This document shows, one piece after another, positions 1 through 64,000 of a stretch of DNA of 64,000 nt; within the stretch, counting starts at the first letter, position 1, and each line of letters opens with the position of its first letter. Origin of the DNA: Candidatus Kapaibacterium sp. (lineage in GTDB: Bacteria; Bacteroidota; Ignavibacteria; Kapaibacteriales; Kapaibacteriaceae); the NCBI GenBank assembly GCA_044345485.1, contig JBIJAX010000003.1, forward strand, positions 2,426-66,425, in the 5' to 3' direction. Below the pieces are notes generated by a model. It was given only the letters and a program-made list of their open reading frames with translations, was not told where the DNA came from and did not search any database. Position numbers and translations under genes: made by a program.

Positions 1-88
1 TCAGAAAGGCAAGTGCCATAAAGCCGATGAAGGTTCTCCACTTTGAGAACACCTTCGACATCTCTACACGATAAGCGGTCAGAATCAT
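1..88 (-). CDS. ABC-2 type transporter permease, N-terminal fragment (runs off window)
   Basis: The reverse-strand ATG at 86-88 overlaps the stop of the upstream ATPase gene (ATGA). The fragment MILTAYRVEMSKVFSKWRTFIGFMALAFL looks like the start of an ABC-2 permease. Confidence 0.5.
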   Translation of the reverse strand, partial: MILTAYRVEMSKVFSKWRTFIGFMALAFL

Positions 89-1002
89 GCAGTCTCCCGT
101 GTAAGCGAGATGAAGTACTCTTCCAGAGATCGCACCGGTGTGACCGCACGAAGAGGAACACCAGCGGTTGCAAGCGCCGCTACAGCCGGTGGAATATCCT
201 GTCGGTTGAGCATGATGATGATCTCTTGATCGGTCGACGATTGTATCCACTCTCCATCTGGTGTTGCGCGCAGCACCTCGAGCGCTCGTGGTACATCAGT
301 TGTCTCGATCGTTACCTTCAGACGTCCTGCATTGAGAAGCTCTTGTACAGATCCTTCAATGATCGTCTTGCCGCGATTGATGATCACCATTCGGTTTGCC
401 GTTAGTTCTACCTCTGGCAGAATGTGTGATGAGAGAAACACGGTCTTCTTATGGTCGTGTGCAAGCTCCAAGATCAGATCGCGCATGTCAACCATGCCCT
501 GGGGGTCGAGTCCGGTAGATGGCTCGTCGAGTACGATCAGGTCCGGATTATGGATCAACGCCTGGGCAAGCCCAAGACGCTGCTTCATGCCATGTGAAAA
601 GGTCTTTACCTTGCTCTCTGCACGTTCACCCAATCCAACAATTCCTAAAACGCGGTTAATGTTTGTTTTTGAAACATCGGCGCCGCTTAACCTTCCGAGT
701 AACTCAAGATTGCGTCGGGCAGATAGGTAATTGTAAAAGTCGGGACGCTCAACGATGGCGCCAACACGGCGCAGAATCTCTGAGCGGTGCTCGTTGAGAG
801 ATTGACCAAAGATGCGAATGTCGCCAGACGTTGGACGTATGAGCGACATCATCATGCGGATCGTTGTGCTTTTGCCAGCCCCATTCGGACCCAGAAAGCC
901 ATAGACATCGCCCTGCTCTACCGTTAGGTTCAAATCACGCACAGCGTGAAACGAGCCATAATGCTTGGCTAGATGCGAAATCTCGATGACGGGTGCGGGC
1001 AT
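85..1002 (-). CDS. ABC transporter ATP-binding protein (ABC-2/CcmA-like exporter)
   Basis: Walker A GPNGAGKST, signature SHGMKQRL, Walker B LIVLDEPSTGLD; 305 aa. Confidence 0.9.
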   Translation of the reverse strand: MPAPVIEISHLAKHYGSFHAVRDLNLTVEQGDVYGFLGPNGAGKSTTIRMMMSLIRPTSGDIRIFGQSLNEHRSEILRRVGAIVERPDFYNYLSARRNLELLGRLSGADVSKTNINRVLGIVGLGERAESKVKTFSHGMKQRLGLAQALIHNPDLIVLDEPSTGLDPQGMVDMRDLILELAHDHKKTVFLSSHILPEVELTANRMVIINRGKTIIEGSVQELLNAGRLKVTIETTDVPRALEVLRATPDGEWIQSSTDQEIIIMLNRQDIPPAVAALATAGVPLRAVTPVRSLEEYFISLTRETA

Positions 1003-1007
1003 ACGAT

Positions 1008-2336
1008 TTACAGCTGCTGCACAGCCTGTTTAAACGCACGGCCGCGCTCTTCGAAGTTGGCAAACATGTCAAACGACTTGCACGCTGGGGAAAACAACAC
1101 AACGTCTTCGTTCTGCGAGATGTCCATCGCAGCTCGCACTGCGTCTTCCAGCGATGCTGCCTTTACACAACGTTTCGTCGTGCACCAGTGATTGAAGATG
1201 GCGTCGGCCTCTTCACCAATGCAGACAATCGCCTTAACGTTGGCCGATACCAAATCGTTCAGGGACGCATAGTCGTTGTTGTCGCCACGTCCGCCTGCAA
1301 TCCACACAATCGGACGATCGTAGCTGGATAGGGCGTACCACGTTGCGTTAACGTTTGTTGCTTTGGAGTCGTTAACAAATCGGACACCTTTTACGATACG
1401 AGTATTCTCGAGACGGTGTTCTACGCCGTTAAACGACATGAGGGAATCGCGGATGTCTTCGTTGCGGACTTCGAAAGCCCGCGCCGCGAGTGTTGCTGCC
1501 ATGGAGTTTGCTGCGTTGTGCACTCCAGGCAATCCAAGACGACGCAATGACATGAGTGTCTCCTCTGAATGCTGCTTGTCTCGGAGTATGATTTCACCCC
1601 CCCGGATGAATGCCCCTTCAACGTCGTGTTCAACACTGAAAAAGCGTACCATACCTCGAGCCACCGATGCTGCGTTTGCTGCATTTGCATCATCGGCATT
1701 CAAAATTACAATGTCATCTTCGTTTTGGTGGCGGACAATTTTCCACTTTGAATTAACGTATTGGGAAAACGTTCCATGATAGGAGAGATGATCCGGTGTG
1801 ATGTTCAGGATCATGCTCACGTACGGACGAAATGTCGTAGTCGTATCGAGCTGATAACTACTACACTCTGTTACAATGATCGTGTCGTCCGATACGCTAC
1901 CGACCAGGCTGCTTAGAGGCGTCCCGATATTACCTGCCGTTACAGCCTTCTTCCCGCATCCCTGCAGAACATGCGCTGTTAGAGCTGTCGTAGTGGTCTT
2001 GCCGTTTGTACCCGTAATAGCAACGATTGGATTGTTCAGAAATCTGCTAGCATATTCCAATTCACCAATTACCTCGATGCCTAGCCGCTCGGCTTCTTGG
2101 CGAAGAGGATTGCTAGGGGGCACCCCTGGCGAGAGAATAATGAGGTCAGATCTAAGGGCTGTGTCGGTATGACCGCTAAACTCATGGTCGATGCCGCGCT
2201 CGCGCAAATGCGCAATGGCCGATGCGCTGGCCTCTTCAGGCTTTGCATCGCTTACAAAAACACTGTGTCCTTGCCGCTGAGCAAGCTCAGCGGCAGCAAT
2301 GCCGCTCTTAGCCGCTCCAATAACGGTAACTCGCAT
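1008..2336 (-). CDS. murD: UDP-N-acetylmuramoylalanine--D-glutamate ligase
   Basis: N-terminal Rossmann VIGAAKSG, Mur ligase P-loop GTNGKTTT, 442 aa, ATG start. Confidence 0.9.
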   Translation of the reverse strand: MRVTVIGAAKSGIAAAELAQRQGHSVFVSDAKPEEASASAIAHLRERGIDHEFSGHTDTALRSDLIILSPGVPPSNPLRQEAERLGIEVIGELEYASRFLNNPIVAITGTNGKTTTTALTAHVLQGCGKKAVTAGNIGTPLSSLVGSVSDDTIIVTECSSYQLDTTTTFRPYVSMILNITPDHLSYHGTFSQYVNSKWKIVRHQNEDDIVILNADDANAANAASVARGMVRFFSVEHDVEGAFIRGGEIILRDKQHSEETLMSLRRLGLPGVHNAANSMAATLAARAFEVRNEDIRDSLMSFNGVEHRLENTRIVKGVRFVNDSKATNVNATWYALSSYDRPIVWIAGGRGDNNDYASLNDLVSANVKAIVCIGEEADAIFNHWCTTKRCVKAASLEDAVRAAMDISQNEDVVLFSPACKSFDMFANFEERGRAFKQAVQQL

Positions 2337-2344
2337 ACGCGAAG

Positions 2345-3379
2345 TTAACTCTTCCGGTTCATCAGAAGTTTCCCGAGCATGCTCATGCGGTGGCGCGCAT
2401 CGGTTTCTGGCAGAGAGCCAAGATGGGCAAATGCCTCAGACGTGCGGTTTTCCACAATGGCTTTGGCATCGGAGATCACGTTGTAGTGATGCATCATATC
2501 GATCACCGCCGGTACGGATTCGCGCGGTAGGCCGTTTTGGGCAAAGAAGGAGTAGATCAGCTCGCGGTGTTCTTCAGTAGCCGAAGTGTTCTCGCGCACG
2601 CGACGGGCGCATTCCAGCACAAGCCATGTGCGCTTGCCTTCGACAATGTCGCCGCCGGGTTGTTTGCCAAACGACTCCGATCCGAACAGATCGAGGATGT
2701 CGTCCTGCACCTGAAACGCAATGCCAATCTCTCGGGCAAACATCCGAAGCGCTTCGACGCGTCCGTTTGTTGCGCCCCCTACATTGGCACCTATCGCTAC
2801 CGACATCTCCAATAGCCGCGCTGTCTTGCGTTCGATCATCGCAAAGTACTCGTCGGTTGTTACATCGGCCCGCTGCATGAAGTCCATATCAAGGGCTTGG
2901 CCGTCGCAGACGTCGATAAGTCCCGTTGAGAACGAATCAACCACATCGAGCGGACGCGGCGCGTGATGTGCGCTGCGCAGAAGCAGGCGCATGGCCATGC
3001 CCATCATCACGTCACCAGAAAGAATCGCTGTGTTGGTGTCCCACTTTACATGCACCGTCTCACGTCCACGACGCTTCGCAGAGCTATCCATGATATCATC
3101 ATGCACCAGCGTAAAGTTGTGCAGCAACTCAACTGCAACAGCAGCAGGGAGTGCAACGGCACGATCGCCGCCGACGCATTCACAAGCGAGTAGAGTAAGC
3201 ACTGGACGTATACGTTTGCCGCCGCCTTCGAAGAGGTAGTGTACCGGATCGTACAGACAGCCGGGCTCGTCGAATTCATCGAGAGCACTCAGGAGGGCCC
3301 CCTCAACTTCTTCGAGGTAGGGGGCTAATTCTTCTTGCGAGGTGTTGGCCATCGGTGCAGCGGTGGTCAATGATGACAT
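2345..3379 (-). CDS. polyprenyl diphosphate synthase (FPP/GGPP synthase family)
   Basis: Aspartate-rich motifs LVHDDIMD (FARM) and FQVQDDILD (SARM). Chain length is not assignable by eye. An alternative ATG lies at 3352; the start at 3379 overlaps the fni stop by 13 nt. Confidence 0.85.
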   Translation of the reverse strand: MSSLTTAAPMANTSQEELAPYLEEVEGALLSALDEFDEPGCLYDPVHYLFEGGGKRIRPVLTLLACECVGGDRAVALPAAVAVELLHNFTLVHDDIMDSSAKRRGRETVHVKWDTNTAILSGDVMMGMAMRLLLRSAHHAPRPLDVVDSFSTGLIDVCDGQALDMDFMQRADVTTDEYFAMIERKTARLLEMSVAIGANVGGATNGRVEALRMFAREIGIAFQVQDDILDLFGSESFGKQPGGDIVEGKRTWLVLECARRVRENTSATEEHRELIYSFFAQNGLPRESVPAVIDMMHHYNVISDAKAIVENRTSEAFAHLGSLPETDARHRMSMLGKLLMNRKS

Positions 3380-4395
3380 ACAATGTTTTCAGTGGTTCGT
3401 AATTGCTCGAGTGAGCCGGACCCTGAAAGAAACATCATTTGTCGGATCTGGAGTTCCCAGCTGCGTACAAGTTGCAAAATTGCCGCGGTTCCACCCTCAT
3501 GTTGTGCAAATAGTATCGGACGCGCTGCTCCGGCCACGGTTGCACCTAATGCCACGGCCTTGGCGATATCCACGCCACACATGATGCCACCAGAGGCAAT
3601 CAGCGTTGGCACGATGCCCCTGCACTGCACAAGGGCTTCTGCCGTGGGTATGCCCACGTCCCAGAGGTGTTCAACGGTATTGGGGTGTGGGTGACGCTTG
3701 ATCTCGACGGCCGACCATGATGTGCCGCCAGCCCCTGCAACATCAATAATGCTCACACCGACCTCTGCCAGACGCTTTGCTACTGACCCCGATATACCTG
3801 CACCAACTTCTTTGATAACTAACGGAACCGGCGAGTGTTCCACAAGCCATGCGATTGCATCGGTTACACCGCGATACTCCGGCTCTCCCTCGGGCTGCGT
3901 GAGCTCCTGCAGCGGATTAAGGTGCACAGCCAATGCCGAGGCGCCGATCAATTCCACTGCAGCATCGACCATATGTGCGAGTGTGCCAGCACGTTTCCAG
4001 CGCACGGCCTGCACAGCGCCGATGTTGGCAAGGATGGGAACGCTACCGGAGAATTGCTTTACAACAGTAAACGACTCCCGATGTTCGTCCGATTCCAGAC
4101 ATGCACGCATCGAGCCAACGCCCATGGCGATGCCGAGCTCGTTGCATGCCTCTGCTAGATCACGGTTAATCCGTGCAGCATCGGGGTATCCCCCTGTCAT
4201 ACCCGTGATCATGAGCGGCAACTTGAGCGTTTTGCCCAGAAACTGCGTCTGCGTAGAGATCTCTGCAAGATCGATCTCGGGAAGTGCATTGTAGACGAAC
4301 TCCCAGTCATCAAAGGACGTCCCTTTGCGACGAAACCGTACGTCTTCCTGCAGCGCTATGCGCACATGATCTTCTTTGCGAGAATGAACAGACAT
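3367..4395 (-). CDS. fni: type 2 (FMN-dependent) isopentenyl-diphosphate delta-isomerase
   Basis: N-terminal RKEDHV, TIM-barrel motifs LMITGMTGG and LIASGGI; 342 aa; adjacent to the polyprenyl synthase. Confidence 0.85.
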   Translation of the reverse strand: MSVHSRKEDHVRIALQEDVRFRRKGTSFDDWEFVYNALPEIDLAEISTQTQFLGKTLKLPLMITGMTGGYPDAARINRDLAEACNELGIAMGVGSMRACLESDEHRESFTVVKQFSGSVPILANIGAVQAVRWKRAGTLAHMVDAAVELIGASALAVHLNPLQELTQPEGEPEYRGVTDAIAWLVEHSPVPLVIKEVGAGISGSVAKRLAEVGVSIIDVAGAGGTSWSAVEIKRHPHPNTVEHLWDVGIPTAEALVQCRGIVPTLIASGGIMCGVDIAKAVALGATVAGAARPILFAQHEGGTAAILQLVRSWELQIRQMMFLSGSGSLEQLRTTENIVCHH

Positions 4396-4406
4396 GCAAT
4401 CCTTGG

Positions 4407-5429
4407 TTATCGTCGAACAACAAACCGCTCGCCAGCTAACTGCGTCACGAACCCTAAAAGTTCAAATTCCAGCAGCTTACTACGCGCACTGGCTACATCA
4501 CATGCAAACATCGCGCAAAACTCATCAAGGTAATGAGGCGCCCCATCATCGATAGACTGTAGCTCCGTGGGCAGTTGCGATAGAGGCAACAGATCGACCT
4601 GCGGCACAACCTTAACCGACGAGCTCGAGAGCAGCATTTCTGCCTTACCTGAAGCGCACAGTGCATTGCAACCCTCGCTTCTGGCCGACGTGATAGGCCC
4701 CGGCGCGGCATAGAGCGGTTTGCCCTGCTGCAGGGCAAACTCTGCCGTGATGAGTGCTCCGCCCCTTGACTTACTCTCAATAACAACAACAGCATCTGAG
4801 AGTGCAGCGATGATTCTATTTCTGGCCGGAAAGGCAGGGGGCAGGGCAGCAACCCCACACGGATGCTCAGAGACTACTGCTCCGTGTCCGCTCGAAATGC
4901 GTCGCGCCAAATCGCTTGCTGTTTTCGGCGTAATGCGATCGATACCACTGGCAATCACCGCAATGGTAGGTGTATTGTTCTGGATGGCAGCCTCATGTGC
5001 GATCGTATCGATACCATTGGCCAGACCGCTCACGATAACCGTCCCGCTGCGAGCCCAGTCTGCCACGAGCATTCTTGTTACCGGCAATCCATACTGATGC
5101 GTACACTGACGTGTACCCACAACCCCCACGCTGTGCATTGCAGCATCGGGCAACGTGCCTGCAACAAACAATACCGACGGCGGATTTGCTATCTGCCGAA
5201 GACGTGAAGGATATGCGGCGTCAACGATCGTAACGATCGTTGCATTATGCTTGGAGCACCGCTCGCGCTGCTCACTACACAGGCGCTCCAGATCTGCGGG
5301 CATTGCCCCCAGCATAGCGAGCGCATCATGCAGCACATCGCATACATGCGCAAGCCGAATGATCTCATCGTTGGTAACGCCGCCCAGAAGTCGCAGCGCA
5401 AGAACATCATCAGAAGACAACATCAGCAT
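4407..5429 (-). CDS. dprA: DNA-processing protein DprA
   Basis: DprA core motifs SGLANGIDTIAHEAA and FPARNRIIAALS; 340 aa. Confidence 0.9.
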   Translation of the reverse strand: MLMLSSDDVLALRLLGGVTNDEIIRLAHVCDVLHDALAMLGAMPADLERLCSEQRERCSKHNATIVTIVDAAYPSRLRQIANPPSVLFVAGTLPDAAMHSVGVVGTRQCTHQYGLPVTRMLVADWARSGTVIVSGLANGIDTIAHEAAIQNNTPTIAVIASGIDRITPKTASDLARRISSGHGAVVSEHPCGVAALPPAFPARNRIIAALSDAVVVIESKSRGGALITAEFALQQGKPLYAAPGPITSARSEGCNALCASGKAEMLLSSSSVKVVPQVDLLPLSQLPTELQSIDDGAPHYLDEFCAMFACDVASARSKLLEFELLGFVTQLAGERFVVRR

Positions 5430-5802
5430 TCCCTTTTATGTCTTAGTGCCGCGAAGGTCAGGGAATGTGAAGGGGGACGGGAAGCACCTTCTCACCTTCT
5501 TCGCTGCGAGCCTCTTGCCCGTGGTGCTTCGATAACAATGGACCAGAGTTCTTGGTAGGGGATGATCTCGGAACATTGAGTTTGAGTTGTGCAGTCTTGT
5601 TTGAAGCCAGGATCATGTGCTCGATCGTTGTCAAGAGCAATGAGTCGATCGAGTCAGATCAACGCGCCACTAACCATGTCTGGTTCGTCCCGTCTATCTG
5701 AACAGTGATTCGCAGAGTTACACAAAGCCAAGATTCCTCCTGTATAAACTGCGGCGGACATCTCGAAGAGCTAACGGGCTACACAAACAAGTACCTTCTC
5801 GG

Positions 5803-6654
5803 CTATTGCTCCGCTTCTCGAAGCGATAAGACGTTTGATTGTTCTTGAACTCGCGTTAAAAATGCTGCGAAGCCATCGCCGCTTGTCAGAGCTCGCGAAT
5901 AGTACCAATCCTCCACGCTGCAGTCGTTGATACCCTCATCGATAGGAGGCGGACCCCACGCATTGAGCGTTTGCCATGGCATGTAAAATGCTGCTCCGTT
6001 GAACGTTCGCCCCAACGGTATGGTTGCTCCTCTGTGCACGATCGATTCATCGGTGGGATGATTGCGTTCTTGCACGCTATCTCTGTGCAGCGCAACTACA
6101 TGGATGCGCTCATGCTGAGAACAAAGTTCACTACACGTGGCGATGAATGGCTCTTGTACAAGCATATCATCGTCCATCACGGTTATACTTTGCGGACGCA
6201 TCAGGGCTGCAATACGCCATGCTTCGTGCACTCCAAATCCTTTTTGCCATTGCGGAACTGTGTCGGGCTGGTGTCGGACAAAGGTGTGCACAATTCCCTG
6301 AGAGCAACGTTCGATTAGTAAGGTCGGCGTAGCATCGGTACTTCCTGCATCGATAACGATGATCTTGGCATGGGGTTCATGGTGTTGAATAGAAACAATT
6401 GTCTTGTCGAGCAGTGCAGCGCGATTTCGCGTTACAATCACAATTACATCAATGTTTGAAGGCTCTGCCAGCAGAGATTGGTATCGCAATCGTGTTTCGA
6501 TGCTTGTTAGTGAATTAACAACCCAGCGACTCATCGTATCCACAACTCTGGTCTGGGCTCTTTTGATGCGCCTAAACAGCAGGATGCTGGAGGTTACAAG
6601 CAACAACAATGAGAGAACGCTTATGACGAGTACGGCTTCAATCATCTGATACAT
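5803..6654 (-). CDS. membrane-anchored GT-A fold glycosyltransferase (family 2-like)
   Basis: N-terminal TM helix (AVLVISVLSLLLLVTSSILLF). GT2-like VIVIVTRNRAALLDKTIVSI ... IIVIDAGSTD and an acidic VMDDDM motif. The ATG sits 4 nt after the upstream stop (TGAGGGGATG). Confidence 0.65.
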   Translation of the reverse strand: MYQMIEAVLVISVLSLLLLVTSSILLFRRIKRAQTRVVDTMSRWVVNSLTSIETRLRYQSLLAEPSNIDVIVIVTRNRAALLDKTIVSIQHHEPHAKIIVIDAGSTDATPTLLIERCSQGIVHTFVRHQPDTVPQWQKGFGVHEAWRIAALMRPQSITVMDDDMLVQEPFIATCSELCSQHERIHVVALHRDSVQERNHPTDESIVHRGATIPLGRTFNGAAFYMPWQTLNAWGPPPIDEGINDCSVEDWYYSRALTSGDGFAAFLTRVQEQSNVLSLREAEQ

Positions 6655-6658
6655 CCCC

Positions 6659-9652
6659 TCAACTCATGAGTTTACTTATTGTGCGCTGCATTGCTGGACG
6701 CAAGTCTTCTGGGAAGGGGCTGATGAGCCGGGTTAGATGCTTCCTCAGGTCTTCTGCATACTGACGCAGCTTCGGCAGTATCTCGCTGATCAAGATGGCA
6801 TCTGTGGGAAGCTCAATGTGCACCTTGCCGAGTCCTGCGAGCAGCGCTATGCACTCGGCTTCTTCCTGTGATTCACAGTCGAGCACAACGTCCGGACGTG
6901 CCCCTTTCCACGTTCGTACTCTCCACCCAAACATTGTTCCGTCCACTTCGGCACGCGTGATGCCAGATTCGAGCACAACTTCCCGACGGTTTGCTGCAGG
7001 CAGCTGGTTGATGTAGGGGGCGTACCAGGTCTTAAGTGGACGCAGCTTGTGGTCGCGCTCGAGTTCGTGGAGTAGGGTGTTTGTGAGGTGACGCACGTTC
7101 GATGGACGTGACCACCATGCGTAGGCAAAACGGTAGATCCATCGCTGCTCTTCGTCAGTGAGGCCAAAGACATCCTGCATAAGAAGGACGTCTAGTTTTC
7201 GGCGGTCTCGGCGGACAGTTTCCGGACGAATGGTGTCGCAAGAACTAGCGCCAAACTCGTCCGCTAACGTTGCAATTGCACGTCGCGTTAGCTGCTGTAG
7301 TGATGGGTCTGCAATCACCGAGAGAACAGCATCATCCGGGATGGGAAACTCCTGCGTATCGCGCACGGTGATATCAGCCACGTTGTCGGTAAGCCGCATA
7401 AGCTGACTAAAGAACAACCCGAGCGTGGAGTTCATCCATAAGGCCACGGCATCTCGCTGTGTGATATTTGCAAGCGTAACGCCAATGAATGCATCCGTTG
7501 CATAGGCATCTATGGAGTTAACGTGCACAATCCAGCGTCGGTGCTGCTGCTTTGGGATGATAAGGTGTGCGATCGACGGAGTAGGCACGTGCCACCATAC
7601 GCTGCGGTTGCGAATGCTTGGGCGCAGGTGAACGCCGTCGCGCTCAGCACGCTCAATGCGTGTGAGCACGTTGGTGCCCTGCATGGCATTGCGGTCTTCG
7701 GGTAGAAGCAGCAGACGTCTGTCTGATCGTGGAATGCCCATGATCGACTCTATATCATCAGCCGATGTAAGGATCGTTGCGTCTACCGTTGTTCCATTCT
7801 CGCGAGTGCGCTGCCAATACTCTGACTCAAGGTTATTGGTAGCGATATCGTGCGTATCAGGTGCAAAGATCTCATTCGCGCCGGTGCGCAAGCCCCCTCC
7901 TACATCTGCAATCGATGATAGGGGGCGCATGCGGTGCAGTGTTTTGCGGAGTACAGAAGAGAGCACATCAGGCGGAATAAGATAATCTTCCCATGACCCG
8001 GCATCGGTTAGATTGGACTGTGGAATCATGCGCACAACTGCTTCGTCGTTTACCTTGCCTCTATCCGATGCATCCAGATAAGCAATGAAGGCATCGAGAG
8101 ACTTCAGCCGTGCCTGCTCAAGGTCGCGTGATGCTTTCGATGAAGGGAAGAAGGCGGCAATCGGTCTGCGCAGATATACAAAGCGTGCCAAATGACTGTG
8201 ATGTTCTACTTCGGTCTTGCGGGCTACGATACAGCATACTCCTGCATCAGGTTCGGCAAGGGCCTCTACGTCGCTCATGATCACCCACTCGATAGCATAT
8301 CCGGCAGCTAAGGCCTGACGCATGGCAGTGTAGCGATCATCGTGCAGTGATGAAAGGGGCAGAAACAGTACAATGCATCCATCAGCCGCAATGGGCATGC
8401 GCTCCAGCAGGAGCCGCAGGCGATGTCGCTCCGTTATGTCTGCACTGGTAGCTACAACAAGATCCCATTGTCTGCGTGTTGCACGAGTTTCCCGCAGAAT
8501 CTGAACGTCTGCCGCAACGTCGAGTTTCCCTGATGCCCGCAGCACGATAGCACGCTCGTCTTCGCTGTTACGCGCATACACGCGGGCTTCGCACGGTGTG
8601 CTCTGTGCCATCAACATTTGGCGAACACTTGCCAAACCTTGGGTCTGACCAATCTCGAGCATGGAGATACGCTCGGGCGCATGATCACGCACGTGTACTA
8701 CCGCACGCAGGGCTAGGTCGAGCGCATCAATCGTTGGGACCGATGTGCGAGAAATGCGCGCACATCTTTGCAGGATTGCGTCGACGGCGCGGTGGAGTTC
8801 GTGATCTGTTAAGCGTTCTGGATCGAACCGGTGCAGGAAGTGAATTAGATCCGCAAGCGTCATCCGAAAGACTTCCTGCCTGTCGGGCAGCACGCGGACG
8901 TTTGCTACGCTGTGTGGAAGCATAGCGTAGCCCTTGCGCCGGGCTTGACGGAAGTACGCACCCACAAGGTCCAGCATAAGGTCCGAGCTGCGCGTCCCAT
9001 AGGGTATTGCCAGTCTATCAAACGCATCACGATTTCGCACGTGCATCAGCACATAGGCCAGAATGCTCGTGCCCAATCGCAGTGTGTACTCGCGTTGGTC
9101 GGCTGTAGGTTCTGTGCACGATGTAAGGTCATCAAACATCGACAGCACACGTTCCGAGAAAAATGCAGAGGCATCCCGTACTTGCTGCTGCTGGGGTATG
9201 GAGGACTCGATCGTAAGCCAGTTTACAGCATGTGATAGGGCGGCAACGAGCGACAGCTGCACGCCAGATGCCTTGGTGTCTTCAGCAGTGCGCACATCTG
9301 CCCCCTGCTGCCAGCCAACTACTTGTTCTTCGTCGGGCAGTCGCTTGGTAACAGCATCTGTGCGGTAGGTAACAACCCTACGAATATTCGTGAGGATGAA
9401 GTAAGGGCTCTGCACGCGCGAGGCAACAGAACGCAGTTTGTCCCGCGGAACATCGTCGAACGGACTTTCCGTGGGCTGAATGGCATCAATAACTGCCAGC
9501 ACAGTTCCATCTGCATGCTTGAGCATGAGAAAGGTGCCTTCTACACTCGTGAACTCTTCGATGGTAAGACGCTTAGTAGCATCAGCTGTGAGCTGCTGCA
9601 GACAAGATGTAAGCGTAGAACGCAGGATGTGGGATGTTTGGGCAGGCGACAT
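6659..9652 (-). CDS. type IIG/IIL restriction-modification-like (PglX/Eco57I-like) protein with degenerate catalytic motifs
   Basis: HsdR_N/PD-ExK-like N-terminus (VLAVIDAIQP ... SPYFILTNIRRVVTY). MTase motif I-like MLEIGQTQG. The motif IV position reads WDLVVATSAD instead of NPPY. TaqI_C-like TRD strings LSSIADVGGGLRTGANEIFA and NSTLGLFFSQL. All assignments are by eye, not by HMM. Confidence 0.55.
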   Translation of the reverse strand: MSPAQTSHILRSTLTSCLQQLTADATKRLTIEEFTSVEGTFLMLKHADGTVLAVIDAIQPTESPFDDVPRDKLRSVASRVQSPYFILTNIRRVVTYRTDAVTKRLPDEEQVVGWQQGADVRTAEDTKASGVQLSLVAALSHAVNWLTIESSIPQQQQVRDASAFFSERVLSMFDDLTSCTEPTADQREYTLRLGTSILAYVLMHVRNRDAFDRLAIPYGTRSSDLMLDLVGAYFRQARRKGYAMLPHSVANVRVLPDRQEVFRMTLADLIHFLHRFDPERLTDHELHRAVDAILQRCARISRTSVPTIDALDLALRAVVHVRDHAPERISMLEIGQTQGLASVRQMLMAQSTPCEARVYARNSEDERAIVLRASGKLDVAADVQILRETRATRRQWDLVVATSADITERHRLRLLLERMPIAADGCIVLFLPLSSLHDDRYTAMRQALAAGYAIEWVIMSDVEALAEPDAGVCCIVARKTEVEHHSHLARFVYLRRPIAAFFPSSKASRDLEQARLKSLDAFIAYLDASDRGKVNDEAVVRMIPQSNLTDAGSWEDYLIPPDVLSSVLRKTLHRMRPLSSIADVGGGLRTGANEIFAPDTHDIATNNLESEYWQRTRENGTTVDATILTSADDIESIMGIPRSDRRLLLLPEDRNAMQGTNVLTRIERAERDGVHLRPSIRNRSVWWHVPTPSIAHLIIPKQQHRRWIVHVNSIDAYATDAFIGVTLANITQRDAVALWMNSTLGLFFSQLMRLTDNVADITVRDTQEFPIPDDAVLSVIADPSLQQLTRRAIATLADEFGASSCDTIRPETVRRDRRKLDVLLMQDVFGLTDEEQRWIYRFAYAWWSRPSNVRHLTNTLLHELERDHKLRPLKTWYAPYINQLPAANRREVVLESGITRAEVDGTMFGWRVRTWKGARPDVVLDCESQEEAECIALLAGLGKVHIELPTDAILISEILPKLRQYAEDLRKHLTRLISPFPEDLRPAMQRTISKLMS

Positions 9653-9653
9653 T

Positions 9654-11003
9654 CTATCTGCGGACTAACGATGTTACACGTGTGATCAGTTCCTGTGCTT
9701 CGTCTTGCGTTGGTGCTTCAGCAATCACGCGAGCTATAGGCTCAGTATTCGATGCACGCACCTGCACCCATCGATCGGCCATGCCGATAAATACTCCGTC
9801 GAGCGTGGAGATTTCGGCGTCTGGAAAGGCCAACATGATGTCGGCAAATGACGCTGCTAATGCCTCGCGGCTCTCAAGCTCAAACTTGGTCTTGATCATG
9901 GCATACGATGGCAGCTGCGCGCATGCCTGGGACATAGTCAGGTTGTGGGAGCGGAGATACGACGAGATAACGCCAAGACCCACTAGACTGTCGCGTCCGG
10001 AATGACATGCCGGATAGATCACGCCGCCAGAGCCCTCGCCGCCGATTACGGCGCCCACTGATTGCATCTTGCGTACAACGTTAATCTCACCTACAGGAGC
10101 GCGATGACACGTAACACCGTACGAGGCTGCTACATCGTCCACAACGCGTGTGGTAGAAAAGTTTACGACTACGTCGCCCCGTTCACCACTGTCGAGTACA
10201 GCTTTTGTAGCCAGAGCGATAGTGCGTTCTTCGCCAATCGGCATACCGTGTTCATCAAACAAGACGAGTCGGTCTCCATCTGGATCGATAGCCACACCGA
10301 ACGCCGCATTGTGCTGACGTACTGCGTCACCAAGCTGCGTTAGGTTTTCGGTAAGGGGCTCGGGCGTGTGGGGGAATATTCCGGATCCATCGCAGAAGAG
10401 TCGAACAACCTCGTAGCCCATGCGCTCGAGCAGCATTGGTGCGCTTACAGAGGCGGAGCAGTTAACGGCATCTACCACTACGCGCTGTGCATCAGAGCGT
10501 GGGGCAGAGCGCACAGCCGGGATGTCGCAGACGCGGTCTACATGAAACATATCGGCATCATGCCGAAACACAACATGCCCATGCTGCTGGTCTGGAGATA
10601 ACGAATCTGGCGCAGGAGTATCAACTGCAGCCCACAGCCGTGCGTTTGCTTCTGCATCCAGGAAGACACCGCCGGCGTCGAGAAACTTTAGTCCGTTCCA
10701 TGGCGCGGGATTATGCGATGCAGTAATCGCAATGCCGCCTACGGCATCTGTGTGTTCGGTGATAAGCTGTACGGTGGGTGTTGTTGCAACATTGAGCACC
10801 ACAACTGGACGTCCGCATGCGCGCAGCGTACCAACAACGATGTCCTGCATCCACGCCCCGCTCGGACGTCCGTCTCTGCCAACTACGATAGCCCCCTGAG
10901 GGAGAATCGCGTGAAATGCCCACGCATACTGTGCCACAAGCGTTGGTGTTAGGTCGTTGCCGAGTGTTGCGCGAAGTCCGGAGATGGATCTAATACAGGC
11001 CAT
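9654..11003 (-). CDS. glmM: phosphoglucosamine mutase-like alpha-D-phosphohexomutase
   Basis: Active-site loop GIAITASHNPAPWNGLKF, metal loop AIDPDGDR, and N-terminus MACIRSISGLRAT like Bacteroidota-type GlmM. Start moved to ATG 11001-11003, because the track's upstream extension is Cys/Arg/His-rich and would overlap the next gene. Confidence 0.8.
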   Translation of the reverse strand: MACIRSISGLRATLGNDLTPTLVAQYAWAFHAILPQGAIVVGRDGRPSGAWMQDIVVGTLRACGRPVVVLNVATTPTVQLITEHTDAVGGIAITASHNPAPWNGLKFLDAGGVFLDAEANARLWAAVDTPAPDSLSPDQQHGHVVFRHDADMFHVDRVCDIPAVRSAPRSDAQRVVVDAVNCSASVSAPMLLERMGYEVVRLFCDGSGIFPHTPEPLTENLTQLGDAVRQHNAAFGVAIDPDGDRLVLFDEHGMPIGEERTIALATKAVLDSGERGDVVVNFSTTRVVDDVAASYGVTCHRAPVGEINVVRKMQSVGAVIGGEGSGGVIYPACHSGRDSLVGLGVISSYLRSHNLTMSQACAQLPSYAMIKTKFELESREALAASFADIMLAFPDAEISTLDGVFIGMADRWVQVRASNTEPIARVIAEAPTQDEAQELITRVTSLVRR

Positions 11004-11008
11004 AATGC

Positions 11009-12409
11009 TCAATGTTGTGGTGCTGTGCCGCAGAGTGCTTCGATATCTGCAGCAGTGCGTGCAAGAGTTGCAGAGAGGTTTACAGGACCCTCGGCAGTGA
11101 TGAGAATATCGTCTTCGATGCGCACCCCGATGTTCCACCATCGTTTGTCGCATGCCGAGCCAGCTGGAATATAAATGCCAGGCTCAACAGTAATAACAGA
11201 GTTTACCTGAAGGGGGCCGCCCGTACCAGGATCATGCACATCGAGTCCCAGATAATGGGATGTGCCGTGCATGAAGTAGTGCTTCACATCAGCAAGATCC
11301 TTGATGATACCCAGCTTTAGCAGCCCGTCGGCGATTACGGTTGTAGCTGCCGTGTGCGGCGCGCGGAAGGGGGCTCCGGCAACGGACGCGGCAATGCCTG
11401 CATCCTGCGCTGCCAGAACGAGGTCGTAGATCTGACGCTGCTCATCGGTGAACTTGCCCGAGAGCGGAAACGTGCGTGTGATGTCAGCCGTATACCCGTG
11501 ATACTCCGCACCGCAGTCTGCCAGCACGAGGTCGTTCATCGTTGTTGCACGTCTGTTCGCTGTGTAGTGCAGAATGCATGCATTGTAGTTAGAACCAACG
11601 ATCGATGGATATCCTACGTCTTCTGCTCCTCCGCGTTTGAAGCCATACTCCATAAGAGCTTCGAGCTCGTATTCCTTCATGCCTGGGCGGGCGCCGCGCA
11701 TGGTTGTGCGGTGACCCTCCATAGAGATCTCGATGGCTTTGCGGAGCAGACGCAGTTCTGAGGTGTCTTTTACTTCACGCATAGCGCGCAGAATAGACAT
11801 CGGTGTCTTGAGGATGATGGATGCGTTACGTTCCTTGACCCATTTCTTGAGCTCAGCATCGGCATACATGTTCTTGCCGGTAAGGGGCACCTGGAGCGAC
11901 TTTGTTGGAAGCGTTGAGTAGTGCAGGGTGTCAAGGCGCTGCAGCAGTGAGTCGAGAACTACTTTCAATTCTGTTGCAACTATTGCCGTGTCTACACCCA
12001 GATACTGCATGGCTTCAGTAGGACCCATGCTTACGCCCTGCCATACTTCGCGGTCCTGATTGCGCTTTGGAATAAACAGCACTTCTGTGTACGTGCGATC
12101 TCCCAATTGGATGCCACCGGGTGCGATCACGAGTGTTGTACCAGGCGTCTGACATCCAGTAAGGTAGAGCATGTCTGAACTTTGGCGGTATTCGTAGTCT
12201 ACATCGTTTTGTCTGTTGCGCACATCGGCAGAAAACACGATGGCCGCAGACCGTTGCGCAAGAGATGCTGCCACTCGCGCCCTGCGTTCTTTGTAGACGT
12301 GCGGCAACGGTAGGTCTGTATCGAACACCTCAAAGGGAAACGTCTGTGCTGGAGCATGCAAGCCCCCTACAAATGCTGCGAGCAAGGCAGCGACAAGTAC
12401 GCGTGTCAT
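11009..12409 (-). CDS. Xaa-Pro aminopeptidase (M24B), secreted
   Basis: Metal ligand motifs LADCGAEYHGYTADITRTF, HGTSHYLGLDVHD, VEPGIY, RIEDDI. Signal peptide from MTRVLVAALLAAFVGG (ATG at 12407-12409). Confidence 0.85.
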   Translation of the reverse strand: MTRVLVAALLAAFVGGLHAPAQTFPFEVFDTDLPLPHVYKERRARVAASLAQRSAAIVFSADVRNRQNDVDYEYRQSSDMLYLTGCQTPGTTLVIAPGGIQLGDRTYTEVLFIPKRNQDREVWQGVSMGPTEAMQYLGVDTAIVATELKVVLDSLLQRLDTLHYSTLPTKSLQVPLTGKNMYADAELKKWVKERNASIILKTPMSILRAMREVKDTSELRLLRKAIEISMEGHRTTMRGARPGMKEYELEALMEYGFKRGGAEDVGYPSIVGSNYNACILHYTANRRATTMNDLVLADCGAEYHGYTADITRTFPLSGKFTDEQRQIYDLVLAAQDAGIAASVAGAPFRAPHTAATTVIADGLLKLGIIKDLADVKHYFMHGTSHYLGLDVHDPGTGGPLQVNSVITVEPGIYIPAGSACDKRWWNIGVRIEDDILITAEGPVNLSATLARTAADIEALCGTAPQH

Positions 12410-12440
12410 GGGGCGCAAATTAGGCACGAAGTCCCCCAAG

Positions 12441-13172
12441 TCACACTGCAACACACAGGGTTGCAGCGTCTACACTTCGGGCTCCAGCTTCGATAAGGGC
12501 AGTTGCACAGGCATTGAGTGTAGAGCCGGTTGTGAGTACATCGTCGATAAGCAGGATGTGGGTATTCAGAATGCTATCGGGATTGGGCACTGTGAAGATC
12601 CCGCTTACGTTCGAACGGCGGTCTGCGTCGGACTTTGTGGTTTGCGATTCTGTGTATCGGTTGCGGATGATGCTTTCAGACGTAAGCATCGCCAGTCCGC
12701 TTCGCTCGCAGAAGCCCTTAGCAATTAGCTCTGCCTGATTGTAGCCCCGCTCACGTCGCCTGGCAGGGTGAATCGGCACGGGGCACACCAGGGTTTCTGG
12801 ATCTGGCGCAGATTGCATGCAATGTTCAGCGAGAACACGGCCGAGCGCAATAGCAAGGTGCGTGCGTCCGCCGTATTTGATGGCGTAGATCGCATTGTCG
12901 ATCGTAGATGTCTGCGAGAGCGCCCATACCGATGCGAATTGGGAGATCATGAGATCGTCCGCCTGTACATGACGCTGGATGAGGAGCTCGATCTCTACGC
13001 CACGTGGTGCAGGCTGATGAAACAGCAGCGCCGTGTCGATGACACCGGGTGCATAGGTAGGGGCGGTAGAAAGACGCTCGCCCGTAAGCAGACAATGCTC
13101 GGGGTAGAGCGTTGAGGCCAGAGCACGGCAGGCACTTCGCGCACTCTGGACCACCATGTCCAGAATGCACAT
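12441..13172 (-). CDS. comF: ComF family protein (phosphoribosyltransferase domain)
   Basis: PRTase motif LLIDDVLTTGSTLNAC, ComFC-like length (243 aa). The N-terminal zinc-finger cysteines are not obvious. Confidence 0.75.
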   Translation of the reverse strand: MCILDMVVQSARSACRALASTLYPEHCLLTGERLSTAPTYAPGVIDTALLFHQPAPRGVEIELLIQRHVQADDLMISQFASVWALSQTSTIDNAIYAIKYGGRTHLAIALGRVLAEHCMQSAPDPETLVCPVPIHPARRRERGYNQAELIAKGFCERSGLAMLTSESIIRNRYTESQTTKSDADRRSNVSGIFTVPNPDSILNTHILLIDDVLTTGSTLNACATALIEAGARSVDAATLCVAV

Positions 13173-13181
13173 GGAGATACC

Positions 13182-14246
13182 TTACGGTTGAAGAACAAAC
13201 TGTAGGCGCTCTTCGATCTCGCGTGGCAGCACCGGCTTTAGCTTATCTGGCAACAGATAAGAAGACAGTGCTGGGATATCATTAAAGATGCGCTGACGCA
13301 TCGCGGTCTGCATGAGGTATTCGTGACCGCTAGATCCGCCTGTACCTACACGCATACCGATCATCCGGCTTACCATCATTGTATGACGGTACCGCCACAG
13401 AGATACCAGTCTATCGAGTTCCACGATTGCCTCAAGGAAACGAGACGGGGCCTGCAGCAACGGACGATCTTGATACGCCGTAATGAATAGTACCGCCAGC
13501 GAGGCATTAAGTGACATTCTGCGTTTGCCCTCGGCTACGAGCTGATCGTACGATTCCTGATTGAGCAACGCCATAAGGCTTTCTTCATTGCGGTCTATCT
13601 GCGCCAGTGCCTCGGTTGGATCGGTGTTTTCTGCTTCACATAGGATAAGCACTTCTTTGCGATCGTTGTCCAGCATCTCACGTGCGGACTTGGTAAGCGA
13701 CGATAGAATTCCGAAGTCTCCCATCTGCAGAAATGGGATACGGGCAAGCCAGTTTTCGATCACAGAAAAGAGTGTTGATCCAGCAGTCGCAGTTTCAAGC
13801 TCCTGCCGGTGCTCTGGAGTGAGAGCTTCTGTATAGTGCTTGAGCACTCGCTGGTCTTCCTGTAGGCCTAGCTTGCGTTCTAAAATGCGCCATTGCAGAG
13901 ATTGAAATCCACTCGCTGGATTCAGATACGCTCGGAAGTTCATAAACTGCATCGGCGTCATCGTTTCCATGATGGAAAACTGATTGCACAGAAGGTCCAT
14001 GATCTTGTTTACTCGCTCAATGCGAGTTGCACACAGATGAATTGCTGATTCTGCAACAACCGGTTTATCTAGAAGGTCAATTACCGAGTTGACTTCGAAT
14101 AGCACTTGCTTGAACCACAGCTCAAAGGCCTGATGCGTGATGATGAAGAGCATTTCCTCATGAGCGTGGTCGTTTGCCTTGTCGCTCTCCAGCTCCTGTG
14201 CACTCAGGATCTTGTCCAGCCCGAGGTAGTCTGCGTAGTATACCAT
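13182..14246 (-). CDS. kynA: tryptophan 2,3-dioxygenase
   Basis: YYADYLGLDKILSAQ, SGFQSLQWR and GTGGSSGHEYL motifs typical of bacterial TDO; 354 aa. Confidence 0.85.
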   Translation of the reverse strand: MVYYADYLGLDKILSAQELESDKANDHAHEEMLFIITHQAFELWFKQVLFEVNSVIDLLDKPVVAESAIHLCATRIERVNKIMDLLCNQFSIMETMTPMQFMNFRAYLNPASGFQSLQWRILERKLGLQEDQRVLKHYTEALTPEHRQELETATAGSTLFSVIENWLARIPFLQMGDFGILSSLTKSAREMLDNDRKEVLILCEAENTDPTEALAQIDRNEESLMALLNQESYDQLVAEGKRRMSLNASLAVLFITAYQDRPLLQAPSRFLEAIVELDRLVSLWRYRHTMMVSRMIGMRVGTGGSSGHEYLMQTAMRQRIFNDIPALSSYLLPDKLKPVLPREIEERLQFVLQP

Positions 14247-14263
14247 GATGTCAGCTTGTGCGT

Positions 14264-14893
14264 TTAGAATTGTTCAGATGTGCGGAACACTGCCGTGCGG
14301 GCGATCATATCATGCAGGGCTTGCTTCTTGGCAGAGAGCACGAAGAAGCATCCGATTATGATGACCACTTCTACCAGCGACGACGCACTCGTGATGCCTC
14401 GCGCAAGGATGTCTGCTACCGGAAGCACGGCAATGAGCTTAAGAATTCTGTCGGAGATTTTGATCACGGTGCGCATGGCAATGATGCTTGGCTCAGCAAC
14501 AGCCCCATCTTCGCGTCCGATACGCAGCTTCAGTATCCGCTTCCCGATGGATGCTCCAGTAAAGGCTTCGATAGACCAATACAGAATGGGACTGATAAAC
14601 CCTGCGTAGAGCATCGAGACAAGGTAGGGGAGTGCTTCATTCATCACATCACGTGGGAAGCCAAATGCCTTCATGCTGGCTAGTAGCTCCTTCAGCGACT
14701 CCTTCATGAACTCCGTCTGTCCGGGTTGAATGGAGCTGATGATGAGCACAAGGGTTATCGTAACAAACCACAATGCAACCTGGTCGATAGCCCAAGCACC
14801 AAGGCGCAGACCAAAACCGACGCGTTTGTCTTCGATGGTTGGTTGGTACGACATAAATGGATTTGTCGAAGGGGGCTGTGGTATCTCGCTCAT
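14264..14893 (-). CDS. RDD family membrane protein
   Basis: RVGFGLRLGAWAIDQV N-terminal RDD-type segment, three TM stretches, C-terminal ALHDMIARTAV. Confidence 0.7.
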   Translation of the reverse strand: MSEIPQPPSTNPFMSYQPTIEDKRVGFGLRLGAWAIDQVALWFVTITLVLIISSIQPGQTEFMKESLKELLASMKAFGFPRDVMNEALPYLVSMLYAGFISPILYWSIEAFTGASIGKRILKLRIGREDGAVAEPSIIAMRTVIKISDRILKLIAVLPVADILARGITSASSLVEVVIIIGCFFVLSAKKQALHDMIARTAVFRTSEQF

Positions 14894-14902
14894 CTGATGT
14901 TC

Positions 14903-16741
14903 CTAAGATATTGCCTTGAGGATTCGAACTGCAATATCGTATTTCTTGAACGGAGGCATCAGATAGACGCCGTTGATGCGGTTACGTACGGATGACAAAA
15001 ACTCAACAGCGATCTGGATGCCGATGTCGGTTGCTTCTTCGGTGGATGCCGCGCCTTCCATGCGCTCGCGCACCCACTGCGGGATGTTCATTCCAGGTAC
15101 TTCGTAATGCAGGAACTCTGCATGCCGTATCGTGCGGAGCGGAATGATCCCAAGCATGAATTTGATATTGATGTCCTTGGTGCGGGCTAAAAATGTATCA
15201 AGAAGCTCTGCATCAAAGATGGGCTGTGAAAAGGCAACATGAGCCCCTTGCTCAGCCTTCATAGCAAGCCGATCGAGTTCGCGCTCAAGGTCTTCTGCTG
15301 CCGGGTTCACAGCGCACGAGATGCAGAAACCGGTAGATGCACCAAGCGGATTCCCCATCAGGTCTTGTCCGGTGTTCATGTGGCCTAGCGCTCGTATGAG
15401 TCCGATAGAGTCTACATCATAGACACTTGTGGCTGACGGAAAATCACCGATGTGTGTTGGGTCACCGGTAACGGCAAGGATATTCCGCACTCCCATCTCA
15501 TGGGCACCGATGAGCTCTGCCTGCAGAGCTACCATGTTGCGGTCTCTGCACGCAAGGTGCGCTATGCACTCCATGGACGTTTGCTCATGCACCAGTTTCG
15601 AGATTGCGATGGGGCTCATGCGGAGTCGCGCACGGGCGCCATCACTGATGTTGACGGCGTCGATGCCGTGCTGCTCAAGATAGCGGGCACCTTCAACAAC
15701 GCTCGACATATCAAGTCCACGCGGCACGTCTAGTTCAACCGTCGTTACAAACCGTTCGTTGATGCGCTCATGAAAGGTTGTCGGTGCCGCCGTGCTTTGC
15801 TCATGTGATTCTGCACGCTTGGAGGCTTTTACAACAATGGGTACAGACCCAACAGGTACATCTTTGACAGCATCAGCGATAGCCTTGATATGTGCTAGGT
15901 CTGCGCCGCCGTCTGCTCCAATGATACATGCGCCATGCTCTACGAGTCTGCGCGTAGCTGCGGCAACGTACGATGGTTCGGCATTGTAGATCGGGAATCC
16001 ATCGATGATTGTTGGGATCCCTACATCTGGAATTGCGACAAGGGGCTTCTCGGCAACACGAAGCGACTCGATAATGCCGAGCATTCGCTGAGGTCCAACC
16101 GTGCCGTTAGAGCCAATGGCGTCTACACCATGCTGGGTGAGACGTTCTGCAACAGCGCCGGGGAATGAGCCCGAAAGTACTGATCCGTCTTCGGGAAACG
16201 ACTTCAGCGCAAGTAGCGGAATTGATGCGCTGAGGGAGCGCACAGATTCAATGGCGATCTCGAGTTCGTCTACGTTGATAAACGACTTTAGCATGATGCC
16301 ATCGACCGAAGCGGCAAGCAATGCTGCTGCGTGTTCGGTAAAGCATGCACGCAGATCTGATGGCTCAAGCGGACCCAGCGGACGCATCATACGTCCGCTC
16401 GGACCAACAACGCCGATTACCCGAGCGCGAGACCCAGCGGCTGCGCGCGCCAACCACGCCCCTTTTCGATTGATCTCAAGAACCCGAGCGCTGAGCATCG
16501 ATGATTCCAGCGCATAGCGATTGGCATGCAGTGTATTAGTCTGCAGAAGCGTAGAACCGGCATCGACAAAGTCATGATGAATACGCTCAACGACAACGGG
16601 TGATGTCAGATTGTACCTATCGCTCGGCCGCTCGGAGAGTCCACGTTTGGCAAGTTCGATCTGCATCGAACCGTCGGTAACGAGAACTCCTTGTGAGAGC
16701 CATTCTGAGAGTGATGCGCCGTCGGAGACGTGACTACTCAT
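14903..16741 (-). CDS. fusion of a homocysteine S-methyltransferase-like (Hcy-binding) domain and methylenetetrahydrofolate reductase (YitJ-like architecture)
   Basis: aa 1-295 align by eye to the MetH Hcy-binding domain (LVTDGSMQIEL, LLQTNT, IGSNGTVGP, IIGADGGADLAHIKAIADAV). aa ~320-612 are MTHFR-like (TVELDVPRG, HLACRDRN, ILAVTGDP). Confidence 0.85.
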   Translation of the reverse strand: MSSHVSDGASLSEWLSQGVLVTDGSMQIELAKRGLSERPSDRYNLTSPVVVERIHHDFVDAGSTLLQTNTLHANRYALESSMLSARVLEINRKGAWLARAAAGSRARVIGVVGPSGRMMRPLGPLEPSDLRACFTEHAAALLAASVDGIMLKSFINVDELEIAIESVRSLSASIPLLALKSFPEDGSVLSGSFPGAVAERLTQHGVDAIGSNGTVGPQRMLGIIESLRVAEKPLVAIPDVGIPTIIDGFPIYNAEPSYVAAATRRLVEHGACIIGADGGADLAHIKAIADAVKDVPVGSVPIVVKASKRAESHEQSTAAPTTFHERINERFVTTVELDVPRGLDMSSVVEGARYLEQHGIDAVNISDGARARLRMSPIAISKLVHEQTSMECIAHLACRDRNMVALQAELIGAHEMGVRNILAVTGDPTHIGDFPSATSVYDVDSIGLIRALGHMNTGQDLMGNPLGASTGFCISCAVNPAAEDLERELDRLAMKAEQGAHVAFSQPIFDAELLDTFLARTKDINIKFMLGIIPLRTIRHAEFLHYEVPGMNIPQWVRERMEGAASTEEATDIGIQIAVEFLSSVRNRINGVYLMPPFKKYDIAVRILKAIS

Positions 16742-17196
16742 GCGGACTGTCCTGTTGGTGCGTCATCAAGTGACAGTGCCGTTGTTGGCTTCCACCACAG
16801 GTAGGCGCACATAGCAATCATGGCGCTGTTCTTGGCAACCTTGAGCCAGCTAACTTCTTCGCCGCCCTGTGATCCGAAACATCCGCAATCAATCTTCAGT
16901 CCGAGCACAACAGCATAGGCAACAGCAAACGTGAACATTACCAGCATTGCTCCGCAGATCAGTGCACTGGCCCTCACGCGGAATCCAGCAACAAGGGCGA
17001 TGCCTACTACTAGTTCAAGCCACGCAACAATGAGTGCGTAGCCGTTCACCAGCCACGATGGCATGAGGCCGTAGTGAGCGATTGACGTCGCAAAGGCAAG
17101 GGGCTCGATGATCTTGGGAACAGCGGCAAACACAAAGTATCCGCCGATGAACACGCGCAGTGCAAGACCAAGCCAGGGATAGAGCTGCGTTAGCAC
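16738..17196 (-). CDS. MauE/DoxX family membrane protein
   Basis: Four TM helices and a DCGCFG motif; the stop overlaps the next start by 4 nt. Confidence 0.7.
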   Translation of the reverse strand: MLTQLYPWLGLALRVFIGGYFVFAAVPKIIEPLAFATSIAHYGLMPSWLVNGYALIVAWLELVVGIALVAGFRVRASALICGAMLVMFTFAVAYAVVLGLKIDCGCFGSQGGEEVSWLKVAKNSAMIAMCAYLWWKPTTALSLDDAPTGQSA

Positions 17197-17197
17197 G

Positions 17198-17449
17198 TTA
17201 GAAGACCCATGTTGAAATGAATATCCAGAGAATCATGAACAGCACAATGCTGTTAAGAACGAATCCAAGTCTGTAGAGAAACCGTCCACCTTTGAGATCC
17301 CTCTGAGCAGCTACGGATTGCTCACCTGCAAATTGCAGATGGTGGTCGATATGGCGTGCCCAGATGGCAGCAACAAGTCCCACTCCCCACACGATGGAGA
17401 GAAACACACTGGCATAGCCAAGCCACACAACCTTGGTGTGCTGCTTCAT
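17198..17449 (-). CDS. small hypothetical membrane protein (83 aa)
   Basis: Two hydrophobic helices; tightly coupled on both sides (1-nt overlap upstream, 1-nt gap downstream); no recognisable family. Confidence 0.5.
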   Translation of the reverse strand: MKQHTKVVWLGYASVFLSIVWGVGLVAAIWARHIDHHLQFAGEQSVAAQRDLKGGRFLYRLGFVLNSIVLFMILWIFISTWVF

Positions 17450-19908
17450 CAGTCCAGTTTTTCCTCAAGTGCTAGTTTGATCTGCATCGTAAGGTCGTCA
17501 TAGTGGCCTTGCGTCATTGCATCGGTTGTGCGAGCCCCTTGCAGCTTCTTGAGCATGGACTTCAGCCGCGCGCGGCAGATAGCACGTACATCGGTGCTGT
17601 AGGTGCTCGGTCCACGCATGAAGATCATAAATCCATCGCCGGAAGAGGCAGGCTTTGATGACTTGTCGATCAGCTCTTGTACCAAGGTGCGCTGCAATGC
17701 GCGACGGTAAAAGTCGGAAGGGGCTTTTGTTGCAAGCTCTGTAAAGATCGATGTTTCGACATCGTCGAAGAGTTCAGTTACAGTGTAGGCTTCTGCACCA
17801 AAACGTGTTTGCTGATCGAGCAGGCGTGTAAGCTTGTCCGAAGAGATCACCGTGCGTAGCATACGCGTCTGTAGCGATGAAAGTCTCTGTGCAACGTCGG
17901 TAGGTGTGAGTAGTTGCGCAATGCGCTCATCGAGAAGCCACATTGGGGTCGTGAACACGTTGTCGCGCAGGAAGGCAACGGCTTCGCGCTGACGTGACTT
18001 CTTAACGATGGAGAACTGAGGTCCTTTCGATCCATGCACCTTACGCTCGATAACCACGCCACCTGGGATGTTGGCCACATGCCCCATCTCGCGGGACCAC
18101 TGTCCGATAAGATCGTCGTAGGCATCAGAGAGCATGCGGAAGTCATCGCCCGGCTTGTAAGTCGCATCATACACATACCCCATTGCACGCTTGAGGTTGG
18201 CAATACCATAGGCGCCGGCCTTGATCGCATCATCACCCAGGTCTTCTGTCTGTGCTGTTGGGTCCATCACCATCCACTGCTGCGCGCCAAAGCGCAGGTA
18301 TGGATCCTTTTCTGCTTCTGTTGCCCATGCACGCAAGGTGTCGAGTTCTTCGTCTGATGTCTTGGCGCTGATGATCGGACGGTATCCCCACTTAACGGCC
18401 CAGTTATCATACGGACCAACCTTTGGCATCACGTCTACATCATCACCTGGCTGGGCAATGTAGTTGTAGCGTGCATAGTCCATGATAGTTGGCGCGGTGC
18501 CGTACTTAGCGCAGAAGGTCTTTGAGCGTAATGAATCTACTGGGTAGGCGCTGGATGCCTTCATGTTGTGCGGCATGCCGATGGTATGTCCAAATTCGTG
18601 AGCGGCAACAAACGAGATCAGCTCGCCCATGAGCGAATCGGAGTAGGGAAGCACGCGTGACTTCGGATCGCTCACAGCCTGAGCAAAGAACCAGCCCGTC
18701 TGCAGCTTCATGATGTTGTGGAACCAACCGATGTCTGACTCAATGATCTCGCCAGTACGTGGATCGTGAATGTTGGGTCCGTATGCATTTTCAATCGGCG
18801 ATGGGTAATAGCGGATAACGCTATAGCGCGCATCTTCTGGAGAGAAGTCAGGATCCTGCTCTGGAGTAGGGGGCTCGAGGCACTGTACAGCATTCTTGAA
18901 ACCTGCTTGTTCAAAGGCCGGGTTCCACGCTTCAACACCTTTCTTGAGCCACTTGCGCCATTGCACCGGCGTTGCAGGGTCGATGTAATATGTAATCGGC
19001 TTGATCGGTTCTACCAATTCGCCCCGTAGGAATGCTGCGGTGTCCTTTGGTTCGAGGCGCCAGCGCAGAATGTACTCGCGGTTAACGGCCTCTGGTTCTG
19101 GACGTGAGAAGTCCGTCTGGTCTAGCGAGAAGAATCCCACACGTGGGTCTGCAAGACGTGGCATCATTGGTTTTTCGGGCAGCATCACCATGGAGTGGTG
19201 CATGGTAAACGACATCGTCTTTGATGCAGAATTCTGCGACGGATTCTCGGATGAGAACGTAACGACGTTTTCTACTTCAACATTCGTTGGAAAGCTCTTG
19301 ATGTACTCCACATACGAGCGGTCTCTGTCGAGTCCACCAATTTTGTACTGTGATCGAATACTACGATTCGGCGTCAGGATACCTACATCGCCCACGAACA
19401 TGTCGGTTACATCGATCACAACACTCGACGAATCCTTGTTATACGCCTGGATCGGAAATGCCTTAATGATCTCTTCGAAGTTGGCATTCTTCACCGCGCG
19501 TGATATCGGCGTTGAATCACTAGCAACGTTTACATAGGAAATCGTGCGAAGCAGGATCTTGTCGTACTTGCGCTCCCAGCGCACTACTTCGGTGTTGCTT
19601 TCCTCGCCGCCGTATCCCACTTGTGGCGTCTTTGCTATGCGGCTCACAAGCAGCAACTCTTTGCCCAGCATCGACTTCGGAATCTCATAGAAGAACTTTT
19701 CGTCGATACGGTGCACAACGAACATGCCGGAATCCGACACGGCCTCCTTGGTGATCACCTTCTCGTAGGCCTTGATCTTTTTATCCTTGTCTTTCTCTCC
19801 TGGTTTTTCTCCGCCTGCCATCGTTTGTTGGGTTGGCGCGCTCGATCCGCAACCAAAAAGAAATGCTGCAGCAAGCGAAATCGCGAGTAGGGGGTGTGTG
19901 GTGGTCAT
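17449..19908 (-). CDS. zinc-dependent metalloprotease lipoprotein (DUF5117/DUF4953-like)
   Basis: HEFGHTIGMPHN zinc motif. Start moved to ATG 19906-19908, giving the lipoprotein signal MTTTHPLLAISLAAAFLFGC. A -7 box lies 31 nt upstream of that ATG. Confidence 0.8.
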   Translation of the reverse strand: MTTTHPLLAISLAAAFLFGCGSSAPTQQTMAGGEKPGEKDKDKKIKAYEKVITKEAVSDSGMFVVHRIDEKFFYEIPKSMLGKELLLVSRIAKTPQVGYGGEESNTEVVRWERKYDKILLRTISYVNVASDSTPISRAVKNANFEEIIKAFPIQAYNKDSSSVVIDVTDMFVGDVGILTPNRSIRSQYKIGGLDRDRSYVEYIKSFPTNVEVENVVTFSSENPSQNSASKTMSFTMHHSMVMLPEKPMMPRLADPRVGFFSLDQTDFSRPEPEAVNREYILRWRLEPKDTAAFLRGELVEPIKPITYYIDPATPVQWRKWLKKGVEAWNPAFEQAGFKNAVQCLEPPTPEQDPDFSPEDARYSVIRYYPSPIENAYGPNIHDPRTGEIIESDIGWFHNIMKLQTGWFFAQAVSDPKSRVLPYSDSLMGELISFVAAHEFGHTIGMPHNMKASSAYPVDSLRSKTFCAKYGTAPTIMDYARYNYIAQPGDDVDVMPKVGPYDNWAVKWGYRPIISAKTSDEELDTLRAWATEAEKDPYLRFGAQQWMVMDPTAQTEDLGDDAIKAGAYGIANLKRAMGYVYDATYKPGDDFRMLSDAYDDLIGQWSREMGHVANIPGGVVIERKVHGSKGPQFSIVKKSRQREAVAFLRDNVFTTPMWLLDERIAQLLTPTDVAQRLSSLQTRMLRTVISSDKLTRLLDQQTRFGAEAYTVTELFDDVETSIFTELATKAPSDFYRRALQRTLVQELIDKSSKPASSGDGFMIFMRGPSTYSTDVRAICRARLKSMLKKLQGARTTDAMTQGHYDDLTMQIKLALEEKLD

Positions 19909-19938
19909 GTGCGTGTAAATGCCGTGAAACGTAAGCCA

Positions 19939-19946
19939 CAAAAGTA
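19939..19946 (-). promoter_or_regulatory. Bacteroidota-type -7 promoter box (TACTTTTG)
   Basis: Plus strand reads CAAAAGTA, which is TAnnTTTG on the minus strand, 31 nt upstream of the metalloprotease ATG. Confidence 0.4.
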
Positions 19947-20005
19947 CGGCATAACACGGTAGGGGCGAGAGGGGGATCGCTTGAGGGTACACGAGGGGAC
20001 TGGGC

Positions 20006-20040
20006 ACGGAGTACGGATTACGGAGTACGGATTACGGATA
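20006..20040. repeat. heptanucleotide tandem repeat, 5 units of ACGGA(G/T)(T/A)
   Basis: Read directly: ACGGAGT ACGGATT ACGGAGT ACGGATT ACGGATA. Confidence 0.9.
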
Positions 20041-20118
20041 CTGGGGGCGTGGCTATTCGTCATCTCAGCGCAAGAGCGCTACGCTCGCGAAAGAAGGGGC
20101 GGCCCTCGCACCTGCGGT

Positions 20119-20200
20119 GCTCGGGATGACGCGGCGCGGAGCAGAGGGTAGAAGGTGGAGCTCAAGCATAAACAAGCAAAATCGGTGCGTCATCCCGAGC
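20119..20200. repeat. 14-bp perfect inverted repeat GCTCGGGATGACGC / GCGTCATCCCGAGC with a 54-nt spacer (REP-like)
   Basis: Left arm 20119-20132, right arm 20187-20200. A degenerate third copy, CGTCATCTCAGCG, lies at 20058-20070. Confidence 0.85.
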
Positions 20201-20219
20201 CGCGTTAGCGGCGAGGGAC

Positions 20220-20271
20220 CTCGCTACTCGCTACTCGGCACTCGCTACTCGCTACTCGCTACTCGGCACTC
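20220..20271. repeat. heptanucleotide tandem repeat, 7 units of CTCG(C/G)(T/C)A plus a partial unit
   Basis: Read directly: (CTCGCTA)2 CTCGGCA (CTCGCTA)3 CTCGGCA CTC. The reverse complement TAGCGAG resembles the 20006-20040 unit TACGGAG. Confidence 0.9.
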
Positions 20272-20432
20272 AAAAAGAGATGCCCGGCCAGCTGGGGAGG
20301 GGGAGTGCTGTGCTCGGGCATCTGTGGTGATCGTGTGGCGCTGTGCTTGGGGGCAGGATCTGGGGGATCGGCCACACGTCATATATGAGGGGACAGGTTC
20401 ACAGACGTAGCGTTTTGAAAATTGTTACATCC

Positions 20433-20440
20433 TATCTTTG
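20433..20440 (+). promoter_or_regulatory. Bacteroidota-type -7 promoter box (TATCTTTG)
   Basis: TAnnTTTG ending 6 nt before the pyrF ATG. A TTTG lies 15 nt upstream, which is short spacing for a -33 element. Confidence 0.35.
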
Positions 20441-20446
20441 CCCCCA

Positions 20447-21202
20447 ATGATACCTCGTAACGGACTCTGCGTAGGGCTTGATCTCGATCTTGAGAAGCTG
20501 CCAGCCCCCTATCAAAAGCAAGTTGTTGATCTGCAACGGTTTGGATGTGATGTTGTGGACGCAACGCGGGGTGCTGCCTCGTGTTACAAGCTTAATCTTG
20601 CCTTCTACGAGCAGTACGGACGTGAGGGAATTGACGCACTGTATGCAATTCGCGAGCACATTGGAGATGCCTATGTGATCGCTGATGCAAAGCGCGGAGA
20701 TATCGGCAATACATCGGCTGCGTATGCAAAGGCCGTGTTCGACGATCTCAAGGCCGATGCCATTACGGTGTCGCCATATATGGGACGCGACTCTGTTGGA
20801 CCATTCCTCGATGTTCCAGGGAAGATGGTCTATGTTCTGGCACTCACATCTAACCCTGGCTCGCACGATTTTCAACGTCGGCTCGTTGGCGATACGCCCC
20901 TTTACGAACTTGTGATGAACACCGTGCTCTCATGGCCGCGCAGCGGTGATGTTGGCTTTGTTGTTGGTGCAACGAATGCTGCAGAGCTATCGATGTTGCG
21001 AACGAAGTTCCCCAATGCGCCGCTGCTGATTCCAGGCATTGGTACTCAAGGCGGAGACACGCAAGAGACCCTTACAGCAAATGCTATGGGGCCAGCAGTG
21101 TTTAATGTTTCTCGCGGACTCCTTTATGCCGATGGATCTGAGAGCTGCATGGAGACAATCCAGCGTCTGGCCAAGACCTACAGCACACAAATGCAGTTCT
21201 GA
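20447..21202 (+). CDS. pyrF: orotidine 5'-phosphate decarboxylase
   Basis: LCVGLDLD and DAKRGDIGNT catalytic motifs. The track start at 20438 is TTG; the in-frame ATG at 20447 is preferred. Confidence 0.88.
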   Translation: MIPRNGLCVGLDLDLEKLPAPYQKQVVDLQRFGCDVVDATRGAASCYKLNLAFYEQYGREGIDALYAIREHIGDAYVIADAKRGDIGNTSAAYAKAVFDDLKADAITVSPYMGRDSVGPFLDVPGKMVYVLALTSNPGSHDFQRRLVGDTPLYELVMNTVLSWPRSGDVGFVVGATNAAELSMLRTKFPNAPLLIPGIGTQGGDTQETLTANAMGPAVFNVSRGLLYADGSESCMETIQRLAKTYSTQMQF

Positions 21203-21251
21203 TATGTCACGTTCTGGGTGATGGATCGCACAGTGTATCGGAGGATACACT

Positions 21252-22172
21252 ATGCGTCTTGATGCATTTCCAGAACGAGTGCTGCAGCATGCAGTTCATC
21301 GTGTACTATCTGATGGACGCCGCCGCTGGCGGGTAACGAACGGACAATACATCCAGGTGCTCTCGCCCGGCACTCTCAACGTCCATGAAGGTCCAGATTT
21401 TGCCAACATGGCATTGCTCTGCGAGGGGGCTGTTACGGTTGCCTCGGGGGAGTTTCATGTGCATAGTTCCGACTGGTTTGCACACGGACATGGCGGTGAT
21501 CCACGCTACCGAGATGTTGCCGTGCACATCGTGCTGGATAATGACAGGCCTGTAGACAACCTTCGCTGGACGCTGGTTGTGGCGATGTCTGACGTGCTGA
21601 AGTGTATCCGCTCTGCTCCGCAACCGTTTGTGCCGTCGGCCAACCACGTTGATGAACTACAGCAGGCCGCTATTTCCCGGCTAAAGCGTCATATCGACAA
21701 TGCCCGCATTGTTATTGCCAGGCTTGGCATGAGGGAAGCTCTACGAGCGCTTACCGACGAGTGGTTTGGACGCATGGCAATGAGAAAACATCATCCAGTT
21801 TCTGCCGATATCCAACGTCAGCTGCGGCAGGCGGTTGCACACTCGCCCCTAGGTCAACTTGCAATCACCATCCATGAACGTTCGCCAGAGAGTCTTCTCG
21901 AAGCAATCCGAGTTGCAGAGCTTCAGCGCATTGCCCTCGAGGGCAGATCCCTTCGGCGCGAACTCCTTATGAACGTGATATTCCCATGCTGCTGTGCTGT
22001 TGCACCCAATGCCAACCTTGTTGCGCTGCTGCAGTGGTTCTGGTCTGCACCATCAGTTCATCACTATGCTGCGTTGCGCCGTCGCTTCCCCGGTTTTGAT
22101 CAAACCTACATGTGGCAGCAGCAGGGTCTGCTCGAGTATGTTCGCTGGTATTCTCCGGTGTATGCGTCATAA
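21252..22172 (+). CDS. DUF2851 family protein
   Basis: GPDFANMALL ... GEFHVHSSDWFAHGHGGDPRYRDVAVHIVLD matches the DUF2851 hallmark region. A GGAGGA Shine-Dalgarno lies 6 nt upstream. Confidence 0.7.
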   Translation: MRLDAFPERVLQHAVHRVLSDGRRRWRVTNGQYIQVLSPGTLNVHEGPDFANMALLCEGAVTVASGEFHVHSSDWFAHGHGGDPRYRDVAVHIVLDNDRPVDNLRWTLVVAMSDVLKCIRSAPQPFVPSANHVDELQQAAISRLKRHIDNARIVIARLGMREALRALTDEWFGRMAMRKHHPVSADIQRQLRQAVAHSPLGQLAITIHERSPESLLEAIRVAELQRIALEGRSLRRELLMNVIFPCCCAVAPNANLVALLQWFWSAPSVHHYAALRRRFPGFDQTYMWQQQGLLEYVRWYSPVYAS

Positions 22173-22198
22173 ATGCAGGGAAGCGTATTTTGCGCCCC

Positions 22199-23209
22199 AT
22201 GATTACGACACTTATCACTGGCGCCAACGGCGAAATCGGACACAGTCTCCTCGAGACGCTTTCTTCACAACCAGATCGCAAGATCATTGCGCTAGACCTT
22301 GCGCCCCTTGGCGAAGCTCTCGCAAAGCATGTGCACGTAAGTGTGCAGGGCGATGTCTCCGATCCAGCAGTTGTTGCTCAGCTTGAACAGCACGACATCG
22401 ATGAGATCTATCACCTTGCGGCACTGCTCTCAACAAGCTCTGAGAAAAACCCCGAGCGTGCGCACAATGTGAATGTGAATGGCACGATGGGCCTTCTGAT
22501 GATGGCCCGCCGCATTGGTACGCGCACGGGCAAGGCTGTAAAGTTCTTGTTCCCGAGCACGATTGCCGTCTATGGCATGAAGAGCATCGAAGAGAAGAAC
22601 AATGCTGGTGCGGTAACAGAGTTTGAGCACCTGCAGCCAACAACGATGTACGGCATCAACAAGGTGTACTGCGAACAGCTCGGTGCATACATGAGCGATC
22701 GGTTTGGTCAGCTCACAAACGAGCGCAGCGCCAAGGTCCTCGACTTCCGAGCACTGCGTTTCCCGGGACTTATCTCTGCCACGACAGTTCCGACAGGGGG
22801 CACAAGTGATTACGCACCGGAGATGATCCACGCCGCAGCGCAGGGCAAAGCCTATGCATGTTTTGTGCGTCCAGATGCCCGCATCCCATTCATGGCCATG
22901 CCAGATGGCGTCAAGGCGCTGTTAGATCTTGCAGCAGCACCAATGGAAAACCTAACGCAGCGCGTGTACAACATCGGAGCATTCTCGCCATCAGCAGAAG
23001 AAATCGCTGTAAAGGTGAAAGAGGCATTCCCATCGGCTGAGATCAGCTATGCGCCGCATCCGCAGCGTCAGGCCATTGTTGATTCGTGGTGCGGGGATGT
23101 AAACGACTCGGCTGCACGGAATGATTGGGGATGGACGCCAGACTACGACATGGACAGGGCTTTCAACGAATACCTGATCCCGATCATCTCTAAGGTGTAT
23201 GCAGGATAA
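22199..23209 (+). CDS. NAD-dependent epimerase/dehydratase family protein, L-threonine 3-dehydrogenase-like (extended SDR)
   Basis: GANGEIG nucleotide-binding motif, YGINK (YxxxK), and [23 protein letters not shown] like SDR-type TDH. Start moved to ATG 22199. Confidence 0.7.
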
Positions 23210-25202
23210 TCGCGCGCCGAATCGACTCGCGAGCGAACAATCGCCGTATCTGCTTCAGCATGCCTATAACCCTGTGGACTGGTATCCATGGGGCGACGAA
23301 GCATTCGATCGTGCGCGTGCAGAGAACAAGCCAATCTTTGTAAGCATTGGCTACGCCACATGCCACTGGTGTCATGTGATGGAGCGCGAGTCATTCGAAG
23401 ACGACACGGTTGCCGAGTATCTGAACAACAACTTCATCAGCATCAAGGTAGACCGGGAAGAACGTCCAGACGTTGATGCAATGTGCATGGATGTGTGCCA
23501 GACATTGACTGGACACGGCGGCTGGCCCCTTACCATCATTATGGATGCTGAGAAGCGTCCGTTCTTTGCCGGCACCTACTTCCCTCGCTATTCTGTTGGG
23601 AACCGACTCGGATTTCTCGACGTGCTGGCGCGTTTAAAGGAGGTCTGGGTGCTCGATCACCAGAAGGTGGTTGAGACAGCATCGATGATTGTGCAGGCAC
23701 TGCGCGATCAGGCCCAGGCAAGCTTTGTAGGTGATGTTCCCATGAACGTCTTCGAGATTGTAGCAGATCATCACAAGCGTACGTTCGATGAAGCGTTCGG
23801 CGGGTTTGGCTCGCAGCCAAAGTTTCCGTCACCACATCATCTGCTGTTGCTGCTACGTATTGCCCATAGGACAAACGACAAGGGACTGCTGAGCATGGTC
23901 TGCTCTACACTCGACGCTTGGCGTTCAGGAGGCATCTACGATCAAGTAGGGTTTGGCATGCATCGCTATAGCACTGACCGAGAGTGGAAGGTGCCACACT
24001 TTGAGAAGATGCTCTACGACCAGGCCATGGCCATGATGGCCTATACCGAAGCATGGCAGATGACGCGGGATAGTGTCTACGAGAAAGTTGTAATGGAAAT
24101 CGCCCAGTTTCTTCTGCGCGAGATGACGAGTGAAGAAGGGGCGTTCTATTCTGCTCAGGATGCAGACTCTGAGGGCGAAGAAGGCAAGTACTATGTGTGG
24201 ACCCATGACGAACTTCATGGGATGTCGGACGAACTGAAGGCGATGCTCAATGTGCGCATCGATGGAAACTTCCATGACGAAGCGTCGGGCAATCCTATGC
24301 CCTCGAACATTCTGCATGTGCGCCCAACCAATTTGAGAGAACTGCAGAACAACGAGGAATGGAGCGTGCTGCGTCCGCAGATTCTGCAGCAGCGCCTCAA
24401 GCGTGTGCGCCCGCTTACCGATGACAAAGTCCTGGCCGACTGGAATGGACTCATGATCGGGGCACTTGCTAAAGCAGCACGGGCCTTTACCAATGAACTC
24501 TTGCTGGAGATGGCCGTTGCAGCCTACGGGGCCTTTGCTCAGCCCCTTGCCTGCCATCGTATGCGTAACGGCGATATGGCGATCGATCCAATGCTCGACG
24601 ATGTATCGTCGATGGGTTGGGCTGCCCTTGAGCTCTACCAGACAACCGGCGCCAGTTCATATCTCTACGACGCCCGGCAGAGCGCAGATCGAATTCTTAA
24701 AGAGTTCGCTGATGACCAGGGGGCCTTGTATAGCGTTCACCAACACGTAACCGACATCCCCGTCAGACAAAAGAACGGATTCGACAGTGCCTATCCGTGT
24801 GGGAACAGCATGGCCTCGATGCTCTTTGCCGGACTCGGCGCGATCTGCAATGAGCAGCGCTATCGCGAAGCCGCGCGCGCATGTGTGCAGACATACGGTG
24901 CGCAGCTCCAGCAGTTTGGCCCAGGCTATTGTATGCTCCTGTGTGCGTGGGACATGATCACAGCAGAGTCGTCAGAAATAGCCTTGAACGGCGATGCATC
25001 CGAGCAGCCGTTTAGCGCGCTGGTGGCTGAGTACACAGGCGCATTTAACCCATCGGCGGTTTTTGTGCATCGTCCAACAGACCACCTCGGACGCGAACTC
25101 CTTTCAGGAGCTGGCTACCCATGGGAGCAAGCACCTCAGGACAGTGTGCTCGTATGCAAAGCATACACGTGCGAGCTTCCTCGCACCGTTAACCGACAAT
25201 AG
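23199..25202 (+). CDS. thioredoxin domain-containing protein (DUF255/YyaL-like)
   Basis: [22 protein letters not shown] and [13 protein letters not shown]-terminal motifs, followed by a large alpha/alpha-toroid-like C-terminal part; 667 aa. Confidence 0.8.
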
Positions 25203-25205
25203 AGC

Positions 25206-26090
25206 ATGACGGACGAAGTCCGTACTTTTGCATCCATGGCAGTTCTGATCGACGGAAATTCACTCGAAGAAGTCAATGTACTCGCAAGCGCGCGCGGAAT
25301 AACACCTGGACTTAATCTCTTGCTTGTTGGCGAAGATCCGGCAAGTGCGGTCTATGTGCGTAACAAGGGAAAGGACTGCGAAAAGGTTGGCATACACTCA
25401 ACGATTCTCAGACTGCCCGAAACAGCTTCAGAACAGGAAGTGCTCGATGTGGTTCACGCGTGGAATGCCGACAACTCGGTTCACGGAATCCTCGTGCAGC
25501 TTCCACTACCAAAGCACATCAACGAACATCGCGTGATCAACACAATATCACCGTTAAAAGATGTTGATGGATTCCATCCGGAAAACGCCGGCAAAGTGAT
25601 GATCGGTCTCGACGGATTTATTCCTTGCACTCCATACGGAGTGCTCGAAATGCTTCGCAGGTACAACATCGAAACATCAGGCAAGCATGCTGTGATCGTT
25701 GGACGCAGCAATATCGTAGGCAAGCCCCTTTCAATTCTTCTCGCACAGAAGAGAACGCCCGGCAATGCCACAGTTACGATTTGTCATACCGGAACACCAG
25801 ACATCGCGCAGTACACGCGCACGGCCGACATTCTGATTAGCGCTGTTGGACACCATGGAGTAATCACAAAGGATCACGTCAAGCCTGGTGCCGTTGTCAT
25901 CGACGTTGGTATCAATCGTATCACGTTGCCCGACGGAACCACGAAGCTCGTTGGTGATGTGCTGTTTGATGAAGTAGAACCAATCGCTCAGGCAATCACT
26001 CCTGTGCCAGGTGGCGTTGGCCCAATGACGCGTGCAATGCTGCTGCGAAACACGCTCAAGGCCGCACAGGCAGTTGGGGGCCAGTTGTGA
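25206..26090 (+). CDS. folD: bifunctional methylenetetrahydrofolate dehydrogenase/cyclohydrolase
   Basis: GRSNIVGKPL and PVPGGVGPMT motifs. An alternative start MAVLIDGN lies at 25236. Confidence 0.9.
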   Translation: MTDEVRTFASMAVLIDGNSLEEVNVLASARGITPGLNLLLVGEDPASAVYVRNKGKDCEKVGIHSTILRLPETASEQEVLDVVHAWNADNSVHGILVQLPLPKHINEHRVINTISPLKDVDGFHPENAGKVMIGLDGFIPCTPYGVLEMLRRYNIETSGKHAVIVGRSNIVGKPLSILLAQKRTPGNATVTICHTGTPDIAQYTRTADILISAVGHHGVITKDHVKPGAVVIDVGINRITLPDGTTKLVGDVLFDEVEPIAQAITPVPGGVGPMTRAMLLRNTLKAAQAVGGQL

Positions 26091-26845
26091 AACGTCAGCA
26101 GCTTGAAGTACTCCATCACGATGCCGACATTGTGGTGGTGAATAAACCGTCCGGACTTCTCTCGATCCCGGACCGTTATGATGTAACCCTGCCGAGCGTA
26201 AAGACCCTTGTGCGAGAAAAGTTCGGTACGTCCTACCCTGTGCACCGACTCGACCGTGAAACATCGGGCGTGCTGGTGGTGGCGCTCAACCCAGATGCGC
26301 ATCGCGCGCTAAATACCCAGTTCGAGCAGCACACCGTCCGTAAGACCTACCTTGCTATTGTCTCGGGTATCGTAGATCGCGACACGATAGACATCGACAT
26401 TCCGATCATGCCCGACCCACGCCGAAAGGGTCTGATGAAGCCGTCGGCGCGTGGGAAGGAAGCGCGCACGATTCTGCGCGTAGTAGAAAAGTTTCGTCTT
26501 GCCACACTTGTAGAGTGCGATCTGATCACTGGACGTCAGCATCAGATTCGGGTTCATTGTTCAGCCATCGGACATCCTCTCTTGGTCGATGCCGATTACG
26601 GCACGTCAAAGGCGTTCATGCTTTCGTCGATCAAACGCAAATTCAATCTTGCCAAGGGGCAAGACGAACGTCCAATCATCGACCGGTTAACTCTGCATGC
26701 AGCAAAGCTCTCATTTGTCCACCCTATAAGTGGGGAAGAGTTGAACTTTAGTGCCGACCCACCGAAGGACTTCAACGCAACACTTCAGGTATTGCGCAAG
26801 TACGCCGCCCCGTATGCCTCGGCATTCGATGCCGAGTTCTTCTAA
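26087..26845 (+). CDS. RluA family pseudouridine synthase
   Basis: Catalytic HRLDRETSGVLVVA motif. The GTG start overlaps the folD stop (GTGA). Confidence 0.85.
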   Translation: MKRQQLEVLHHDADIVVVNKPSGLLSIPDRYDVTLPSVKTLVREKFGTSYPVHRLDRETSGVLVVALNPDAHRALNTQFEQHTVRKTYLAIVSGIVDRDTIDIDIPIMPDPRRKGLMKPSARGKEARTILRVVEKFRLATLVECDLITGRQHQIRVHCSAIGHPLLVDADYGTSKAFMLSSIKRKFNLAKGQDERPIIDRLTLHAAKLSFVHPISGEELNFSADPPKDFNATLQVLRKYAAPYASAFDAEFF

Positions 26846-26848
26846 GCT

Positions 26849-28318
26849 GTGTACCGCGTCGCACGATACGTTGTCTATTCGCTTCTGCTATTCCTCGCCT
26901 TCCGGCAGGATGTTTACATCGCCAACAACCCATTGCAGGAAGATGGCTATTACTCGTTAACTGTTGCCAGAAATCTGGCACTTGGTAACGGATACACCAT
27001 CGACGGCTCAATGCCTACGAGTGGCTTTCAGCCCCTGGTGACCACTGTTAGCTCTCTTTGCTTTATGGCCTCAGGCCGAGACCGCATAGTGGGCCTACGA
27101 CTCTATCTGGTGCTCTCTCTTTTCGTGCATGCTCTATGTGCATGGGTGTTTGCTCGTGTTGTTTCGCAGCTTGTGCCTGATAAAGGCATCATTCCATGGT
27201 TGCCAGCAATAGAGCTATGGTATCTGGTATCGCTCTACATGTTCACGCTACATTTCAACGGACTTGAAACAGGCGTGCTACTCCTAGGATACGGACTCCT
27301 TGTTCTGCATCTGCTTTCCATACCTGCCATGCCTAAGCGTTCATGGACGCTCACGCTTGGCGTGCTGCTCGGACTCATGATCCTAACTCGCATCGATGTG
27401 CTGGTGCCCTCCTCTGTGCTTCTGCTCTGGCTGCTAATGCGAGAGCCTTCCGTGCGCAAGGGTGATATTCTCCTTGCCGCTATAGCAACCGGGTTGATCA
27501 TTTTACCGTGGTTTGCTTATATCTATACCACCTTTGGCACCATTATGCCATCTGGAGGTGCAGCTCAGTCATCGACGGTCTTTACAGCCGAACGCATGGA
27601 GCAGGCCTTCATGAACATCGCTGAGGCGCTCGTACCATTTGCGTTCCTGCGCTTTCATCTCTTCTCAAGCTTTTGGGGCGAGGTTGCACGACTTGTGCTG
27701 TTCGTTGCGCTTGTGCCGGTGATGTGGGGTGCCGCGAAGTACGTCCGTCATGCGATATCTACACAGGCACGGAGTAGCTTAGGGGTATTCTTTATTGGCA
27801 TCATTGCGATGTGCGCGTATTACGTGCTCACAAACTTTGCCACATGGCACTATACGAGGTACTTCGCACCACTCGCGTACGGCATATCTCTGCTGGTGGT
27901 AGTGGCATTCATCAAAAGCCCCCTACACGATCGCATCAAACACCTTGTTGTTGCTGCATATGGCGTTTTGTTCCTCGGAGTTGTAGGCTCCATGCTCCTT
28001 GGGAAGGGGGCTGGTAACGAAATGGTTGTGGATCAGTTAGCCCTAGTGCAACGGTACGTGTCGTCAGCTGATGCTGTAGCGTCGGGTCAAACCGGTACGC
28101 TGGGTTTTATGCGCGACCATGTGCTGAACATCGACGGAAAGGTCAATCACGAAGCCTTGATGCGTCGCAGAGCGATTCCCGAGTATTTGGCCGAGCGAAA
28201 CGTGCGCTGGTTCTGTGATGAACCCGAGCTGATCGAGCGATTTTTGGGTCATGATTGGCAGCGGCACGGATGGCGTATTATCGGTCAAAAAGGTAACTTT
28301 GTTTTGTTGCGCAGATAA
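26849..28318 (+). CDS. polytopic membrane protein, possibly GT-C (ArnT/PMT-like) glycosyltransferase
   Basis: About 11 hydrophobic helices, an N-terminal loop YYSLTVARNLALGNGY, and a soluble ~90-aa C-terminus. GTG start 3 nt after the rluA-family stop. Function is not established. Confidence 0.45.
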   Translation: MYRVARYVVYSLLLFLAFRQDVYIANNPLQEDGYYSLTVARNLALGNGYTIDGSMPTSGFQPLVTTVSSLCFMASGRDRIVGLRLYLVLSLFVHALCAWVFARVVSQLVPDKGIIPWLPAIELWYLVSLYMFTLHFNGLETGVLLLGYGLLVLHLLSIPAMPKRSWTLTLGVLLGLMILTRIDVLVPSSVLLLWLLMREPSVRKGDILLAAIATGLIILPWFAYIYTTFGTIMPSGGAAQSSTVFTAERMEQAFMNIAEALVPFAFLRFHLFSSFWGEVARLVLFVALVPVMWGAAKYVRHAISTQARSSLGVFFIGIIAMCAYYVLTNFATWHYTRYFAPLAYGISLLVVVAFIKSPLHDRIKHLVVAAYGVLFLGVVGSMLLGKGAGNEMVVDQLALVQRYVSSADAVASGQTGTLGFMRDHVLNIDGKVNHEALMRRRAIPEYLAERNVRWFCDEPELIERFLGHDWQRHGWRIIGQKGNFVLLRR

Positions 28319-28357
28319 CGAACGCATCTCACTACTAACCAACCATCTCCTAGACTC

Positions 28358-28906
28358 ATGATTGTTGTACTCTTTGGTGCCCCTGGCGTGGGCAAGGGAA
28401 CTCAGGCTGTTATTCTTGCTCAAAAGCTTGGCATTGCGCATCTGAGCACAGGAGATGCTTTCAGGGCTGCAATCAAGAATCAGACTGCCGTTGGCATGCT
28501 GGCGAAGGGATATGTAGACGCCGGCGACCTTGTCCCGGATGATGTGGTAGCCCGTATCGTGGAAGAAGCGATGAACGGTGAAGAATTCACCAAGGGCTGC
28601 ATTTTGGACGGGTTCCCGCGCACGCGCGCTCAGGCTGATGCACTGCAGGCTTTGCTTGCAACGAAGGGGCTTTCCGTGGACAAGGTTGTAAACCTTGAGG
28701 TAGATGACGAAACCATTATTGCCCGTCTCCTGCAACGCGGCCGAGCAGATGACCAAGAGGATATCATCCGTAATCGCCTCTCAGTCTATAACGCAGAGAC
28801 CGCGCCTCTTCTCGAATATTATAGCAACCTCAGCCTACTAACCAGTGTGGATGGAATAGGAGAGGTAGAAGAGGTTTCCGCCCGCATCCTGGACGTCCTG
28901 AAGTAA
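28358..28906 (+). CDS. adk: adenylate kinase (short lid, no zinc knuckle)
   Basis: P-loop GAPGVGKGTQA, LSTGDAFR, DGFPRT; 182 aa. Confidence 0.9.
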   Translation: MIVVLFGAPGVGKGTQAVILAQKLGIAHLSTGDAFRAAIKNQTAVGMLAKGYVDAGDLVPDDVVARIVEEAMNGEEFTKGCILDGFPRTRAQADALQALLATKGLSVDKVVNLEVDDETIIARLLQRGRADDQEDIIRNRLSVYNAETAPLLEYYSNLSLLTSVDGIGEVEEVSARILDVLK

Positions 28907-28909
28907 ACT

Positions 28910-28934
28910 TTTCCACAATTGTGGAATACTTTTT
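28910..28934 (+). terminator. perfect 16-nt palindrome TTCCACAATTGTGGAA followed by TACTTTTTG (adk terminator and/or operator)
   Basis: Palindrome at 28910-28925, starting 4 nt after the adk stop, followed by a T-run. The stem is short (6 bp + 4-nt loop), so a protein-binding site is equally possible. Confidence 0.4.
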
Positions 28935-28995
28935 GATGTAACTTTGGTAGTTGGAATCAAGCCAAAGGGACTAAATGAACATCGAAAGGTTCATA

Positions 28996-30345
28996 ATGAA
29001 AAAGGGCACAGCCATAGTTGTCATGATAATGGCAGCCATCGTTGCAATTGCGGCTCCGATACATGCGCAAACCCGGAAGGGCGATTTAACAGCTTCTGCG
29101 CATTATTCAGCAAATTTCTACCGCGGTGAGTTCTTGTCCGGACGCGCTGGTGATGGTGGGTTGTTTACGTTATCGTATAACACCTCCGACCGATTCTGGA
29201 TCGAAGGTCGTGTCGGACTTGGCTCCTATCATTGGCAGACAAACCCGACGTTAATACGGAAGTACTCGGACTACTATGGACCATCTGCAGCGTTGGGCGG
29301 ATCGTATCCAGGCTCTACAATTAAGATCGAATCGCAGAACCAGGCCAGCCTTACTGCGCTCGATGTAACGTTTGGCTACGTTCTTCTGCCCAATACGTCC
29401 TTTGTACCATTTATCACAGGCGGCTTTGGCCTTGTGAGCTTTCACCCATCGAACACCTCGGACGGTGCACCGCTGCTGAACTACGAAAACGGCGTGTATC
29501 CATCATCAGTAGCAAGCATCCCAATCGGTGTTGGAGTCCTTGTTCCGATTGCAGACCAACTGTCACTGTCGGCTCGGTACGATCACCGATTTGTATTCTC
29601 GGGATACCTCGACGACTACGAAGTCCGTGGTACTAATGATGGTTTGTCGGCACTCTCTATAGGGCTGTCCTATCGGTTCAATGATCGTTCAGAGCAAGGG
29701 AAGGGGCAATACTGGTGTGAACAGTGCACAACGAGGTACGACGCAAACAACTGCGCCATCTGCGCTGCTCAACAGTGTGAGATCTGCCGCCAACGAAGAG
29801 GTACTAGTGATAACCTTGCGTCACATGAGCACACTGTACCCCAAATCCCGCAGTCACCAGAACCACCGAGACCCGAGCTTCCTGCAGCGGAACCAGAACC
29901 TGCTCCTGAGCCGGTTAAGGAACCAGCCAGCCCGGCGGGACCAATGAAAAAGTTGACAGCACAGGGCATTCGTTTTAACGTCAATTCTGATGTGATCGAT
30001 TTTTCTGATCCTACAACCAAGACTCGCATGGCAGAGATGTTGGAATACCTCACACAGGATTGTGATGAACTCGAAGTACTTGTTGAAGGCCACGCTTCGG
30101 TAGATGGACCTGCAAAGCGTAATCAAGAACTGTCTGTTATGCGTGCCCGTGCCGTCTCAAAATGGCTCCTCGATAACGGTGTTCCAGAAGAGCGAATCAA
30201 GGGCTCAATTGGCTTTGGTTCATCGATGCCTCGTGTGCCGGATCCGTCCCCAGCAGTTGCTCGAAAAATGACAAAGCAGCAGCTTGAAGCTATTCGTGAA
30301 CAAAATAGACGTATCGAATTGTCTGTTCTAAGAGATTGCGAATAA
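28996..30345 (+). CDS. OmpA family outer-membrane protein (beta-barrel + Cys-rich/Pro-rich linker + OmpA-like domain)
   Basis: Signal peptide MKKGTAIVVMIMAAIVAIAAPIHA; C-terminal LVEGHASVDGPAKRNQELSVMRARAVSKWL OmpA-like motif. ATG 28996 is preceded by GAAAGG. Confidence 0.8.
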   Translation: MKKGTAIVVMIMAAIVAIAAPIHAQTRKGDLTASAHYSANFYRGEFLSGRAGDGGLFTLSYNTSDRFWIEGRVGLGSYHWQTNPTLIRKYSDYYGPSAALGGSYPGSTIKIESQNQASLTALDVTFGYVLLPNTSFVPFITGGFGLVSFHPSNTSDGAPLLNYENGVYPSSVASIPIGVGVLVPIADQLSLSARYDHRFVFSGYLDDYEVRGTNDGLSALSIGLSYRFNDRSEQGKGQYWCEQCTTRYDANNCAICAAQQCEICRQRRGTSDNLASHEHTVPQIPQSPEPPRPELPAAEPEPAPEPVKEPASPAGPMKKLTAQGIRFNVNSDVIDFSDPTTKTRMAEMLEYLTQDCDELEVLVEGHASVDGPAKRNQELSVMRARAVSKWLLDNGVPEERIKGSIGFGSSMPRVPDPSPAVARKMTKQQLEAIREQNRRIELSVLRDCE

Positions 30346-30356
30346 AGGCACTTATG

Positions 30357-30382
30357 ATTCTATGAATGACAATTCATAGAAT
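30357..30382. repeat. perfect 11-bp inverted repeat ATTCTATGAAT-GACA-ATTCATAGAAT
   Basis: Read directly; begins 12 nt after the ompA-family stop. Confidence 0.85.
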
Positions 30383-30406
30383 GTTCATGGGTAATTGTGG
30401 AAAACT

Positions 30407-30467
30407 CCCCAATTTGCGGCCCCTTCGATCGTCCGAGGGGGCCCCGACTTGGGGATTTTTTTATTCT
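30407..30467 (+). terminator. Rho-independent terminator (nested GC-rich hairpin + T-run)
   Basis: Outer stem CCCCAA/TTGGGG (30407-30412 / 30449-30454). Inner stem GGCCCCTTCG/CGAGGGGGCC (30418-30427 / 30434-30443, one G-U). Followed by ATTTTTTTATT. Confidence 0.65.
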
Positions 30468-30533
30468 TGATGGCAGTGTAGGGTGATTGCACATCAAGTT
30501 AGTGCTTCTGGACTACTACAGGAGGATGACCCT

Positions 30534-31220
30534 ATGAAGAAGATACTTTCTCTCGGCGTGTTCGCTCGCATAGCGATCTTCGTTGTTGTTGTTGTGCTTG
30601 TTATGTCGGTTAGTTTATTGGTTCAGGCACACGATGCTCCCACCTCGGTTGTTGTGGCATCCGAAGTAGCAACACCAGCCCCATTACCAGTTGTTGAGAA
30701 GCTTGAGATGTCTGACGTACCAGATGGTCTCGCCTCGTGGTATGGTGAGGATTTTCACGGACGGCGCACCGCAAGTGGTGCACGGTATGATATGAATGAG
30801 TTGACGGCAGCGCACAAGACACTTCCTTTTGGAACGCTGCTACGGGTTGTTAATGAGCAAACCGGCAAAGCCGTGCTCGTTGAGGTAACAGACAGGGGGC
30901 CATTTGTAAAGCGCCGCGTTGTAGATCTCTCGCGAGCTGCTGCCAGGTTCCTGGGTGTGTCTGTGAGCCCTGTTGCGGTAGACGCAATTCGCAAGGATGA
31001 GGTTCTCCGATTTTATGAGAACAACGACTCAACTTTAATGGTCTTTACAAGTGACTATAAGCCCCTTGCCGTGCGCAAGCAGGCAATAGCTATGGTTGGA
31101 CAACCAGGCTCACTGACATCTGCGATTGGCTCCTTGAAGAGCGGCGAGCAGATCCTTGTCAATGTAACAGACAAAAGCCGGCTTACATATAGTCGCGTAC
31201 AGGTCGATACAGTTCTCTAG
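30534..31220 (+). CDS. rlpA: septal ring lytic transglycosylase RlpA family protein (DPBB domain)
   Basis: GLASWYGEDFHGRRTASGARYDMNELTAAHKTLPFGTLLRVVN...VEVTDRGPF. ATG 30534 is preceded by AGGAGG at 8-nt spacing. Confidence 0.85.
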   Translation: MKKILSLGVFARIAIFVVVVVLVMSVSLLVQAHDAPTSVVVASEVATPAPLPVVEKLEMSDVPDGLASWYGEDFHGRRTASGARYDMNELTAAHKTLPFGTLLRVVNEQTGKAVLVEVTDRGPFVKRRVVDLSRAAARFLGVSVSPVAVDAIRKDEVLRFYENNDSTLMVFTSDYKPLAVRKQAIAMVGQPGSLTSAIGSLKSGEQILVNVTDKSRLTYSRVQVDTVL

Positions 31221-31308
31221 TTTTGCCTCCAGAAAACATTGTCGGTATGAAACCTTCGCTGGCCGCGGGTTGTCATAACCGCTGAACAACTTTTTTGGAG
31301 TACTTCGC

Positions 31309-32040
31309 ATGCGTTTACTTGTTGCAACCCTTGCTCTGCTTGTTGTTGGAGCTACCTCGTCCTTTTCCATTGACCTGGAAGAAGTTATCGCAAAGGCCAC
31401 TGCTGCGCGTGGAGGCGAAAAGGCAATTGAGGCACTCTCGACAGTAGTGAAAGAAGGCACAATGTCGATGGCGCAGGGAATGGAATTGAATTTTACAGAG
31501 ACCACCAAGCGTCCAAGCAAGTTCCGCATGGACATGAGCTTTCAGGGCATGGCAATGGTACAGGCATTTGATGGAACCACGGCCTGGAGCATCAATCCGA
31601 TGAACGGTGGTAAGCCTGAGAAAGCTGGCGCCGAAGAAGTGAAGAAGATGGTTGAGCAGGCAGACATGGACGGCGAGCTCATCGATTGGAAGAATAAGGG
31701 CTACAAGCTCGAACTCGTCGGATCAGAGGATATCGATGGATCAACAGCATACAAGATCAAGTCCACAAAAGATGATGAAACATCATTTATTTACATCGAT
31801 GCAGTCACTTGGTATTTAGCCAAGGTTGATAAGAAGATCAACATGATGGGCCAGGAAGCAGAAGTTGAGATGGTATTCTCTAACTATCAAGATGTGAATG
31901 GCGTGCAAATGCCAATGCTCATGGAGATGCGTTCTGACGGACAAACAATGATGTCAATGTCCTATTCGAGCATCAAGGCCAACGTTGATGTACCGGACGC
32001 CCGATTTGCATTCCCGAGTGAAGACGGCAAGAAGAAGTAA
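31309..32040 (+). CDS. secreted LolA-like / outer-membrane lipoprotein-sorting-like protein
   Basis: Signal peptide plus a beta-rich 220-aa body, resembling LolA-fold proteins often found next to BNR/sortilin proteins. Family call is from memory only. Confidence 0.45.
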   Translation: MRLLVATLALLVVGATSSFSIDLEEVIAKATAARGGEKAIEALSTVVKEGTMSMAQGMELNFTETTKRPSKFRMDMSFQGMAMVQAFDGTTAWSINPMNGGKPEKAGAEEVKKMVEQADMDGELIDWKNKGYKLELVGSEDIDGSTAYKIKSTKDDETSFIYIDAVTWYLAKVDKKINMMGQEAEVEMVFSNYQDVNGVQMPMLMEMRSDGQTMMSMSYSSIKANVDVPDARFAFPSEDGKKK

Positions 32041-32064
32041 TCCCCCCCACGTCGGACGAATACC

Positions 32065-35000
32065 ATGAATCTACGCGCAATGATATGCGCTATAGCCCTG
32101 TGCTATGGTGCGGTGCCGAGTTTTGCTCAACAGCCATTTACCAGCGGAATGCTGGGGTCCATACGGCCGCGTTCTATCGGGCCAGCAACAATGAGCGGAC
32201 GGGTAAGTGATATCGCTGTTGTTGACAACGATCCCAAGATCATGTACGTTGGTGCTGCCGGCGGTGGCATATGGAAGTCAATCAACGGTGGCGTAAGCTT
32301 TACGTCGATCTTCGACGACTATCCTCAGTCCATCGGCGCCTTGTGCATTGATCAAAAGCGTCCAGATACGATGTGGGTAGGTACCGGTGAGTCATGGACG
32401 CGCAACAGTGTGTCGTACGGTAAGGGGCTCTACAGGACTACTGATGCTGGGAGCACCTGGACGTTAGCAGGGCTGGATTCTACCGAGCGCATCTCGATGG
32501 TGGCGATTCATCCAAAGGATCCATCTACCGTGTTTGTCGCAGCCCCAGGCCCGCTGTTTCATGATAGTCCGCATAGAGGGCTCTATCGCACTACCGACTT
32601 TGGAAAGACATGGACGAATGTACTTCCAGGTGACGCTCGAACGGGATGCACAGACGTGTTGATCCATCCGAAGAATCCGAAGGTGATGCTGGCCTCGATG
32701 TGGACGTTTCGCCGAACGCCGTATTCTTTTTCGTCTGGCGGTCCAGCGGGCGGTATCTATCGCAGCACCGATGGCGGAACAACGTGGGGTAAGGTCACAT
32801 CTGGATTGCCTCAGGGAGATATCGGACGTGTTGCACTGGCGAGATCACCGAAGAACCCTGAACTGATCTTTGCCAGTGTTGAGGCGAAAGAGTCGGGCAT
32901 GTATGTAAGCACCGACGGCGGCAAGACGTGGACTCGGAGATACACAGGTTCTGCCGTTGACATCCGTCCGTTCTACTTCTCCCGCATCGTATGCGACCCC
33001 AACAATGACAGCGTGTTCTACAAGTGCGGCATCCAACTATTCCGCAGCGACGATCAGGCTGGGTCATTTAGCCAGACAGCAACCAGCGCTCATAGCGACC
33101 ATCATGCCATATGGGTTGACCCGAAAAATTCCGATCACATCATCCTCGGAACAGACGGCGGCGTCTATGAGTCGTTCAACAAGGGCAAGTCTGTGCGGTT
33201 CTTTGGCAACCTGCCCCTTGGTCAATTCTATCATGTCGCAACCGATAGCCGCACACCATTCAACGTTTACGGTGGCCTCCAAGACAATGGCTCATGGATG
33301 GGGCCGTCGTCGAAGCCTGGAGGTATCGCAAACGGTGATTGGAAGTTCGTTGGGGGCGGCGATGGGTTTTACGTTGTCCCTGACAGGGGAAATCCAGATA
33401 TCGTTACGTGGGAGTCCCAAGGCGGCAACATCGTACGCAACAATCTTGCAACGGGAGAGGATAAAACAATCGCCCCGAAGCCTGATGACGGGTCGCTCAA
33501 GCTGAGGTATAATTGGAATGCCCCAATTGTGAGGGGCAACAGACCAGGAGTGCTGTTTGTAGCATCACAATACGTATACAAGAGCACAAACGCTGGTGAG
33601 GATTGGAAGAGAATATCACCTGACATCACGACAAATGATCCTACAAAATTGGGTCAAGACGAAAATGGCGGCCTAACGCTCGACAACTCATCAGCTGAAA
33701 ATCATTGCACAGTGTTCACGATTGCCGAGTCACCGCTCGACTCGATGGTGATCTGGGCAGGTACAGACGATGGGAATCTTCAGGTAACGCGTGACGGTGG
33801 CACAACGTGGACGAACGTTGCAGTAAATCTCCGTGATGTCCCGAAAGGTGCTTGGGTAACAAGTGTGGAGCCATCGGTCCACCAGGCAGGGGTGTGCTTT
33901 GCAACGCTCGATCATCACATGTATGGAGACATGAAACCCTACATCGTGAGGACAACAGACTTTGGGGCAACATGGACCAGTCTTGCGACGCTGGAGATCA
34001 CCGGATATGCTCATGTTGTGCGTCAGGATCACGCAAACCCCAACCTGCTGTTTGCCGGCACTGAGGATGGGCTGTTTATCAGTTTCTCGGCTGGATCTTC
34101 ATGGCTTCATGTTTTGAACAACTTCCCACCGGTAGCCGTTCGGGACCTCGAACTGCAAGACAAGGACAATGCGCTTGCGATCGCAACTCATGGACGCAGT
34201 TTGTATATCCTTGATAACATCGATGTACTTCGGGGAATCAGCATCTCGAATGAACAGCCCCCTGTAACCGTGATCCCGCCCAAGCCTTCGGTACGGCGCT
34301 ACCCAGCGTCGGGCAGCACGTGGTTTGGTGGTGATGCCGATTACGTCGGTCAGTCCAAGACCCAATCAACACAGCTCTGGTACATCCTGCGTGATAAGCA
34401 CGTGAAGGGGGCATTTGTTATTCGGCTAAAGGACTCAGCCGGATCGGTGATTCGCACATTTCCCGCATCGGGCCGAAAGGGTGTGACTACCGTCGAGGTC
34501 CCACTTTCGTTTCAAGCTCCGTTATCACCAAAGTCGCAAGTAGGCGGCGCCTTCGGCACGTTTTCGGGTCCGCTACTCCCAAGCGGTACCTATTCAATAG
34601 AACTCGACAAGGCCGGTCAGATCTTTTCAACGACAATACAGGTTGTACCCGACACAACTCTTGGCCATTCAGCGTTAGATACTCGCCAGCAGTACGAACT
34701 GATTCAGAACATGTATGCTGTCTACGAGGACTTGGCTGTTACCACTGAAAGACTGCAAACAGTTATCCAGTCTATTGAGAGCGTTGAGGCTGCAACTCGT
34801 GATACAACCCTCCTTGCAGCTCTTGTATCTCTGAACAAGTCCCTTGTGAACACGAAGCAGGGTGCGATTACCGGTGAAGAGCAGTTGCGTGAGAAACTTG
34901 CATCGCTCTATGGCGAAGTCAACGGATACCTTGGAAGACCAGGGCGGATGGAACATCTTCTCTTTGAGCAGCTTCGTGGACGCATTAATGATGCCCGCGA

Positions 35001-35085
35001 GGTATGTGAGAAGTTGGTTGCAGGTCGCGTAAGCGAGACACGAGAGCAGACATATGCGCGTTTAAAGGGGCAGGCAAAGAAGTAG
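32065..35085 (+). CDS. BNR/Asp-box repeat, sortilin (VPS10)-like secreted protein
   Basis: Signal peptide and at least six SxDxGxTW Asp-boxes (TTDAGSTWT, TTDFGKTWT, STDGGTTWG, STDGGKTWT, TRDGGTTWT, TTDFGATWT); 1006 aa. Confidence 0.8.
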   Translation: MNLRAMICAIALCYGAVPSFAQQPFTSGMLGSIRPRSIGPATMSGRVSDIAVVDNDPKIMYVGAAGGGIWKSINGGVSFTSIFDDYPQSIGALCIDQKRPDTMWVGTGESWTRNSVSYGKGLYRTTDAGSTWTLAGLDSTERISMVAIHPKDPSTVFVAAPGPLFHDSPHRGLYRTTDFGKTWTNVLPGDARTGCTDVLIHPKNPKVMLASMWTFRRTPYSFSSGGPAGGIYRSTDGGTTWGKVTSGLPQGDIGRVALARSPKNPELIFASVEAKESGMYVSTDGGKTWTRRYTGSAVDIRPFYFSRIVCDPNNDSVFYKCGIQLFRSDDQAGSFSQTATSAHSDHHAIWVDPKNSDHIILGTDGGVYESFNKGKSVRFFGNLPLGQFYHVATDSRTPFNVYGGLQDNGSWMGPSSKPGGIANGDWKFVGGGDGFYVVPDRGNPDIVTWESQGGNIVRNNLATGEDKTIAPKPDDGSLKLRYNWNAPIVRGNRPGVLFVASQYVYKSTNAGEDWKRISPDITTNDPTKLGQDENGGLTLDNSSAENHCTVFTIAESPLDSMVIWAGTDDGNLQVTRDGGTTWTNVAVNLRDVPKGAWVTSVEPSVHQAGVCFATLDHHMYGDMKPYIVRTTDFGATWTSLATLEITGYAHVVRQDHANPNLLFAGTEDGLFISFSAGSSWLHVLNNFPPVAVRDLELQDKDNALAIATHGRSLYILDNIDVLRGISISNEQPPVTVIPPKPSVRRYPASGSTWFGGDADYVGQSKTQSTQLWYILRDKHVKGAFVIRLKDSAGSVIRTFPASGRKGVTTVEVPLSFQAPLSPKSQVGGAFGTFSGPLLPSGTYSIELDKAGQIFSTTIQVVPDTTLGHSALDTRQQYELIQNMYAVYEDLAVTTERLQTVIQSIESVEAATRDTTLLAALVSLNKSLVNTKQGAITGEEQLREKLASLYGEVNGYLGRPGRMEHLLFEQLRGRINDAREVCEKLVAGRVSETREQTYARLKGQAKK

Positions 35086-35151
35086 GCCTCAGACGTAAGA
35101 GAAAGGCGTATTTTCGCAGGCCTGATTCATCAATATGTCGGAACGCTTGGT

Positions 35152-36648
35152 ATGAAACGCCACATCCTGCTCTTTGTTTCACTCGTTGCTGCTGCGGTTC
35201 TCACTCAGGGCTTTCAATGCTCATCATCTCAGATGACGATAGCAAAGAAGGCAATGCAGACAAGGGACTACGTTAAGGCGAAGACAGCGCTGCGCGCCGC
35301 TTTGGCGGAGGCACCCTCGGCATGCGATGCGTACGCTATGCTCGGCGATGCGCATGATTCGTTGAATGAGCAGGACTCTGTGCTCATAGCATATAGGTCT
35401 GCACTTTCCTGCAATACGTTGAACCCTCGCCTCCGTGATGCGATCACCGTATCGCTGTACAACAAGTACGCAGCTGCGTACAACGATGGCATAGCCAAAT
35501 ACAACGATTTTGCTGCATCACAGAATATGGAGTCGTTGAAGAAAGCACGCACGGCGCTTGCTACAGCTGTATCTGTCCGTCCAGAATACACAGATCCGTT
35601 AGTGCTTCTTGGAGAGGTAAATGAGCGCCTTGGGGATACGGCACAGGCTGTTACGACATACAAGCAGTGGTGGAATGCAGAGCGCGGTGGATTTGAGGCC
35701 ATCGCAACGAAGAATATCACCCTCGGCTCTACTCGTGGAAGTTCCATCAAAGTGCTTGGTACGCCCCTTGCCACAAAAATGGATTCTGTTGAAGGTGGTG
35801 TGCTCTATCGTGATGCTTTTACACTGAACGCAAAGCAGATCATTCTGAGCTCGTTCGCAGAAGGAAGCAACGAAGCTGTGCTAGAGGGATGGACATTTGA
35901 TCCACCGGCATCGCTTACAGACGTTGAAAAGTGGCGTGCCCGCATGACCAGTGTTCAGCCGTTGAAGAACCTTGCCTACATCGCATATAATTCTGGTAAG
36001 TACGAAGAGGCACTCCTCTGGGCAAATGCTGTAATGCGCGCTAAGCCTGCTGATCAGGAGCTTTCAGCACTTCGTGCGCAGGCACTACAGCTCTCCGGCA
36101 AATCCGACGAAGCCACAAAAGAACTTCAAGACCAAATCGGTAAAGATCCTTCGAACGTGAATGCTAGGCTGCAATATGCCACCATGCTCTCAAGTGCTGA
36201 GAAGTATGAAGAGGCCATTGCACAGTATCAAGAGATCATCAAGCTCGACGCAAAAAATGAGATTGCACTATTCGATTATGGTGCTGCCTGCAAGAATTTT
36301 GCGAGTCTCAAACAGCGTGCAGAGCTAGAAAAGCAGGAAAAGAATAAAAAGTATGTGGCAGATACCACATACATGCAGTTGTTGTCGGATGCAGCTAAGG
36401 CATTTGAGCAGCTTCGCAGAGTAAGTGCAAAGTATCGGAATGACTACATCGTGATCGCTGAACTTGCCAACGTGTATGAGGTGCGGAAGGACGGCGCTAA
36501 GGTGAAGTCGCTCATTATGGAACTTGAGGCACTCGAGGAAGTTTACAACAAGAACAAAGATTATTATCGGACCATGGAAGGCCTCTATGGTCGCAACAAA
36601 ATGCTTGACAAAATGAAGCAAGCAAACGAGAAAGGATCGAAACTATAA
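35152..36648 (+). CDS. TPR repeat lipoprotein
   Basis: Signal/lipobox-like MKRHILLFVSLVAAAVLTQGFQC, then repeated A/Y/L-rich 34-aa helical repeats. The stop overlaps the next start (TAATG). Confidence 0.6.
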   Translation: MKRHILLFVSLVAAAVLTQGFQCSSSQMTIAKKAMQTRDYVKAKTALRAALAEAPSACDAYAMLGDAHDSLNEQDSVLIAYRSALSCNTLNPRLRDAITVSLYNKYAAAYNDGIAKYNDFAASQNMESLKKARTALATAVSVRPEYTDPLVLLGEVNERLGDTAQAVTTYKQWWNAERGGFEAIATKNITLGSTRGSSIKVLGTPLATKMDSVEGGVLYRDAFTLNAKQIILSSFAEGSNEAVLEGWTFDPPASLTDVEKWRARMTSVQPLKNLAYIAYNSGKYEEALLWANAVMRAKPADQELSALRAQALQLSGKSDEATKELQDQIGKDPSNVNARLQYATMLSSAEKYEEAIAQYQEIIKLDAKNEIALFDYGAACKNFASLKQRAELEKQEKNKKYVADTTYMQLLSDAAKAFEQLRRVSAKYRNDYIVIAELANVYEVRKDGAKVKSLIMELEALEEVYNKNKDYYRTMEGLYGRNKMLDKMKQANEKGSKL

Positions 36649-36956
36649 TGGCAAACGAGCAGAATGAACAACAGCAAATGACGATCGAGCTGGGCGAGAA
36701 GGAAGCCGAAGGTATTTATTCTAACCTGGCGATCATTTCTCACTCCCCAGCTGAATTCGTTGTTGATTTTACCCGAATCCTTCCTGGTGTGCCAAAGGCC
36801 CGTGTGCATGCACGCATCGTGATGACACCCCAGCACGCTAAACTTCTGCTGCATGCCCTTGCTGATAACATCGGTAAATATGAAAATCAGTATGGTGAGA
36901 TCGTTGTAGACGGCCAAAACAACCCATTTCCGCCTGGTGTAACGAATATCAACTGA
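36648..36956 (+). CDS. DUF3467 domain-containing protein
   Basis: AEGIYSNLAIISHSPAEFVVDFTRILPGVPKARVHARIVMTPQHAKLLLHAL matches the DUF3467 core as I recall it from Bacteroidota. Confidence 0.7.
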   Translation: MANEQNEQQQMTIELGEKEAEGIYSNLAIISHSPAEFVVDFTRILPGVPKARVHARIVMTPQHAKLLLHALADNIGKYENQYGEIVVDGQNNPFPPGVTNIN

Positions 36957-36963
36957 TCCTTTG

Positions 36964-36971
36964 TATATTTG
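36964..36971 (+). promoter_or_regulatory. Bacteroidota-type -7 promoter box (TATATTTG)
   Basis: TAnnTTTG 45 nt upstream of the rpmH ATG. Confidence 0.4.
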
Positions 36972-37015
36972 CCGTTCACATTTAACCCAAAGAACATTAC
37001 AGTTGCGGTGAAGTC

Positions 37016-37162
37016 ATGAAGCGTACCTATCAACCAAGTAAGCGCCGTCGTGTAAATACACACGGATTCCGTGCACGTATGGCCACGAAGAACGGTCGCA
37101 AGGTTCTTGCACGTCGTCGTGCTAAGGGCCGTGCCCGTATCGCCGTGAGCTTTGCTCGCTAA
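37016..37162 (+). CDS. rpmH: 50S ribosomal protein L34
   Basis: Hand translation gives [48 protein letters not shown] (48 aa). It is absent from the ORF track because it is under 60 aa, and it sits directly upstream of rnpA. Confidence 0.95.
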
Positions 37163-37180
37163 TACAGGGTTCCTTCCGCA

Positions 37181-37546
37181 ATGGTCGTTCGGCCACTGAA
37201 GGGATACCGTTCCTTTGAAGAAGTACTGCGGTCTGGACGTCGTGTGACGTCTGGACCGCTTTTGTTAGCAGTACTGCCCAACCCGACAGACCTCTCGCAG
37301 GCGTATGTTGGGGTGGGCGTGCCAAAGCGCGTTGCACGCAAGGCAGTTGTTCGCAACCGGATAAAAAGGTTGATGCGCGTTGCCATGCGTTCGGCGTATC
37401 AGCGTCATCACGCAGAGCTTGCCGGGAGGCGAATTGTATGTCTGTGGCGCCAAGGGAATGAGCATCCAGCGTCCATTCACTTATCGGCAGTAGAGCATCA
37501 CGTAGAGCAGGGTATGCAGAAACTGACTCGAAAGGGATCTCGGTAA
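37181..37546 (+). CDS. rnpA: ribonuclease P protein component
   Basis: Basic 121-aa protein in conserved rpmH-rnpA-yidD-yidC order; N-terminus [17 protein letters not shown]. Confidence 0.85.
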
Positions 37547-37764
37547 TGTCGTGGATACTCATCAAGATTATCAGGATCTATCAGATTGTAATTTCGCCAC
37601 TGCTGCCGTCGGCGTGCCGATATACACCAACGTGCTCGCACTATGCCATTGATGCACTTCGCATTCACGGGGTTATTCGTGGCTCGTATATGGCTGTACG
37701 AAGGATAGGGCGGTGTCATCCGCTTCATCCAGGAGGGTACGATCCGGTACCACCCAAAGACTAA
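37546..37764 (+). CDS. yidD: membrane protein insertion efficiency factor YidD
   Basis: [27 protein letters not shown] ... [13 protein letters not shown]. The start overlaps the rnpA stop (TAATG). Confidence 0.9.
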
Positions 37765-37807
37765 CCAACGTTAACAACACCCTCACGTTTTTCACACCAC
37801 GCCCACT

Positions 37808-39658
37808 ATGGATAAACGCTCTCTTCTAGCTGTTGTGATGATCACGATGCTTATGGCATTCTGGATGTTCATGCAGCAGCGTCCAGCAGACCCGCAGGCA
37901 GCTAAGCCTACATCGAGTCAGACAACATCAGCCCCTTCCAAGCTCGCAAATGCTGAGCGCAATGGTCCGCCTGTGCAGTTTATGCCGGCACCGCAGCGCA
38001 ATGTAGTTGTCGTAACGGACCTCTACACCATCCGTTTTACATCAGATGGAGCAATGGTGCGTTCATGGGTACTTAAAAACTATAAGCCATACTACAAGGA
38101 TAGTGTTCCGACCGCCAAGGTAGACCTCATCCAACCTGGTGTGCGCGAATTCGGATTCTCATTCTTAGTTGTACCAGATACGTTAAGCTCTCGGCGTCCA
38201 ATCGATACGTTGCAGTCGCGCGAGATACCATTCACGTTCAATACAGCATCTGATACAATTCGTGTCGGCAAAGGTGCATCGGCTACGTTAACGGCAACGG
38301 CTACAACACCGTTTGGTGGGCAGATCACGCGTACCTACAATTTTGTGGGCGGCGCCTACGACGTAACCTCTCGCATAACAATGAGCGGGATGCAGCGTGT
38401 CTATCACCGTCGCACAACGGCCATGCACGTTGAATGGAAGCACGGTCTGCGATACCAAGAGGGCAGTAGCGTCGATGAATCAAACAACGCTGTTGGCATC
38501 ATTTCTGAAGGGGGCTCCATCACGGAAATTGATGCTTCTGATTTTAATCAGCCATCGGGAGATACATCAAAGTCAGCTATCGATTTCCTTGCAACACGGT
38601 CGAAGTATTTTACCGTTGCAATGCTCCCGCAAAAGGGATTTACAGGGAAAGCTAGTGTTTATGGAACACGTTTTGGCGCACCAAACGAGGGAGTTGTTGA
38701 GAAGTACTCACTCGGCGTGGATGTACCAATGGTCAATGGCGACGTAGACTATACAACACGCCTTTACGTTGGACCGATGCAGTATGACACGCTGGAGCAG
38801 TACGGCCTTACATCCATCATGAATTTTGGTTGGAAGTGGATCGTAAAGCCAATCGGCGAGTACTTTATGTTACCGACGTTCAAATTCATCCACAATGTCA
38901 TCCCGAACTACGGCATTGCCATCATCTTGTTTGCGCTGCTGATGAAGGTATTGCTCTATCCTCTTAGCACGGGTCAAATGGAATCCGCCAGAAAGATGCA
39001 GCTTGTTGCGCCCCTTCTCAATGAAGTTCGCTTGAAGTATCCGGATGATATGCAGAAGCAGCAGCAGGAAACAATGAAGATCTATGGTGAATACGGCATA
39101 AACCCCGCTGGGGGATGCCTGCCGTTGCTGTTGCAGATGCCGTTTCTATATGCCCTGTACGCTGTGCTCAATCTCAACATTGAGCTGCGCCAACAGGGAT
39201 TTCTGCCCGTGTGGCTCACAGATTTGAGTATTCCCGACGTTATCGTAGCTCTGCCATTTAAACTGCCACTGTTTAACATCGATCAGTTCAGCGGCCTGGC
39301 TCTCCTGATGGGTGCAACAATGTTTATCCAGCAGAAGCAGGCAGTTACAGATCCGCGGCAGAAGGCTATGGTATACATGATGCCGGTAATGCTTACGCTG
39401 ATGTTCTCGTCGCTTCCTTCTGGCTTGAATCTGTATTATTTCGTATTCAACGTTGTGGCGATCGGTCAGACAATTTGGCAGAAGAAGTTCTCGAAAAATC
39501 AGCTCACATTGGCAGATCTCAAAAAAATGCCGAAAAAGGAGAGCTGGATGCAGCGAAAAATGCGCGAAGCCCAAGAAATGGCTGCCGCACAGGGGCGTTC
39601 CATTCCAGGTCAGCCCATGCAGCGACCTTCAAAGCAGGGTAAATCAGGCAAGAAGTAG
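37808..39658 (+). CDS. yidC: membrane protein insertase YidC (long Bacteroidota-type periplasmic domain)
   Basis: YGIAIILFALLMKVLLYPLS, GCLPLLLQMPFLYALY, basic C-terminal tail; 616 aa. Confidence 0.9.
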   Translation: MDKRSLLAVVMITMLMAFWMFMQQRPADPQAAKPTSSQTTSAPSKLANAERNGPPVQFMPAPQRNVVVVTDLYTIRFTSDGAMVRSWVLKNYKPYYKDSVPTAKVDLIQPGVREFGFSFLVVPDTLSSRRPIDTLQSREIPFTFNTASDTIRVGKGASATLTATATTPFGGQITRTYNFVGGAYDVTSRITMSGMQRVYHRRTTAMHVEWKHGLRYQEGSSVDESNNAVGIISEGGSITEIDASDFNQPSGDTSKSAIDFLATRSKYFTVAMLPQKGFTGKASVYGTRFGAPNEGVVEKYSLGVDVPMVNGDVDYTTRLYVGPMQYDTLEQYGLTSIMNFGWKWIVKPIGEYFMLPTFKFIHNVIPNYGIAIILFALLMKVLLYPLSTGQMESARKMQLVAPLLNEVRLKYPDDMQKQQQETMKIYGEYGINPAGGCLPLLLQMPFLYALYAVLNLNIELRQQGFLPVWLTDLSIPDVIVALPFKLPLFNIDQFSGLALLMGATMFIQQKQAVTDPRQKAMVYMMPVMLTLMFSSLPSGLNLYYFVFNVVAIGQTIWQKKFSKNQLTLADLKKMPKKESWMQRKMREAQEMAAAQGRSIPGQPMQRPSKQGKSGKK

Positions 39659-39780
39659 AATCACAATGTGGACAGTTTTTTCTGAAAAACTATGCCACAA
39701 AGTCTGCTCTCGTCGTATTTTCTGACCAGTTTTTAACGAGTCTTTTCTACATCAAATTTTCACTACATCAGGAGACGTGT

Positions 39781-42189
39781 ATGAACACACGTGCACTCAT
39801 TCGCTCAGCGGCGTTCAGCCTCTTAGCGGCATTGTGTGTGGTCAGCGCAAGCGCGCAGAACACATACGACCGTTTGTCGATTCTTGAGGAGTTTACAAGC
39901 GCAACCTGTCCTCCGTGCGTGCCTGTAGGGGTAATGCTCAAGGACGTCATCATGCCGAGCAACAATGTTGTTTCGGTCCGCTTCCACATGAACTGGCCAG
40001 CTCCAAACGATCCGTTTAATCTGGACAACCCTACAGATAACGACAGCCGTCGTCAGTACTATGCCGTTTCTGGTATCCCTGATGGTTATTTGAACGGTAA
40101 GAAGGTAGCTCTGAGCGCTGCAGCTACGTTGAATGCAGCAATCAAATCAGATAATGCAAAGAAGAGCCCAATCAAGCTCACTGTATCTGAAGCCAAGACA
40201 ACAGATGGCGGTAACGTAACTGTCAAGATCAATACAAACATTGATCTCAAGACGCACCGTCTTCACGTGGCTGTTGTTTCGTACCATGCAGTTATCGAAG
40301 ATCTTCGACAGACGCTTGCAAACAGCAACGGCGAAACAGAGTTCGATGATGCGATGAACAAGATGCTTCCTAACGCTGGTGGAACATCCCTCTCGATGTC
40401 TGCGAACGAAGAAAAGACGTTCAACTTTACGTACAACAAGAAGACTGGTCTTACATGGCCAGAAGGCATGCAGTACATTGTATGCTACGTTCAGAATACG
40501 TCTACCAAGGAAGTCCTCAATGCAGGAACAAACCTTGTTGTGTTCCAACCTGTTGTTGAAGTTGTAGGTACAAAGTGGGACTACATTGGCCGTTCTGCAT
40601 CGAAGACACAGACGATCAAGGTTACCAATCCAACAACAAGCGAACTTCCGGTAGCATTCACTATTGCAAACGCTGAGGCACTTGCTTCTGCCGGCTGGTC
40701 TGTTTCAATGGACAAGGACGTTATTTCTCTTAAGCCTGGTACATCGACAACTGTTACTGTAACAACAACGAGCGGATCACGCGCGTTCTTCGGTGGCATT
40801 GACTTTGTTGCTACACCACAGAATGTAGCTGGTATTGCTAAGGAAGGCAAAGCACAGTTTGGATACCTCACAGAGGGTGCAAAAATTGTTGTTTGGTCTG
40901 GTATCTCTGAAGGAAACGTTGGCAACTATATCCCTGCTCTTGAAACATCATATGGTCAGGAAGTTGTCTTTGTTCCAGCAGCGGATGAAATTCTTCAGGC
41001 ATTCAATCCAACGTCATTTGATGTGGGTATCTTTTCGCTAAGTATCGATGGACGCTTCGCAATTCCTGGCGTTGCTCAGCTGGCCCAGATGATGTCAAGG
41101 GCAGGCAAGGGTGTATTCGTGAGTGCACCGATGGGTCTTGGTGTTGCAACATTCCCAGACAACCAGTCGTCACCTGGATATCCAGAAGCTAATGCTTGGC
41201 TTACAGGTACACTTGGCCTTAACCTTACAGGTTCAACACAGCGTTTCACAGGCAATACACTTACTCCATTCGCTGTTACTGGTGTAGCTGGTGACGAAGT
41301 TGGTTTGGGTGGAACGTGGAACTGTAACCGCCCTTCAAGCAACTGGCCGTTTTTCTGCCAGATCACCGACATCATGTCGGTTAAAAACGGTTCTAACTCC
41401 ATCGGTTGGGCGTATACAGACAACAACAAGGCAAACCTCGTTGGTATCCGCTGCGCTAATCCTGGTGACGGACGTGTTGTGTATTCTTCGTTCGGTGTAG
41501 AACACAGCAATGATCAGAACGCTCGCAAAAACCTGATGGAGCGCATTATCAAGTATCTGATGCCAGCTGGCGACCGTCCAGAAATCAGCATCAACGTATC
41601 TTCAGTAGACTTCGGTTTTGTCAAGGTTGACGAAAAGCTTGAAAAGTCATTCGTTATCACGAACACTGGTAAGGCAGATCTTGTGATCAGCGAGATCGAC
41701 CTTGCAGGTGCTGATGCAACGGAATTTGATATCACAGATGGTCGTGCAGATGCAAACAACAAGATCACTGTTGCTCCAAATGGCAAGCACACTGTAAAAG
41801 CTCAGTTCTGGCCATCAAAGGAAAAGGCATTTACAGCCACAATCTCTATCAAGAGCAATGCTGGCGACAAGACAATCCAGCTTCGTGGTACGAGCGTTAC
41901 AACAAGCGTGGAAACTGACGTAGTAAGCGAAACAGGTGCAATCGGCATGACACTTGCCGGTTCAAACCCAGTGACGGCTTCTACTGCAATCCGCGTTCGT
42001 GCAAACGACAACGTAACGCTTTCTGTTGTTAATGCTGGTGGTGAAACTGTTGCAACAATCTTCAATGGTGTTGTAAGTGGCACTGAAACAGTGTCACTCG
42101 GTTCGCTGAATGTAGCTGCAGGCACATACAATGTTGTTGCTACAAATGGTAGCGACCGTGCAGTCCTCTCAATCGTTGTTGTTCGCTAA
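39781..42189 (+). CDS. multidomain secreted protein with Omp28/thioredoxin-like CPPC N-domain, choice-of-anchor-D/ASH-like domain and T9SS-type C-terminal sorting domain
   Basis: Signal peptide ending ASAQ; EEFTSATCPPCVP (aa 36-48); VDFGFVKVDEKLEKSFVITNTGKADLVISEIDL. C-terminal 80 aa: SNPVTASTAIRV...VTLSVVNAGGETVATIF...AGTYNVVATNG...IVVVR. AGGAGA Shine-Dalgarno. Confidence 0.65.
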   Translation: MNTRALIRSAAFSLLAALCVVSASAQNTYDRLSILEEFTSATCPPCVPVGVMLKDVIMPSNNVVSVRFHMNWPAPNDPFNLDNPTDNDSRRQYYAVSGIPDGYLNGKKVALSAAATLNAAIKSDNAKKSPIKLTVSEAKTTDGGNVTVKINTNIDLKTHRLHVAVVSYHAVIEDLRQTLANSNGETEFDDAMNKMLPNAGGTSLSMSANEEKTFNFTYNKKTGLTWPEGMQYIVCYVQNTSTKEVLNAGTNLVVFQPVVEVVGTKWDYIGRSASKTQTIKVTNPTTSELPVAFTIANAEALASAGWSVSMDKDVISLKPGTSTTVTVTTTSGSRAFFGGIDFVATPQNVAGIAKEGKAQFGYLTEGAKIVVWSGISEGNVGNYIPALETSYGQEVVFVPAADEILQAFNPTSFDVGIFSLSIDGRFAIPGVAQLAQMMSRAGKGVFVSAPMGLGVATFPDNQSSPGYPEANAWLTGTLGLNLTGSTQRFTGNTLTPFAVTGVAGDEVGLGGTWNCNRPSSNWPFFCQITDIMSVKNGSNSIGWAYTDNNKANLVGIRCANPGDGRVVYSSFGVEHSNDQNARKNLMERIIKYLMPAGDRPEISINVSSVDFGFVKVDEKLEKSFVITNTGKADLVISEIDLAGADATEFDITDGRADANNKITVAPNGKHTVKAQFWPSKEKAFTATISIKSNAGDKTIQLRGTSVTTSVETDVVSETGAIGMTLAGSNPVTASTAIRVRANDNVTLSVVNAGGETVATIFNGVVSGTETVSLGSLNVAAGTYNVVATNGSDRAVLSIVVVR

Positions 42190-42227
42190 GAATTGCAACA
42201 TTGGCGTAGAGATCACGTTTGAAATGA

Positions 42228-42270
42228 AAAGGCGTCTCGGGTATACCCGAGACGCCTTTGTTTTTTTGTG
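42228..42270. terminator. bidirectional Rho-independent terminator
   Basis: 13-bp palindrome GGCGTCTCGGGTA/TACCCGAGACGCC (42231-42256), flanked by an A-run upstream and TTTGTTTTTTTG downstream, between convergent genes. Confidence 0.75.
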
Positions 42271-42284
42271 TAGCTCTTGAAGTA

Positions 42285-43598
42285 CTAGCGTCCGGCTCTG
42301 CGGAATTCATATTTCGGATTTCCTGGAAGGGGAGAACGCAAACGAAAGTCTCCGAAGCCCGATGGATCTTCAAAAATCACATCGACACCATTCGGGTATG
42401 TCCATCGCATAAAAACACTTATGCGGTTTTGCCCCTGATATGGATCCATCGACAATGGCTCGCCGTAAATGATGTACACACGTCCCATATCGGTTAGCCA
42501 GCCTTCATTGTATGACTTGAATCGCTCATTAGCGATATCAATTCGACCATAGTATTCCTCCATTGCCTCGTTTTTGGAGCTGTTTGGAGTGGGGTCTATA
42601 GACTTCCAAAAATCTTCAAATCGTGAGAGCCTCTCCCCGTCCGTGGGCGCCTCCAATAGTGAATCAATTGTGTCCTGTCCCGTAACATAGATCAGCTGCT
42701 TGATTGCTTTTCGTAGATCTTTCAGAAGATCACCAGCCATTGACTGAGGAACGTGATACGGCCTGCTCGTAGATGCAAGAACTTCTGTTGTGTCGGCTAC
42801 ACCATTGGCATCTGCAGGATGTGCACGAATCGAAAAGGTATAGTTTCCTGTAATGAGTCTGGTGTAAAGAACAATTGGAACAAACGTTTGCGTTGCCGGT
42901 CCGGTTGGAAGCAACGGTTCCGTACTACCAGAGGCAAGTGTGCGCATATCTGCTGCGGTTATATCCCAGGTAAAGGTAACGTGTCTACGAATAGAGGTGG
43001 TATAGAACTCAAAGAATGCAAACAAGCGCAGATCATTTGACCACATCTGTTCACCGATGTAGGGGATGATCGTGTATCTGTGGCCCTTTTGTTCGATATC
43101 GCTGACGTAGAGAATTGAACTAAGTGCGTCGGCCTCTGCATTAAGGTCTTGCACAGTATGGCGTTGCTCTGCCGTGTAGATCTTTTGTCCAAACGCATCA
43201 CGTGCCTGAACGTCGATAACATAGCTTCCTGCAGGCAATGTAAATCGCCTCTGTGTGTTATCAGCTTTACCGGTCTTTCCGCGGGTGACGGTGTAGCTTG
43301 GTTCTCGGATCGTCTTGGTAACTGACGTGTCGACAAAGGATCTACCAGCGTCGTCTCGTACTCGAATCCGCAGTGCGTATTCACTTACGAAGGAACCGTC
43401 ATATGGGGTGAACTGAAGATGTTCATACGGCATTGCAACGTAAACATCCAGCAGAGGGTTGGCTGCCAGCCCCCTTCCTTTGAAGGATACAGCGTCGAGC
43501 TTGAGTACAGAAAGCTCGTCCGCGTTTACCCATGCCGTTGTAGCGTGAGAAACTGGTGGTACGAGCAGTCCGAGTGCCGCGGTGATTGGGAGAATCAT
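42285..43598 (-). CDS. GWxTD domain-containing protein
   Basis: C-terminal NEGWLTDMGRVYIIYGEP motif. Start moved to ATG 43596-43598 (signal peptide MILPITAALGLLVPPVSHA), which removes the overlap with the upstream gene. Confidence 0.75.
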   Translation of the reverse strand: MILPITAALGLLVPPVSHATTAWVNADELSVLKLDAVSFKGRGLAANPLLDVYVAMPYEHLQFTPYDGSFVSEYALRIRVRDDAGRSFVDTSVTKTIREPSYTVTRGKTGKADNTQRRFTLPAGSYVIDVQARDAFGQKIYTAEQRHTVQDLNAEADALSSILYVSDIEQKGHRYTIIPYIGEQMWSNDLRLFAFFEFYTTSIRRHVTFTWDITAADMRTLASGSTEPLLPTGPATQTFVPIVLYTRLITGNYTFSIRAHPADANGVADTTEVLASTSRPYHVPQSMAGDLLKDLRKAIKQLIYVTGQDTIDSLLEAPTDGERLSRFEDFWKSIDPTPNSSKNEAMEEYYGRIDIANERFKSYNEGWLTDMGRVYIIYGEPLSMDPYQGQNRISVFMRWTYPNGVDVIFEDPSGFGDFRLRSPLPGNPKYEFRRAGR

Positions 43599-43611
43599 GG
43601 TGTACTCTTGG

Positions 43612-44895
43612 CTATACGTTAACCTGTAACTTCCACACGTCCCGCGTTTCACGTGCAAGTCGTTCTCTGTCATCGGGATGTGCAATTCCAATCAACATTT
43701 GCGCTCGCTCGCGCAATGATGCTCCGTGAAGATAGGCCACACCATACTCGGTGACAAGGTAATGTACATGTGCACGCGTTGTTACAACACCGGCGCCGGG
43801 TTTGAGCAATGTCGTGATTCTGCTGATTCCGCTGGACGTGCGTGATGGCAGTGCGATAATGGGCCTGCCGCCATCGGCACGTGCGGCGCCGCGCATAAAA
43901 TCAACTTGTCCGCCCACACCTGAATATGGCGCAGGGCCGATAGAATCAGCGCATACTTGACCCGTAACATCAACTTCAATTGCACTATTGATAGCTGTCA
44001 TCTTTGGATTTCGCTGAATATTGGCCGGGTTATTTACATATGCCACATCAAGCATCGAGACCATCGGATTGTCGTCGATAAAATCATAGACCTTCTTCGA
44101 CCCCATGACAAACGTCGCAACGATCTTGTTGGGGTGAATTGTCTTTTGCGATCCGTTTACAACGCCACTCTCGATCAATGGCAGCAGACCGTCGCTAAAC
44201 ATCTCGGTATGGATGCCGAGGTTCTTATGCGAATGCAACTGATGCAGCACGGCATCGGGGATTGCGCCAATGCCCATCTGAAGCGTTGCATCGTCGGAAA
44301 CGAGCGATGCTACATGTTTGCCGATGGCGATCTCGACATCTCCCAACACTGGGGGCTGGACCTCGAAAATTGGTTCATCTACCTCAACCATGTAGGTTAG
44401 CTTATCCTTATGAACCAGCGCATCTCCATGAGTTCGGGGCATCTTTGGGTTGATTTGTGCAATTACGATCTTGGCCGAATGGAGAGCCTCATGTGCAGCC
44501 TCAACAGTTACTCCGAGTGAGCAGAAACCGTGCTGGTCAGGGGGCGAGACATTGATCAATGCAACATCAACGGGGATCGTTCTTGATCTGAACAACTGTG
44601 GGATTTCCGACAGAAACACAGGCGCATAATCTGCTCTACCTTCCTGAACAGCCTTGCGCATGTTGCCGCCGATAAAGAGACATGTTACACGAAAGCTTTC
44701 GGCATAGGCTGGGTCTGCGTATGGTGCCGGACCCTCTGTATGGAGGTGGATGATGCGTACGTTGCGTAAGCGCTCTGCCTGACGAACAAGCTCGTGGATG
44801 AGCGTCTGCGGTGCTGCGGCAACGCTATGGATGTAGAGACTATGGCCAGACTGAATCGACGCTATAGCTTCTGAAACACGAACTACTCTGCCCAT
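43612..44895 (-). CDS. acetyl-CoA hydrolase/transferase family protein (4-hydroxybutyrate CoA-transferase-like)
   Basis: SGVGGQVDFMRGA motif, 427 aa, family-typical N-terminus (EAIASIQSGHSLYIH). Confidence 0.85.
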   Translation of the reverse strand: MGRVVRVSEAIASIQSGHSLYIHSVAAAPQTLIHELVRQAERLRNVRIIHLHTEGPAPYADPAYAESFRVTCLFIGGNMRKAVQEGRADYAPVFLSEIPQLFRSRTIPVDVALINVSPPDQHGFCSLGVTVEAAHEALHSAKIVIAQINPKMPRTHGDALVHKDKLTYMVEVDEPIFEVQPPVLGDVEIAIGKHVASLVSDDATLQMGIGAIPDAVLHQLHSHKNLGIHTEMFSDGLLPLIESGVVNGSQKTIHPNKIVATFVMGSKKVYDFIDDNPMVSMLDVAYVNNPANIQRNPKMTAINSAIEVDVTGQVCADSIGPAPYSGVGGQVDFMRGAARADGGRPIIALPSRTSSGISRITTLLKPGAGVVTTRAHVHYLVTEYGVAYLHGASLRERAQMLIGIAHPDDRERLARETRDVWKLQVNV

Positions 44896-44923
44896 GAATT
44901 CTCCTGTAGGTATGCCAAGTACA

Positions 44924-44931
44924 CAAAGTTA
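44924..44931 (-). promoter_or_regulatory. Bacteroidota-type -7 promoter box (TAACTTTG)
   Basis: Plus strand reads CAAAGTTA, 29 nt upstream of the CoA-transferase ATG. Confidence 0.4.
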
Positions 44932-44939
44932 CTCTTTGG

Positions 44940-44947
44940 TATTTTTG
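44940..44947 (+). promoter_or_regulatory. Bacteroidota-type -7 promoter box (TATTTTTG)
   Basis: TAnnTTTG 23 nt upstream of the ATG at 44971; back-to-back with the opposite-strand box. Confidence 0.4.
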
Positions 44948-44970
44948 CACGACCATTTGGAGCCCCTCGC

Positions 44971-47001
44971 ATGGAAATGAAGAACATTGTTTTTGTGATC
45001 ATTCTTGCCGCAGCCTTCGGCATTTTTTCCCGCAGTGCTATGCGCCTTATCGCATGGCTCAATGTAGGAAAGCCGGATAACAGGTTTGATCGCATTGGAG
45101 AGCGTATCAAGACTACACTTGTTGTAGGTATTGGTCAAAGTAAGATCCTACGTGACAAAGTGGCGGGGCCTATCCATGCCGGAATCTTTTGGGGATTCCT
45201 GATTCTACTCTTTTCTGCGATCGAGATGATTCTTGAAGGATTTCATGACGGATGGTCACTGAATTTCCTTGGACCGGTCTATAGCGCTGTTACAATTCTG
45301 ACAGACATCTTCTGCCTGCTCATCATCGTTGGAACGATGATGTCGCTCTGGCGCAGGTATGTTACAAAAGTTAAGCGCCTGCAGGTAGAGCACGAAAAAG
45401 TAGAAGCGGGAATGATCTTGCTAACGATATTTACGATTGTAAGCGGACTATTTGTTCAAAATGCGCTACGCGGGCAGCTTGAAGCAGGTGATTTCTCGTG
45501 GGCCGTGCGCCCAGTGAGCGGTCCGTTCGGGGCGGTATTAGCCTCGGCATTCGGTAGCAGCTCTCACATCGTCTTCGAGATCGCGTGGTGGGCCCATGCA
45601 GTGCTCATTCTTGCCTTTATGAACTACCTGCCGTATTCCAAGCACCTCCACGTTCTAACATCAATACCGAATGTGTTCCTTGGTCCGTTAGCCCCTTCCA
45701 ATGCAATGCAGCCGATCAACTTTGAAGAAGAAGGCGTTGAAAAATTCGGCGTTGTTGATATTGAAGATCTCTCATGGAAGTCGTTGCTTGACGGTTATAC
45801 ATGCACGCATTGCGGACGCTGCACAAGCGTGTGCCCCGCAAACCAGACGGGCAAAGTGCTCGATCCTCGTGGAATCATCATTGCGATCCACGACCGTACG
45901 ATGGACAAGGCTCCATTGATTCTAAAGCAGCAGAACAACGAAGAGCTTACCACCGAAGAACAGGCAGTATGGGATAAGAAGCTCATTGGTGACTATGTAA
46001 ATCCAGATGCCCTATGGGCATGCACAACATGCGGTGCATGTATGCAGGAATGTCCGGTGAATATTGAACACGTGCCGGCCATTGTTGGTATGCGCAGATC
46101 CATGGTAATGATGGAGTCAATGTTTAACGACGAATCAGCGCTGCTTCCCGATATCTACGGAAACATGGAAACCAACTCTGTTCCGTGGGGAGGTTTCGGA
46201 CAGGCTGATCGCGCGAACTGGGCAGAAGGCATGGGCATCAAGACTGCGGCAGAGGATGCGTCGATGGAAGTGCTCTTCTGGGTTGGATGTGCCGGATCGT
46301 ACGATGAGCGAGCAAAAAAGACCACAAAAGCATTCGCAGAGCTGATGCAGATCGCTGGCGTAGATTTTCGCATCCTAGGAACTGAAGAGAACTGTACAGG
46401 TGATGTTGCGCGCAGAACCGGGAACGAGTACTTGGCAGACATGCTTACCAAGACTAACGTTGAAACATTCCAGCGATATAACGTCACGAAGATTGTAGCA
46501 ACATGTCCGCACTGCTTTAACTCGCTGAAGAACGAGTATCCTCAGTATGGATTTTCAGCTGAGATTCTGCACCACACGCAGTTCATACAGGAGCTTATCG
46601 CAAGCGGTAGGTTGGTGATCGATCGATCAACCGCGTCATCAGAGGCAATCACGTATCATGACTCATGCTACCTTGGCCGCTACAACAATGAGTTTGAAGC
46701 TCCGCGAGCTGCCATAGAGAATGTGCCGGGCCTAACTATCCTTGAACCTGCGCGTTCAGGTGACAGGGGGCTATGCTGTGGTGCTGGTGGCGGACGCATG
46801 TTCATGGAAGAGCATGTTGGAGACCGCGTGAACATCACGCGGACAAATGAGCTCCTTGCCACCGGCGCTGAAACGATCGCTGTAAACTGCCCATTCTGCG
46901 CCACAATGATCACTGATGGCGTGAAGGCCGCAGAAAAGACAGAGTCTGTGGTTGTTCGCGACGTAGCCGAGATTCTACTCGACCACGTTCGGTCAAACTA
47001 A
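44971..47001 (+). CDS. membrane-anchored Fe-S oxidoreductase (HdrD/GlpC/DsrK-like; EtfD-like architecture)
   Basis: About 6 N-terminal TM helices, two 4Fe-4S motifs (CTHCGRCTSVCP, CTTCGACMQECP), and two CCG-type cysteine-rich domains (CPHCFNSL, CCGAGGG, CPFCATM); 676 aa. Confidence 0.8.
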   Translation: MEMKNIVFVIILAAAFGIFSRSAMRLIAWLNVGKPDNRFDRIGERIKTTLVVGIGQSKILRDKVAGPIHAGIFWGFLILLFSAIEMILEGFHDGWSLNFLGPVYSAVTILTDIFCLLIIVGTMMSLWRRYVTKVKRLQVEHEKVEAGMILLTIFTIVSGLFVQNALRGQLEAGDFSWAVRPVSGPFGAVLASAFGSSSHIVFEIAWWAHAVLILAFMNYLPYSKHLHVLTSIPNVFLGPLAPSNAMQPINFEEEGVEKFGVVDIEDLSWKSLLDGYTCTHCGRCTSVCPANQTGKVLDPRGIIIAIHDRTMDKAPLILKQQNNEELTTEEQAVWDKKLIGDYVNPDALWACTTCGACMQECPVNIEHVPAIVGMRRSMVMMESMFNDESALLPDIYGNMETNSVPWGGFGQADRANWAEGMGIKTAAEDASMEVLFWVGCAGSYDERAKKTTKAFAELMQIAGVDFRILGTEENCTGDVARRTGNEYLADMLTKTNVETFQRYNVTKIVATCPHCFNSLKNEYPQYGFSAEILHHTQFIQELIASGRLVIDRSTASSEAITYHDSCYLGRYNNEFEAPRAAIENVPGLTILEPARSGDRGLCCGAGGGRMFMEEHVGDRVNITRTNELLATGAETIAVNCPFCATMITDGVKAAEKTESVVVRDVAEILLDHVRSN

Positions 47002-47009
47002 CACCGACG

Positions 47010-48290
47010 CTAAATCACTCTCGCACTCATGCCAAACTGCTTCGCCAGGAGTTCGGTTAGGTGTGCGCGGTTGTGCGAAGCGATGACCTCTTCGTTGGGC
47101 TTCGGCATACGGCCCTGTTTCCATGCTGTATACATCTCAACGATGCTGGTTGCGATCGCATCTATATCGTCGGGCTCTGTGATCCATGCAGCCCCATATC
47201 TCTGAGCATCCTTGCGTAGGGTACCGTCGGGTACACTCACAAGTAACGGTTTGCGCGATGCCATGTATTCATACAGCTTGGCACTTGAGATTGTATCTGC
47301 ATTGCGAGTCTTACCAACCATCATCCACAGTGCGTCGCTCGAAAGCAGGTGTCGGACAGAATCGTTGTGTTCACAGTACCCATGATCAGTGATCAATGTG
47401 TCGATACGGAACTTCTTCGCTGCCTTTTTGTATTCGTCTCGCAGTAAACCAACGAACTGCAGATCCAGCTTTATAGAGGGATCTTCCGTGACAACCTTCT
47501 TTACTGCTTTGAAAAAGGGTATCGGCGAGACTACGTCGTAAAAAATCCCCGCATACGTTAATCGAAATGCCGAATCCTCACGGGGGAAGGGGCTTGCCAG
47601 CACAAAATCTGCAGGATCATATCCGTGCGGAATAATGGCAACTTCATCTGATCGTAAGAAATTGTATCGTGCGATGAGGTGCTCTTTGATGCGACGATTG
47701 GTAACCGTCACACGAGAAGCAACGGAAAGCACCTCGCGCTCGAGCTGCTGGTGCTTGTTTGAATGCCACAGGGTTGGGTAGAAGTGGAATTGATTGCCTA
47801 CCCAAAGGTCACGATAGTCTACAATCAGCGGTATGCCAGTTTCCTCGCTGAGTGTGGCAGCAGCCATCATAGATGAGAATGGTGGACCGCTAACAAAGAT
47901 GGCTTCAAAATCATGCTGTTGAACAAGTTCGCGAGCCAACGAGAGAGCTTGTTGTGCCCATGCTTTTTTATTGTCAGGAATGAAAAACGTATCGCTGAGC
48001 CTTCTGAGCATCTTGCGAACAAACTCGCGCGGCATCTTCACCGTGCCCTGATCTTTAAGCAGGCTGTTGGGGTCTTTCCCTTCTGTACGATGGATCACGA
48101 TGTCCCGGCCCTCAAGGTCGGTGAGCAGTGATTCGTCGTGCGCATAGTATGCTGTAGGGCCAGTCGTGATAACATGCGGCTGCCATCCCATGTCGGGAAG
48201 GTACTTCATGAACTTACTGACGCGCTGAACGCCACTGAGCCCCATAGGAGGGAAATAGTATGCAAAAACGAGAACGCGTTGATTGGGCAT
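47010..48290 (-). CDS. glycosyltransferase, GT-B fold (family 4-like)
   Basis: N-terminal VLVFAYYFPPMGLSGVQRV; two-Rossmann-domain length (426 aa). Family-level call only. Confidence 0.65.
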   Translation of the reverse strand: MPNQRVLVFAYYFPPMGLSGVQRVSKFMKYLPDMGWQPHVITTGPTAYYAHDESLLTDLEGRDIVIHRTEGKDPNSLLKDQGTVKMPREFVRKMLRRLSDTFFIPDNKKAWAQQALSLARELVQQHDFEAIFVSGPPFSSMMAAATLSEETGIPLIVDYRDLWVGNQFHFYPTLWHSNKHQQLEREVLSVASRVTVTNRRIKEHLIARYNFLRSDEVAIIPHGYDPADFVLASPFPREDSAFRLTYAGIFYDVVSPIPFFKAVKKVVTEDPSIKLDLQFVGLLRDEYKKAAKKFRIDTLITDHGYCEHNDSVRHLLSSDALWMMVGKTRNADTISSAKLYEYMASRKPLLVSVPDGTLRKDAQRYGAAWITEPDDIDAIATSIVEMYTAWKQGRMPKPNEEVIASHNRAHLTELLAKQFGMSARVI

Positions 48291-48296
48291 AGCTGG

Positions 48297-49403
48297 TTAG
48301 ACGATCACCAATTCTCGTGGGGCAGTGGTCAGAATCTGAGGCCCCTTGGGCGTTATCACCACATCATCCTCGATGCGCATTCCGAACTTTCCGGGCAAGT
48401 AAATACCTGGTTCGATGGTAACGACACAGTTCGTTGGGATTTGTTCGTGCTTGTTTGTGTACGATACGCGAGGATGCTCGTGGACCTCATATCCTAGGCC
48501 GTGTCCGAGTGAGTGACGGAAGTAATCGCCATACCCTGCACGTGTGATAACAGTACGCGCGGCTGCATCCAATTCAGCACCGGTAACGCCAGAAACAGCT
48601 GCATCAAGGGCAGTCATATGGGCATCGTAGAGAACCGAGAAGACATCTATCACGGCCTTCTTTGGCGTGTCTACACAGAAGGTTCTGGTCATGTCGCTGT
48701 ATAAACCGTCTACGCAGCAGCCAAAGTCAACAGTAATGACATCACCTTTTTTGATCGTGGCATCGCTTGCTCTTCCATGGGGCATAGCACTGCGAGCACC
48801 AGCGACAACGATGATGTCAAATGCGTCCTTTTCAGATCCCAGTTCGCGTGTGGTTGTGGCAAGGAATGTGGCGATCTGACGTTCAGTCATGCCTGGACGC
48901 ACCATACCTAGCATGCGCTCGTACGCTGTGCTGGTGATCTGCGCTGCTGCAGCGATACTCTTGATCTCTGGGGTGCTCTTAGGAAGGAGAAGCGCGTCGA
49001 CGAAGCCTGGCATGTCTACGAGCTTCGATCCCTTGAGAGCTTTTTTCATGCCGAGAAAGCCAGCATGACTGTGACGTCCTGGATCGAAGCCAACATTCTT
49101 CCAGGTTTTGTGAAGATGCTGTGTCGCTATCACGCTCCAAGGGTCACGATGAATATAGACCTTAAGCCCATCGAGCTTGTGCAGCTCTTTCTGCACCTGT
49201 ACTTCGTAGAGATCGTTCGTAAAGAAGTGTATGTTCTTCTTTGTGACGATAGCCATTGCGTAGGATCCCGAAAACCCTGTGAGGTATCTCAGGCTTGGTG
49301 TGTGGGCAATGACGTATGCATCAACCTTGTGAGCTGTAAGCCCCTTACGGATTGATGCTAGGCGCTCTGTGGCAGCGTTGAATTGGGCTCTGGAAGTGGC
49401 CAT
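48297..49403 (-). CDS. M24 family Xaa-Pro dipeptidase/aminopeptidase
   Basis: VDFGCCVDGLYSDMTRTF, HSLGHGLGYEVHE, IEPGIY, RIEDDV metal-ligand motifs. Confidence 0.85.
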   Translation of the reverse strand: MATSRAQFNAATERLASIRKGLTAHKVDAYVIAHTPSLRYLTGFSGSYAMAIVTKKNIHFFTNDLYEVQVQKELHKLDGLKVYIHRDPWSVIATQHLHKTWKNVGFDPGRHSHAGFLGMKKALKGSKLVDMPGFVDALLLPKSTPEIKSIAAAAQITSTAYERMLGMVRPGMTERQIATFLATTTRELGSEKDAFDIIVVAGARSAMPHGRASDATIKKGDVITVDFGCCVDGLYSDMTRTFCVDTPKKAVIDVFSVLYDAHMTALDAAVSGVTGAELDAAARTVITRAGYGDYFRHSLGHGLGYEVHEHPRVSYTNKHEQIPTNCVVTIEPGIYLPGKFGMRIEDDVVITPKGPQILTTAPRELVIV

Positions 49404-49405
49404 AG

Positions 49406-50915
<1,510 letters not shown>

Positions 50916-50941
50916 TTGTCCACATCGATCTAAATGTTGAT

Positions 50942-51358
50942 TCAGGCTGATTCGCGCTGAAGTTTGCTTGCACGAAGACGTGTCTCGGCCCAGTGGATCT
51001 CGTTACGGGATTGGTCGCGAGACTGGCGATCTGCGCTCTCCGAAGAACGAGCGCGAACGAGATCTTGCTCGGCATCTTCAGCATTGATTTCGATTGCAGG
51101 GAGAAGCTCCTGAACAACGATATTCACGTTGTTCTTGAGGACTTCGATAAAGCCCTCGCGCGCCGCATAGTACGTAACGTTGTGGTTCTCATCTTCGATC
51201 TTCATAACGCCAATGTCTAGCGATGAGATGATCGGAGCGTGATTATACCATACCTGAAACGGACTGTACGTGCCCGGCACTGCGACTGATAGTGCCTTGC
51301 CCTCAAAAGCCGTTTGGCTTGGAGTAACAATGCTGATGGAAAGAATACGGTCTGCCAT
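50942..51358 (-). CDS. atpC: F0F1 ATP synthase subunit epsilon
   Basis: 138 aa, N-terminal beta-sandwich-like LSISIVTPSQTAFEG, immediately downstream of atpD. Confidence 0.88.
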   Translation of the reverse strand: MADRILSISIVTPSQTAFEGKALSVAVPGTYSPFQVWYNHAPIISSLDIGVMKIEDENHNVTYYAAREGFIEVLKNNVNIVVQELLPAIEINAEDAEQDLVRARSSESADRQSRDQSRNEIHWAETRLRASKLQRESA

Positions 51359-51362
51359 ACGA

Positions 51363-52865
<1,503 letters not shown>

Positions 52866-52893
52866 CTAGGCGTTCCCGTGACGTCTGAAATGG

Positions 52894-52901
52894 TAAATTT
52901 G
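52894..52901 (+). promoter_or_regulatory. Bacteroidota-type -7 promoter box (TAAATTTG)
   Basis: TAnnTTTG 43 nt upstream of the thiolase ATG. Confidence 0.4.
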
Positions 52902-52943
52902 TGACTCTAGTTTTCCCCATACACCACAAAAAGAGTCGCCCCC

Positions 52944-54113
52944 ATGACGTATATCATTTCGGCTGCCCGCACTCCAATCGGTTCACTGCTCGGATCACTG
53001 AGCGAATTCTCGGCCCCACAGCTTGGCGCAATAGCCATCAAGGCTGCTCTTGAGCGAAGTGGTGTTCCCGGCGAGGCAGTAAGCGAAGTCATCATGGGAA
53101 ATGTGCTGGCCGGTGGCGTTGGGCAAGCTCCTGCGCGTCAGGCAGTGATCTTCGCAGGACTGCCAAAAAGCGTCCCAGCTATGACGATTAATAAAGTTTG
53201 TGGCTCCGGACTGAAGTCTGTTATGCTAGCTGATCAGGCTATTCGTTGCGGCGATGCAGAGATTGTGATTGCTGGCGGACAAGAGTCAATGACCAACGCA
53301 CCACATGCAATGCTTGATTCGCGCAAGGGGGTCAAGTTTGGTAATGCACGCATGGTAGACCTCATGCAGTGGGACGGCTTGTGGGATGTGTACAATCAGG
53401 TTCCAATGGGAGATGCGGCCGAAGTCTGTGCCTCAGAATGCGGCATCACCCGCGAGATGCAAGACGAGTTTACTATTGAGTCGTACAAGCGCGCACAGCA
53501 AGCTCAGGCAGACGGCGTCTTTGCCAATGAGATTGCTCCTGTCACAGTGAAAACTCGCAAGGGTGATGTGGTCGTCGAAACAGACGAAGAACCTTCGAAG
53601 GTGCAGTTTGATAAGATTCCAAGCCTGAAGCCAGTCTTCAAGAAAGATGGAACTGTTACAGCTGCAAACGCTTCAACGATCAATGATGGGGCTGCAGCAC
53701 TTGTACTTGCATCAGAAAAGGCTGTTGCTGAGCATGGTCTTACGCCAATGGCCCGTATACTCGGCCAAGCATCTTTTGCTCAAGACCCAATCTGGTTTAC
53801 AACCGCACCGGTAGATGCAATAAAGAGGGCAGTCGGCAAGGCTGGTATCACTGTAGAAGACATCGATCTATTCGAGATTAATGAAGCATTTGCAGTCGTT
53901 ACGCTTGCTGCGCAGCAGCAACTTTCGATCCCACGCGAAAAAATCAACGTCCACGGTGGAGCAGTTGCTCTGGGCCATCCAATTGGTGCTTCTGGAGCTC
54001 GCGTTCTCACCACTCTTGTACATGCACTCAAGCGCCACGGAAAGCGCTATGGTTTGGCTACGCTCTGTATCGGTGGCGGTGAAGCGAGCGCCATAGTTGT
54101 TGAAGCTCTGTAA
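52944..54113 (+). CDS. acetyl-CoA C-acetyltransferase (thiolase II)
   Basis: Active-site NKVCGSGLKS (Cys), NVHGGAVALGHPIGASGAR (His), CIGGGEA (Cys); 389 aa. Confidence 0.92.
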   Translation: MTYIISAARTPIGSLLGSLSEFSAPQLGAIAIKAALERSGVPGEAVSEVIMGNVLAGGVGQAPARQAVIFAGLPKSVPAMTINKVCGSGLKSVMLADQAIRCGDAEIVIAGGQESMTNAPHAMLDSRKGVKFGNARMVDLMQWDGLWDVYNQVPMGDAAEVCASECGITREMQDEFTIESYKRAQQAQADGVFANEIAPVTVKTRKGDVVVETDEEPSKVQFDKIPSLKPVFKKDGTVTAANASTINDGAAALVLASEKAVAEHGLTPMARILGQASFAQDPIWFTTAPVDAIKRAVGKAGITVEDIDLFEINEAFAVVTLAAQQQLSIPREKINVHGGAVALGHPIGASGARVLTTLVHALKRHGKRYGLATLCIGGGEASAIVVEAL

Positions 54114-54173
54114 ACCTGCGCTGTAATCACACTTGACAACGACAACGAACATTTTCATTGAGGTAATCACACC

Positions 54174-55556
54174 ATGAGTAAACGCACAGTAACGCTGATC
54201 GAAGGAGATGGAATTGGTCCTGAAATTTGCGACAGCGTCGTCCGCGTGTTTGAAGCAGCAGGAGTGCCCATTCAGTGGGAACGCGCATTGGCCGGTCTCG
54301 GTGCAATCGAAACCACTGGACAGGGCGTACCCGAAGCAACATTTGAAAGCATCAAGCGCAATGGTATTGCAATCAAGGGGCCAACAACCACGCCAGTAGC
54401 TGGTGGACACAAATCAGTGAACGTCACAATTCGTAAATCTCTTGAGCTTTATGCAAATGTGCGCCTTGCAAAGTCCATGCCTGCTGTGGAAACTCGATTT
54501 TCCAATGTCGATATCCTCATTGTTCGTGAAAACATTGAAGACACGTACGCTGGAATCGAACATTTTCAGACCGCCAATGTTGCGCAATGCCTTAAGCTTA
54601 TCACACGTCAGGGCAGTGAGGCAGTAATCCGGTATACGTTTGAAGAAGCTCGTAAGCTTGGACGTAAACGCGTAACGTGCGTGCACAAGGCTAACATCCA
54701 CAAGATCACAGACGGTCTGTGGCTTGAAGTCTTCCGCGAGGTTGCAGCAGAGTACCCAGAAATCGTATCTGACGACATAATCGTCGATAACTGCTGTATG
54801 CAGCTCGTGGCGCGTCCGGATCAGTTTGACGTATTGGTTCTGCCAAACCTATATGGTGATATCGTCAGTGACTTGTGCGCAGGAATCGTTGGCGGACTCG
54901 GTGTGGCACCTGGTGGAAACATTGGAAAGTCCTGTGCCGTGTTCGAAGCAGTGCATGGTTCGGCACCTGATATCGCAGGTAAGGGGCTTGCAAACCCAAC
55001 AGCTATCCTAATCTCATCAATCCAAATGCTTCAGCATATGGGATACATCGGATATGCATCTGCCATAGAGCAGGCGATGACGGCCACACTTGCAAGTGGC
55101 GTAAAAACGCGCGATCTGGGCGGTACGGCTTCTACATCCGAATACACTGATGCAATCATTGCAAACCTCCCGCCGGTAACACATACTGAATCAGTTGCGT
55201 CGTCTTCAACGGTAGAGTCCAAGCCTCTTAGCCAGAGTTCGATGTCGAGCTGGGACTGTGTCGGACTTGATGTGTTTGTCCATCACGATGGACTCCCAGC
55301 AATGCCGCAGCAGCTGGGCAAGTTTACACTACGCCTGATGTCGAACCGTGGTACGAAGGTATGGCCTGGTCCAACTCCAGACATCCTGTTGGTAGATCAT
55401 TTCCGTTGCAGGTATGTTGCGGATGGTCCGATCTCCCGTCAGGACGCACTCGGAGTTCTTGTAGAGCTCACATCGGCAAACATTGAGTGGTTGCATGTAG
55501 AGCTGCTCTGGAATGATGCGGGTGAAGCAAAATATACCAAGGCACAAGGCGAGTAA
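54174..55556 (+). CDS. isocitrate dehydrogenase, NAD-IDH/IPMDH-like core with a ~125-aa C-terminal extension
   Basis: TLIEGDGIGPE, LIVRENIEDTYAG, NLYGDIVSD, FEAVHGSAPDIAGKGLANP. The core ends near aa 335; the extension has no motif I recognise. Confidence 0.85.
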   Translation: MSKRTVTLIEGDGIGPEICDSVVRVFEAAGVPIQWERALAGLGAIETTGQGVPEATFESIKRNGIAIKGPTTTPVAGGHKSVNVTIRKSLELYANVRLAKSMPAVETRFSNVDILIVRENIEDTYAGIEHFQTANVAQCLKLITRQGSEAVIRYTFEEARKLGRKRVTCVHKANIHKITDGLWLEVFREVAAEYPEIVSDDIIVDNCCMQLVARPDQFDVLVLPNLYGDIVSDLCAGIVGGLGVAPGGNIGKSCAVFEAVHGSAPDIAGKGLANPTAILISSIQMLQHMGYIGYASAIEQAMTATLASGVKTRDLGGTASTSEYTDAIIANLPPVTHTESVASSSTVESKPLSQSSMSSWDCVGLDVFVHHDGLPAMPQQLGKFTLRLMSNRGTKVWPGPTPDILLVDHFRCRYVADGPISRQDALGVLVELTSANIEWLHVELLWNDAGEAKYTKAQGE

Positions 55557-55593
55557 TCGTCCTGAGCCGTTCTGAATTCGTACGGCACGTTGC

Positions 55594-58500
55594 ATGACAA
55601 CTGAAGAACACAACAGCACTCCAACCGCAGACCGACGCACACCTTTGCGCCGGTTTGCGGTTGCGTCTTTTCGTGCTGTGTTTAACGTTGCCATGGGGCT
55701 CATGATCATAGCAGCCGGAGCCGTTGTCTTTGTGCAGACCGATGCAGGCCGTAGCTTTCTTACAAAGCAGATCCTCAGCATCGTAAACTCGCAGATTAAC
55801 GGTACCTTCACCTGTGACGATGTCCAGATTGATGTGTTCCGTGGTATCGTTATCAAGCACCCACGCTTAACAGTGCAGGGAGCTACACTGCTCGACGCGC
55901 AGGAGCTTCGCGTAGCCTACGACATAGCCGCGCTGGTAGGGCATACAACAGCCGTGAATCAGTTTACCCTTGTCCGTCCAACTATTCATCTTGTGCGTGG
56001 TGCCGACAGTGTCTGGAATTTCAATCGCATTAGCGTGTCGAGCGATACTACACCAACGAGTCCTTCAACACTTGTCCTCAGGCTGCGTGATGTATCGATC
56101 ATCGATGGTACGATCAATGTTCACGATCAGACTGTGACGCGAGCTCCGGCAAATGTGTTCGACCCAAGTCACCTCGCATTGCGCAATGTGCACGTCAAGC
56201 TCTCAACACTGATTGATCTTGGAAAACGGGATATCGCTGTGGTGCTTCATCATCTCTCACTGCGCGATGAGCTCTCGCCACAATTGAACATTCAGAATGC
56301 CTCGTGCGCAGTGCGAATGTGGTCAGGGGGCGTAAAGGTTAGCGCCCTTACCCTTGAGATGCCAAGCACATCAATAGCTCTCAAGGGTGAACTGCTCGGT
56401 GTTGATATTCAGAAGGACGGTCTTACATCTGAAGCACTGCGTGCGCATCCATTTCGAGCTCATGTTGAAGCACCTTCGGTCTACGGACCAGACATCCGTT
56501 ATGTGCTGCCATTTCTTGATATCCGAGAGTCGTATTCGTTACAAAGCGATGTGCTCTACTCAGGTGATCGCGTCTTTGTTAGCAACATGGATTTGCAAGG
56601 TGGTAGTGCAACGCTCAAGGGAAGTGTTGATATCACAGGTCTCGACGGACGTACAGAGTTGTACCTGCATGTACTGCTGCATGATTCACAAGCGCGCTAC
56701 GCAGACGTGCGAAAGAGGATGCAGTTTTTGTCACTTCCAGATCTCCCGTTCATTGGCACAACCAACATGAAACACATCGAAATGAAGGGGCATCCGTCCG
56801 ATTCGTTGTGGTTTTCCGTAAATGGTCGGGACGACATGGGAGAAGTAGATGGGGAGATGACACTGCATCTCAACACCGCTCCAATGGCATACAGCTTGTT
56901 TGCCGATGTTCGGCATGGAAATCTTGCCCGCATAGATCCCTCATTTGGTTCTTGTGACCTCAACGGCAAGGTGCACATACAAGGTCGCGGATTTACACTC
57001 AGCGAGTTAAAGGGTACGTATGCTGTAGATCTGCAACGGTCAACAGTTACGGACCGTTTGATTCGCTCAGGTACAGTTCGAATCACCGCAGAAGAACAAG
57101 GGGTCACTCGTATTGATACGCTTCGTGTTGATGTAACCCCTGTATCGACTGATGAAACGGAAGACCCATATGACCCGATTGCTCGGCAGGTAATTGCTGT
57201 TTCCGGTTCGATTGATGCTCGCGACACGGAACTTGCATATAAACTCCAAACCGAGATCGAAGGCCTTGATTTTCGTCGATTGTTTGAGACCTCATCGCTT
57301 CCTACTGGATTCTCTGGTGTGCTGCAGATCGATGCACGTGGTCTAACGCTCGATACCTTTCTTGGTAATGTTCGGGCCCAAGTCACAGAGTTCTCACTGG
57401 AAGACCGCGCACTTCTGCCCTTTACGATGGATCTATCAAGCAGCGTTGTCAATGATGTTCGTAGTGTGAACGTTACTGCCCCCTTCGCTCAAATAACGAT
57501 TAATGGACAATATTCACCGTCGGCACTGATCGCATCGTTTTCGGAAGTTACGCCTCTCATTGCAGCAACAGCAATGAAACGCGTTCAGCCATTTACGGAA
57601 ACAACAGACGCTGTGTTTGAATACCCAAAGTTGGCTCTAGAGCCAATGAGTGTAGCGTTTGACGTAACTCTAGTAGATGCTTCGCCGTTCAACGTATTTC
57701 TCCAGCAATCGACATTCTCGACACGATCTTCGGTGAGAGGTCGGTTGGTAGTAGACTCGACCAAGATTGGTCTGTTTGCTGATGAGATTGCCATTACTGA
57801 TTTTCTGATGCGGGCAGATTCGACAACGATCTTTGCAGATCCATGTACTGCGAAGGCTGAGTTCCGCTACAGTGTTCGTGATTCTGTTCCTGCAGTTGAG
57901 TTCATCGATCTTTCTGCTGAATGTCGCCGAAATGTGGTTGTAAACACCAATACGTTCTCGAAGCCAAGGGTTGTTATCCGGGGGAATGACTCCGCGATGT
58001 GCACACGCCTGAGCGGCGCTGCAAATGATATTGACGCACTCGTCGGGCTTACATCGGTCTATCGTAATGGTCAGATAACGTTGCTCATCGATACGATAGC
58101 AACAACGATTGATAAGCAGAAAAAGCTTGAATGGGTTTCCTTGAATGATGCCAAGGTCCATGTGCGGAATCAAGCGTTCGATGTTACGGGGCTTACCCTT
58201 CAACGGAGTAACGGTGAGGTTGTTTCCATTGAAGGGGTGTGTTCACTCGAGAAGTTCTCAAATCTCCACCTGCAGGTCACGGACTTCAATCTTCGCGACC
58301 TCAGACGATTCGTTGATCTTAAAGACGGACATCCTCTTACGTTTCTTGACGGTCGTGTTGCAGACCTAGACGTGTATCTGAATGGTTCCTGGGAGAACCC
58401 TGTTGCAACAATGCGAGTCCGCGCAGATGATATTGAATACAATCACGAACTCATTGGTTCGCTGAATGCATCAATTCGCTATGCAAACAAGGACATCGTT

Positions 58501-60210
58501 GGCAAGCTAAGTATCGCGAATAGGCGCATCCCGAATGCACCGAATACACTGTCGATCGATGTTCGGCACCTGCCATTCGATCTTGGACTGCAAAATGTAC
58601 AACAGCGTATTGTAGACGGAGGCGTGATTGACGTCGATCTGACAGCCACACAGCTTGCACTTGCAGCAGTTGAGCCGTTTTTGCCAGCAGTAGAACGCGT
58701 GCAGGGTGTAGCCAACGGAAAGGTTACCATGCGCGGCACACTTCCAGAAAACCTTGAACTTGGTGGATCTGCAGTGTTTAAAAACACGACGTTCCTCGCT
58801 TCGCCAACAAACATCGTTTACCGTGCAGAAGGCTCACTGCACCTTGAAGGGTCGAAGCTTCATCTCGACACCATCCGTCTGCGCAATCTGGATCGAGACC
58901 GGAGGGGTGGGTCAGCATTAGCCAATGGTGTGGTCACATTCGATGGCTTGTCTGTCTCGCGCGTTGATTTTAACGTGATCTCGAAGGGCATCCTGATCAT
59001 GAACAAAGGCTCGCAGGTTCGTAATCCTAAAGTCTTTGGCGACATTGTGGTTGCTAGTGGATCGAACAAGCCGATTATGTTCTATGGTCCGCTCGATGCG
59101 CCAGTCCTCTCCGGCGATGTTGATGTGCTCTATGCTGATGTGATCTTCCCCCAGGACCGTGCAGGGTCGAAAGTAAAGTACTCGGCGTTCACATACCAGC
59201 GAACGAAAGATCGCTCTGCGTCGACACGCTCTGTGTTAGACACAACAACAGTGCGCCGTGTAACAGACACATCTGCAGTTGCAGATCGAGTGGCAGCAGC
59301 TGATATGGTAACTGATGTGATTAAGTCAACAACAGCATCCTTCTCTGATATCCTCCGCTTCAACCTTAACATCTATCTGCGTGGCCGAACACTAATGACG
59401 ATGGTGCTTGGATTTGCAGAGATTCTCATCGCAGATCTAGAGCCTGTGGATGTGTCAAAGCCCCTTGTGATCACCGGACGGTTCCTGGATAACTCGACGA
59501 ATATGAGCGGACGCGTGCGCGTGCGCGAGGGGGCATCGACATACAAGTTCTATAAGCCGTTTTCAACGAGCGGCACGCTGGACTTTACGCAGGGTGGGTT
59601 GGGTAACCCCACGTTGGACCTGAAGGCCATCTATAACGGTAGGCGAATGAATGCGCAAACCAACGAACCAGAGGCTTATCAGGTGGTGATCGATATCTCA
59701 GGAACGAAGCAGCGACCTATCGCGCAGTGGTCATATTTCCGTAACCAGCGCAAACAGGAAGGCGATTCCGCAAAGGTTACCGGTGATGCTCTCATGCTGC
59801 TGCTGCTGGGCCGCACACAGGATGAACTCACGTCTACTGGACAAGGCAACCTTGTCAATGAAGTAAACGCCTCGCTCTCTGCCGTGGCAACGAGTGCACT
59901 CGGAGATTTACTCAGTGGGGTAGGGGGCTTGGTACAGTCAGTCCAGATGGATCTTGGCGCAGATATGTCACAAACACAACTGACTGTATCGGGTCAGCTC
60001 TTTAGCGACGTTGTCTACCGACTCACCGGACAAGTAAGCGACTTTGCAGGCAACAGCACTATTACCGTGACCGTGCCGTTCACGGTTTTGAACAACGCAG
60101 ATGCAATGCGATACTTCAACCTTGATATCTCCCGGTCAGTCAACAACACAGGAAACATCACGCGTTTCCAGCGTCTATGGGAGATCAAGCTTGGTGCGCG
60201 CCTACCGTAA
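55594..60210 (+). CDS. tamB: translocation and assembly module protein TamB-like (AsmA/DUF490 family)
   Basis: N-terminal TM anchor (AMGLMIIAAGAVVFV), 1538-aa beta-rich body, C-terminal DUF490-like VVIDISGTKQRPIAQWSYF...GDALMLLLLGRTQDEL. Confidence 0.75.
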   Translation: MTTEEHNSTPTADRRTPLRRFAVASFRAVFNVAMGLMIIAAGAVVFVQTDAGRSFLTKQILSIVNSQINGTFTCDDVQIDVFRGIVIKHPRLTVQGATLLDAQELRVAYDIAALVGHTTAVNQFTLVRPTIHLVRGADSVWNFNRISVSSDTTPTSPSTLVLRLRDVSIIDGTINVHDQTVTRAPANVFDPSHLALRNVHVKLSTLIDLGKRDIAVVLHHLSLRDELSPQLNIQNASCAVRMWSGGVKVSALTLEMPSTSIALKGELLGVDIQKDGLTSEALRAHPFRAHVEAPSVYGPDIRYVLPFLDIRESYSLQSDVLYSGDRVFVSNMDLQGGSATLKGSVDITGLDGRTELYLHVLLHDSQARYADVRKRMQFLSLPDLPFIGTTNMKHIEMKGHPSDSLWFSVNGRDDMGEVDGEMTLHLNTAPMAYSLFADVRHGNLARIDPSFGSCDLNGKVHIQGRGFTLSELKGTYAVDLQRSTVTDRLIRSGTVRITAEEQGVTRIDTLRVDVTPVSTDETEDPYDPIARQVIAVSGSIDARDTELAYKLQTEIEGLDFRRLFETSSLPTGFSGVLQIDARGLTLDTFLGNVRAQVTEFSLEDRALLPFTMDLSSSVVNDVRSVNVTAPFAQITINGQYSPSALIASFSEVTPLIAATAMKRVQPFTETTDAVFEYPKLALEPMSVAFDVTLVDASPFNVFLQQSTFSTRSSVRGRLVVDSTKIGLFADEIAITDFLMRADSTTIFADPCTAKAEFRYSVRDSVPAVEFIDLSAECRRNVVVNTNTFSKPRVVIRGNDSAMCTRLSGAANDIDALVGLTSVYRNGQITLLIDTIATTIDKQKKLEWVSLNDAKVHVRNQAFDVTGLTLQRSNGEVVSIEGVCSLEKFSNLHLQVTDFNLRDLRRFVDLKDGHPLTFLDGRVADLDVYLNGSWENPVATMRVRADDIEYNHELIGSLNASIRYANKDIVGKLSIANRRIPNAPNTLSIDVRHLPFDLGLQNVQQRIVDGGVIDVDLTATQLALAAVEPFLPAVERVQGVANGKVTMRGTLPENLELGGSAVFKNTTFLASPTNIVYRAEGSLHLEGSKLHLDTIRLRNLDRDRRGGSALANGVVTFDGLSVSRVDFNVISKGILIMNKGSQVRNPKVFGDIVVASGSNKPIMFYGPLDAPVLSGDVDVLYADVIFPQDRAGSKVKYSAFTYQRTKDRSASTRSVLDTTTVRRVTDTSAVADRVAAADMVTDVIKSTTASFSDILRFNLNIYLRGRTLMTMVLGFAEILIADLEPVDVSKPLVITGRFLDNSTNMSGRVRVREGASTYKFYKPFSTSGTLDFTQGGLGNPTLDLKAIYNGRRMNAQTNEPEAYQVVIDISGTKQRPIAQWSYFRNQRKQEGDSAKVTGDALMLLLLGRTQDELTSTGQGNLVNEVNASLSAVATSALGDLLSGVGGLVQSVQMDLGADMSQTQLTVSGQLFSDVVYRLTGQVSDFAGNSTITVTVPFTVLNNADAMRYFNLDISRSVNNTGNITRFQRLWEIKLGARLP

Positions 60211-60218
60211 CGGTTACG

Positions 60219-61370
60219 TTACAGCTCCTTGAGCAGTTCGCGAGCGATAACGATGTGCTGAATCTCAGAGGTGCCTTCGTAGATCTCCGTGATCTTCGCA
60301 TCGCGCAGATAGCGCTCCACGAGATACTCACGAACATAGCCGTATCCACCGTGAACCTGAATTGCTTCGAGAGCATTGTGAACTGCGGTTTGTGAGGCAA
60401 GGAGCTTTGCCTGAGCCGCTGCCTTGATGTAGTTCTGATGCTGGTCTTTGAGATACGCTGCGCGGTAGGTAAGCATGCGGGCAGCTTCGAGGCGTGTTGC
60501 CATGTCTGCCAGCTTAAGCTGAATTGCTTGAAGGTCTGCAATTGGCTTGCCAAAAGCTTTGCGCTGCGTTGAGTATACGATCGCTGCATCAGTTGCGCCC
60601 TTAGCGATACCGAGCGCCTGCGCAGCAATACCGATGCGACCACCATTTAGTGACTCCATAGCGATCTTAAAGCCCATGCCTACTCCGCCAAGGATTTGAT
60701 CATCCGGTACGAATACGTTTGTAAGACCGATAGAGCAGGTGTCGCTGGAGCGGATGCCAAGCTTGTCTTCCTTGAGGCCTGGCTCGAAACCAGGAGCATT
60801 GCGGTCCACGATGAAACACGTAATGCCCTTATGACGCAGTTCGCGATTGGTTTGTGCCATCACGAGATACGTGCTGGCTGTTGTACCATTCGTGATCCAG
60901 TTCTTTGTGCCGTTGAGCACCCATCCGCCGTCTACTTTTTCTGCAGTTGTGTTCTGTGACGTAGCATCGGAACCTGCCTCAGGCTCACTCAGGCAGAATG
61001 CGCCGTGGACCTGTCCTGTTGCTAGCGGACGCAGCCACTTGTCTTTTTGCTCGTCTGTACCGTATGACTCGAGGCCCCAGCAGACAAGCGAGTTGTTCAC
61101 CGACATTACAACACCAACGGATGCATCCACAGCCGAAATCTCTTCCATCGCAATCACGTAGCTGAGTGCGTCCAGGCCAGAGCCGCCCCATTCAGGCGAA
61201 ACCATCATTCCCAGAAACCCGAGCTCACCAAGCTTCTTAATGATTTCAGTCGGGAATTCACCGGACTTATCGCGCTCGATCGAGGTTGGCGCAACTTCAT
61301 CCTTCGCAAACTGGCGTGCAGTTTCGCGAATCATTTCGTGTGTTTCAGAGAACTGTAGGTTGAAGCTCAT
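60219..61370 (-). CDS. acyl-CoA dehydrogenase (short/medium-chain type)
   Basis: CLSEPEAGSDA, WITNG, and the catalytic-Glu motif IYEGTSEIQ; 383 aa. Confidence 0.92.
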   Translation of the reverse strand: MSFNLQFSETHEMIRETARQFAKDEVAPTSIERDKSGEFPTEIIKKLGELGFLGMMVSPEWGGSGLDALSYVIAMEEISAVDASVGVVMSVNNSLVCWGLESYGTDEQKDKWLRPLATGQVHGAFCLSEPEAGSDATSQNTTAEKVDGGWVLNGTKNWITNGTTASTYLVMAQTNRELRHKGITCFIVDRNAPGFEPGLKEDKLGIRSSDTCSIGLTNVFVPDDQILGGVGMGFKIAMESLNGGRIGIAAQALGIAKGATDAAIVYSTQRKAFGKPIADLQAIQLKLADMATRLEAARMLTYRAAYLKDQHQNYIKAAAQAKLLASQTAVHNALEAIQVHGGYGYVREYLVERYLRDAKITEIYEGTSEIQHIVIARELLKEL

Positions 61371-61391
61371 AATTCGTACTCAATGGTGATT

Positions 61392-61421
61392 GAGAGAAAA
61401 AGCGGCAGACACCGCCTGCCG
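61392..61421 (-). terminator. terminator-like hairpin after anmK
   Basis: Stem CGGCAG/CTGCCG (61403-61408 / 61416-61421) with a 7-nt loop, followed on the minus strand by CTTTTTCTCTC. It ends about 21 nt before the acyl-CoA dehydrogenase ATG. Confidence 0.45.
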
Positions 61422-61438
61422 TCAAAGTGGGCGCAAAA

Positions 61439-62551
61439 TTACAAAACAAGAGCACGGGAAACAGTGCCAAGTATTACACGGCCGTCTGCGCCAGTAACAG
61501 TCGGTACGTTTCCAGGACGTCCTGACAGTGTTAAAAAGCCCAGGTAGGCAAACGCCATGGCTTCTTTTTCCTGCCAGTGTTGATGCACAACAAGTTGGGC
61601 CGCAGATTGGTTCTCGCTGAGCAAAGCTGCGATACGTTCCATCAGAAATGAATTCTGCGAGCCCCCTCCGGAGACGATAACCTGTTGGGCATCGGTTGCA
61701 TACCGGGATATATGGTCCGCAATAGACCAAGCTGATAGCTCAGTCATTGTTGTAACAACATCTTCGAGGGGGCTGGATGGGTGCGAATATTTCGTTATCA
61801 GCCGTTTTGCCTCCTGGAGGGTAAAGAGCTCACGTCCAGTAGACTTCGGCGGCTCTGCGGCGAAGTAAGGCATAGTCTTCATCTCGGCCAGCATCGGCGT
61901 AATCACGCGTCCAGCGCGTGCGATTGATCCATCATGGTCATACTTCTTTCCGAACGTAAGTGTAGATCCTGCATCGATCCACACATTTCCCGGACCCGTA
62001 TCAAAAGCCCTGAGCCTATCGAGGCTCCCGCGCGCGGGCAGCAGCGTAATGTTGGCCATCCCTCCAATGTTGAGGGCAACGAGGTTTTGAGTCTCGTCCG
62101 TAAGAGTTGCATGGTCAAACACGGGAACCAGAGGAGCCCCCTGACCACCCCGTGCAACATCGGCAGAGCGGAAATCACTCACGACAGGTCGCTGCAGCAG
62201 TGCGCTCAGGGCAGATCCATTGCCGATCTGCCATGTAGAGTGCGGTGGGTTGTGCCAGATAGTCTGACCATGAATGGCAATTGCCTCAGCATTACATCCG
62301 CTCGTCTGCTCAAGCTCGCGCACAGCTGCGGCGTATTCGCGGGCTAGCGTAAATGCAAGATCCGACAGGTCGCTAACATCACTCGTTGGCTGCAGCAGCT
62401 GTTGAAGTTGATCAAGAGTATCGGGGGAGAAGGGAACACTATGAAATGCAAGAAGGGACACCGCATCGCGGTCTCCCTTCTGTTCAATGTCACATAGTGC
62501 TACGTCGATTGCATCAAGCGACGTGCCCGTCATTACACCTGCTACACGCAT
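61439..62551 (-). CDS. anmK: anhydro-N-acetylmuramic acid kinase
   Basis: N-terminal GVMTGTSLDAIDVAL, 370 aa, ASKHA-fold kinase pattern. The start overlaps the nuoB stop by 1 nt. Confidence 0.85.
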   Translation of the reverse strand: MRVAGVMTGTSLDAIDVALCDIEQKGDRDAVSLLAFHSVPFSPDTLDQLQQLLQPTSDVSDLSDLAFTLAREYAAAVRELEQTSGCNAEAIAIHGQTIWHNPPHSTWQIGNGSALSALLQRPVVSDFRSADVARGGQGAPLVPVFDHATLTDETQNLVALNIGGMANITLLPARGSLDRLRAFDTGPGNVWIDAGSTLTFGKKYDHDGSIARAGRVITPMLAEMKTMPYFAAEPPKSTGRELFTLQEAKRLITKYSHPSSPLEDVVTTMTELSAWSIADHISRYATDAQQVIVSGGGSQNSFLMERIAALLSENQSAAQLVVHQHWQEKEAMAFAYLGFLTLSGRPGNVPTVTGADGRVILGTVSRALVL

Positions 62552-63084
62552 CAGGGCGTAACAAGCAGTTCTGATCGACGAGCCTCTCCAGAGTCTTTCC
62601 CAAGGTTAATCAGCTGCGGCTTTGATTCCGAAACCTTGTCTTGAATGTACATGAGAGCCTTAATCAACGCTTCTGGACGCGGAGGGCAACCCGATACATA
62701 GGCATCTACCGGAAGAAATTGGTCAATGCCTTGAACCACAGGATACGAACGAAACATCCCGCCCGTAGATGTACATACGCCCATTGCGATGCACCATTTT
62801 GGATCGGGCATTTGATCCCACACCTTCTTTACAACCCAAGCCATTTTGTACGTTACCGTACCGGCAACGATCATGAGGTCTGCCTGACGCGGCGAGAACG
62901 AGAATCGCTCAGAGCCGAAACGGGCTGAGTCTGAGCGCGGTCCGCCAAACGCCATCATCTCGATAGCGCAGCATGAAATACCCATCGGCATTGGCCACAT
63001 GGAATTCTTCTGTGCCCACGTGATAAGAGATTCGACACGTGTCGTAACGAATCCGTCGCGCGCGATCTGCTCGTTCAATCCCAT
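62551..63084 (-). CDS. nuoB: NADH-quinone oxidoreductase subunit B
   Basis: N2-cluster cysteines in [18 protein letters not shown] and GCPPRPEAL; 177 aa. Confidence 0.93.
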
Positions 63085-63440
63085 TTGAGTGCACCTTTCT
63101 TCAGAACGTAGAGGTAACCGCTAAACAAGAGAACCATGAATAGAATCATGGCAATAAGGCCCGTGTTTCCTTGAAAATCCTTGAACGCTACTGCCCATGG
63201 ATACATAAACACCACTTCGATATCGAAGAGGATAAACATCATCGCCACGAGGTAGAACTTTACGGTAAAACGCTCGCGGGCACTCTTGATTGGCTCCATA
63301 CCAGACTCATATGTGGTGAGCTTGGAACGGGTGCTGCGCTTCGGACCGAGATTCTCTGCAAGGAAGATGTTGCTTACGCCAAAGATCAGACCGATGGCGA
63401 TCATGATCATAAGCGGTATGTAGTTGACGACTGGATCCAT
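63075..63440 (-). CDS. nuoA: NADH-quinone oxidoreductase subunit A
   Basis: 121 aa, three TM helices, YESGMEP and [11 protein letters not shown] motifs. Confidence 0.92.
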
Positions 63441-63467
63441 ACTTCAGAGCTCCGTTGAATTCGGGAA

Positions 63468-63475
63468 CAAAGATA
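63468..63475 (-). promoter_or_regulatory. Bacteroidota-type -7 promoter box (TATCTTTG)
   Basis: Plus strand reads CAAAGATA, 28 nt upstream of the nuoA ATG. Confidence 0.4.
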
Positions 63476-63507
63476 ACATTTCTCCGGCTCGGAGTAGTTT
63501 CGTGGTT

Positions 63508-64000
63508 ATGAACAAAATTCTGACGTTCGAATGCGGTCCGGTGGCAACAAACTGCTACCTGGTAGGGAGCGACGAAACCTCATTAGCATTTCTTGTTGAT
63601 GCCCCAAAAGACTGCAGCGGACCTGTGCTTGCAGCCCTAGAACAGCACGGCTGGACCTTGGTTGATATCCTGCTCACACATACGCACTGGGACCATACAG
63701 CAGACTGCGCCCACCTGCAAAGCAGAACGGGAGCACGTGTAGTTGTCCATCACGACGATATCTACCGCCTCACCGATCCCATGGCCCACACACTTTGGCC
63801 ACTCCCATTTACGATACCTCCCGTTACCGTTTTTGAAACACTCACGGGAGACGGCGGAGTGCTGGAGATCCTCAATGGAACGGCCTTACTCGCATGGGTT
63901 CATACCCCGGGACATACCGAAGGGGGCATGTGTTTCCTGGATGATCGCCAACAGCGGGCCTACGTTGGAGATACCTTGTTTGCTGGTAGCATCGGACGCA
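63508..64000 (+). CDS. MBL-fold metallo-hydrolase (glyoxalase II/YcbL-like), 5' part, runs off window
   Basis: Hand translation gives MNKILTFECGPVATNCYLVG...LLTHTHWDHTAD (HxHxDH)...HTPGHTEGGMCF...GDTLFAGSIGR with no stops to the window end. It is not in the ORF track. Confidence 0.8.
   Translation, partial: MNKILTFECGPVATNCYLVGSDETSLAFLVDAPKDCSGPVLAALEQHGWTLVDILLTHTHWDHTADCAHLQSRTGARVVVHHDDIYRLTDPMAHTLWPLPFTIPPVTVFETLTGDGGVLEILNGTALLAWVHTPGHTEGGMCFLDDRQQRAYVGDTLFAGSIGR

What the first reader, a model, noticed from the sequence alone, without database searches (positions are those of the whole stretch)
6659..9652. Catalytically degenerate type IIG/IIL restriction-modification-like giant protein inside a housekeeping operon
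The 997-aa ORF has the three-part layout of single-chain RM enzymes and PglX-like proteins, but both catalytic centres look replaced.

1. N-terminus (aa 44-96, LKHADGTVLAVIDAIQP...SPYFILTNIRRVVTY) resembles the HsdR_N/PD-(D/E)xK module. The usual E-x-K is D-A-I, and TNG is TNI.
2. The middle is a gamma-class N6-adenine MTase-like core. It has a motif I-like MLEIGQTQG (aa 331-339, nt 8636-8662), a plausible beta2 acidic segment (VYARNSEDE) and the beta4 strand WDLVV. The catalytic (N/D)PP(Y/F) is ATSA (aa 401-404, within nt 8438-8467).
3. A TaqI_C/Eco57I-like target-recognition module follows (LSSIADVGGGLRTGANEIFA aa 578-597; WMNSTLGLFFSQL aa 739-751).
4. The C-terminal ~190 aa carry no motif I recognise.

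The gene does not look like island cargo. Its ATG is 1 nt after the glmM-like stop (TAGAATG), and its stop is fused to the next start. No integrase, transposase, helicase, partner MTase or obvious compositional break is nearby. An intact 3-kb reading frame with lost catalytic residues argues for exaptation rather than decay, for example as a sequence-specific DNA-binding or sensing scaffold. That would be an undescribed function, but everything beyond the motif readings is inference.
Basis: partly seen in the sequence, partly recalled or inferred. Interest (0 to 1): 0.7.

Follow-up and report, generated by a model that had tools for sequence, protein, structure and literature searches.

The report
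Dead restriction enzyme kept as core gene
A 997-residue protein of Kapabacteria is a full-length descendant of a combined restriction-and-methylation enzyme that has lost both catalytic centres, yet is preserved as strictly as housekeeping enzymes, so it has probably been repurposed, most likely as a non-cutting DNA-recognition protein.

Summary
Window 6659-9652 (-) encodes a 997-aa protein homologous end to end to active type IIG restriction-modification enzymes: hhalign to 12 active relatives gives E 4.5e-64 (local) and 1e-100 (global), and Foldseek's best hit is BpuSI, E 6e-20. The order is PD-(D/E)xK-like nuclease, helical domain, gamma-class MTase-like Rossmann core, TRD, then a C-terminal domain of unknown fold. 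All 12 active relatives carry IExK and NPPY. None of 33 orthologues does: PD>EG, ExK>D-A-(I/V/L/M), DPxxGxG>E-I-G-x-T-x-G, NPPY>TSAD and variable. About 80 residues of the MTase core are deleted.

This is not decay. dN/dS is 0.03-0.08 overall and at most 0.18 in any domain, as low as MurD, GlmM-like or IDI2 in the same genome pairs. Codon usage matches the neighbours. The gene is single copy in each of 32 GTDB species genomes of Kapabacteria, always directly after a glmM-like gene and nearly always directly before dprA. The GT2 gene is a local insertion.

Best reading: a domesticated, non-catalytic type IIG derivative that still recognises DNA through its TRD. What it does in the cell is unknown, and a link to DprA/ComF is only circumstantial. 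It is a new variant of a known kind, and I found no prior description.

The parts
6659..9652 (-). Whole gene 'X': 997-aa catalytically eroded type IIG RM derivative
   Evidence: ORF; 36 orthologue clusters of about 1000 aa; hhalign to active type IIG relatives E 4.5e-64 and 1e-100; Foldseek BpuSI E 5.9e-20
9299..9652 (-). aa 1-118: PD-(D/E)xK nuclease-like domain (HSDR_N type), alpha-beta-beta-beta-alpha-beta-beta
   Evidence: AF2 secondary structure; aligned to the nuclease domain of active relatives, which hit HSDR_N_2 weakly; dN/dS 0.04-0.18
9536..9541 (-). E38-G39, equivalent of the 'PD' metal-binding Asp. The Asp position is an invariant Gly, preceded by a conserved E/D.
   Evidence: hhalign column match to 'PDIVI' of active relatives; family census
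9479..9487 (-). D56-A57-I58, equivalent of the catalytic (D/E)xK. The Lys is replaced by I/V/L/M (R in two members).
   Evidence: hhalign match to 'IExK'; 0 of 33 orthologues against 12 of 12 active relatives carry h(D/E)xK
8693..9298 (-). aa 119-320: helical domain (counterpart of the N-terminal helical domain of N6_Mtase/HsdM). The most constrained part of the protein.
   Evidence: AF2; hhalign; dN/dS 0.01-0.06; only 0.32 mean identity in the active relatives against 0.55 here
8153..8692 (-). aa 321-500: stripped gamma-class MTase-like Rossmann core, about 80 residues shorter than in the active relative P0051
   Evidence: Global hhalign: 80 residues present only in the active relative, including the motif V/VI region
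8636..8662 (-). aa 331-339 MLEIGQTQG: remnant of motif I (DPxCGAGTF in relatives). L332, E333, G335 and G339 are invariant.
8438..8449 (-). aa 402-405 TSAD: position of catalytic motif IV (NPPY). Variable in the family (TSAD, SSTD, TTTD, SLTG, SGHD, ATTD...).
7082..8152 (-). aa 501-857: target-recognition domain (TaqI_C / M_Eco57I_C type) with its closing helices. The best-preserved region relative to active enzymes.
   Evidence: PADLOC MTase_II E 7.6e-18, aa 529-752; HMMER detects active relatives only from about aa 445 onward; 24-26% identity to P0051 against 17-18% elsewhere; low-pLDDT loops 591-603, 639-643, 673-688
6662..7078 (-). aa 859-997: C-terminal beta-sheet/helix domain of unknown fold, shared with the active type IIG subfamily
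   Evidence: Domain model pLDDT 93.6; no PDB match, best E 0.31; aligned to the C-termini of active relatives
9654..11003 (-). Upstream glmM-like phosphohexomutase. Its stop is 1 nt from the start of X here, and the genes overlap by 4-8 nt in other genomes (likely translational coupling).
   Evidence: overlaps in L001, L002, L037, L038; adjacency in every locus that reaches it
4407..5429 (-). dprA, the conserved downstream neighbour of X in the family
   Evidence: TIGR00732 E 6.6e-65, above cutoff; adjacent to X in nearly all loci; not in L038
5803..6654 (-). GT2 glycosyltransferase: a local insertion between X and dprA, not part of the conserved unit
   Evidence: Present only in the window and L006-L008; replaced by another ORF in L005; GC 0.49 and lowest codon-usage correlation

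Best explanation
X is a domesticated type IIG restriction-modification enzyme. An ancestor of Kapabacteria acquired a single-chain nuclease + N6-adenine methyltransferase + TRD enzyme of the BpuSI/Eco57I kind (PADLOC profile PDLC03606). Both catalytic centres were then lost. In the nuclease, the first Asp became Gly and the Lys became hydrophobic. In the MTase, the motif II and III acids were replaced, NPPY was erased, and about 80 residues were deleted. The whole scaffold was nevertheless retained and came under strong purifying selection as a single-copy, vertically inherited chromosomal gene, co-transcribed and probably translationally coupled with a glmM-like gene and lying upstream of dprA.

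Shown: the homology, the architecture, the loss of the motifs, the age and clade-wide extent of the loss, the selective constraint, and the fixed genomic position.

Inferred: the protein no longer cuts or methylates. It acts through what is best preserved, the TRD, as a non-catalytic DNA-recognition protein with one fixed specificity, with the former nuclease, helical and Rossmann domains serving as clamp or interaction surfaces.

Speculative: a role in DNA processing with DprA (and the nearby ComF-like protein).
For: Full-length homology to active type IIG enzymes: hhalign prob 100%, E 4.5e-64 over 967 columns and 1e-100 global; Foldseek BpuSI E 5.9e-20 over 960 columns, then CamA, M.BseCI, DrdV, BrxX. 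The same two PADLOC profiles (PDLC03267, PDLC03606) hit X weakly or partially and the active relatives strongly.

Motif loss: 0 of 33 orthologues against 12 of 12 active relatives have IExK and NPPY. Motif II D>R/P361 and motif III D>G375 in the alignment, with 80 MTase-core residues missing. The motif IV position varies within the family, so it is not under catalytic constraint.

Functional retention: dN/dS is 0.03-0.08 overall and at most 0.18 in any domain, equal to or lower than MurD, GlmM-like, IDI2 and DprA in the same genome pairs. Every full-length copy translated has an intact ~1000-aa frame.

Changed selection regime: in active relatives the MTase core is most conserved (0.52) and the TRD and nuclease vary (0.36, 0.30). 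In X all domains are equally conserved (0.50-0.56), which fits one fixed target rather than diversifying specificity. The TRD keeps the most ancestral sequence signal.

Core-gene status: one locus per genome in 32 GTDB species genomes, always after glmM-like and almost always before dprA; native GC3 and codon usage; no mobile or defence genes nearby.

Precedent for an eroded gamma-MTase + TRD used as a recognition module: DndH (PMC10853773).
Against: There is no direct evidence of DNA binding. The protein's net charge is slightly negative, and I could not inspect the model's surface or pocket. Motif I keeps its acidic residue and last Gly as invariant positions, so binding of some ligand is not excluded. 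The alignment around motifs II and III is of low confidence. E/D38 and D56 are conserved, so a metal site in the nuclease-like domain is not formally excluded. Synteny with dprA is weak evidence of function, because the whole 9-gene block of unrelated housekeeping genes is conserved and the most divergent member (L038) lacks dprA downstream. No over-represented k-mer suggesting a genomic target was found in the 64-kb window.
Confidence: 0.6

Rival explanations
1. X is still an enzyme: a methyltransferase or nuclease using non-canonical catalytic residues, or a Rossmann-fold enzyme acting on another substrate.
For: Strong purifying selection on the nuclease-like and MTase-like domains. Invariant L332, E333, G335 and G339 at motif I, and new invariant Arg residues (R367, R372, R409, R411) around the former active site. 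Conserved acidic E/D38 and D56 in the nuclease-like domain.
Against: All four residues of motif IV are replaced and the position varies among orthologues. The motif II and III acids are replaced and about 80 core residues, including the motif V/VI region, are deleted. The nuclease Lys is hydrophobic and the first Asp is Gly in all members. No Pfam or NCBIfam MTase model detects the domain even at E<=10.
Confidence: 0.08
2. X has lost DNA recognition too, and serves as a protein scaffold or ligand sensor in an unrelated housekeeping process, for example cell-envelope precursor metabolism with the translationally coupled GlmM-like mutase.
For: The one universal neighbour is the glmM-like gene, usually with overlapping stop and start. 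The helical domain, not the TRD, is the most constrained part (dN/dS 0.01-0.06). Net charge is not basic. MurD, a polyprenyl synthase and IDI2 are in the same block.
Against: The TRD is the region that kept the most ancestral sequence, including the GxRTGANExF and WxNS motifs shared with active enzymes. It is as constrained as the rest. The gene block mixes unrelated functions, so adjacency carries little weight.
Confidence: 0.17
3. X is a protective decoy: a dominant-negative binder that occupies the recognition sites of related active type IIG enzymes or foreign methylases, as proposed for the inactive methylase domain of DndH.
For: Precedent reasoning for DndH (PMC10853773). The retained TRD comes from a defence-type enzyme.
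Against: A conflict function predicts sporadic distribution and a rapidly changing TRD. Here the gene is a fixed core gene with a TRD under dN/dS 0.02-0.08 and no defence genes nearby.
Confidence: 0.07
4. X is a recently inactivated RM gene or a decaying pseudogene.
For: Loss of all catalytic motifs.
Against: The reading frames translated from 17 genomes are intact, and 36 orthologue clusters are about 1000 aa. dN/dS is 0.03-0.08. The motif loss is shared by members down to 33-40% identity.
Confidence: 0.01

Closest known systems
Type IIG (IIC) single-chain restriction-modification enzymes of the BpuSI / Eco57I kind (PADLOC REase_MTase_IIG PDLC03606; Pfam Eco57I + N6_Mtase + HSDR_N_2 + TaqI_C/M_Eco57I_C); solved example RM.BpuSI, PDB 3s1s
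   Same: Same domain order and folds over the whole length: N-terminal PD-(D/E)xK-type domain, helical domain, gamma-class Rossmann core, TRD. The same extra C-terminal domain as one uncharacterised ~1140-aa active subfamily.
   Different: No D...(D/E)xK, no NPPY, a degraded SAM-binding motif set, and a Rossmann core about 80 residues shorter. Vertically inherited single-copy core gene rather than sporadic island cargo. All domains equally conserved, instead of a conserved MTase with variable TRD and nuclease.
DndH (DndFGH system): inactive gamma-group DNA adenine methylase domain with nested TRD
   Same: A gamma-class MTase Rossmann fold whose SAM loop and [SDN]PP[FYW] motif are eroded while the TRD is kept, interpreted as a non-catalytic DNA-recognition module (PMC10853773).
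   Different: DndH keeps an active REase domain, is fused to HerA/FtsK-type ATPase modules and sits in a mobile defence system. X has lost the nuclease too, has no ATPase, and is a housekeeping-context core gene.
Orphan / solitary gamma-class adenine MTases with TRD (CamA, M.BseCI, M.TaqI)
   Same: MTase-core + TRD fold match: Foldseek E about 1e-12 to 1e-13. The active relatives match them by sequence.
   Different: Those are active enzymes with NPPY and no nuclease domain. The X-family profile finds no PDB chain by sequence, even at E<=1.
BREX PglX/BrxX and type IIL DrdV/MmeI
   Same: Large single-chain gamma-MTase + TRD proteins: Foldseek E 1e-8 to 1e-10.
   Different: These are weaker matches than BpuSI. 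The PADLOC scan of X at E<=10 listed only MTase_II and REase_MTase_IIG, no BREX profile, and the neighbouring genes are housekeeping. Their catalytic motifs are intact, whereas those of X are not.

Membership tests
Type IIG restriction-modification enzymes (BpuSI/Eco57I-like) | Single polypeptide with N-terminal PD-(D/E)xK fold, gamma-class MTase fold and C-terminal TRD, in that order | tested here: met
   Foldseek BpuSI E 5.9e-20 over 960 columns; hhalign to 12 active members E 4.5e-64 and 1e-100 across 967-973 columns
Type IIG restriction-modification enzymes (BpuSI/Eco57I-like) | Nuclease catalytic motif D...(D/E)xK | tested here: not met
   PD>EG and ExK>D-A-(I/V/L/M); 0 of 33 orthologues against 12 of 12 active relatives
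Type IIG restriction-modification enzymes (BpuSI/Eco57I-like) | MTase catalytic motif IV (N/D/S)PP(Y/F/W) | tested here: not met
   Aligned position is TSAD and varies in the family; 0 of 33
Type IIG restriction-modification enzymes (BpuSI/Eco57I-like) | SAM-binding motifs I (D/E-P-x-x-G-x-G), II (acidic end of beta2) and III (D-F) | tested here: inconclusive
   Motif I is reduced to E-I-G-x-T-x-G with invariant E333 and G339. The motif II and III acids align to R/P361 and G375, but the alignment there is of low confidence. Binding was not measured.
Type IIG restriction-modification enzymes (BpuSI/Eco57I-like) | TaqI_C / M_Eco57I_C-type target-recognition domain | tested here: met
   PADLOC MTase_II E 7.6e-18 on aa 529-752. 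Pfam M_Eco57I_C is only marginal: best E 0.015 in 4 of 23 members in this scan, though listed as a precomputed hit for all homologues.
Type IIG restriction-modification enzymes (BpuSI/Eco57I-like) | DNA cleavage and m6A methylation activity | not testable with these tools
   Needs biochemistry or methylome data
Type IIG restriction-modification enzymes (BpuSI/Eco57I-like) | Sporadic, horizontally mobile distribution typical of RM genes | tested here: not met
   Fixed position in a conserved block in 32 species genomes; native codon usage
BREX PglX/BrxX | Active NPPY methyltransferase encoded with brxA/B/C, pglZ and brxL | tested here: not met
   The PADLOC scan of X at E<=10 listed only MTase_II and REase_MTase_IIG; neighbours are housekeeping; no NPPY
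DndH-type inactive DAM-TRD modules | Eroded gamma-DAM domain with retained TRD | tested here: met
   definition from PMC10853773
DndH-type inactive DAM-TRD modules | Fusion to HerA/FtsK-type ATPase and an active REase, within a DndFGH neighbourhood | tested here: not met
   No such domains in X and no dnd genes nearby

The most novel reading that the evidence does not exclude
X is a sequence-specific DNA-recognition factor working with DprA, and possibly the nearby ComF-like protein, on incoming or damaged single- or double-stranded DNA. One example would be marking or selecting 'self-type' DNA for recombination without cutting or methylating it. That would be an RM enzyme converted from a barrier against foreign DNA into a housekeeping component of DNA uptake or recombination.
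Probability: 0.12. Interest if true: 0.85.

Novelty: new variant of a known kind. Interest (0 to 1): 0.6.

Why it matters
RM enzymes are usually seen as selfish, mobile and rapidly turning over. This would be a clear case of a complete single-chain RM enzyme that lost both activities and was then fixed for a long evolutionary time as a core gene of a whole bacterial class, under constraint as tight as that on peptidoglycan and isoprenoid enzymes. It offers a natural, programmable-looking DNA-recognition scaffold without catalysis. It is also a bacterial counterpart to eukaryotic pseudo-methyltransferases. Its unknown function can be tested directly with DAP-seq, SAM binding and interaction with DprA or the GlmM-like protein. 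It also shows that standard annotation ('hypothetical protein', no Pfam hit) misses such derivatives.

Tried and rejected
- Pfam and NCBIfam scans of X gave nothing significant even at E<=10.
- A sequence profile of the family against PDB gave no hits at E<=1.
- I looked for a hyper-abundant k-mer (a DNA-uptake-sequence-like target) in the 64-kb window. Nothing stood out at k = 6, 8, 10 or 12, though power is limited by 64 kb.
- The C-terminal domain alone against PDB by Foldseek gave no significant match. The best was E 0.31, and PUR-alpha hits at E 0.66 with probability 0.07 are not meaningful.
- Rfam found no RNA family anywhere in the window.
- The promoter and terminator scan gave nothing convincing inside the glmM-like-X-GT2 run, and sigma-70 consensus is not appropriate for this phylum.
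- I looked for other 'dead' variants among the 69 remote hits of at least 850 aa. The only two others without strict NPPY (P0104 SHPPY, P0152 SNLPY) keep motif I and near-canonical motif IV, so they are not eroded.
- I tried to decide whether glmM-dprA adjacency predates X. Two out-group genomes lack both X and the adjacency, so the question stays open.
- Literature searches for a prior description found none. The queries covered Kapabacteria, inactive or domesticated type IIG, and pseudoenzyme MTase. The only precedent is the DndH analogy.
- The pseudogene / recent-inactivation reading is rejected on dN/dS and clade-wide loss.
Full report
**1. The observation**

Window 6659-9652 (minus strand) is an intact ATG-initiated ORF of 997 codons. 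The start lies one base after the stop of the upstream gene (TAG-A-ATG). The stop is followed by GGGG and then the ATG of a family-2 glycosyltransferase gene, so that junction is close but not fused. GC content shows no break across the gene.

**2. Is it really type IIG-like?**

Standard libraries are blind to it. Pfam and NCBIfam give no hit even at E<=10, and a profile of the family finds no PDB chain by sequence.
- PADLOC's MTase_II profile PDLC03267 matches aa 529-752 at E 7.6e-18, and REase_MTase_IIG PDLC03606 matches weakly.
- An AlphaFold2 model built on 23 orthologues is confident (pLDDT 84.7, pTM 0.77).
- Its best PDB match is the type IIG endonuclease RM.BpuSI (3s1s), E 5.9e-20, aligned over 960 columns. 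CamA, M.BseCI, PacII, HsdM, DrdV and BrxX/PglX follow.

An exhaustive profile search of 1.8 billion representatives found 1236 relatives. Only about a dozen representatives are full-length family members. The next tier (P0051, P0053, P0055, P0056, P0057, P0060 and others, about 1140 aa) matches only query positions ~445-998.

Those next-tier proteins are bona fide type IIG enzymes. They hit Pfam Eco57I, N6_Mtase and MmeI_Mtase, and weakly HSDR_N_2, TaqI_C or M_Eco57I_C. They hit PADLOC PDLC03606 at about 1e-47 to 1e-51 over nearly their whole length. They visibly carry D...IExK, DPxCGAGTF and GNPPYTRQEE.

Profile-profile alignment of the X family (A1) with twelve of them (A2) gives probability 100%, E 4.5e-64 over 967 columns, and 1e-100 in global mode. 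X is therefore homologous to an active type IIG subfamily from the first to the last domain.

This domain folds confidently on its own (pLDDT 93.6) but has no solved structural relative (best Foldseek E 0.31).

**3. The catalytic centres**

| Motif | Active relatives | X family |
|---|---|---|
| Nuclease 'PD' | PD | E38-G39 (Gly invariant) |
| Nuclease 'IExK' | IExK | D56-A-I58 (third position I/V/L/M, R in two members) |
| MTase motif I | DPxCGAGTF | E333-I-G-Q-T-Q-G339-L-A |
| MTase motif II acid | D | R/P361 (low-confidence alignment) |
| MTase motif III acid | D | invariant G375 (low-confidence alignment) |
| MTase motif IV | NPPY | T402-S-A-D405 |

About 80 residues of the MTase core that are present in the active relative P0051, including the motif V/VI region, are absent from X.

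A census shows 0 of 33 family members with an NPPY-like or h(D/E)xK motif, against 12 of 12 active relatives with both. The motif IV position itself varies among orthologues (TSAD, SSTD, TTTD, SLTG, SGHD, ATTD), so it is not under catalytic constraint.

Among the 69 remote hits of at least 850 aa, the only others without strict NPPY keep motif I and near-canonical SHPPY or SNLPY. The eroded state is therefore specific to this family.

The active relatives have T-x-N-F and most orthologues have TNF.

**4. Decay or function?**

Nei-Gojobori dN/dS was computed for ten genome pairs. For the eight pairs in which dS is not saturated, it is 0.03-0.08 for the whole gene and 0.01-0.18 for each of the five domains. 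The helical domain (aa 119-320) is the most constrained.

In the same genome pairs X (0.026-0.072) is as constrained as, or more constrained than, MurD, GlmM-like, IDI2, polyprenyl synthase and DprA. GC3 (0.56) and codon usage (RSCU r = 0.87 with the neighbours) are native.

The conservation pattern has changed relative to active enzymes. In the active subfamily the MTase core is the best-conserved domain (0.52 mean pairwise identity) and the nuclease (0.30) and TRD (0.36) are variable, as expected for enzymes that diversify specificity. In X all domains are equally conserved at 0.50-0.56.

The TRD is also the part that retains the most ancestral signal. HMMER sees active relatives only from about aa 445 onward, and identity to P0051 is 24-26% in the TRD against 17-18% elsewhere.

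**5. Distribution and context**

Homologues are about 1000-aa 'hypothetical proteins' from MAGs labelled Kapabacteria, Ignavibacteria, Chlorobi or Bacteroidota. A scan of one genome per GTDB species found 32 loci, one per genome.

In every locus that extends far enough the order is: Trp 2,3-dioxygenase, ComF-like PRTase, Xaa-Pro aminopeptidase, GlmM-like mutase, X, DprA, type-2 IPP isomerase, polyprenyl synthase, MurD (identities of neighbours).

The glmM-like stop and the X start usually overlap by 4-8 nt. The most divergent member (P0047) keeps glmM-like upstream but has an amino-acid kinase, not dprA, downstream.

It has lower GC (0.49) and the least native codon usage. In a 98%-identical strain it is replaced by an opposite-strand lipoprotein-like ORF, so it is a local insertion.

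Two out-group genomes with GlmM-like orthologues at 51-54% identity lack X and lack the block. The rest of the window is ordinary chromosome (YidC, IMPDH, TamB, OmpA-like and others), with no integrase, transposase or defence genes found.

**6. Mechanism**

Shown: a complete type IIG enzyme scaffold without either catalytic motif set, old, clade-wide, single copy, vertically inherited and tightly constrained.

Inferred: the protein is a pseudoenzyme that works through its preserved TRD as a non-catalytic DNA-recognition protein with a fixed target. The evenly conserved TRD and the low-confidence TRD loops (591-603, 639-643, 673-688, rich in conserved Arg and His) fit this. The former nuclease, helical and Rossmann domains would be retained as clamp or interaction surfaces. 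The extreme constraint on the helical domain suggests a newly acquired partner surface.

Speculative: the flanking dprA and the ComF/GntX-like gene two genes upstream (TIGR00201 E 4e-25, below NCBIfam's cutoff) suggest DNA processing. This is weak, because the whole block of unrelated housekeeping genes is syntenic.

The rivals are residual non-canonical enzymology, a non-DNA scaffold tied to the GlmM-like enzyme, and a dominant-negative decoy. Each is scored separately in the report. The pseudogene reading is refuted.

**7. Comparison and novelty**

By descent and fold X belongs with BpuSI/Eco57I-type type IIG enzymes. It fails their defining catalytic features and their population biology, so it should not be filed as an RM enzyme.

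The nearest described concept is the eroded gamma-methylase + TRD module of DndH (PMC10853773). That module keeps an active nuclease, is fused to ATPases and sits in a defence system.

I found no description of this family in the searchable literature, and the sources that name any member I looked up call it 'hypothetical protein'.

My verdict is a new variant of a known kind: a doubly inactivated, domesticated type IIG derivative fixed as a core gene. I score interest at 0.6. The evolutionary finding is solid and would surprise RM specialists, but the cellular function is still unknown.

Noticed in passing
window 5803-6654 (-); L005 9234-9905: The spacer between X and dprA is a variable insertion spot. 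The window and L006-L008 carry a GT2 glycosyltransferase there (GC 0.49, least native codon usage). The 98%-identical strain L005 carries instead an opposite-strand 223-aa lipoprotein-like ORF (MKSLVLFFATALFLASC...).
   Followed up: partly
window 12441-13172 (-): The 243-aa phosphoribosyltransferase-domain protein best matches ComF/GntX, a DNA-utilisation/competence protein (TIGR00201 E 4e-25, below the curated cutoff). The conserved block therefore holds both a comF-like gene and dprA.
   Followed up: partly
window 6662-7078 (-), aa 859-997 of X: The C-terminal domain folds confidently (pLDDT 93.6; four-stranded sheet, helix, strand, long helices) but has no significant PDB match. An uncharacterised ~1140-aa active type IIG subfamily shares it, so it is an undescribed domain of real RM enzymes as well.
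   Followed up: partly
L005, L019, L029, L030, L033, L035, L036 (record titles): Several GenBank MAG records carrying this Kapabacteria-type gene block are titled Patescibacteria, Chitinophaga pinensis, Hyphomicrobiales, Bradyrhizobiaceae or Didemnitutus. These are probably mislabelled or contaminated bins.
   Followed up: no
window 5430-5802: A 373-nt non-coding spacer lies upstream of dprA. No Rfam family matched there or anywhere else in the window.
   Followed up: partly
window 9654-11153 (-): The mechanical ORF for the glmM-like gene (499 aa) overlaps the upstream aminopeptidase gene by about 145 nt. Orthologues are 447-451 aa, so the true start is probably the ATG at 11003 (449 aa). The protein scores just under the archaeal-type GlmM cutoff (TIGR03990, 427 against 439 bits).
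   Followed up: partly
L039 3723-7305: Upstream of the active type IIG relative P0055 lie three co-directional genes (123, 424 and 651 aa) with no Pfam hit. They may be unknown partners of that RM subfamily.
   Followed up: no
L040 4247-6991: In one Kapabacteria genome an NDH-2-like flavoprotein and the Xaa-Pro aminopeptidase are called as a single 914-aa gene. This is either a fusion or a gene-calling artefact. In L037 they are separate adjacent genes.
   Followed up: no
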